32,000 nt of DNA from Delftia acidovorans NBRC 14950 (GTDB taxonomy: Bacteria; Pseudomonadota; Gammaproteobacteria; Burkholderiales; Burkholderiaceae_C), in NCBI RefSeq assembly GCF_001598795.1, contig NZ_BCZP01000003.1, positions 90,001-122,000 of the forward strand, read 5' to 3'. Both the position numbers and the translations under genes were made by a program. The notes beneath the pieces were generated by a model. It had not been told where the DNA came from. It worked only from the letters and a program-made list of their open reading frames with translations, and made no database searches. Numbering within the stretch: the stretch's first letter is position 1; the number at the start of each line of letters is the position of its first letter. This document shows positions 1-32,000 of this stretch, piece by piece.

Positions 1-113
1 ACCCCCTGTCCAAGCGCACGGACATCTACCTCAACAGCCTGCACGACCGCATCACGGGCACGGGCGCCGGCAGCGGCCAGACCTGGGGCCTGGGCCTGCG
101 CCACTATTTCTGA
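1..113 (+). CDS. 3' end of an outer-membrane general porin gene (partial; frame begins at nt 3)
   Basis: Frame 3 reads PLSKRTDIYLNSLHDRITGTGAGSGQTWGLGLRHYF, then TGA at 111-113. The terminal aromatic Phe and the GLxHxF-type ending are typical of Burkholderiales beta-barrel porins. Confidence 0.55.
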   Translation, partial: PLSKRTDIYLNSLHDRITGTGAGSGQTWGLGLRHYF

Positions 114-919
114 GTCCTGGGCTGGGGCTGGACCGGTGGCTGCTGCACCACGCGCAACACCGTCTCCACCATGTGGTCGCCCCAGCGCTGCAGCTCGGCC
201 TGCTGCAGCAGCTCCTTGTCGAAGAAGGCGCTCAGCGTGTGGCGATTGGAGAGGTAGAAGTAGCCCAGTCCCATGACCGTGATGTAGAGATCGTCGATGT
301 GCACATCGGGGCGGAACAGGCCCTGGGCCATTCCCGATTCCACGGCCTTGCGCAGCAGCGTGATGGCATTGGGAAAGAAGTCGCGTATGCCCGAGGCCTT
401 CTTCAGGTGCTTGCCCTTGAGCAGGTTTTCGGTGTTGAGCAGGAAGATCAGTTCCGGGTGCTCCTGGTAGTAGCGCCACATGAAGCGCACCACGGCCTCC
501 AGCGCCGCGCGCGGATCGTCGAAGTCCACCAGCAGCTTCGCCTCGGCCTCCACCAGCTTGCGGTAGGCGTTCTCCAGCACGGCGGCGAACAGCTTGTCCT
601 TGCTGCCGTAGTGGTAGTAGAGAAGGCTCTCGTAGCACTTGGCCTGCTTGCCGATGCGCTGCACGCTGGCGCCGTCGTAGCCACTTCTGGCGAACTCGAT
701 CTCGGCCGCCAGCAAGATGGCCTCCTTGGTCGTCTTGCCGGTCTTGGCAGTCCGCTTGCGCCCCGCAGACGCCTTGGCAGGGGCCGACTTCGCAGCGGCT
801 TTCCTGGCGGGCGCAGCCTTGCGCTTCGGGGTGGCGGGAACTTCCTCGGGATCAGTGGTCATGGGCACGGCGTCAGGTGAATGGGGCGTTGCGTCGGCCA
901 TTCTAGGGAAAAACGCCAT
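104..919 (-). CDS. TetR/AcrR-family transcriptional regulator with an N-terminal Ala/Lys/Pro-rich basic tail
   Basis: 271-aa ORF with ATG at 919. The segment KEAILLAAEIEFARSGYDGASVQRIGKQAKCYESLLYYHYGSKDKLF matches the TetR HTH signature. It is divergent from the oxygenase cassette. The true start (919, 901 or 862) is unresolved because none has a clear SD. Confidence 0.85.
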   Translation of the reverse strand: MAFFPRMADATPHSPDAVPMTTDPEEVPATPKRKAAPARKAAAKSAPAKASAGRKRTAKTGKTTKEAILLAAEIEFARSGYDGASVQRIGKQAKCYESLLYYHYGSKDKLFAAVLENAYRKLVEAEAKLLVDFDDPRAALEAVVRFMWRYYQEHPELIFLLNTENLLKGKHLKKASGIRDFFPNAITLLRKAVESGMAQGLFRPDVHIDDLYITVMGLGYFYLSNRHTLSAFFDKELLQQAELQRWGDHMVETVLRVVQQPPVQPQPRTQK

Positions 920-926
920 ATTGAAA

Positions 927-964
927 TTGAGTGTTCACTCAAACAAAATTGAGTGAACACTCAA
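927..964. promoter_or_regulatory. Two 16-bp palindromic operator candidates in the divergent TetR/oxygenase intergenic region
   Basis: TTGAGTGTTCACTCAA (927-942) and TTGAGTGAACACTCAA (949-964) are exact reverse complements of each other. Each has 7-bp arms (TTGAGTG/CACTCAA), and they are 6 bp apart. A possible promoter, TTGAAA (921-926)-N17-CAAAAT (944-949), would place O1 in the spacer and O2 over the transcription start. Confidence 0.6.
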
Positions 965-978
965 CAAGGAGAGCCCCC

Positions 979-2007
979 ATGGAAACCTATGTACTCGATA
1001 CCTGGTACCCGCTGACCTGGTCGCGCAACGTGGGCCGCCAGCTGTCGGCGCACCGCATCGTCGAACGCGACGTGGTGCTCTACCGCACCGAGGCCGGCGC
1101 CGTCGTGGCCATGGAGGACGCCTGCCCCCACCGCCTGCTGCCGCTGTCCATGGGCAAGCTCAAGGGCGATGCCATCGAATGCGGCTACCACGGCCTGACC
1201 TTCGACTGCAGCGGCCGCTGCACGCGCGTGCCGGGCCAGGACATGATCCCGGGCAACGCCGTGGTGACCACCTATCCGGTCAAGGAGAACATGGGCCTGG
1301 TCTGGATCTGGATGGGCGATCCCTCGCGCGCCGACAGCGTGCCGGTGTTCGACCTGCCCCAGTACCACGACCCGGCGTGGAGCGCCGTCGAAGGCGATGC
1401 GCTGCGCATAGAGGCCAACTACCTGAACCTGGCCGACAACCTCTGCGACCCCGCCCATGTGAGCTTCGTTCACCTGAGCACGCTGGGCAACGCGGCCAGC
1501 GAGGACATCCCCGTGCACCACGAGGAGCTGGACGGCCGCATCGTCACCTGGCGCTGGATCATCGATGCGCCGGCCATTCCGCTGTTCGCCAAGTACGGCA
1601 ATTTCAGCGGCAACGTGGACCGCTGGCACTACTACCACTACCACGCGCCCAGCATCGCCATCATCGACTTCGGCAGTGCCGCCACGGGCACGGGCGCCCC
1701 CGAGGGCCGGCGCGACAACTGCATGCAGATCTATGCCTGCCACTTCATGACGCCCGTGGACCGGAACACCTCCATCGACCACTGGCTGCACGTCAAGAAC
1801 TTCACGGCCGATGCCGACACCAATGCGGCCCTCTCTGCCGACTTCCGCGTCGCCTTCGCCGAGGACAAGGCCATCCTCGAAGCCATAGAGCGCAACGAAA
1901 AGCGCTTTGCCACGCGCAAGACCATCAAGATCGCCATCGATGCGGCCCCCCGGCGCATGCGCCGCATGGTGGACCGCATGATCGAGGGCGCGCCCACGGG
2001 CGGCTGA
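979..2007 (+). CDS. Rieske [2Fe-2S] non-heme-iron oxygenase, alpha-only type (VanA / dicamba-monooxygenase-like, phthalate family)
   Basis: AAGGAG at 966-971 precedes the ATG at 979. Rieske motif CPHRLLPLS...ECGYHG (CxH...CxxH). Mononuclear iron motif NLCDPAHVSFVH (D-x2-H-x4-H). About 342 aa and no beta-subunit gene. Confidence 0.9.
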   Translation: METYVLDTWYPLTWSRNVGRQLSAHRIVERDVVLYRTEAGAVVAMEDACPHRLLPLSMGKLKGDAIECGYHGLTFDCSGRCTRVPGQDMIPGNAVVTTYPVKENMGLVWIWMGDPSRADSVPVFDLPQYHDPAWSAVEGDALRIEANYLNLADNLCDPAHVSFVHLSTLGNAASEDIPVHHEELDGRIVTWRWIIDAPAIPLFAKYGNFSGNVDRWHYYHYHAPSIAIIDFGSAATGTGAPEGRRDNCMQIYACHFMTPVDRNTSIDHWLHVKNFTADADTNAALSADFRVAFAEDKAILEAIERNEKRFATRKTIKIAIDAAPRRMRRMVDRMIEGAPTGG

Positions 2008-2017
2008 GGAGCGGGCC

Positions 2018-3070
2018 ATGCACGACGATACCCACCCGACCCTCCCGCCGATCGGCTGCAACGGCCGTGGCGTGCAGCGCTCCTCGCGCCACCAGCCCAT
2101 CGGCCTTCAGGAGCTGCCCATACGCGAGCAGTTCCGCCTGGTCAGTGAAACCGGCGCCTTCGACTGCTTCGACCGCCTGCCTCTGCGCACGCAAATGGCC
2201 GAGTACGAGGCCGCCATCGCCGAGTTCAACCTGCCCGTGCACACGGCCAGCTGGTTCTACCGCCTGGGCGAGGACGAGGCCCTGCTGGCCCACAACCTGC
2301 GCATCTGCCAGGCCATAGGCGCGCGCTGCCACAACATCATGACCTTCAAGCACCACCGCGACGGCCATGTGCTGGACGATGCCGAGATCACCGACCACTA
2401 CCTGCGCGTCTACGACGACGCCATGGCTCTGGGCGTGGAGCCCAGCTTCGAGCTGCACGTCAACATGTGGACCGAGGATTTCCTGCGCGTACGCGAGGTG
2501 GCCCGGCGCGTGCAGGCGCATGGCGTGCCCTTCCACTTCACGCTGGACTACAGCCATGTGAACTTCAAGATCGGCAACCCGGCCGAGCAGGAACTGTCGG
2601 GCGTGCGCGAGCTGGTCGAGAGCGGCGAACTGGTGCTGGACCCCTTCGAGCCCGGCTCGCTGTGCGAACAATGGCTGGACATGGGCATCGTGCGCTGGGC
2701 CCAGCTGCGCGCAGCCGGCCCCAACCAGCCCCTGAACCTGTGGCACCGCAACGAAGACGGCAGCCCGGGCCGGGGCATCCAGTACCCCATGCTGCGGCCC
2801 GGCCCCGGCGAATGGCATTCGCCCTGGCACGCCTATCTGCTGGAGCCCTCCAAAGAGGCCATCCGCAAGGTGCTGGCCTACCACCACGCGCACCCGCACA
2901 GCCCGCTGCGCCACCTCACCACCGAATTCATCAACCTGCCCGACTACGGCCTGGGCGCACGCTATGACCTGCTGGCGCAGAACGTGGCGGCCGCACGCTT
3001 CATGCGGCAAGCCTGGGCCGAAATCTGCGCCCGCCCCGCAGTCCAGGCCTCGTGCAAAGGTGCATCATGA
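2018..3070 (+). CDS. Conserved hypothetical protein, possibly xylose-isomerase-like TIM-barrel fold; function unknown
   Basis: 350-aa ORF starting 11 nt after the oxygenase stop, with GGAG at 2008-2011. Its stop overlaps the next gene's start (ATGA at 3067-3070). Segments such as SFELHVNMWTEDF and FHFTLDYSHVNF resemble the metal-binding strands of AP-endonuclease-2/sugar-phosphate-isomerase TIM barrels. The fold call rests only on this weak resemblance. Confidence 0.7.
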   Translation: MHDDTHPTLPPIGCNGRGVQRSSRHQPIGLQELPIREQFRLVSETGAFDCFDRLPLRTQMAEYEAAIAEFNLPVHTASWFYRLGEDEALLAHNLRICQAIGARCHNIMTFKHHRDGHVLDDAEITDHYLRVYDDAMALGVEPSFELHVNMWTEDFLRVREVARRVQAHGVPFHFTLDYSHVNFKIGNPAEQELSGVRELVESGELVLDPFEPGSLCEQWLDMGIVRWAQLRAAGPNQPLNLWHRNEDGSPGRGIQYPMLRPGPGEWHSPWHAYLLEPSKEAIRKVLAYHHAHPHSPLRHLTTEFINLPDYGLGARYDLLAQNVAAARFMRQAWAEICARPAVQASCKGAS

Positions 3071-4302
3071 CCCCCGCACAACACGCCCAAGGCCATGCCG
3101 TCATCATCGGCGCCGGGCATGCCGGCGGCACCCTGGCCGCCCTGCTGCGCCAGTACGGCCACCCGGGCCCCATCACCCTGGTCGGCGGCGAAGACCTGCC
3201 GCCCTACCAGCGCCCGCCGCTGTCCAAGGCCTGGCTGCAGCAGGCCATGGGCCCGGACGATCTGCTGCTGCGGCCCGCCAGCGCCTATGCCGACCAGGCC
3301 ATTGCCTTGCGCCTGGGCGTGCGCGCCATGGCCATAGAGCCGGGCTCGCGGCAGGTAGCGCTGAACGACGGGTCGGCACTGCACTACGACCACCTGGTCA
3401 TTGCCACAGGCGCCGCACCGCGCTGGCTGGCCCTGCCCGGGGGTGAGCGGCCCGGCGTGACCTACCTGCGCACCATGGAAGACGCGCAGGCGCTGCGGGG
3501 CCACCTGCAGACCGCCCGCTGCCTGGCCATCATCGGCGGCGGCTATGTGGGTCTCGAAGTCGCATCCACGGCCCGCAAGCTGGGGGTGCAGGTCCGGGTC
3601 ATCGAGCGCGAAGGCAGGCTGCTGTCGCGCAGCACCTCGCCCCAGATGGCCGCACATCTGCACGGCCTGCATGCAGGCCAGGGCGTGGAGGTGCATTTCA
3701 ACGCCTCGGTCACCGCCATCCAGGGCGACAGCCCCACCGGCATCACGGGCCTGAGGATGGCCGATGGCTCCCGCCTGGAGTGCGATGCCGTGCTCATCGG
3801 CGTGGGCGCAGCGCCCAGCGTGGAGCTGGCGCAGTCCCTCGGCCTGGACTGCGCGGGCGGGATTGCCGTGGACGGCGAAGGCCGTACCGCCATGGCCGGC
3901 ATCTACGCCATAGGCGATGCCACGCGCCGCCCCCTGGCCGGCTACCCCGGGCTGCACCGGCTCGAAAGCGTGCCCAGCGCGCTCGAACAGGCCCGGCGCG
4001 CAGCCTGCTCCATCACGGGCCGCGCACTGCCCGCCCATGAAGCGCCCTGGTTCTGGTCCGATCAGTACGACACCAAGCTGCAGATCGCCGGCCTGCCCGG
4101 CCATGGCGACCAGACCGTGCTGCGCGGCGACCCGGCCAGCGGCAGGTTCGCCGTCCTGCACCTGCGCGGTGGCCAGCTGCGCGCCGCCGAATGCGTGAAC
4201 TCACCGGGCGAATTCATGGCAGCGCGCAAGGCCATCGCCGCCACGCACTGCGCCCACCCCAGTTTCCCGCCCCTCCCCCCAAAAGCCCCACCCACGCCAT
4301 GA
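3067..4302 (+). CDS. FAD-dependent ferredoxin-NAD(P)+ reductase (putidaredoxin-reductase / glutathione-reductase type)
   Basis: The ATG at 3067 overlaps the upstream TGA. There are two Rossmann motifs: VIIGAGHAGGTLA and IIGGGYVGLEVA. It also contains YAIGDAT and the C-terminal FWSDQYD motif typical of this reductase family. Confidence 0.9.
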   Translation: MTPAQHAQGHAVIIGAGHAGGTLAALLRQYGHPGPITLVGGEDLPPYQRPPLSKAWLQQAMGPDDLLLRPASAYADQAIALRLGVRAMAIEPGSRQVALNDGSALHYDHLVIATGAAPRWLALPGGERPGVTYLRTMEDAQALRGHLQTARCLAIIGGGYVGLEVASTARKLGVQVRVIEREGRLLSRSTSPQMAAHLHGLHAGQGVEVHFNASVTAIQGDSPTGITGLRMADGSRLECDAVLIGVGAAPSVELAQSLGLDCAGGIAVDGEGRTAMAGIYAIGDATRRPLAGYPGLHRLESVPSALEQARRAACSITGRALPAHEAPWFWSDQYDTKLQIAGLPGHGDQTVLRGDPASGRFAVLHLRGGQLRAAECVNSPGEFMAARKAIAATHCAHPSFPPLPPKAPPTP

Positions 4303-4619
4303 CCACCATCACCTTCATAGAACACAGCGGCCGCGAGCACGTGGTACAGGCCACGGACGGCCAGAGCCTCATGCGCGCCGCCGTCTCCAACGGCGTGCCG
4401 GGCATCGATGCCGAATGCGGCGGCGCCTGTGCCTGCGCCACCTGCCATGTCTACATACAACCGGAGTGGCTGGACCGCGTGGGCCCGGCCCAGGGCGGCG
4501 AAAGGGAGATGCTGGACTTCGCCCTCGACGTGCGCGGCGACTCGCGGCTGGCCTGCCAGATCACGGTATCGCCACAGCTGAATGGGCTGGTAGTGGGCAT
4601 GCCGGTGGCGCAAAGCTGA
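4299..4619 (+). CDS. [2Fe-2S] ferredoxin, putidaredoxin/adrenodoxin type
   Basis: The ATG at 4299 overlaps the reductase TGA (ATGA). 106 aa. Cluster ligands lie in ECGGACACATCHV (C-x5-C-x2-C) plus the distal Cys in RLACQI. Confidence 0.9.
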   Translation: MTTITFIEHSGREHVVQATDGQSLMRAAVSNGVPGIDAECGGACACATCHVYIQPEWLDRVGPAQGGEREMLDFALDVRGDSRLACQITVSPQLNGLVVGMPVAQS

Positions 4620-4832
4620 CGCAGGTACCGCCCTCGGCATTCGGGAGGCATCTTCAGAAACTGCCTTTGAACGCGTATGGCTGGATATTCCTGCGCGTTG
4701 ACTAGCATTGCAATGGGTGAGAGACCGACCAAGACAGACATAGCTGCTGCTATCGTGAGCAGAATCCCACTCTCTGCCATCACCGGAGCCACTGTCTTGA
4801 ACATGTCAAACGCCGACTCAACTATTTGGAAT

Positions 4833-4844
4833 TCTAGATCTAGA
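4833..4844. repeat. Perfect 12-bp palindrome TCTAGATCTAGA, preceded by an overlapping GAATTC
   Basis: Read directly from the sequence: ggAATTCTAGATCTAGActc. The palindrome is its own reverse complement and contains two CTAG tetranucleotides. Confidence 0.9.
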
Positions 4845-4979
4845 CTCTCGCTGCTCTGCAACTAAGAAGGGGGCGCTACTGCTGCACTCGAGACTTGAGC
4901 TATATCGTACTCAGGCCACTGTGACCAGCAATCCCAAACCCCGTTGCCTAGAGCAAGACGACTGATGAAGCCCCGCATA

Positions 4980-4988
4980 CAGTCTTAG
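4980..4988. repeat. Left copy of the 9-bp direct repeat CAGTCTTAG flanking the AT-rich insert
   Basis: Exact match to 6089-6097. It lies 39 nt beyond the stop of the orphan gene. Confidence 0.6.
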
Positions 4989-5026
4989 ATTCTTTCGGAT
5001 CTACTACTCACCCACACCATTAGCCC

Positions 5027-6040
5027 TTACTTATAGCAATCCACCATTCTATGAAAAATAATCCCCCTTTGCTCTGCCGATTTTACTTTCATCTGATTCC
5101 ATGAGATTTTCCTAAAAAGATCGCTTTTTCTGCTTATCAAAAAGGCCCTCTCGTGATTGCTAGGAACAGGGATCACTTTCATTACTGGATCAGTAGATAC
5201 TACCAATTTCATTTCTTCTTCGGTGAGAGCACACTTATTTGCTGGGCCAGCATCAAATTCAAAAACTATTGCCGACAGAATAATCTCTACGAAATTTTTA
5301 GAAAACCCCATTGTTGCCACGTGCACACCTGTATAAGAGGCCAAAAAACTCATGAACAGCAAAATAGCCATTCCGATCTTTCTCAAATGGACCCGCGTAT
5401 GAACAAGTATTCCGACATCACTTGATCTATTCAAAGAAAACAACACAGGAAATATTTTACCTGTGGATTTTCGCTTCTTATCACCTATTTTAGAAAACAC
5501 AGTAAGAAAGGCAACCTCAAACATCAACGCAAAAATACTCAATAAAAGAGAAACAAACGTCAACAAAAAAATACATATTGCCGCAATACTTGCCATAGGC
5601 ACAGTTGAGGCATGAATTTTCAAAATATCGCCAACCATTACAGATGCATAACCTCTGGCCAGATAAACAACAAATACAGGAAGAACCAACAAAGCAATTC
5701 TAAAGAATACATCAGCCCAGAGAATTCTGAAGAAATTTATTTTTGAAAAAACAGACAAGGTCAAAGAAGAAACCAAGAAAACATAACCCAGAACAATCAC
5801 TAAAAACCAAAATAGATTAAACGAATTATTCAGAGAAAAAAACAATAAAGCCATCGATGAAATATGTAAAAAAGATATAATCCAGACCCATGTACCAGAT
5901 ATTGATCTGAGCTGTTTTTCAAAAATAACAGAAGCCATCCTTCTGTAAAAACTCCAACTCCTGCATATCCAAGCTGCAAGAAACACATTCACCAACAAAT
6001 AAATAAAAACAATCAAAACAACGCAAAAAACCTTCAACAT
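5027..6040 (-). CDS. Orphan polytopic membrane protein (about 7-8 predicted TM helices plus a ~75-aa soluble C-terminal tail); no family recognised
   Basis: 337-aa ORF with ATG at 6040 in DNA of about one-third G+C. Hydrophobic runs include KVFCVVLIVFIYLLVNVFLAAWI, TWVWIISFLHISSMALLFFSL, LFWFLVIVLGYVFLVSSLTLSVF, VFFRIALLVLPVFVVYLA, MASIAAICIFLLTFVSLLLSIFALMF and IGMAILLFMSFLASYTGVHVA. The C-terminus DAGPANKCALTEEEMKLVV...RMVDCYK is polar. This is the only long ORF in the AT-rich block. Confidence 0.7.
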   Translation of the reverse strand: MLKVFCVVLIVFIYLLVNVFLAAWICRSWSFYRRMASVIFEKQLRSISGTWVWIISFLHISSMALLFFSLNNSFNLFWFLVIVLGYVFLVSSLTLSVFSKINFFRILWADVFFRIALLVLPVFVVYLARGYASVMVGDILKIHASTVPMASIAAICIFLLTFVSLLLSIFALMFEVAFLTVFSKIGDKKRKSTGKIFPVLFSLNRSSDVGILVHTRVHLRKIGMAILLFMSFLASYTGVHVATMGFSKNFVEIILSAIVFEFDAGPANKCALTEEEMKLVVSTDPVMKVIPVPSNHERAFLISRKSDLFRKISWNQMKVKSAEQRGIIFHRMVDCYK

Positions 6041-6088
6041 AATTCTTTCTCATCCCAAATTTAAATCCCACCACATTTGACACTCCAT

Positions 6089-6097
6089 CAGTCTTAG
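6089..6097. repeat. Right copy of the 9-bp direct repeat CAGTCTTAG
   Basis: Exact match to 4980-4988. It contains the LysR stop codon (TTA on the plus strand at 6094-6096). Confidence 0.6.
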
Positions 6098-7023
6098 CGT
6101 CTACCCGCTACCGCCCGCAAACACTCCACCAGCAATCTCGTCGTCGCCGTCATCGGCTGGCCGCGCAGGGTGATCAGGCCCACGGGCGGCAGGTCGATCG
6201 GCACGGGCAGGTCCAGCACGGCGACCAGCCCCTGCTGCGCGAAATGCTGCGCCACGCCGCGCGCCATGAAGGCCACGGCGCCGCGCTGGTGCAGGAAGCT
6301 GATCTGCGACAGGAATGAGGCGGACTCGACCAGATCGGCCGGCGGATGCAGGCCGTGGGCGAAGAACTGCTGCTCCAGCTTCACGCGCAGCGATGCCCAG
6401 GGCGGGGGCATGACGCAGGGCATGTCGGCCAGCGCCTGCCAGCTCGCAGCCTGCGCCAGCAACGCATGGCCGGGGCGCACGACGGCGACCATGGGCTCGT
6501 CGTACAGGGCTTCGGTCTCCAGGTCGGGCGAGGCATAGCCGGGTTCGAGCCGGCCCACGAACAGGTCCAGCTCGCCCATGCGCAGCTTGGGCAGCAGCCG
6601 CGTGAGATCGCCCTCCTCGACCAGCACCGTGGTCTGGGCCGATCGCGCCTTCAACTGCTCGACGGCCCGGGCCAGCAGCACGGGCGTGGCCACCACCATG
6701 GCGCCCACGCTGGTGCGCCCGCGTGTGCCGCTGGCCTCGGCCGCCATTTCATCGCGCGTGCGTTCAAAGCCCGCCAGCACCGAGCGCGCAAAGCGCACCA
6801 TGCTGACGCCGGCCGCCGTGGGCTCGGTGCCGCGCGTGGAGCGCTCGAACAGCGTCATGTCCAGCATGCGCTCTATCTCGGCCAGGGTCTTGGAGACGGC
6901 GGGCTGGGTGACGGCCAGGAACTCGGCGGCGCGGCCCAGGTGGCGGAACTGGTCCAGGGCCACCAGCAGCTGCAGGTGGCGCAGCTTGAGGTTGGAGCGC
7001 AGCACGCGGTCTATCTTGCTCAT
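6094..7023 (-). CDS. LysR-family transcriptional regulator
   Basis: 309 aa. N-terminal HTH: LRHLQLLVALDQFRHLGRAAEFLAVTQPAVSKTLAEIERMLDMTLFERSTRG. Divergent from the catabolic operon starting at 7161. Confidence 0.9.
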   Translation of the reverse strand: MSKIDRVLRSNLKLRHLQLLVALDQFRHLGRAAEFLAVTQPAVSKTLAEIERMLDMTLFERSTRGTEPTAAGVSMVRFARSVLAGFERTRDEMAAEASGTRGRTSVGAMVVATPVLLARAVEQLKARSAQTTVLVEEGDLTRLLPKLRMGELDLFVGRLEPGYASPDLETEALYDEPMVAVVRPGHALLAQAASWQALADMPCVMPPPWASLRVKLEQQFFAHGLHPPADLVESASFLSQISFLHQRGAVAFMARGVAQHFAQQGLVAVLDLPVPIDLPPVGLITLRGQPMTATTRLLVECLRAVAGRR

Positions 7024-7030
7024 GGGGTCT

Positions 7031-7050
7031 TCATAGCTTTGAGGTTATGA
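7031..7050. promoter_or_regulatory. Candidate LysR-type binding dyad TCATA-N10-TATGA
   Basis: TCATAGCTTTGAGGTTATGA lies 8 nt upstream of the LysR start, in the divergent intergenic region. It has AT-rich dyad symmetry in the T-N11-A style. Confidence 0.4.
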
Positions 7051-7160
7051 AGCCAGTCTATCTTTTCATTGGATTGTCATGATCAGGCGCTGAACAATCG
7101 CGCCAGTCAGCCCAAGGCCCGGATCACAGGGCTGCAAAAAGCCAATACAGGAGACAAGCG

Positions 7161-8156
7161 ATGAACACCCCACGCACACGCCATGCAAGCCGGCGCGAAT
7201 TCGTGCTCGCCACGCTCGGCGCCAGCGCACTGGCCGCCACCGGACCTCTTTTCGCCCAGAACTGGCCCGAACGCCCCATCACCTTCATCTGCCCCTGGCC
7301 AGCGGGCGGCACGGCCGACCAGTCCATGCGCGCGCTGTGCACGGTGGCCGGCAAGCTGCTGGGCCAGCCGATCGCGGTGGAGAACCGCGCGGGCGCATCG
7401 GGAATGATCGGCGCCAAGGCGCTGGCCTCGGCCAGGGCGGACGGCTACACCATCGGCCAGATTCCCATCTCGGTCACGCGCTTTTCGCAGCTGGGCAGCC
7501 TGCAGGCCGATCCGCGCAAGGACTACACCTACATCGCGCGCACCTCGGGCCAGACCTTCGGCATTGCCGTGCCCGCCAATTCGCCTTTCAAGACGCTCAA
7601 GGACTTCGTGGCCGCCGCCAAGGCCCGGCCTGGCCAGGTGACCTATGCCCATGCAGGCGTGGGCGGTGCCACGCATGTGGGCATGGAGGAATTTGCGGGC
7701 GTGGCCGGCATACAGCTCAACCATGTGCCCTACAAGGGCGGCGCCGAGGCACTGCAGGGCGTGCTGGGCGGCCATGTGGATGCGCTGGCCGACTCCAGCT
7801 CCTGGGCTCCCCATGTGGAGGCCGGCAAGCTGCGCCTGCTGGCCACCTGGGGCGAGCAGCGCACGGCGCGCTTCAAGGACGTGCCCACGCTGCGCGAATG
7901 CGGCTACGACGTGGTGGTCGATGCGCCCAACGGCATTGGCGCGCCGCGTGGCCTGGACCCGGCCGTGGCGGCCAGGCTGCGCGAGGCCTTCCGCGCCGCC
8001 GTGGCCAGCCCCGAGTTCAAGTCCGTGGCCGAGAAGCTGGATGCGCCGCTGCTCTACCTGGACGGCCCGGACTACGAGAAATACGTCAACACGGTCTATC
8101 AAAAAGAGACCGTCCTCATCGACAAGCTCAAGCTGCGCGAATTGATGAAGGGCTGA
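7161..8156 (+). CDS. Bug-family (TctC-like) periplasmic tripartite tricarboxylate transporter substrate-binding protein
   Basis: AGGAGA RBS at 7149-7154. Twin-arginine-like signal SRREFVLATLGASALAATGPLFA. Family-typical WPERPITFICPWPAGGTADQ and NHVPYKGGAEA segments. Confidence 0.9.
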   Translation: MNTPRTRHASRREFVLATLGASALAATGPLFAQNWPERPITFICPWPAGGTADQSMRALCTVAGKLLGQPIAVENRAGASGMIGAKALASARADGYTIGQIPISVTRFSQLGSLQADPRKDYTYIARTSGQTFGIAVPANSPFKTLKDFVAAAKARPGQVTYAHAGVGGATHVGMEEFAGVAGIQLNHVPYKGGAEALQGVLGGHVDALADSSSWAPHVEAGKLRLLATWGEQRTARFKDVPTLRECGYDVVVDAPNGIGAPRGLDPAVAARLREAFRAAVASPEFKSVAEKLDAPLLYLDGPDYEKYVNTVYQKETVLIDKLKLRELMKG

Positions 8157-8189
8157 CAGCCCGCGAACCCACATCGATGAAAGCCCCTC

Positions 8190-9728
8190 ATGCCCCGCAT
8201 GTCCCGCACCGATAGCCCCCTGCTGCACCTGCATCCCAACGACAACGTGCTGGTCGCCAAGACCGCTCTGTCGCTGGGCCAGGAGATTCCCGAACTGGGC
8301 GTGCGCGCCCGCGCCCAGGTGCCCGCGGGCCACAAGATCGCCGCGCGCCGCATCGCAGAGGGCGAGCAGGTGAAGAAGTACGACACCGTGATCGGCGTGG
8401 CCATGCGCGAACTGGAGGCCGGCGACTATGTGCACAGCCACAACCTGCGCATCGTGGACTACTACCGCGACCCGGCCTTCGGCGCCGATGTGCGGCCCGT
8501 GGACTATGTGCCCGAGGCGCAGCGCGCCAGCTTCCAGGGCTTTGTGCGCGCGGGCGGCGGCGTGGGCACGCGCAACTTCATCGGCATCCTGTCGTCGGTG
8601 AACTGCTCGGCCACGGTGATCAAGCGCATTGCCGCGCATTTCACGGCCGAGCGCATGGCGGCATTCCCCAACGTGGACGGCGTGGTGGCGTTTGCCCAGA
8701 CCAGCGGCTGCGGCATGTCCTCGCCCAGCGAGCATTTCGACGTGCTGCGCCGCACGCTGGCCGGCTATGCGCGCCACCCCAACCTGGCCGGCGTGCTCAT
8801 CGTGGGCCTGGGCTGCGAGCGCAACCAGGTCGATGCCCTGGTGGAGTCGCAGGGCCTGAGCGAAGGCCGGCTCATGCGCACCCTGGTGATGCAGGAAGTG
8901 GGCGGCACGCGCGTGACCATAGAGGCAGGCATCCGCGCCATCGAAGAGATGCTCCCTGAGGCCGACGCCGCGCGGCGCAGCACGGTCAGCGCCAGCCACC
9001 TGAAGATCGGGCTGGAGTGCGGCGGCTCGGACGGCTTTTCGGGCATCACGGCCAACCCGGCCCTGGGCGCGGCCATGGACATCCTGGTGCGCCACGGCGG
9101 CACGGCCATCCTGTCGGAAACGCCCGAGATCCATGGCGTGGAATTCATGCTCACGCGCCGCGCCATCACGCCTGCCGTGGGGCAGAAGCTGCTGGACCGC
9201 CTGGCCTGGTGGGAGCGCTACGCGGCTGGCCAGAACGCGCAGTTCAACGGCGTGGTCGGCCACGGCAACCAGGCCGGCGGCCTGGCCAACATCTTCGAGA
9301 AATCGCTGGGCTCGGCCATGAAGGGCGGCACCACGCCGCTGCGCGCCGTCTACGAATACGCCGAGCCCATCACCGAGCCGGGCTTCGTCTTCATGGACTC
9401 GCCGGGCTACGACCCCGTGGCCTCCACGGGCCAGATTGCCAGCGGCGCGCACCTGATCTGCTTCACCACGGGGCGCGGCTCCATGTTCGGCAGCAAGCCC
9501 GCGCCCACCATCAAGCTGGCCAGCAACACGCCCATGTACCGGCGCCTGGAGGAAGACATGGACATCAACTGCGGCCTGATCGTGGACGGCGAATGCGGCG
9601 TGCCCGAGATGGGGCAGCGCATCTTCGCGCAGATCCTGCGCCACGCCAGCGGCGAGCCCACCAAGAGCGAGGCCCTGGGCCTGGGCGACCATGAGTTCGT
9701 GCCCTGGCACCTGGGCATCGTGAGCTGA
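8190..9728 (+). CDS. UxaA-family sugar-acid dehydratase (altronate / galactarate dehydratase GarD-like)
   Basis: 512 aa. N-terminal SAF-like domain (LHLHPNDNVLVAKTAL...AGHKIAARRIAEGEQVKKYDTVIGVAMRELEAGDYVHSHNL) followed by the large UxaA C-terminal domain. The start could also be the ATG at 8199. Confidence 0.85.
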   Translation: MPRMSRTDSPLLHLHPNDNVLVAKTALSLGQEIPELGVRARAQVPAGHKIAARRIAEGEQVKKYDTVIGVAMRELEAGDYVHSHNLRIVDYYRDPAFGADVRPVDYVPEAQRASFQGFVRAGGGVGTRNFIGILSSVNCSATVIKRIAAHFTAERMAAFPNVDGVVAFAQTSGCGMSSPSEHFDVLRRTLAGYARHPNLAGVLIVGLGCERNQVDALVESQGLSEGRLMRTLVMQEVGGTRVTIEAGIRAIEEMLPEADAARRSTVSASHLKIGLECGGSDGFSGITANPALGAAMDILVRHGGTAILSETPEIHGVEFMLTRRAITPAVGQKLLDRLAWWERYAAGQNAQFNGVVGHGNQAGGLANIFEKSLGSAMKGGTTPLRAVYEYAEPITEPGFVFMDSPGYDPVASTGQIASGAHLICFTTGRGSMFGSKPAPTIKLASNTPMYRRLEEDMDINCGLIVDGECGVPEMGQRIFAQILRHASGEPTKSEALGLGDHEFVPWHLGIVS

Positions 9729-9763
9729 GCGGCCCCCTTACAACACCTGCATCCACCGATTCC

Positions 9764-11263
9764 ATGCCACTGACCCTGACCCGCCCCGAGCTGCTACGCA
9801 GCGCCAACTTCATCGCCGGCCAATGGACGACTGCGACTGCGACTGCGACTGCCACGCCCTCCGCCCCAACCCCACGCCTGGCCGTGACCGACCCCGCCAC
9901 GGGCGCATTGATCACCGAGGTGCCCGACTCCGGCGCCGCCGATGCCCGCGCCGCGCTGGACGCCGCGCATGCCGCCTTCCCCGCCTGGCGCAAGACGCCT
10001 GCCAAACAGCGCGCCGCCATCATCAAGCGCTGGAACGACCTGGTGCTGGCCCACCAGGACGACCTGGGCCGCCTCATCAGCCGCGAGCAGGGCAAGCCCC
10101 TGGCCGAGGGCAAGGGCGAGGTCGCCTATGCGGCCAGCTACATCGAATGGTTTGCCGAAGAGGCCACGCGCATGAACGGCGAGATCATTCCCGCACCCGT
10201 GCCGGGCCGGCGCATGTTTGCGCTGCGCGAGCCCGTGGGCGTGGTGGCCGCCATCACGCCCTGGAACTTTCCGGCCGCCATGATCGCCCGCAAGATCGCG
10301 CCCGCACTGGCTGCCGGCTGCACCGTGGTCTGCAAGCCCGCGGAAGACACGCCGCTGACCTCGCTGGCCCTGGTGCTGCTGGCCCAGGAGGCGGGCGTGC
10401 CGGCCGGCGTACTCAACATCGTCACGGCCTCGCGCGAGAAGACGCCCGAGGTGGTGGATGTCTGGCTGGACGATGCGCGCGTGCGCAAGATCACCTTCAC
10501 GGGCTCCACGCCCGTGGGCAAGCACCTGGCGCGGCGCAGCGCCGACACGCTCAAGAAGCTCTCGCTGGAGCTGGGCGGCAATGCGCCCTTCATCGTCTTC
10601 GGGGATGCCGACATCGATGCCGCCGTCGACGGCTTCATGGCCGCCAAGTTTCGCAATGGCGGCCAGACCTGCGTGTGCCCCAACCGCGTCTTCGTGCACC
10701 GCAGCGTGCACGACGTGTTTGCACAGAAGCTGGCCGCGCGCGTGGCCGCGCTGCACGTGGGCCCGGCCAGCGACCCGGCCTCGCAGATCGGCCCCATGAT
10801 CAACGCGCGCGCCGTGGAAAAGATCGAGCGCCATGTGCAGGACGCCGTGGCGCGCGGCGCCAGGGTGCTCACGGGCGGCAGGCGCCTGGATGCCCTGGGC
10901 GCCAACTACTACGCACCCACCGTGCTCACGGGCGCCGATGCCTCCATGGCCTGCGCCTGCGAGGAAACCTTCGGCCCCGTGGCGCCGCTCACCGTCTTCG
11001 ACAGCGAGGACGAGGTCATCGCCGCCGCCAACGACACGCCCTTCGGCCTGGCCGCCTACTTCTACAGCAACGACGCACGCCGCATCTGGCGCATGGCCGA
11101 TGCGTTGGAGACCGGCATCGTCGGCATCAACGAAGGCGCATTGGCCGCCGAGGCAGCGCCCTTCGGCGGCGTCAAGGAATCGGGCTATGGCCGCGAGGGC
11201 TCTACCCACGGCCTGGACGACTACCTGCACACCAAGTACGTCTGCCAGGGCCTGCTGGACTGA
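9764..11263 (+). CDS. NAD(P)+-dependent aldehyde dehydrogenase (GabD / semialdehyde dehydrogenase-like)
   Basis: 499 aa. ALDH glutamate motif LELGGNAP and catalytic cysteine motif FRNGGQTCVCPNR. The context suggests a 2,5-dioxovalerate or tartronate/succinate semialdehyde type of substrate. That substrate assignment is an inference. Confidence 0.9.
   Translation: MPLTLTRPELLRSANFIAGQWTTATATATATPSAPTPRLAVTDPATGALITEVPDSGAADARAALDAAHAAFPAWRKTPAKQRAAIIKRWNDLVLAHQDDLGRLISREQGKPLAEGKGEVAYAASYIEWFAEEATRMNGEIIPAPVPGRRMFALREPVGVVAAITPWNFPAAMIARKIAPALAAGCTVVCKPAEDTPLTSLALVLLAQEAGVPAGVLNIVTASREKTPEVVDVWLDDARVRKITFTGSTPVGKHLARRSADTLKKLSLELGGNAPFIVFGDADIDAAVDGFMAAKFRNGGQTCVCPNRVFVHRSVHDVFAQKLAARVAALHVGPASDPASQIGPMINARAVEKIERHVQDAVARGARVLTGGRRLDALGANYYAPTVLTGADASMACACEETFGPVAPLTVFDSEDEVIAAANDTPFGLAAYFYSNDARRIWRMADALETGIVGINEGALAAEAAPFGGVKESGYGREGSTHGLDDYLHTKYVCQGLLD
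9829..9852 (+). repeat. Perfect hexanucleotide tandem repeat (GACTGC)x4 inside the ALDH gene
   Basis: gactgcgactgcgactgcgactgc, read directly from the sequence. It encodes the TATATATAT stretch near the N-terminus. Confidence 0.95.
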
Positions 11264-11293
11264 ATCTTTCCCTCAACGACATCACCGGACACC

Positions 11294-12100
11294 ATGCCAG
11301 CCCATAACCCCTTCAAGACCGCCCTGGCCGCAGGCCAGCCCCGCATCGGCCTGTGGCTGTCCATGGCCGACCCCTACTTGGCCGAGGCTGCCGCCACCTG
11401 CGGCTACGACTGGCTGCTGATCGACGGCGAGCACGCCCCCAACGACGTGCGCAGCACCCTGGCCGCGCTGCAGGCCGTGGCCCCGCACCCGGCCCAGGCC
11501 GTGGTGCGCGTGGTCGAAGGCAGCACGGCCCTGATCAAGCAGATCCTGGACATAGGCGCCACCACCTTGCTCGTGCCCATGGTGGACACGGCCGAACAGG
11601 CGCGCGCCGTGGTGGCCGCCACGCGCTACCCGCCGCTGGGCGTGCGCGGCGTGGGCAGCGCCGTGGGCCGCGCATCGCAGTGGAGCGCACGCGCCGACTA
11701 CCTGCAAGTGGCCGACGACGAGGTCTGCCTGCTGGTACAGGCCGAGACCGTGGCCGCGCTTCACAACCTTGAAGCCATCTGCGCGGTGGACGGCGTGCAC
11801 GGCGTCTTCATCGGTCCCGCCGACCTGGCCGCCTCCATGGGCCACCGCGGCAACCCGGGCCACCCCGAAGTGCAGGCCGCCATCGAGGGCGCCATGAGGA
11901 CCATCATCGCCAGCGGCAAGGCGGCCGGCACCCTGACTTCGGACCCCGCCCTGGCCCGCCGCTACCTGGACCTGGGCTGCAGCTTCGTGGCCGTGGGCGT
12001 GGATGTGCTGCTGTTTGCGAATGCGGCGCGAAGGCTGCGGGGGCAGTTCGATGATTCGCCGGTGGCCGCGCCTGCACAGCAGGCAGCTGCCGCCTATTGA
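11294..12100 (+). CDS. HpcH/HpaI-family 2-keto-3-deoxy-acid aldolase (GarL / HpaI-like)
   Basis: 268 aa. [33 protein letters not shown] and [30 protein letters not shown] are typical of class II pyruvate-specific aldolases. Confidence 0.85.
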
Positions 12101-12101
12101 A

Positions 12102-12434
12102 TCAGCCAGCCACCAGCCAGGCCAGCAGCCCCGCCGCCGCTGCAGCGGCCGCCACACGCCGCACGAACTGCGGCGCATAGGTCAGCAGCAGGCCCAAGGC
12201 TAGGGCCGCAAAGGTCAGCAGGCCCAGCCAGGCGGCCAAGGCTACCGAGGCATTCCAGCGCAGCAGGCAGGGCGCCAGCGATAGGGCCAGCAGCGCGTAG
12301 CCGGCCAGCCGCCAGGCCTTCAGGCGCGCGGGTGCCAGGCCTTCGGTGCCCAGCTGGTCCTGGTGCCGGTCCATGGAAGCGGCGATGACGGCAAAGCCTG
12401 CAAAGGCCAGGCAAAGGGTGGCAAGAATCATCAT
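12102..12434 (-). CDS. DUF3325-like small membrane protein
   Basis: The start MMILATLCLAFAGFAVIAASMDRHQ overlaps the PepSY gene stop (TCATCAT at 12428-12434). It has three hydrophobic helices. The usual genomic partner of this family is a PepSY-TM protein. Confidence 0.65.
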   Translation of the reverse strand: MMILATLCLAFAGFAVIAASMDRHQDQLGTEGLAPARLKAWRLAGYALLALSLAPCLLRWNASVALAAWLGLLTFAALALGLLLTYAPQFVRRVAAAAAAAGLLAWLVAG

Positions 12435-14074
12435 GACGCGCGCTCCAGCGTGGGGGCATGGCTGGCGGCCCGGGCTTGCGTGCGGGGCACTGCAGCCGCT
12501 GCCGGCTTGCCGCGCAGCAGCCACCAGGCCACCACGCCGTGGATGGCGGCCAGGCCCAGCATCAGCAGCTCGAAGCTGGCGATGCTCCACTGCCCGTTGG
12601 CCAGGGTCTGCACCAGCGAAGCACCGCCCGTCAGCAGGTTGAGCAGGGGCAGCAGCGCATACAGCACGGCGGCCAGCGCCATCTGCTGCAGCCAGGCATT
12701 GCGGTGCGAGACCCGCAGCGGATGCAGCAGGCACAGCAGCCAGATGATGAAGAAGCCGTTGATCTCCCAATCACTGCGCGCCTGCATGGGCACGGGCAGC
12801 AGGCGGTTGAGCCAGAAGAAACCGGCCACGGCCACCGACAGGCCCGCGATGGAGCCCACGTTGAGCACCTCCACCAGCCTGTGGCCGAAGGGCGTGCGGC
12901 CTAGCTTGCGGCGCTCGGGCATGCGCTTGACCACCCACAGCACCATGCCCGACGCGGCCATGAAGGTGCCGACCACGCCGCTGAGCAGCAGCAGCCAGCG
13001 CATGGCCGGCTCGGCAAAGCGGCCCAGGTGCACGCCGGTGATCACGTTGCCGGTGGCACGCACCCAGGAGATGGCGGGCGCCTCGGGGCTGGCCTGCAAC
13101 TGGCCGGTCACGCCGTCGAAGCGCAGGGTCTCGGACTGGCCGCGGTTGATGAGGCTCATGCCACCGCCTTCGCGCAGTTCGACCACCGCGCGCGAGGTGC
13201 CGGGCGCGTTGACCGTGATGCTGCCCACGCCGTGCTCGGGCCAGCGGCGCGCGCCCTCGGCCATCATGGGCGCGATATCGGCCAGCGCGGCGGCCTGGCG
13301 CTCCTGTTTGCCACCGCGCGCGCCCGGGCCCTGGTTGGCCGCCTGCCCGCGTGCCCCGCGCACATCGGCGAAGTAGGCATTGGTGTCGCCGTTGTAGGCC
13401 GCCTGTATGCCCCAGGGCATGAGCATGAACATCAGCAGCACCAGGCCGCTGAAGGTGATGACGATGTGAAACGGCAATGCCAGCACGGCCGTGGCGTTGT
13501 GCGCATCCAGCCAGGAGCGCTGGCCCTTGCGCGGGCGGAAGGTGAAGAAGTCCGTGAAGATCTTCTTGTGCGTGATCACGCCCGTGATGATGGCCACGAA
13601 CATCAGCATGGTGGCGAAGCCCACGATCCAGCGGCCCCAGATGCGCGGCATGGCGTGCAGCTCGAAGTGGAAGCGGTAGAAGAAGTTGCCGGCGCGTGTC
13701 TCGCGCGGCTCCAGCTTCTCGCCCGTGGCGGCGTCGATCTCGGCGCGCTTGGTGCCTGCGCGGCCCGTGGCGGCGCCGGGCTCGCGCCAGGATGCGGCCA
13801 CCGCCACCTGGCGCGGGCCGGGCAGGCCCAGCGTCCAGGTCGTGGCCTCCGGCGCGATGCGCTGCATGGCGTTCAATGCGCGCTGCGCGGTGTCGGCGTC
13901 CTGCACCGAGCCGTGCAGCTCGGGCCGCATCCAGTCGTTGATCTCGTCGCGGAAATAGCTCAGGGTGCCCGTGAAGAACACCGCGTAGAGCAGCCAGCCC
14001 AGCAGCAGGCCGCTCCAGGTGTGCAGCCAGGACATGGACTGGCGCAGTCCCTCGGGTTTGCCGTCTGCCCTCAT
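12431..14074 (-). CDS. PepSY-associated TM-helix protein (PiuB-like iron-regulated membrane protein / putative ferric-siderophore reductase)
   Basis: The ATG at 14074 overlaps the upstream stop (ATGA). SWLHTWSGLLLGWLLYAVFFTGTLSYFRDEINDWMRPE is the family-typical N-terminus. There are several TM helices and His-rich helices (HKKIF, HNATAVLALPFH). Confidence 0.85.
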   Translation of the reverse strand: MRADGKPEGLRQSMSWLHTWSGLLLGWLLYAVFFTGTLSYFRDEINDWMRPELHGSVQDADTAQRALNAMQRIAPEATTWTLGLPGPRQVAVAASWREPGAATGRAGTKRAEIDAATGEKLEPRETRAGNFFYRFHFELHAMPRIWGRWIVGFATMLMFVAIITGVITHKKIFTDFFTFRPRKGQRSWLDAHNATAVLALPFHIVITFSGLVLLMFMLMPWGIQAAYNGDTNAYFADVRGARGQAANQGPGARGGKQERQAAALADIAPMMAEGARRWPEHGVGSITVNAPGTSRAVVELREGGGMSLINRGQSETLRFDGVTGQLQASPEAPAISWVRATGNVITGVHLGRFAEPAMRWLLLLSGVVGTFMAASGMVLWVVKRMPERRKLGRTPFGHRLVEVLNVGSIAGLSVAVAGFFWLNRLLPVPMQARSDWEINGFFIIWLLCLLHPLRVSHRNAWLQQMALAAVLYALLPLLNLLTGGASLVQTLANGQWSIASFELLMLGLAAIHGVVAWWLLRGKPAAAAVPRTQARAASHAPTLERAS

Positions 14075-14397
14075 GCGGCGGCTCCGTTCGACAGCATCCA
14101 GGCCAGAAGTCCCAGGCCCGCGCCCGGCAGGCCGATCACGGCCCAGGCGCGCCAGGCGCTGGCGCAGCCAAAGGCCCACATGGCCGCCACGGCGTAGATG
14201 ATGAAGGCCAGCAGCGTCGAGCCCAGCGCCGCATCGGCCCGTTCCACGCCCAGCCAGACCATGGCGCGCGCGCCCGTAGCGGCGCAGGCGGCCGACAGCA
14301 GATAGCCGCCGCCGATCGCCGCCAAGGCGCGCGAGGCCACGGCCACGCGGTAGCGCAGCAAGGATGGAGAGGACCCTCCCGGGGTCGAGGCTTGCAT
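14071..14397 (-). CDS. DUF3649-like small membrane protein
   Basis: 108 aa starting from the ATG at 14397 (MQASTPGG...). It has three hydrophobic segments. It is translationally coupled to the PepSY gene. Confidence 0.6.
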   Translation of the reverse strand: MQASTPGGSSPSLLRYRVAVASRALAAIGGGYLLSAACAATGARAMVWLGVERADAALGSTLLAFIIYAVAAMWAFGCASAWRAWAVIGLPGAGLGLLAWMLSNGAAA

Positions 14398-14545
14398 GGG
14401 GATGACCTTTCTTGCGGATCGTTGCCCGTCATGGACGCCGTGGCCGCAGCGCAGGCCCGGACGGACAAAGGCGCCACAACAGTTCAAGGTCTGTGCGGCG
14501 CCGGGCGTTGGCCGCGCGCCTGGAGCACGCCGCCTCTCAAAGAGC

Positions 14546-14569
14546 GGGAATGATAATTATTTTTATTAC
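14546..14569. promoter_or_regulatory. Fur-box-like site upstream of the DUF3649-PepSY-DUF3325 operon
   Basis: GGGAATGATAATTATTTTTATTAC. Positions 14546-14564 match the 19-bp Fur consensus GATAATGATAATCATTATC at 14/19, including a perfect AATGATAAT core. It is the only AT-rich patch in this intergenic region. Confidence 0.55.
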
Positions 14570-14593
14570 CCGAGTCATTTAAAGAAATGCAAA

Positions 14594-14615
14594 GCCGGCC
14601 TCCTGTCACCGGCCC
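14594..14615 (-). terminator. Weak terminator-like hairpin after the EamA gene
   Basis: The minus strand reads GCCGG-tgacaggag-CCGGC followed by TTTGCATTTCTTT. The stem is only 5 bp. Confidence 0.3.
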
Positions 14616-14641
14616 CGGCCATCTCCCTGGCGCCTGTTCCC

Positions 14642-15553
14642 CTATCGCGCCCGCCCCGCCAGCCAGCGCCCGCCGAACTGGTTGATCACCATGCCCGCCA
14701 GCACGGCCAGCGTGCCCATCCACTGCATCAAGGTAGGCCGCTCGCCCAGCAGCAGCATGGCCGAGACCAGGCCCACCACGGGCACCATCAGAGACAGCGG
14801 CGCCACCGTGCCGGCCGCATAGCGCTGCAGCAGGCGCGTCCACAGGCCGTAGCCCAGCAGCGTGGCCAGCAGCGCCAGGTACAGGATGGAGGCCACGGCG
14901 GTCAGGTCGATCCCCGCCAGTTGCTGCACGACCGTATCCGCGCCATCGGTCCAGACGGCCAGGGCCATCAGCGGCGCGATGGGAAAGATGCTGCTCCAGA
15001 CGATGAAGGGGAAGGGCTCGTAGGGGCCGCTGCGCGCCGCATAGCGCGTGATCATGTTGGACACGGCCCACATGCAGGCTGCGCCCACGGTCAGCAAAAA
15101 GCCGGCCAGCGTCATGGCGTTGTCGCCTTCGCCATGGGCGCTGCCAATGGCAACCAGCCCGCCCAGCGATACCACCAGGCCCAGCCAATGCCACAGGCGC
15201 GCGGGCTCGCCCAGCAGGAAGGCGGCCAGCAGCAGCGTGACGAAGGCCTGCGTCTGCAGCACCACCGAGGCCATGCCGGCCGGCATGCCCAGCTTCAGGC
15301 CCAGGAACAGCATGCCGAACTGGCCCACGCCCTGCACCAGCCCATAGGCGGCCAGATAGCGCCAGCCCACCGACTTGGGCGGGCGCACGAACAGCAAAAA
15401 GGGCAGCGACGCCACCACAAAGCGCAGCGCACTCAGCAGCATGGGCGACAGCGTCAGCAGACCGAACTTCATGGCCACGAAGTTGGTGCCCCAGATCAGG
15501 ATGACCAGCAGCGCACGCGCCCAGTCGCCACGGCTCAGGTGCTGCGCGGTCAT
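14642..15553 (-). CDS. EamA-family (DMT superfamily) transporter
   Basis: The track start at 15583 is a TTG codon. The ATG at 15553 has GAGGG 9 nt upstream. About 10 TM helices in two EamA repeats (LLVILIWGTNFVAMKF...; LALLATLLGYGLWTRLLQRY). Confidence 0.85.
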   Translation of the reverse strand: MTAQHLSRGDWARALLVILIWGTNFVAMKFGLLTLSPMLLSALRFVVASLPFLLFVRPPKSVGWRYLAAYGLVQGVGQFGMLFLGLKLGMPAGMASVVLQTQAFVTLLLAAFLLGEPARLWHWLGLVVSLGGLVAIGSAHGEGDNAMTLAGFLLTVGAACMWAVSNMITRYAARSGPYEPFPFIVWSSIFPIAPLMALAVWTDGADTVVQQLAGIDLTAVASILYLALLATLLGYGLWTRLLQRYAAGTVAPLSLMVPVVGLVSAMLLLGERPTLMQWMGTLAVLAGMVINQFGGRWLAGRAR

Positions 15554-15645
15554 GCCCTGCCCTCGGTGCGGCGGGGCCTGCAATGGTCAGGGACAGCGGC
15601 CGGCAGCACCGGCAAGGAACAGGAAGAAGGCATGGCGGGCAATGG

Positions 15646-15679
15646 GCAAAAAGAAAAGGGGCGGATCACATCCGCCCCC
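15646..15679 (-). terminator. Rho-independent terminator after the DUF1641 gene
   Basis: The minus strand has GGGGCGGAT-gtg-ATCCGCCCC (15658-15678) followed by TTTTCTTTTTG. Confidence 0.7.
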
Positions 15680-15737
15680 GGCGTTTGTACCACCGCAGCC
15701 CGTGCACTGCCGGGCGGCCGTGGCTCGGCCCTGCGTT

Positions 15738-16166
15738 TCAGTCCGCCGCGTAGTCGATGGGATCGTGGGCATGCTGGCGCCCCAGCGCGCCGGCCATGGC
15801 CAGGATGAAGGCCAGGCCGCGCCGCACATCGGGCTCGCGTGCCATGCGCATCAGGCCGATCAGGGTGGGCGTTTCCTCCATGGCCTGCACCTGGGCCGCC
15901 GCCATGCGTGCGGCATTGCCCGCGGCCCAGGCCCCGCCCACGCCATCCTCGAAGGCCTTGGCGACCTTCTCGACCATGTAGTCGTCTGCCATGTCCACCA
16001 GGTCCGCCGTGGCCGACAGCAGATCGACCACGCGGTTCAGGCGCCGGCCCGCCAGCAGCGGCTCCAGTTTGCCCATCAGTTCGGCCAGCCCCTGCAGCGC
16101 GGCGTCGTCCTGCAGCAGGCCGCCGGCGGCGGGCTGCGCCACGGGAATGTCGGAAGCGATGTTCAT
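15738..16166 (-). CDS. DUF1641-domain protein
   Basis: 142 aa, with AAGGAG 8 nt upstream. The helical protein has LNRVVDLLSATADLVDMADDYMVEKVAKAFE and GLMRMAREPDVRRGLAFIL segments, as in DUF1641 partners of SQR/NDH-2-like flavoproteins. Confidence 0.65.
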   Translation of the reverse strand: MNIASDIPVAQPAAGGLLQDDAALQGLAELMGKLEPLLAGRRLNRVVDLLSATADLVDMADDYMVEKVAKAFEDGVGGAWAAGNAARMAAAQVQAMEETPTLIGLMRMAREPDVRRGLAFILAMAGALGRQHAHDPIDYAAD

Positions 16167-16217
16167 CTCGGTGCTCCTTGTCTTCGTGCTTGGAATGACA
16201 ATGCAAAGGCCCTGGCC

Positions 16218-17408
16218 TCAGACCAGGGCGCGGGCCACGGCCCAGTACATACCGCGGTTGAAGCCCTTGCGCATCATCGAGCCGACCTTGGTCGGCGGCG
16301 TGGGCTTGACGTCGACCTGGTAGTCGTACCAAAGCGGCATGCCGCCGTCCAGGCCCATCTGGGCGATGGCCACCACGCGCCCGTCGTAGGCATCGCTGGT
16401 GCGGCCGAAGCGGATCTGCGAGGCGATGTTGTTCACCACCACGGGCGACTGGTTGTGGCAGGCGCCGCCGGCCTTGCTCACCGGCAGGTCCACCGTATCG
16501 CCCAGCACATAGACATGGCTCTGGCCCAGCACCTGCATGGTCTCGTGGTCGGTGGGCAGCCAGCCTTCGCCATCCTGCGCCTGCGACAGGCCGCAGTCGC
16601 GCACGGCCTGCACGGCGCGTATGGGCGGCGTGGCCATGAGGATGTCGAAGTCCTCGGCCTGGCCCTCTTCCGAATGAGCCACCTTGGCCTCGGGGTCCAC
16701 GCGCGCCAGCGTGAAGCCGCGCTGGTGGCGAATGCCGCGCTGCTCGAACACCGTGGGCAGGATCTCGCAGGTGTCCTTCTGCAGGAACAGGCAGTTGCGC
16801 AGCAGCTGCGAGACCGTGGGATAGGTGTAGACGATCTCCACCTTGTCGCGCACGCCGCGCCGGCGCAGCAGGTCGTCCAGCATCAGCGTGGTCTCTATGG
16901 GCGCGATGCCGCACTGGTGCGGCACATTGGGCGTCTTGGGAAAGGTGACGGTGACGAAGATGCGGCCCTTTTCTATGCGCGCCAGCTTGTCGGCCAGCTG
17001 CCGCGCGGGCGCGTGCTGGTAGAAGTGGTCGCCGGCCTCGGCCAGGCCTTCGATGCGCTCGGGCGAGGGCACGCAGCCCGTGGAGATCACCAGATGGTCG
17101 TAGCCGAAGCGCTTGCCGCTCTTGCAGTGCACGGCCTGCAGCGCGAAGTCGAAGCGTTCCACCTCTTCCACCTGGAAGTCGATCTCGGGCCGCAGCAGGC
17201 CGCGCTGCCTGCGCCGCAGTTCGTCGCGGAAGAAGGCATTGAAGGCCACGTACATGAAGGCCGGCTTGTAGTAATGCCAGGGCGAGTTCGACAGCATGGT
17301 GATGCGCACCTTGCCCGTGACCACCTCCGGATACAGCTTGCTGACCAGGTGGTTGGCGGTCATGGTGCCGCCAATGCCACCTCCGATGATCAAGATGTGA
17401 TGCGCCAT
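16218..17408 (-). CDS. NAD(P)/FAD-dependent pyridine-nucleotide-disulfide oxidoreductase, sulfide:quinone-oxidoreductase-like
   Basis: 396 aa, with an AAGGAG RBS. N-terminal ILIIGGGIGGTMTA dinucleotide fold. Also HQCGIAPIE, YVLGDT and KAGGACHNQ motifs. Confidence 0.85.
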   Translation of the reverse strand: MAHHILIIGGGIGGTMTANHLVSKLYPEVVTGKVRITMLSNSPWHYYKPAFMYVAFNAFFRDELRRRQRGLLRPEIDFQVEEVERFDFALQAVHCKSGKRFGYDHLVISTGCVPSPERIEGLAEAGDHFYQHAPARQLADKLARIEKGRIFVTVTFPKTPNVPHQCGIAPIETTLMLDDLLRRRGVRDKVEIVYTYPTVSQLLRNCLFLQKDTCEILPTVFEQRGIRHQRGFTLARVDPEAKVAHSEEGQAEDFDILMATPPIRAVQAVRDCGLSQAQDGEGWLPTDHETMQVLGQSHVYVLGDTVDLPVSKAGGACHNQSPVVVNNIASQIRFGRTSDAYDGRVVAIAQMGLDGGMPLWYDYQVDVKPTPPTKVGSMMRKGFNRGMYWAVARALV

Positions 17409-17447
17409 CCCTGCTACTCCTTGTGCTTTCGCCTCAGTGGAACAACC

Positions 17448-17469
17448 GCTGGCGCCGCACGGCGCCAGC
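17448..17469. other. Perfect 9-bp-stem hairpin between the TetR and oxidoreductase genes
   Basis: GCTGGCGCC-gcac-GGCGCCAGC. There is no U-tract on either strand. It may be an intra-operon attenuator or an RNA stability element. Confidence 0.4.
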
Positions 17470-17486
17470 GCCGGAAAATGCGCCGC

Positions 17487-18086
17487 TCAGTCAGGCTTGA
17501 GCGATCGCCACACCCCGTCCCAGAGCGCGTCGAACAGGGGCTCTATGGGCGTGTCGATGATGCCGTCCAGCCGCAGGCAGATCATGCGGATCGCGCTGCC
17601 GTACATCAGGCTGGCCGCCACCATGGGCTCCATCTGGCGGATCTCGCCATCGGTCATGCCGGCGAACACGAAGCCGCGCATGCGCACGAAGGCCGAGGCC
17701 GAGCAGATGGCCTGCTCGTCGGGCAGAAACTCGCGGTGGCGCGCATTGACCACGAAGCCCATGGCCTCGGGCTCTGCCTCGGCCAGCCCGAACAGCATGC
17801 GCAGCACCTCGCGGCAGCGCTGGGCGCTGCCCGCGTGCCGCTCCTCGATATCGTCGAGCAGCACATTCATGCGCGCCAGCAAATGCCGGTACAGCTCGCG
17901 CGCAATGCCTTCCTTGTCGGCAAAGTGGTTGTAGAAGAAACCGATGGACACGCCGGCCTCGGCGCACAGGTCCTGTATCGAGGTATTAAAGAAGCCCCGC
18001 TCCACAAACAGCCTGAGCGCCACGCGCAGCGTCTGCACATGGCGCGAACCCGCATGCGGAAAGAAGGTCCAGGCCTCGTCTTGCAT
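17487..18086 (-). CDS. TetR/AcrR-family transcriptional regulator
   Basis: 199 aa. HTH region VQTLRVALRLFVERGFFNTSIQDLCAEAGVSIGFFYNHFADKEGI. It is the first gene of the minus-strand operon. Confidence 0.85.
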   Translation of the reverse strand: MQDEAWTFFPHAGSRHVQTLRVALRLFVERGFFNTSIQDLCAEAGVSIGFFYNHFADKEGIARELYRHLLARMNVLLDDIEERHAGSAQRCREVLRMLFGLAEAEPEAMGFVVNARHREFLPDEQAICSASAFVRMRGFVFAGMTDGEIRQMEPMVAASLMYGSAIRMICLRLDGIIDTPIEPLFDALWDGVWRSLKPD

Positions 18087-18098
18087 GGGAAATGATCG

Positions 18099-18118
18099 TA
18101 GAACGAATCTTCATTCTA
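18099..18118. promoter_or_regulatory. Imperfect 20-bp palindrome, candidate operator of the adjacent TetR
   Basis: TAGAACGAATCTTCATTCTA has half-sites matching at 8/10. It lies 13 nt upstream of the TetR start, in the region divergent to the PhzF gene. Confidence 0.45.
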
Positions 18119-18302
18119 TTTTCACAAGCACTTGCAAACTACACAGGGTTTTCCAGAAAAGACGGTACCCAGTGCATCAGCCGCAATGCCTTGCCCATTC
18201 CCGGCCATTGCCCTGCGGGACCGTAGAATCCGCGCGCAGCCATTGGAGACAGAGACAACAATGACGGGCTGCACACGAATCCGACCCAAAGGCCTTTTGC
18301 AA

Positions 18303-19106
18303 ATGCAACTCCCCATCCACGTCATCGACGCATTCACATCGGAACGATTCAAGGGCAATCAGGCCGCCGTCATTCCCCTGGATGCATGGCTTGCCGATTC
18401 CATGCTGCAGGCCATTGCCGCAGAGAACAATCTCTCGGAAACCTCGTTCCTGGTCTGGAGTGCCGAGCGCGACGCCTTTGAGATCCGCTGGTTCTCCCCG
18501 CTCACGGAGATCGCGTTCTGCGGCCATGCCACGCTGGCAAGCGCCTTCGTGCTGTTCGAGGCCGACCCCGCGCTGCGCAGCATCACGTTCTGGGCCGCTG
18601 CCGTGGGCAAGGTCACCGCCACGCAGGAGGATGGCGGACGCATCGTCATGACCTTCCCGCGCCGCGACGCCAAGCCTGTGGACGAGGTGCCTGCCGCGCT
18701 GCGCGAAGGCCTGACGCCCGCACCCACGGCCTATCTTGTGAACCAGCAGGCCTACGTGGCGGTCTACGCCGCCGAGGCCGATGTGCTGGCCGTCAAGCCG
18801 GACCTGGAGCGCCTCAAATCGCTGGGACCGCTGGACGTGGTGGTGACGGCGCCTGCGGATGCGGGCGCCTCGTATGACTTCGTCAGCCGTTACTTCTGGC
18901 CCGCCAATGGCGGCGAGGAAGATCCCGTCACGGGCTCCATCCATGCGGCGCTTGCACCTTACTGGGCAGGCAGGCTGGGCAAGAACCGTCTGGTCGGCCA
19001 CCAGGCCTCGCGCCGCACGGGCACGCTGTTTTGCGAAGTGACGGATGCCAGCGTCGAGGTGGCTGGCCACTGCGCGCGTTACCTGACCGGGACGATCACC
19101 GTCTGA
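18303..19106 (+). CDS. PhzF-family isomerase-like protein
   Basis: Starting at the ATG at 18303 gives MQLPIHVIDAFTSERFKGNQAAVIPL, the canonical PhzF N-terminus. The track's longer N-terminal extension has no family support. Confidence 0.85.
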   Translation: MQLPIHVIDAFTSERFKGNQAAVIPLDAWLADSMLQAIAAENNLSETSFLVWSAERDAFEIRWFSPLTEIAFCGHATLASAFVLFEADPALRSITFWAAAVGKVTATQEDGGRIVMTFPRRDAKPVDEVPAALREGLTPAPTAYLVNQQAYVAVYAAEADVLAVKPDLERLKSLGPLDVVVTAPADAGASYDFVSRYFWPANGGEEDPVTGSIHAALAPYWAGRLGKNRLVGHQASRRTGTLFCEVTDASVEVAGHCARYLTGTITV

Positions 19107-19145
19107 CACCGGGCTCGTCCCGATGGAGCCGACGCGGAAGGCGCA

Positions 19146-19553
19146 TCAGCGCCGAAGGCAGCGACCGGCGCCATCGACAAGGCGGGCCATTTCCCTGTCC
19201 ACGCCCAGGTCGGTGCAATAGGCACCCGCCCCGCGCAGTGACAGATCCAGAGTGGCTGGCTTGCTCCTGGAAACCTCGGCCCTCAGCCGAAAGCCCGCCA
19301 CGTTGGGCGCGCCGTAGTCAGCCGTCTCCAGCACGCCCGCCCGGGTGTCGCGGATGGCATGGCCGTTGCCAAGGTGGTAGGCGCCCTCGTTGCCAGCCAT
19401 GGCTTCGTCAAGGCAGGCAAAGGCCTGCTCGGCCGAGGCACCTTGGGGCAGGACCAGCGACGCGGTTGTGCCGGGACCCAGGGCATCGCACATGCCTGCA
19501 GAGATTGCGCAGCCGCTCAACAGGCCTGCAAGGCCCAGTACCCATATCCGCAT
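19146..19553 (-). CDS. Hypothetical lipoprotein
   Basis: 135 aa. The signal MRIWVLGLAGLLSGC carries a lipobox (LLSGC). No recognised domain. Confidence 0.6.
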   Translation of the reverse strand: MRIWVLGLAGLLSGCAISAGMCDALGPGTTASLVLPQGASAEQAFACLDEAMAGNEGAYHLGNGHAIRDTRAGVLETADYGAPNVAGFRLRAEVSRSKPATLDLSLRGAGAYCTDLGVDREMARLVDGAGRCLRR

Positions 19554-19675
19554 TCACGCTTCCTTTCCAGATCCGCGGCAGTGTATCGGCCCGGCCGCGG
19601 CACCGGGCTCGCAATGCGCAGGGAATAGTCTCTCGCCTTGCCGATACCCCCGAGACACGCAGGTACCATCCGCGC

Positions 19676-20416
19676 ATGAGTACCCACTACGAATCCCTGT
19701 CGCAAGCCGACGCCTACCGCGACGCCTTCGACGTGGAAGCGCCCGCGGCCAGCGAGCGCAACATGACGCCGCGCAAGTCCGGCTTTTTCATCCGCAGCGT
19801 CGCCGTGGCTGCAGAGGCAGCCGCTGAACAGGCAGAACCTGCAGCTCCCGACACACCGCCTGCAGCACCCACCACTGCCGCACGCGAGCTGGTTGCCGCC
19901 CAATGGGGCCTGGTGCCGCACTGGGTGAAGTCGGCGTCGGACGGCCGGCTGCGCGCGCTCAAGCTGGTGAATGCGCGCTCCGAAACGGTGTCCACGGCCC
20001 AGGCCTTCCGCGATGCCTGGCTCAATGGCCAGCGCTGTATCGTGCCCATGGCCGCCTTTTTCGAGGATGACTACCGCAACGGCAAGGCCCTGCCCACGCG
20101 CATCTCGCGCATCGACGGCAAGCCCATGGGCGTGGCCGGCGTGTGGGCGCAGTGGACGGGCCCGGACGGCGAGGTGCTGCTGAGCTACGCCCTGCTCACG
20201 GTCAACGCCAACAGCCATGCGCTGCTGCACCGCTACCAGCAGCCCGGCGCGGAAAAGCGCATGCCGGCGATTCTCAACGAAGGCGCCTACGACGCCTGGC
20301 TCAACGCGCGCGTGGAAAAGGCGCGCGAGTTCATGCGCCAGTACCCCTCCAACTGGCTCACCGCCAATCCGGTGGAGCGAAAGGCCGACAAGCGGCCTCC
20401 AGGGCTGATGGGCTGA
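19676..20416 (+). CDS. SRAP (SOS-response-associated peptidase, YedK/HMCES family) protein with Ser instead of Cys at position 2
   Basis: WGLVPHWVK, LVNARSETV, GQRCIVPMAAFFEDDY, GVAGVW, LLTVNAN and KRMPAIL are the conserved SRAP blocks. The N-terminus reads MSTHY (atg agt acc cac tac). The part of the track ORF upstream of 19676 overlaps the lipoprotein gene and was rejected. Confidence 0.8.
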   Translation: MSTHYESLSQADAYRDAFDVEAPAASERNMTPRKSGFFIRSVAVAAEAAAEQAEPAAPDTPPAAPTTAARELVAAQWGLVPHWVKSASDGRLRALKLVNARSETVSTAQAFRDAWLNGQRCIVPMAAFFEDDYRNGKALPTRISRIDGKPMGVAGVWAQWTGPDGEVLLSYALLTVNANSHALLHRYQQPGAEKRMPAILNEGAYDAWLNARVEKAREFMRQYPSNWLTANPVERKADKRPPGLMG

Positions 20417-20432
20417 TGGGCTGATGGGCTGA
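20402..20432. repeat. 8-bp tandem repeat (GGGCTGAT) x3.9 spanning the SRAP stop codon
   Basis: gggctgatgggctgatgggctgatgggctga, read directly from the sequence. TGA occurs at 20406, 20414, 20422 and 20430, so it is present in all three frames. Confidence 0.95.
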
Positions 20433-20454
20433 CGCATAGCCCTTGTCCCGCGCG

Positions 20455-21255
20455 CTACGGAGCCTTGGGCAACGCGTTGATGGAGCGCAGGATGTCGCGC
20501 GTGATGCCCTGGCGCTTGGGCAGGTCGGCCAGCCGGTGGGGCGTGTCCATGTTCATGGCGAAGAACACGGGGCCGGCAGGCCATTCCACCCAGCCCACCC
20601 ACCAGCCGATACGGCCCGTCCAGCCGGTTTTGGCGCGCAGTATCCAGTCCGGGCCTGCCTCGTTGATCATCACGTCCTTCACCAGCCGCTGGTGCTCCAC
20701 CGGCAATGGCAGCCGATTGCGGTACAGCCGCTGCAGGAAGGCCACCTGCTCCAGCGCCGAGATGGCCAGGTCGCCTTCCACCCAGAACGGCTGCTCGCCC
20801 GTGGCCAGCGCATTGCCGTAGTCGATCTTGCGCATGTAGGCAGCCTCACGCGCGCTGCCAAGCTCCCTGGCAAAGCCTTCGTACACCCAGACGGTGGAGT
20901 TGCGCATGGCCGAGCGCAGGTCCTGATCGGCATTCCAGGCCGGCAACTGGCGCTTCACGCCATCCCAGGGAATGCGCTGGAATTCATCGCGCAGCAGCCC
21001 GGCGTCCAGCGCGAACAGGCTGTGCGGGATCTTGAAGGTGGAAGCGGGCGAGTAGCGCCGCGCCGCGCGGTCACGGTTGTGGACGTAGACGGCTTCGGCC
21101 TGGCCTCTGGCATCGACCACGACGATGCTGCCATCGACCTTGGCATCGGCAAAGAAGCGGTCCCACTCGGGCTTGTCCTGCAGTTCGGCAGCCGCCAGCG
21201 CCGCCTGTGACAGACAGGCGAGCAGCGCGGCGCACATCAGATTTCTTCGATTCAT
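20455..21255 (-). CDS. Class D (OXA-type) beta-lactamase
   Basis: 266 aa with a signal peptide. All class D motifs are present: active-site STFK (PASTFKIPHSL), STV (S-x-V), YGN (IDYGNAL), KTG (AKTGWTG) and WxxG (GWWVGW). Confidence 0.9.
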   Translation of the reverse strand: MNRRNLMCAALLACLSQAALAAAELQDKPEWDRFFADAKVDGSIVVVDARGQAEAVYVHNRDRAARRYSPASTFKIPHSLFALDAGLLRDEFQRIPWDGVKRQLPAWNADQDLRSAMRNSTVWVYEGFARELGSAREAAYMRKIDYGNALATGEQPFWVEGDLAISALEQVAFLQRLYRNRLPLPVEHQRLVKDVMINEAGPDWILRAKTGWTGRIGWWVGWVEWPAGPVFFAMNMDTPHRLADLPKRQGITRDILRSINALPKAP

Positions 21256-21272
21256 GCAGGCAGTTTAAGAGC

Positions 21273-21297
21273 TGCACCACCGCACGGCGATGGTGCA
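21273..21297. promoter_or_regulatory. Inverted repeat TGCACCA-N11-TGGTGCA, possible NtrC-type enhancer site
   Basis: The half-sites are identical to the NtrC consensus half-sites (TGCACCA/TGGTGCA). The spacer is 11 nt rather than the canonical 3. It lies about 100 bp upstream of the sigma-54 promoter. Confidence 0.4.
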
Positions 21298-21386
21298 CCG
21301 CCTGCCCGGCTGCCCTGTTTTGACTCGCGGTTTTCCCGTTTTGGTGTTCCGGCAGCATCGCACGGGCCCCAAGGGCCCCGTGTGCG

Positions 21387-21403
21387 CTGGCACGACTTGT
21401 GCA
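21387..21403 (+). promoter_or_regulatory. Sigma-54 (-24/-12) promoter for amtB
   Basis: CTGGCACGACTTGTGCA matches the consensus YTGGCACGRNNNTTGCW at all but one defined position. It lies about 80 nt upstream of the amtB start. Confidence 0.65.
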
Positions 21404-21484
21404 AGGCCGCTGCAGGCCGGCCAATGCAGCCATGGCGGCAACGGCAGACGGCCCCATGACCACAACAAACAAGGGAGTCATTGC

Positions 21485-22816
21485 ATGCACAGGTGCGCAC
21501 GGGCATTGAGAACATTGGTGGGGGGAGGATGGGCTGCAGTCCTTGGTGCGGCGCGGGCGGCCGAGCAGGCGATCACGCGGCCGTCGCTGGTGGCGGTGGA
21601 GTCCATCAGCGCCGTGGACACGGTCTGGCTGATGACGGCCACCGTGCTGGTGCTGCTGATGACGCTGCCCGGCATTGCGCTGTTCTATGCGGGCATGGTG
21701 CGCCGCAAGAACGTGCTCAACACCATGGCCAGCGTGGTGGCGATTGCCTGCCTGGTGAGCATTCTGTGGTTTGCACTCGGCTATTCGCTGGCCTTCACGC
21801 CCGGCAATGCGTGGATAGGCGGTGATTCGCGCGCCTGGTTCGCGGGGCTGGATTTCAACGCCGCCAAGGGCCTGGTGGCCGTGAGCCACCTGGCGCCGCA
21901 TGTGCCCGAAGCGGCCTATGCCATGTTCCAGCTGGCCTTTGCCGTGATCACCGCCGCCTTGCTGGTGGGCGCCTGGGTGGAGCGCATGCGCTTCGGTGCC
22001 ATGCTGATCTTCGTGGGCCTGTGGAGCCTGTTGGTCTATGCGCCGGTGGCGCACTGGGTGTGGGAGCCCGGGGGCTGGCTGGCGCGCATGGGCGCGCTGG
22101 ACTTTGCCGGAGGCACCGTGGTGCATGTGAACGCGGGCGTGGCCGGCCTGGTCTGCGCCTGGTTCCTGCGGCCGCGCCGCGGCTACGGGCACGAGCCCTT
22201 CGAGCCCTACAACCTGGCCTTGACCATGATGGGCGCGGCCCTGCTGTGGATGGGCTGGTTCGGCTTCAACGCCGGCTCATCGCTGGCCGGGGACAGCCGC
22301 GCGGCCCTGGCACTGGCCGTCACCCACATTGCCGCCAGCGCGGGCGCGCTGGCCTGGTCGCTGGCCGAGTATGTGGTGCGCGGCAAGGCCACGCTGCTGG
22401 GGCTGTGCTCGGGCCTGGTGGGCGGGCTGGTGGCGATCACGCCGGCGGCCGGCTTCGTGACGCCGCTGTCGGCGCTGTGCATCGGCCTGATCGCCGGTGT
22501 CGCCTGCTACTGGGGCGCCACGGGACTCAAGCGGCTGCTGGGTGCGGACGATTCGCTGGATGTGTTTGGCGTGCATGGCGTGGGCGGCATCGTGGGCTCG
22601 CTGCTCACCGGCGTGTTTGCCAGTCCGCAGATCGGCGGCGTGCAGGGCAGCGTGCTCACCCAGGCCGTGAGCGTGCTGGCCGTGGCCTTGTTCACGCTGG
22701 TGGCCACGGCCGTGCTGCTGTGGCTGCTGGACATGCTGATCGGCCTGCGCGTGGACGAGGAAAGCGAGCTGCAGGGCCTGGACCTGGCGCTGCACCGCGA
22801 GCGCCTGAGTGGATGA
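21485..22816 (+). CDS. amtB: Ammonium transporter (Amt family)
   Basis: AGGGAG RBS 7 nt before the ATG at 21485. Signal peptide, then DTVWLMTATVLVLLMTLPGIALFYAGMVRRKN. Also DFAGGTVVHVNAG and GVHGVGGIVGSLLTG signature segments. Confidence 0.9.
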   Translation: MHRCARALRTLVGGGWAAVLGAARAAEQAITRPSLVAVESISAVDTVWLMTATVLVLLMTLPGIALFYAGMVRRKNVLNTMASVVAIACLVSILWFALGYSLAFTPGNAWIGGDSRAWFAGLDFNAAKGLVAVSHLAPHVPEAAYAMFQLAFAVITAALLVGAWVERMRFGAMLIFVGLWSLLVYAPVAHWVWEPGGWLARMGALDFAGGTVVHVNAGVAGLVCAWFLRPRRGYGHEPFEPYNLALTMMGAALLWMGWFGFNAGSSLAGDSRAALALAVTHIAASAGALAWSLAEYVVRGKATLLGLCSGLVGGLVAITPAAGFVTPLSALCIGLIAGVACYWGATGLKRLLGADDSLDVFGVHGVGGIVGSLLTGVFASPQIGGVQGSVLTQAVSVLAVALFTLVATAVLLWLLDMLIGLRVDEESELQGLDLALHRERLSG

Positions 22817-22878
22817 ACGGCCGAGCCGCAAAGCGGCCTGGCGCCCGATGATCGTCAAACCGAAGGAGTGCCCACTAC

Positions 22879-23187
22879 ATGCCCGAAAGCGAACTCCTGG
22901 CCATTGCCGCGCACCTGCATGTGCTGCTGCGCAGAAGCTGCGGCCGCGTGACCGATACCGAATGGCTGGCAGCCAATGCCGAATACGCCGCCGAAATCAT
23001 CCGCTTCGCCCGGGAGCAGGAAGGGACGCGCAGCACGCCCGAACTGGTGGAATGGACCCATCGCTTCGAAGCGGCCTGGAATGCCGCGCTGGCCGGGCCC
23101 GCCGAGCGCTCGCCGCTCATGCAGCGCGCCGGCGAGCTGATGCGCCAGCGCGCAGAAAACCGCAAGTACGTGGGCACGCTGCGCTAG
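22879..23187 (+). CDS. Hypothetical protein (102 aa, predicted all-helical)
   Basis: GAAGGAG RBS at 22862-22868 precedes the ATG at 22879. Codon usage looks native (GC-rich third positions). No recognised domain. Confidence 0.55.
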   Translation: MPESELLAIAAHLHVLLRRSCGRVTDTEWLAANAEYAAEIIRFAREQEGTRSTPELVEWTHRFEAAWNAALAGPAERSPLMQRAGELMRQRAENRKYVGTLR

Positions 23188-23199
23188 CGTCTTGCTTGA

Positions 23200-24828
23200 T
23201 CAGGCCGGTGGAGCGGGCACGGAGTGCAGCAGCACGGGCGCGTCGCCATCGCCGTTGACGCTTTCCAGCTGCACGCCAAAGCCCCACAGGCGCGCTGCGT
23301 GCTTGAGCACTTCCAGCGCATCGTCGGACAGGGGCCGGCCCTGGTAGCGCGTGTGGCGCAGGGTCAGGCAGCGGTCGCCGCGCAGGTTCACGTTCCAGAC
23401 CTGGATATTGGGCTCGCGCGCGCCCAGGTCGTATTGCTGCGACAGGGTCTGGCGCAGGGTGCGGTAGCCGTCGTCGTCGTGGATGGCGCTGACCAGCAGC
23501 TCGCGTTCGCTGGCATCGTCATGGATGGAGAACAGGCGCATGTCGCGCATCAGCTGCGGGCTCAGGTACTGGCCGACAAAGCTCTCGTCCTTGAAGTTCT
23601 GCATGGCGTGGTGCAGCGCCGGCAGCCAGGGCGTGCCGGCCAGGTCGGGGAACCAGCGGCGGTCTTCCTCGGTCGGGTCCTGGCAGATGCGGCGGATGTC
23701 GCGGTACATCGCAAAGCCCAGCGCATAGGGATTGATGCCGCTGTAGGCGCGGTGTCCGGCCGGGGGCTGGTAGATCACGTTGGTGTGGGAGGACAGCCAT
23801 TCGATCATCACGCCGTCGGTCAGCCAGCCTTCGTCGTACAGGGTGTTGAGCAGGGTGTAGTGCCAGAACGTGGCCCAGCCCTCGTTCATCACCTGGGTCT
23901 GGCGCTGCGGGTAGAAGTACTGGGCGATCTTGCGCACGATGCGCACGATCTCGCGCTGCCAGGGCTCCAGCAGCGGGGCGTTCTTCTCGATGAAGTACAG
24001 CAGGTTTTCCTCGGGCTCCTTGGGAAAGCGCTCGCTGTGCTGCGCCGCGCTGTCCTTGCCCGGGCGGGCCGGCAGGGTGCGCCACAGCTCGTTGACCTGC
24101 TGCTGGGCATAGGCCTCGCGCTGCTCGCGCTCGGCCCGCTCGCGCGCCAGGCTTTTCTTGGAGGGGCGGCGGTAACGGTCCACGCCCAGGTTGGACAGCG
24201 CGTGGCAGGAGTCCAGCCATTGCTCCACCGTCGTCAGGCCGTGGCGCTCCTCGCACTGGGAGATGAAGTCGCGCGCATAGACAAGGTAGTCGATGATGCT
24301 GCCCGCATCCGTCCACATGCCGAACAGGTAGTTGTTCTTGAAGAAGCTGTTGTGGCCGTACGCCGCATGGGCGATCACCAGGGCCTGCATGGCGGTGGTG
24401 TTCTCCTCCATCAGATAGCTGATGCAGGGGTTGGAGTTGATGACGATCTCGTAGGCCAGGCCCATGTGGCCGCGCCGGTAGCGCCTCTCCGTCGCCATGT
24501 ATTCCTTGCCATAGCTCCAGTGGCGGTAGCCTACGGGCATGCCCACGCTGGCGTAGGCGTCCATCATCTGCTCGGCCGAGATCACTTCCAGCTGGTTGGG
24601 ATAGGTGTCCAGGCCGTAGCGCTCTGCCGTGGCCGCAATCGCTGCGTGATAGCGTTCGATGAGCTCGAAGGTCCAGTCGCTGGGATCGGGCAGAGGCTCG
24701 GCTGGCCGCGCCCCCGCCGGCAGCGGCGCGGAGGGCACGATGCGCTGGGCCCGGTCGCTGGCCAGATGGGATTTCCACTGCGGCGTGGCATGGCGGGGCG
24801 CCAGCACGGGATAGTGAGAGAGGTTCAT
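23200..24828 (-). CDS. ycgB: SpoVR/YcgB-family protein
   Basis: The ATG at 24828 overlaps the YeaH-like stop (ATGA). It contains WTFELIERYHAAIAATAERYGLDTYPNQLEVISAEQMMDAYASVGMPVGYRHWSYGKEY, HAAYGHNSFFKNN and NEGWATFWH blocks. Confidence 0.9.
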   Translation of the reverse strand: MNLSHYPVLAPRHATPQWKSHLASDRAQRIVPSAPLPAGARPAEPLPDPSDWTFELIERYHAAIAATAERYGLDTYPNQLEVISAEQMMDAYASVGMPVGYRHWSYGKEYMATERRYRRGHMGLAYEIVINSNPCISYLMEENTTAMQALVIAHAAYGHNSFFKNNYLFGMWTDAGSIIDYLVYARDFISQCEERHGLTTVEQWLDSCHALSNLGVDRYRRPSKKSLARERAEREQREAYAQQQVNELWRTLPARPGKDSAAQHSERFPKEPEENLLYFIEKNAPLLEPWQREIVRIVRKIAQYFYPQRQTQVMNEGWATFWHYTLLNTLYDEGWLTDGVMIEWLSSHTNVIYQPPAGHRAYSGINPYALGFAMYRDIRRICQDPTEEDRRWFPDLAGTPWLPALHHAMQNFKDESFVGQYLSPQLMRDMRLFSIHDDASERELLVSAIHDDDGYRTLRQTLSQQYDLGAREPNIQVWNVNLRGDRCLTLRHTRYQGRPLSDDALEVLKHAARLWGFGVQLESVNGDGDAPVLLHSVPAPPA

Positions 24829-26093
24829 ACCGATACCCCCTCTTTCTTGAACAGGTCGCGGAACACGGGATAGATCTCGCTGGCGTCCGACACCTTGCGC
24901 ATGGCGAAGTGCGAGAACAGCGGCAGCACCTGGCTGTACTCCTGCCACAGGCTCTGCTCTTCCTGCACCACCTGCACATAGGCGAAGTAGCGCACCAGCG
25001 GCAGGATTTTCTCGACCAGCAGGTTGCGGCAGTTGGAGCCGTCGTCGCCGAAGTTGTCGCCATCGCTGGCCTGGGCCACGTAGATGTTCCAGTCCCCGGA
25101 TGGATAGCGCGCGCGGATGATCTGGTCCAGCAGCACCAGCGCACTGCTGACCACCGTGCCGCCGCTTTCCTGGGAGTGGAAGAACTCGTCCTCGCTGACC
25201 TCGGCCGCCTGCGTGTGGTGGCGGATGAAGACGATGTCGATCTTCTCGTAGTGCCGTGTCAGGAACAGGTACAGCAGGATGAAGAAGCGCTTGGCCAGGT
25301 CCTTGCGATCCTGGTCCATGGAGCCGGACACATCCATCACGCAGAACATCACGGCCTGGCTGATGGGCGCAGGCACGCGCGTGCGGTTGCGAAACCGCAG
25401 GTCGATGGGGTCGAGAAAGGCCACCGTGCCCATGCGCAGCTTCAGCGCATCGATGCGCTGCTGCAGCTCGGCCGCCGCCTCGCTGGTGCCATCGTCCTGC
25501 GCCAGCAGCGCTTGCAGTTGCTCTTCCAGTGCCTTGAGTTCGCGGTGCGGCGCCTTGGTCAGCGCAATGCGCCGACCCAGGGCGCCGCGCATGGTGCGCA
25601 GCAGGGCCAGGTTGTGCGGCGTGCCGTCGTGGCTGTAGCCGGCGCGGCGCGTCTTGTACTGCATGGTGTTGCCGATGTGGGTGCGCAGCAGGCGCGGCAG
25701 GGCCAGGTCTTCAAAGAACAGTTCCATGAACTCTTCCTTGGTCAGGGTGAAGGTAAAGTCGTCCTCGCCCTCGCCGCTGTCGCTGGCCTGGGAGCCGCCG
25801 CCACCTGCGCCGCCCTGCGGCCGGGCAATGCGGTCGCCGCGCACATGCTCGGTGTTGCCCGGGTGCACCGTGTCATGGACGCCGCCCTGCCCGTGGTGGA
25901 ACACGGGCTCGCGGATGTCCTTGCGCGGGATGGAGACGCTCTCGGACTCCTCCATGTGGCGGATGCCGCGCTTGTCCACCGCGCGGCGCACCGCCTCGGC
26001 GATCTGCGCCTTGTAGCGGCGCACGAAGCGCTCGCGGTTGCCCACCGACTTGTTCTTGCCGGCCAGCCTGCGATCGATGATTTGCAATGCCAT
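24825..26093 (-). CDS. yeaH: YeaH/YhbH-family (DUF444) protein with vWA-like MIDAS motif
   Basis: The ATG at 26093 gives MALQIIDRRLAGKNKSVGNRERFVRRYK, the canonical DUF444 N-terminus. MIDAS-like DVSGSMD motif. Confidence 0.9.
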   Translation of the reverse strand: MALQIIDRRLAGKNKSVGNRERFVRRYKAQIAEAVRRAVDKRGIRHMEESESVSIPRKDIREPVFHHGQGGVHDTVHPGNTEHVRGDRIARPQGGAGGGGSQASDSGEGEDDFTFTLTKEEFMELFFEDLALPRLLRTHIGNTMQYKTRRAGYSHDGTPHNLALLRTMRGALGRRIALTKAPHRELKALEEQLQALLAQDDGTSEAAAELQQRIDALKLRMGTVAFLDPIDLRFRNRTRVPAPISQAVMFCVMDVSGSMDQDRKDLAKRFFILLYLFLTRHYEKIDIVFIRHHTQAAEVSEDEFFHSQESGGTVVSSALVLLDQIIRARYPSGDWNIYVAQASDGDNFGDDGSNCRNLLVEKILPLVRYFAYVQVVQEEQSLWQEYSQVLPLFSHFAMRKVSDASEIYPVFRDLFKKEGVSV

Positions 26094-26139
26094 CTGTTCC
26101 CCCCAGCCCGGGCGCGCCGAAGGGCGGCGCACCCACCCG

Positions 26140-28062
26140 TCAGTTGCTCTTGCGAACGCGCAGGTACCACTCGCACAGCAGGCGCACCTGCTTGGACGTA
26201 TAGCCCTTGGCCTCCATGCGGGTGACGAAGTCCTCGTGCTTGCGCGCGTCCTCGGCACTGGCCTTGGCGTTGAAGCTGATCACGGGCAGCAGCTCCTCGG
26301 TATTGGAGAACATCTTCTTCTCGATCACCACGCGCAGCTTCTCGTAGCTGGTCCAGCTGGGGTTCTTGCCCTGGTTGTTGGCCCGCGCGCGCAGCACGAA
26401 GTTGACGATCTCGTTGCGGAAGTCCTTGGCATTGGCAATGCCCGCGGGCTTCTCGACCTTCTCCATCTCGGCGTTGAGCGCGTTGCGGTCGAAGGCCTCG
26501 CCGGTATCGTTGTCGCGGTACTCGCTGTCCTGTATCCAGTAGTCGGCGTAGGTGACGTAGCGGTCGAAGATGTTCTGGCCGTACTCGCTGTAGCTCTCCA
26601 GATAGGCGGTCTGGATTTCCTTGCCGATGAACTCGGCATAGTGCGGCGACAGGTATTCCTTGATGTAGCTGGTGTACTTGGTCTCCAGCTCGGCAGGGAA
26701 CTGCTCGCGCTCGATCTGCTGCTCCAGCACATACATCAGGTGCACCGGGTTGGCCGCCACCTCGGTGCTGTCGTAGTTGAAGACCTTGGACAGGATCTTG
26801 AACGCGAAGCGCGTGGAGATGCCTGACATGCCCTCGTCCACGCCCGCATAGTCGCGGTACTCCTGGAAGCTCTTGGCGCGCGGGTCCGTGTCCTTGAGGC
26901 TTTCGCCGTCATACACCTGCATCTTGCTGAAGATGCTGGAGTTCTCGGGCTCCTTCAGCCGCGTGAGCACGGCGAACTGGGCCATCATCTTGAGCGTGCC
27001 GGGCGCGCACACGGCGCTGGCCAGGGACGACTCGCGGATCAGCTTCTCGTAGATGCGCACCTCCTCCGACACGCGCAGGCAGTACGGCACCTTGACGATG
27101 TAGACGCGGTCCAGGAAGGCCTCGTTGTTGCGGTTGTTGCGGAAGGCCTTCCACTCGCTCTCGTTGCTGTGGGCCAGCACCATGCCGTCGAAGGGAATGG
27201 CGCCAAAGCCTTCCGTTCCCTTGTAGTTGCTCTCCTGCGTGGCCGTCAGCAGCGGGTGCAGCACCTTGATGGGCGCCTTGAACATTTCCACGAACTCCAG
27301 CAGGCCCTGGTTGGCCAGGCACAGGCCGCCCGAGTAGCTGTAGGCGTCGGTGTCGTCCTGGGCAAAGTTCTCCAGCTTGCGGATGTCCACCTTGCCCACC
27401 AGGCTGGAGATGTCCTGGTTGTTCTCGTCGCCGGGCTCGGTCTTGGCAATGCCCACCTGCCTGGAGATGCTGGGATAGCGCTTGACCACGCGGAACTGGC
27501 GGATGTCGCCGCCCAGCTCCTCCAGGCGCTTGACGGCCCAGGGCGACAGAACATGGTTGAGGCAGCGCCGGGGAATGCCGAACTGCTCCTCCAGCAGCGG
27601 CCCGTCTTCCATTGGATCGAACAGGCCCAAGGGCGACTCGTTCACGGGCGAGCCCTTGAGGGCGTAGAACGGCACCTTCTGCATCAGGTATTTGAGGCGC
27701 TCGGCGATGGAGCTCTTGCCACCGCCCACGGGACCCAGCAGATAGAGGATCTGCTTGCGCTCTTCCAGGCCCTGGGCCGCATGGCGGAAGAAGCTCACCA
27801 CCTGCTCGATGGAGTCTTCCATTCCGTAGAACTCGGCGAAGGCCGGATAGCGCCGGATGACCTTGTTGGCAAACAGCCGCGACTGGCGTGGATCATTGCG
27901 CGTGTCCACCATTTCAGGTTCGCCGATGGCTGCCAGCATGCGCTGGGCAGCACCTTCGTAAGCCATGGGATCGCGCTGGCACAGGGCGAGAAATTCGTCC
28001 AGCGACATCTCTTCTTCGCGAAGGCGAACGTAACGTGCAGCCGAGTTGCTGATGACATCCAT
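26140..28062 (-). CDS. yeaG: PrkA/YeaG-family serine protein kinase (AAA+ N-domain)
   Basis: The ATG at 28062 has GGGAGAGG upstream. 640 aa. Walker A motif LLGPVGGGKSSIAERLK. The sequence is PrkA-like throughout. Confidence 0.9.
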   Translation of the reverse strand: MDVISNSAARYVRLREEEMSLDEFLALCQRDPMAYEGAAQRMLAAIGEPEMVDTRNDPRQSRLFANKVIRRYPAFAEFYGMEDSIEQVVSFFRHAAQGLEERKQILYLLGPVGGGKSSIAERLKYLMQKVPFYALKGSPVNESPLGLFDPMEDGPLLEEQFGIPRRCLNHVLSPWAVKRLEELGGDIRQFRVVKRYPSISRQVGIAKTEPGDENNQDISSLVGKVDIRKLENFAQDDTDAYSYSGGLCLANQGLLEFVEMFKAPIKVLHPLLTATQESNYKGTEGFGAIPFDGMVLAHSNESEWKAFRNNRNNEAFLDRVYIVKVPYCLRVSEEVRIYEKLIRESSLASAVCAPGTLKMMAQFAVLTRLKEPENSSIFSKMQVYDGESLKDTDPRAKSFQEYRDYAGVDEGMSGISTRFAFKILSKVFNYDSTEVAANPVHLMYVLEQQIEREQFPAELETKYTSYIKEYLSPHYAEFIGKEIQTAYLESYSEYGQNIFDRYVTYADYWIQDSEYRDNDTGEAFDRNALNAEMEKVEKPAGIANAKDFRNEIVNFVLRARANNQGKNPSWTSYEKLRVVIEKKMFSNTEELLPVISFNAKASAEDARKHEDFVTRMEAKGYTSKQVRLLCEWYLRVRKSN

Positions 28063-28365
28063 ACGACCTCTCCCGGCGGCACCCGAGGGCGAACAGTGCC
28101 GCGAAGTTGCAAGGCATTCGCTACCGTGTGGAACTGTTGTAGCACCTTGCATCGGCTTTGAATAGCTCATACGTCCCACATGTCTGCATTGCGCGCGAGG
28201 TCACAATGTCAGGTTCCTGGACTACCCCGCTTTTTGCGGCGCCGGGACAGGGGCTTGAGCCAGCCGGGCCTTCAGCAAGGCCCGTGAATACAGCGCCTGA
28301 CGCTCCCACTTTTGACAAATGATAGTCCGCACTCACACAGCGGCACAGGCCCGAATTCAGAACCG

Positions 28366-31300
28366 ATGTCTCCTGCCGACAACCCCCTACTTGCCGCCGG
28401 TCGCCCATCGCGCAAACTGGCTGCCGTGACGCCGATGCACCTGCTGTGGGCCATGTGCCTGGTGCTCGGCCTGCTGCTCGCCCTGCTGGCACCGGGCCTG
28501 GCCAAGGCCGCACCGGCAGCAGGCCCTTTGGGTGCCTTGCAGGGCACGCTGGGCGGTGGCTCCGCGTCCGACAAGGAACGAAGCAACGCCATTCAGGCCC
28601 AACTGGATGCCGCCGCATCGGCCACAAAGGAAGCCGATGCGCTGGCGCAGGAACTGGACCGCCTGCGCGCCAGGGCACGCACGCCCGTGCCGGCCCTGCC
28701 CGCGCCGCTGAGCGACGAGCAGCTGGGCAGCCTGTTCGATCGCTGGAAGGAACGCGTTCCCGCCAACGCCAGCCAGGAAGTGCTGGAACGCCTGCTGGCC
28801 GATGAGCGCGATGCCATCGCCGCACTCAAGGTGGGCATCGAAAAATCCGCGGCCGACCAGGCCAACCTGGTGTCCCAGCCCGGCCCGGGACGCATCGATC
28901 TGTCCATCCTCCAACAACGCGCGCAGGAAAACGCCGAGCCCGTGACCGCCGAGCCCGGCGAGGCCCCCGACCTCACCCAGGCCCGCCAGGCACGGCGCAG
29001 CGCGGAGCACCGCCGCGCCCTGCTGGAGCTGGCGCTGCGCCAGGAAGAGCAGTCCACCATCGAAGCCCGCCAGCGCCTGCTGGCCGCCCAGCTGCAGGCC
29101 CAGCGCCGCGAGCTGCTGGAGCGCATGCCGCGCGCCGCCTGGCTGACCCAGCGCATTGCCGAGCGCAGCCGCCAGCAACTGGAGCAACAGGTGCAGGAGA
29201 TGGAGCTGGCCGCCCAGCACGCTTCCGCCGCCGATCCCGCCATACGCGACCTGGCCCAGCGCAATGCGGCGCTGGCCGCGCAGATCCTCAAGAACTCCAA
29301 TGAACTGGCGCAGGAGCGCAAGACCCTGGCCAATGACGAATATGTCCGCGACCAATTGAGCGCCACGCTGCGCGACACCCAGGCACGCCTGCGGCTGGGC
29401 GGTGGCAGCGCGGCCGTGGGCCAGTGGCTGTGGCAGCAGCGCGTGGAGCTGTCCTCCGGCAACACCTTGCAGTCCAGGCACCGCGCCGTGCAGCGCCAAC
29501 TGGCCGAGCTGCGGCTGATGCTGTTCAACTCCAGCAAATGGCGCCAGAACCCGGGCGCGGACACGGCGGCACAGGCCCCGGCCGACGCTGCGGATGCAGG
29601 CGGCGTGGCGGCACCTGAGCCTGCCGCAAGCGTCACCACTGCCATCAATGCATCCACCTCGGCACAGCAGACCGCCCTGCTGGCCCGGCAGGTGGCGCTC
29701 ACCGATCAATTGCAGCCCGTTTTGCTGCGCCGCATTGCCGTGCTGGAGCAGACCGATGAAGCCCTGCGCGCCGCCCTGCGCAGCGGCAACGAACTGCGCC
29801 AGGTGCTGGACAAGGAACTGCTGTGGTTCCCCAGCCACCGCCCCATGGACCGCACCTGGCTCAGCGAGTGGCAGGCGCTGGAGCAGGACATCGAAGGCAG
29901 CAGCTCCCCCTGGAAAACCGCGCGCGCCCTGGCCGCCAGCATCTGGAACGATCCCTGGGCCTTTGGCGCCGTCGGCCTGATCGTGGCCCTGCTGCTGGGC
30001 CTGCGCCGCTACGCGCTGCGCCAGCTGCAGGCCATCGCCGTGCGCGTGGGCGACTTCATGCGCGACAACTTCGGGCTGAGCCTGCTCGCGCTGGGCTGGA
30101 GCCTGCTCTACACCCTGCCCTGGAGCTTTGCGGCCGCGGCGCTGGGCAGCCTGCTGCAAGGCCCCGAAACCGTGGGCACGGCGCTGGAGCCGCTGGGCGC
30201 CACCCTGGTCCAGCTCAGCGATTTCATCTTCGTGGCCACCTTGCTCAACGCCCTGTTCTGCCCGGGCGGACTGGCACTGGCCCACTTCGGCTGGCCGGCC
30301 GCTCGCGTGCAGATGCTGCGCCAGATGGTGCGCCGCGCCGCCTGGCTGATCGTGCCCGCCGAACTGCTGGGCGGCCTGGCCTTCTACAGCCATGACAACC
30401 ACGCCATCAGCACCTGGGGCCGCATCTCCATCCTCATGCTGTCGCTGGGCCTAGCCTGGATGGCCTGGCTGTACTTTCGCCGTGTCATGCAGCAAAAGCG
30501 GCCCGGCATCCACTGGGGCCAGATCGTCAGCGTGGTGCTGATGCTCATGCTCAGCGCGCTGGCCGTGGGCATCGTGCTCGGCTATGTCTACACGGCCACC
30601 GAATTCATCCAGGCCCTGATGGCCAGCTTCGTGTTCCTGGGCGCGGTCGAGGTCGTGGTCAACCTGCTGCGGCGCTGGCTGCTGCTGGGCGAACGGCGCC
30701 TGGCGCTGAACCGGCTGCGCGAAGCCGCCAGGCTGGCCCAGAGCGGCTCGGGCGTGGACACCGGCAAGGCACCCACCGACGAAGCCACCCAGATGGCCCT
30801 GGTCACCGTGGGCGCCCAGGCGCACCGGCTGCTGGGCCTGCTGCAGCAGGTGCTGGTCGTGCTGACCCTGGTCTACGCCTGGCTGCCCGTGCTGCCTGCG
30901 CTGCTGCGCTCCGAAGGCGTGGTGCTCTGGTACACCACCAACACCGGCGCCGACGGCATTGCGCATGCCGCCCCCGTGAGCCTGATGGACGCGCTGCTGG
31001 GCGTGATGATCCTGCTGCTCACCTTCAGCTTTGCACGCAACCTGCCGGGCCTGCTGGAAGTGACGCTGTCGGCCTCCAACCGCATCAGCAGCTCCGCGCG
31101 CTACACCCTGGCCACGCTGGCGCGCTACGCCATCACCATCGCGGGCACGGTCAGCGCCTTCACGCTGCTGGGCCTGCGCTGGGGCCAGCTGCAGTGGATG
31201 GTGGCGGCGCTCACCGTGGGCCTGGGCTTTGGCCTGCAGGAGATCTTCGCCAACTTCGTCTCGGGCCTGATCCTGCTGGTGGAGCGGCCCTTCCGCGTGG

Positions 31301-31806
31301 GCGATGTCATCACCATCGACACCCTCACCGGCACCGTCACGCGCATCCGCACGCGGGCCACCACGGTGCTGGACTTCGACAACAAGGAAATCGTCATCCC
31401 CAACAAGACCTTCATCACCGGCCAGGTGACGAACTGGACCTTGAGCGACGACGTGACCCGCCTGGTGATCGACGTGCCCGTGGCCCACGGCAATGACCCC
31501 GAGCGAGTGCGCGACATGCTGCTGGGCATTGCCAGGGAACACCCCCAGGTGCTGCGCGAACCCGAGCCCAACTGCTGGTTCATGGCGCTGGAAGGCAACG
31601 GCCAGCGGTTCGAGCTGCGCGCCTACGTGGGCAAGGTCGAAGACCGCCTGCCCGTGCGCCACGACCTCAACCGCCGCGTCAACGACCGGCTCAAGGACGC
31701 TGGCATTGCCGTGGCCTTCCCGCAGCTGGACCTGCATGTGCGCAACATGCCGGCAAATCCTGCGGGGCAGCCGGCGCCGCAGACACCGCCCCAGCCGGCT
31801 GCATGA
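28366..31806 (+). CDS. MscK/KefA (MscM)-like large mechanosensitive channel
   Basis: The track start at 28312 is a TTG codon. The ATG at 28366 gives a basic n-region before the signal/TM segment LLWAMCLVLGLLLALLAPGLAKA, and 28435 is also possible. A long Gln/Ala/Leu-rich coiled-coil periplasmic domain is followed by about 11 TM helices. The C-terminal MscS core contains LQEIFANFVSGLILLVERPFRVGDVITIDTLTGTVTRIRTRATTV. Confidence 0.85.
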   Translation: MSPADNPLLAAGRPSRKLAAVTPMHLLWAMCLVLGLLLALLAPGLAKAAPAAGPLGALQGTLGGGSASDKERSNAIQAQLDAAASATKEADALAQELDRLRARARTPVPALPAPLSDEQLGSLFDRWKERVPANASQEVLERLLADERDAIAALKVGIEKSAADQANLVSQPGPGRIDLSILQQRAQENAEPVTAEPGEAPDLTQARQARRSAEHRRALLELALRQEEQSTIEARQRLLAAQLQAQRRELLERMPRAAWLTQRIAERSRQQLEQQVQEMELAAQHASAADPAIRDLAQRNAALAAQILKNSNELAQERKTLANDEYVRDQLSATLRDTQARLRLGGGSAAVGQWLWQQRVELSSGNTLQSRHRAVQRQLAELRLMLFNSSKWRQNPGADTAAQAPADAADAGGVAAPEPAASVTTAINASTSAQQTALLARQVALTDQLQPVLLRRIAVLEQTDEALRAALRSGNELRQVLDKELLWFPSHRPMDRTWLSEWQALEQDIEGSSSPWKTARALAASIWNDPWAFGAVGLIVALLLGLRRYALRQLQAIAVRVGDFMRDNFGLSLLALGWSLLYTLPWSFAAAALGSLLQGPETVGTALEPLGATLVQLSDFIFVATLLNALFCPGGLALAHFGWPAARVQMLRQMVRRAAWLIVPAELLGGLAFYSHDNHAISTWGRISILMLSLGLAWMAWLYFRRVMQQKRPGIHWGQIVSVVLMLMLSALAVGIVLGYVYTATEFIQALMASFVFLGAVEVVVNLLRRWLLLGERRLALNRLREAARLAQSGSGVDTGKAPTDEATQMALVTVGAQAHRLLGLLQQVLVVLTLVYAWLPVLPALLRSEGVVLWYTTNTGADGIAHAAPVSLMDALLGVMILLLTFSFARNLPGLLEVTLSASNRISSSARYTLATLARYAITIAGTVSAFTLLGLRWGQLQWMVAALTVGLGFGLQEIFANFVSGLILLVERPFRVGDVITIDTLTGTVTRIRTRATTVLDFDNKEIVIPNKTFITGQVTNWTLSDDVTRLVIDVPVAHGNDPERVRDMLLGIAREHPQVLREPEPNCWFMALEGNGQRFELRAYVGKVEDRLPVRHDLNRRVNDRLKDAGIAVAFPQLDLHVRNMPANPAGQPAPQTPPQPAA

Positions 31807-31816
31807 GACATTGAAA

Positions 31817-31846
31817 CCCGCCACTCTCGACCCATGGAGTGGCGGG
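31817..31846 (+). terminator. 10-bp-stem hairpin after the mscK-like gene
   Basis: CCCGCCACTC-tcgacccatg-GAGTGGCGGG begins 11 nt after the stop. No U-tract follows, so intrinsic termination is uncertain. Confidence 0.4.
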
Positions 31847-32000
31847 CCATGGGCACCACGGCATTCCACCCTCAAATCACCGTGACTCATATATCCTAGG
31901 ATCATTCTGAAAAATTTCCTCCCCCTTCATTTCCTCCTCCAACTGAATGGCAATCCGCACACAATCGGCATCTCACAACGATGTCTGCGGACGCTTCAAA

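What the first reader, a model, noticed from the sequence alone, without database searches (positions are those of the whole stretch)
4620..6097. Low-GC single-gene islet bracketed by a perfect 9-bp direct repeat, with no mobility gene
About 1.47 kb sits between two convergent high-GC core genes (ferredoxin stop at 4619, LysR stop at 6094), and its composition collapses. Hand counts of G+C give 18/60 at 5701-5760, 27/60 at 4801-4860 and 31/60 at 4681-4740. The inner ~1.1 kb carries exactly one gene (5027..6040, minus strand). It is bracketed by CAGTCTTAG at 4980-4988 and 6089-6097. The right copy contains the LysR stop codon, so the insert abuts that gene without damaging it, as expected for a target-site duplication or an att-like core. 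Allowing about 100 x 100 position pairs near the two boundaries, a chance 9-mer match has an expectation of roughly 0.04. I see no integrase, transposase, terminal inverted repeats, tRNA target or attC-like site, so no element class I recognise explains how the DNA arrived. This is the only clearly accessory DNA in the window.
Basis: partly seen in the sequence, partly recalled or inferred. Interest (0 to 1): 0.7.

Follow-up and report, generated by a model that had tools for sequence, protein, structure and literature searches.

The report
Foreign single-gene islet at recombination hotspot
A 1.5-kb stretch of foreign, low-GC DNA carrying one uncharacterised membrane-protein gene is one of several alternative fillings of a variable spot between two core genes of Delftia; this is an ordinary integrase-free gene-exchange hotspot, and the 9-bp "bracketing repeat" is a coincidence.

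Summary
The raw observation holds. GC falls to about 0.33, there is one 337-aa ORF (5027..6040, minus strand), and CAGTCTTAG occurs at 4980 and 6089.

Twenty related Delftia loci, about 98% identical on both flanks, show three states at this site:
- An empty site in 8 genomes: a 54-90 bp spacer with a (CTTCCG)n microsatellite.
- An unrelated four-gene islet in 9 loci.
- This islet in 2 genomes, plus further short-read-assembly contigs.

By comparison the islet spans 4620-6109. It replaces the spacer and the last LysR codons. Both 9-mer copies lie inside islet-specific DNA, and none of the 9 empty-site sequences contains the 9-mer. Repeats of this size are at chance level (shuffle P 0.11-0.44).

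The islet differs by only 0.47% between carriers whose flanks differ by 1.2-2.5%, and flank haplotypes reshuffle within tens of bp of both junctions. This fits a hotspot without mobile elements, exchanged by homologous recombination in the flanking core genes.

The cargo is a real, solitary protein family confined to Burkholderiales wherever the host is known (56 homologues). It has six TM helices and a periplasmic Cys-pair domain (AF2 pLDDT 93), with no known fold or family. Some members lie beside Rhs, PAAR/TsiV or defence genes. Its function is inferred only: an orphan immunity or exclusion protein.

The parts
4620..6109 (.). The whole islet as defined by comparison: 1490 bp, GC 0.40. It is absent from empty-site Delftia and replaced by other DNA in further strains.
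   Evidence: Homology with L004, L005 and L090-L099 stops at 4619 and resumes at 6110. It is 99.5% identical in L099 and identical in L122.
5027..6040 (-). Cargo gene: a 337-aa inner-membrane protein with six predicted TM helices (N-out/C-out) and a roughly 95-aa C-terminal periplasmic alpha/beta domain. D263 and C335 are invariant; C270 is nearly invariant.
   Evidence: ORF. 56 homologues by phmmer. Alignment A1. AF2 mean pLDDT 93.1. Hydropathy and positive-inside analysis. NCBI names it hypothetical or putative membrane protein, WP_155294192.1.
6041..6093 (-). 53-bp low-GC leader between the LysR stop and the cargo ATG. The cargo is co-oriented with lysR, and no sigma-70-like site was flagged upstream of it.
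6094..6109 (-). Allele-specific LysR tail: the third base of codon 305, codons 306-309 (AGRR) and stop TAA. It is supplied by the islet and replaces the ancestral tail GNGLASR*.
4620..5026 (.). 407-bp non-coding tail of the islet with intermediate GC (0.526). No homologue and no RNA-structure signal were found. It may be decayed remnant DNA.
4980..4988 (+). Left copy of CAGTCTTAG. It lies 360 bp inside the islet and is judged coincidental.
6089..6097 (+). Right copy of CAGTCTTAG. It overlaps the islet-supplied LysR stop codon, lies inside allele-specific DNA, and is judged coincidental.
6094..7023 (-). LysR-family regulator (309 aa), a core gene forming the right flank of the hotspot.
   Evidence: Pfam HTH_1 + LysR_substrate. 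Orthologues found in 80 species.
4299..4619 (+). 2Fe-2S ferredoxin (106 aa), the last gene of a Rieske-oxygenase cluster and the left flank of the hotspot.
   Evidence: Pfam Fer2. Gene tables.

Best explanation
Window 4620-6109 is one of at least three alternative alleles of an integrase-free horizontal-transfer hotspot. The hotspot lies between the convergent ferredoxin and LysR genes of Delftia.

Shown:
- The same interval is empty, holds an unrelated four-gene islet, or holds this islet, in strains whose flanks are all about 98% identical.
- The islet replaces the ancestral 54-90 bp spacer and the last LysR codons.
- It is much less diverged between carriers than their flanks are.
- Flank haplotypes are reshuffled right up to its edges.

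Inferred:
- The foreign DNA (GC3 0.35) was first joined here, or in a donor Delftia lineage, by a one-off illegitimate or microhomology event.
- It is now gained and lost within the species by RecA-type double homologous recombination in the flanking core genes, after transformation, transduction or conjugation. It needs no element-encoded enzyme.
- The 9-bp repeat plays no role.

Cargo (inferred, low confidence): the cargo is a solitary, horizontally mobile inner-membrane protein whose conserved surfaces face the periplasm. I take it most likely to be a conflict-related protector. It could be an orphan immunity protein against a periplasm- or membrane-acting toxin delivered by T6SS or Rhs systems, or a phage-exclusion protein. 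It is probably expressed by read-through from lysR or from a weak promoter of its own.
For: Alleles:
- Empty: L091/L120, L093, L097, L118, L123-L126.
- Four-gene: L005, L090, L092, L094-L096, L098, L119, L121, L127.
- This islet: window = L122, L099, L001-L003.

Flanks and divergence:
- Flanks are 97-99% identical to the window whatever the allele.
- Pairwise flank distances are 1.1-2.5% and unrelated to allele state.
- Islet divergence between the window and L099 is 0.47% (6 SNPs and 1 indel in 1490 bp). By contrast there are 6 SNPs in the 67 bp just left of the islet and 7 in the 400 bp just right of it.
- The two ferredoxin 3'-end haplotypes and the TCTCG/CCGCG LysR haplotypes segregate independently of the allele.
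- The four-gene islet co-diverges with its flanks: 1.2-2.5% within the species and about 9% between species. It is therefore an old allele.

No mobility signature:
- No mobility genes, no tRNA (61), no Rfam hit (60).
- No plasmid or phage homologues.
- The same LysR 3' flank is variable in Paracidovorax. A PARIS AriA/AriB pair sits there in P. valerianellae, and a 2.7-kb low-GC insert sits in P. konjaci where P. citrulli has about 100 bp.

Cargo:
- 56 homologues, conserved motifs, AF2 pLDDT 93.
- No conserved partner gene in 17 loci.
- Members usually have lower GC than their host.
- Some neighbours are conflict-related: an Rhs orphan-toxin array (L087), PAAR + VRR-NUC + TsiV (L100-103), Cap15-like genes (L084) and a KAP NTPase (L112).
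Against: - Homologous recombination is inferred from population patterns in about 20 loci, not from a formal recombination test or an experiment.
- The original joining event is not reconstructed, and no donor was found.
- A weak 11/19 resemblance of the first bases after the ferredoxin stop to the empty spacer leaves the left junction uncertain by about 20 bp.
- The cargo function rests only on topology and on loose neighbourhood association in roughly 5 of 13 contexts. Other members sit among ordinary metabolic genes.
- PADLOC, Pfam, NCBIfam, PHROGs, PDB and BFVD give nothing.
Confidence: 0.72

Rival explanations
1. A discrete unit of about 1.1 kb (4989-6097) inserted by transposition or site-specific recombination and generated or used the 9-bp CAGTCTTAG as a target-site duplication or att core. 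The enzyme would be supplied in trans.
For: The 9-mer is exact and extends to 12/14. Its copies lie 39 bp after the cargo stop and 49 bp before the cargo start, and the right copy spans the LysR stop. Two other family loci have significant flanking direct repeats: L104 (41/47 nt) and L108 (18/20 nt).
Against: - None of 9 empty-site sequences has the 9-mer.
- Both copies lie inside allele-specific DNA, and no allele has 4620-4988 without the gene among 20 loci.
- The repeat is at chance level (P 0.11 and 0.44).
- There are no terminal inverted repeats.
- The repeats in L104 and L108 differ in length and sequence. The L104 repeat is a duplicated fragment of the neighbouring GerE/LuxR gene, not a shared att site.
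- 12 of 14 family loci show nothing above chance.
Confidence: 0.04
2. The islet is the decayed stump of a once larger mobile element, such as a prophage, integrative element or defence island. That element integrated at the LysR 3' end with its own integrase and later lost everything except one gene and 400 bp of junk.
For: The 407-bp non-coding, intermediate-GC tail (4620-5026) looks like eroded sequence. The LysR tail is replaced, as happens when elements integrate into gene 3' ends. The LysR 3' flank is repeatedly occupied in other genera.
Against: There is no remnant of an integrase, no att repeat and no displaced original LysR tail at the far end. There is no similarity to any phage or plasmid record. 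None of the alternative islets at this site, in Delftia or Paracidovorax, carries a recombinase.
Confidence: 0.12
3. The gene is an old resident of the locus, and the empty and four-gene states are derived by deletion or replacement. The low GC would merely reflect a membrane-protein composition.
For: Membrane proteins rich in F, I and L are somewhat AT-biased, and some family members approach host GC (L089, L107).
Against: - GC3 of 0.35 against 0.85-0.92 in the neighbours cannot be a matter of amino-acid composition.
- The islet is absent from D. acidovorans MMO-42, D. tsuruhatensis NBRC 16741, Delftia sp. PS-11 and all other genera examined.
- Empty-site LysR tails match the tail pattern shared by other Delftia (G.SLA[ST]R), whereas the window's tail does not.
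- The islet is younger than its flanks (0.47% against 1.2-2.5%).
Confidence: 0.03

Closest known systems
[quoted passage not shown] Related concepts are the core defence hotspots of Pseudomonas aeruginosa (PMC10250203) and the hotspots of the E. coli defence-island repertoire (PMC10121019).
   Same: One interval between two conserved core genes holds different, unrelated accessory genes or nothing in closely related strains. There is no integrase, transposase or tRNA. Flanks are shuffled relative to cargo. In a sister genus the same flank holds a bona fide defence system, PARIS.
   Different: The scale is very small: one gene in 1.5 kb, where Oliveira et al. define hotspots by many transferred genes. 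The junction lies inside the last codons of a gene, so each allele gives LysR a different C-terminal tail. No formal recombination-rate test was run here.
Orphan immunity genes of polymorphic-toxin systems (Rhs, T6SS, CDI). As an example, orphan immunity proteins are discussed in PMC10539506.
   Same: It is a stand-alone, horizontally mobile, low-GC gene without a partner. Family members lie inside an Rhs orphan-toxin array (L087) and directly beside a PAAR/VRR-NUC/TsiV module (L100-103). The conserved surfaces face the periplasm, where many T6SS effectors act.
   Different: No member has been seen immediately downstream of a toxin domain it could neutralise. In L087 the adjacent Rhs tip is followed first by a 249-aa gene. 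At 337 aa with six TM helices it is much larger than typical immunity proteins. There is no sequence or fold match to any Tsi, Imm or CdiI family.
Genomic islands integrated into the 3' end of a gene by a tyrosine integrase (classical att-flanked islands; review PMC2704930).
   Same: The foreign DNA abuts and rewrites the 3' end of a gene while leaving the gene functional. It is co-oriented with that gene.
   Different: There is no integrase, no att direct repeat present once in the empty site, and no displaced original 3' end at the far junction.

Membership tests
Transposon / insertion-sequence-type insertion | Target-site duplication: the flanking repeat is target DNA present once in the empty site | tested here: not met
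   Nine empty-site sequences lack CAGTCTTAG on either strand. Both copies lie in islet-specific DNA.
Transposon / insertion-sequence-type insertion | Terminal inverted repeats and a transposase | tested here: not met
   There is no inverted repeat at the ends of either 4620-6109 or 4989-6088. The only ORF has no transposase or any Pfam match.
Integrase-mediated genomic island or prophage remnant | Integrase gene in or next to the island | tested here: not met
   Gene tables with Pfam hits for about 16 kb around the identical locus show no integrase or recombinase. Window 16-32 kb was not annotated.
Integrase-mediated genomic island or prophage remnant | att direct repeats, often at a tRNA or gene 3' end, with a core present in the empty site | tested here: not met
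   No tRNA in the window. Flanking repeats are at chance level. The 9-mer is absent from empty sites.
Integron gene cassette | attC recombination site (imperfect palindrome of about 60-140 bp) downstream of the ORF, and an intI/attI platform | tested here: inconclusive
   No long imperfect palindrome in 4620-5026 and no excess folding (z +0.06 and -1.17). No dedicated attC model was available. No intI among the annotated neighbours.
MGE-free HGT hotspot (Oliveira et al. 2017) | The same interval between the same core genes holds different accessory content in conspecific genomes | tested here: met
   Empty, four-gene and 337-aa alleles occur in loci with flanks about 98% identical.
MGE-free HGT hotspot (Oliveira et al. 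2017) | Absence of mobility-associated proteins | tested here: met
MGE-free HGT hotspot (Oliveira et al. 2017) | Elevated homologous recombination in the flanking core genes | tested here: inconclusive
   Allele state is uncoupled from flank distances. The islet is 0.47% diverged against 1.2-2.5% for the flanks. Flank haplotypes are shuffled within 7-70 bp of the junctions. No ClonalFrameML-type test or genome-wide baseline was possible.
Polymorphic-toxin immunity protein (orphan) | Encoded immediately downstream of a cognate toxin in at least some genomes | tested here: inconclusive
   Members occur in an Rhs array (L087) and next to PAAR/VRR-NUC/TsiV (L100-103), but not directly after a toxin domain. 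Most contexts have no toxin.
Polymorphic-toxin immunity protein (orphan) | Neutralises a specific toxin | not testable with these tools
   This needs competition or co-expression assays.
Known anti-phage defence system | Match to a curated defence-protein model | tested here: not met
   PADLOC gave 0 hits for the window protein. The single family-member hit (RTasSLATT, E=0.09, 1 of 42) is negligible. PHROGs gave 0 hits.

The most novel reading that the evidence does not exclude
The 337-aa protein may found a new class of single-gene inner-membrane protectors. It has six TM helices and a disulfide-bonded periplasmic domain, with no detectable similarity to any solved structure (PDB) or predicted viral structure (BFVD). 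Such a protein would spread through Burkholderiales as a stand-alone cassette and confer resistance either to a periplasm- or membrane-acting T6SS/Rhs toxin or to phage DNA entry.

A bolder and less likely extension is that the 3' end of this LysR gene is a preferred capture site. Promoterless, co-oriented cargo in Delftia and Paracidovorax would be placed under lysR read-through by an unknown trans-acting mechanism.
Probability: 0.25. Interest if true: 0.6.

Novelty: new member of a known kind. Interest (0 to 1): 0.3.

Why it matters
The finding removes an apparent puzzle of foreign DNA with a "perfect" bracketing repeat and no mobility gene. The repeat is noise, and the locus behaves like the well-described integrase-free hotspots that are swapped by homologous recombination.

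Two things of modest value remain. First, this is a cleanly resolved three-allele hotspot in Delftia. Its junction rewrites the C-terminus of a LysR regulator, and its counterpart in Paracidovorax holds a PARIS defence system, so the site is a good place to look for new conflict genes. Second, the cargo belongs to an unannotated, confidently folded membrane-protein family. That family repeatedly travels alone and sometimes sits in Rhs/T6SS or defence neighbourhoods, which makes it a reasonable candidate for experimental screening as an immunity or exclusion factor.

Tried and rejected
- TSD/att reading of CAGTCTTAG: rejected.
- A second bracketing repeat, ACCAGCAATC (4924/6128): its order relative to the 9-mer is inverted between the two sides, so the pair is not a duplicated segment.
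- A displaced LysR tail or spacer remnant inside 4620-5026: only an 8-mer (CAAGACGA) and a weak 11/19 match next to the ferredoxin stop. Not convincing.
- A coding remnant in 4620-5026: the 82-aa reading frame has no homologue, no Pfam hit and no tblastx hit in 100+ loci.
- RNA element in the tail: no Rfam hit and folding z-scores of +0.06 and -1.17.
- Promoter or terminator for the cargo: only intragenic consensus hits, at background level.
- Protein annotation: Pfam, NCBIfam, PADLOC and PHROGs on the protein and on all 42 aligned members, a PDB sequence profile, and Foldseek against PDB and BFVD were all negative.
- Word-indexed homology search found only the 99% identical copy, and with the profile one further member. 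Exhaustive phmmer was needed.
- Plasmid or phage origin: no tblastn match.
- A conserved partner gene: none in 17 family loci.
- Shared ends between the different islets at this site: no similarity.
- The four small proteins of the alternative islet: no hits in any library.
Full report
**Observation.**
- The ferredoxin gene (4299-4619, Pfam Fer2) ends with TGA at 4617-4619. The LysR gene (6094-7023, minus strand, HTH_1 + LysR_substrate) has its stop at 6094-6096.
- The three hand GC counts are exact.
- GC is 0.354 over the single ORF 5027..6040 (minus strand, 337 aa) and 0.526 over 4620-5026, against 0.68 for the rest of the window. Third-position GC is 0.35 for the ORF, against 0.92 and 0.85 for its neighbours.
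- CAGTCTTAG occurs at 4980-4988 and 6089-6097 and extends to 12 of 14.
- There is no tRNA and no Rfam match.

**Origin of the window and the state of the site in relatives.** The window is identical to Delftia assembly GCA_000741825.1 (L122). A scan for the LysR orthologue in one genome per species, plus exact-protein look-ups of two flanking window genes, gave about 20 Delftia loci. Their flanks are 97-99% identical to the window on both sides. The loci fall into three states:
- Eight genomes are empty. The ferredoxin stop is followed by a 54-90 bp spacer, CGCGGCATCCGGCCGGCCCCAGGCTCA(CTTCCG/CTTCCA)nCTTCCCAAGACGATT, and then a 312-aa LysR ending AVGNGLASR*.
- Nine loci carry an unrelated islet of about 1.8 kb with four small co-oriented ORFs. 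There the LysR stop is lost and the protein runs on for 11 codons (323 aa).
- Two genomes (window/L122 and L099), plus several short-read assemblies (L001-L003), carry the 337-aa islet.

Homology between the window and every other allele stops at 4619 and resumes at 6110. The islet is therefore 4620-6109 (1490 bp). It replaces the whole spacer and the last LysR residues, giving AVAGRR*.

**The 9-bp repeat.** It is absent from all nine empty-site sequences on both strands.
- Both copies lie inside allele-specific DNA. The left copy is 360 bp inside the islet. The right copy spans a stop codon that the islet itself supplies.
- No allele among 20 has 4620-4988 without the gene.
- Statistically the repeat is unremarkable. 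The 1.9-kb region holds ten families of direct repeats of at least 9 nt, including a 10-mer that also brackets the gene.
- Shuffling the two non-coding zones yields a shared 9-mer 11% of the time. A Smith-Waterman comparison of +/-500-bp flanks gives P=0.44.
- The same test across 14 loci carrying homologues is at chance level in 12. The exceptions are L104 (Achromobacter), with a 47-nt duplicated fragment of the adjacent GerE/LuxR gene, and L108 (18/20 nt). These differ in length and sequence, so there is no family-wide att site or TSD.

**History.** Between the two carrier genomes the islet differs at 6 SNPs and 1 indel (0.47%). Their flanks differ by 1.2-2.5%. Six SNPs are packed into the 67 bp immediately left of the islet, and seven into the 400 bp immediately right of it.
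- Flank haplotypes are distributed independently of allele state. The ferredoxin 3' end reads GAATGGG or CGACGGG, and the LysR side reads TCTCG or CCGCG. For example, the window shares TCTCG with the empty strain L097, whereas carrier L099 has CCGCG.
- Pairwise flank distances do not group strains by allele.
- The four-gene islet diverges in step with its flanks: 1.2-2.5% within the species and about 9% against D. acidovorans MMO-42. It is therefore an old allele.
- The empty-site LysR tail resembles the tails of D. tsuruhatensis NBRC 16741 (AVGRSLATR*), Delftia sp. PS-11 (EVGLSLASG*) and the pre-extension part of the four-gene allele. That tail is therefore ancestral, and the window's tail is the replaced one.

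These patterns are what one expects if the islet is comparatively young and moves, or is lost, by homologous recombination whose crossovers fall in the flanking core genes close to the heterology.

**The site in other genera.** Low-GC DNA directly follows the LysR orthologue in Paracidovorax valerianellae. There the insert encodes AriA and AriB of the PARIS defence system. It also follows the orthologue in P. konjaci, where 2.7 kb of low-GC DNA with three unannotated ORFs sits exactly where P. citrulli has about 100 bp before a convergent transporter gene. None of these inserts has a recombinase. Only about 5 of 80 species show a low-GC insert here. I therefore regard the cross-genus recurrence as suggestive rather than proven enrichment.

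**The cargo.** The word-indexed search found only a 99% identical copy. Exhaustive phmmer over 1.8 billion cluster representatives found 56 homologues of 320-370 aa at about 25-35% identity.
- Where hosts are named they are Acidovorax, Paracidovorax, Achromobacter and Delftia, and all are annotated as hypothetical.
- The alignment (A1) has invariant D263 and C335 and near-invariant S96, F260, A264, A267, C270, K288, A299, R304 and L308. There is a conserved loop, KGYA..W.GE....SA.N.P.A, and a C-terminal motif, AFEFDA.PA..C ... K.L.LSSSQEKALLV.R ... C(Y).
- AlphaFold2 on this alignment gives mean pLDDT 93.1 and pTM 0.84.
- Hydropathy and the positive-inside rule give six TM helices with N-out/C-out topology. 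This places the conserved loop and the Cys-pair domain in the periplasm (inference).
- There is no match in Pfam, NCBIfam, PADLOC or PHROGs, for the protein or for any of the 42 aligned members. There is also no match in PDB by sequence profile, or in PDB or BFVD by Foldseek.
- There is no homologue on any plasmid or phage record.
- Across 17 loci there is no conserved partner gene. The gene is usually 5-25 GC points below its host.
- Neighbourhoods are mixed. Some are conflict- or mobility-related: an Rhs orphan-toxin array in P. avenae (Rhs tip, a 249-aa gene, then the homologue 21 bp later), a PAAR/VRR-NUC/TsiV module, Cap15-like genes, a KAP NTPase and an IS3 transposase, and a resolvase/ParB region. 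Others are plain metabolic or regulatory contexts.

**Mechanism.** I commit to the following.
- (a) Shown: this is an allele of a polymorphic hotspot, it is foreign, and it lacks mobility functions.
- (b) Inferred, about 0.75: after a one-off illegitimate joining that overwrote the spacer and the LysR tail, it is exchanged within Delftia by double homologous recombination in the ferredoxin-side and LysR-side core genes. This is the mechanism proposed for mobile-element-free hotspots (PMC5635113).
- (c) Inferred, about 0.3: the protein is a stand-alone periplasm-facing protector, either an orphan immunity protein against membrane- or periplasm-acting T6SS/Rhs toxins or a phage-exclusion protein.

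**Verdict.** The feature is real but ordinary in kind. The striking detail that motivated the finding, a perfect bracketing repeat, is a coincidence. The residual interest lies in the unannotated, confidently folded membrane-protein family and in the site as a small hotspot worth mining.

Noticed in passing
L091, L093, L097, L118, L120, L123-L126 (empty-site spacer; corresponds to the window junction 4619|6110): The empty site's spacer between the two convergent genes is a hexanucleotide microsatellite, (CTTCCG/CTTCCA)n, with 3-8 units and spacer lengths of 54, 60, 66, 72 and 90 bp in different strains. D. tsuruhatensis NBRC 16741 (L004) has a different repeat, (GCAGCC)n, at the same place.
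   Followed up: partly
L004 7925-8080 (D. tsuruhatensis NBRC 16741): In the type strain the ferredoxin gene next to the site is degraded. Two internal deletions leave only fragments of the gene (alignment to the window resumes at 4374), and homology to the Rieske cluster ends at window 1968.
   Followed up: partly
L005 7915-9779; L092, L094-L096, L098, L119, L121, L127: The alternative four-gene islet encodes four small, mostly acidic, tightly packed, co-oriented ORFs (104, 132, 135-144 and 155 aa). None has a hit in Pfam (only sub-threshold DUF7684 and RH3), NCBIfam, PADLOC or PHROGs. Its insertion removed the LysR stop codon, extending LysR by 11 codons. It resembles an immunity-gene array, but this is untested.
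   Followed up: partly
L026 4588-6914 (Paracidovorax valerianellae DSM 16619): A PARIS-type defence pair, AriA (AAA_21/AAA_15 ATPase, 471 aa) and AriB (DUF4435, 304 aa), sits in low-GC DNA starting 197 bp after the LysR orthologue's stop, co-oriented with it.
   Followed up: yes
window ~12079 (between the HpcH/HpaI aldolase gene and the DUF3325 gene); L091, L092, L093, L098 at ~12940-14800: There is a second polymorphic spot in the same neighbourhood. Some Delftia strains carry about 1.9 kb with an EF-hand protein (108-109 aa) and an unannotated 353-403-aa protein here. The window and L094, L095, L097 and L099 have the two core genes adjacent.
   Followed up: no
L104 6903-6948 and 8286-8332 (Achromobacter metagenome contig; also L105, L106, L109): The homologue of the cargo gene is bracketed by a 47-nt imperfect direct repeat (41/47). 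The right copy lies inside the convergent GerE/LuxR-type gene. The left copy heads a decayed fragment of the same gene's 3' part. This suggests an insertion that duplicated or replaced that gene's end. The left flank beyond DUF4148 also differs between L104 and L105.
   Followed up: partly
L087 6518-9023 (Paracidovorax avenae / Acidovorax sp. BLS4, CP136797.1); L088: A low-GC (0.35-0.37) three-gene block lies inside an Rhs array. It comprises an orphan Rhs C-terminal tip with a small toxin domain, a 249-aa ORF overlapping the toxin gene's stop, and then the 340-aa homologue of the cargo 21 bp later. Rhs core fragments lie on both sides.
   Followed up: partly
window 4547-4613 and 6136-6138: Between the two islet-carrying genomes there are 6 SNPs in 67 bp at the ferredoxin 3' end (two haplotypes, QLNGL and QLDGL) and a TCTCG/CCGCG difference 27 bp into LysR. 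Both haplotype pairs also occur in empty and four-gene strains, so the flanks are mosaic right up to the islet edges.
   Followed up: yes
window 2018-3070 (+): A 350-aa ORF conserved inside the TetR / Rieske oxygenase / ferredoxin-reductase / ferredoxin cluster has no Pfam family on record in any of the related loci.
   Followed up: no
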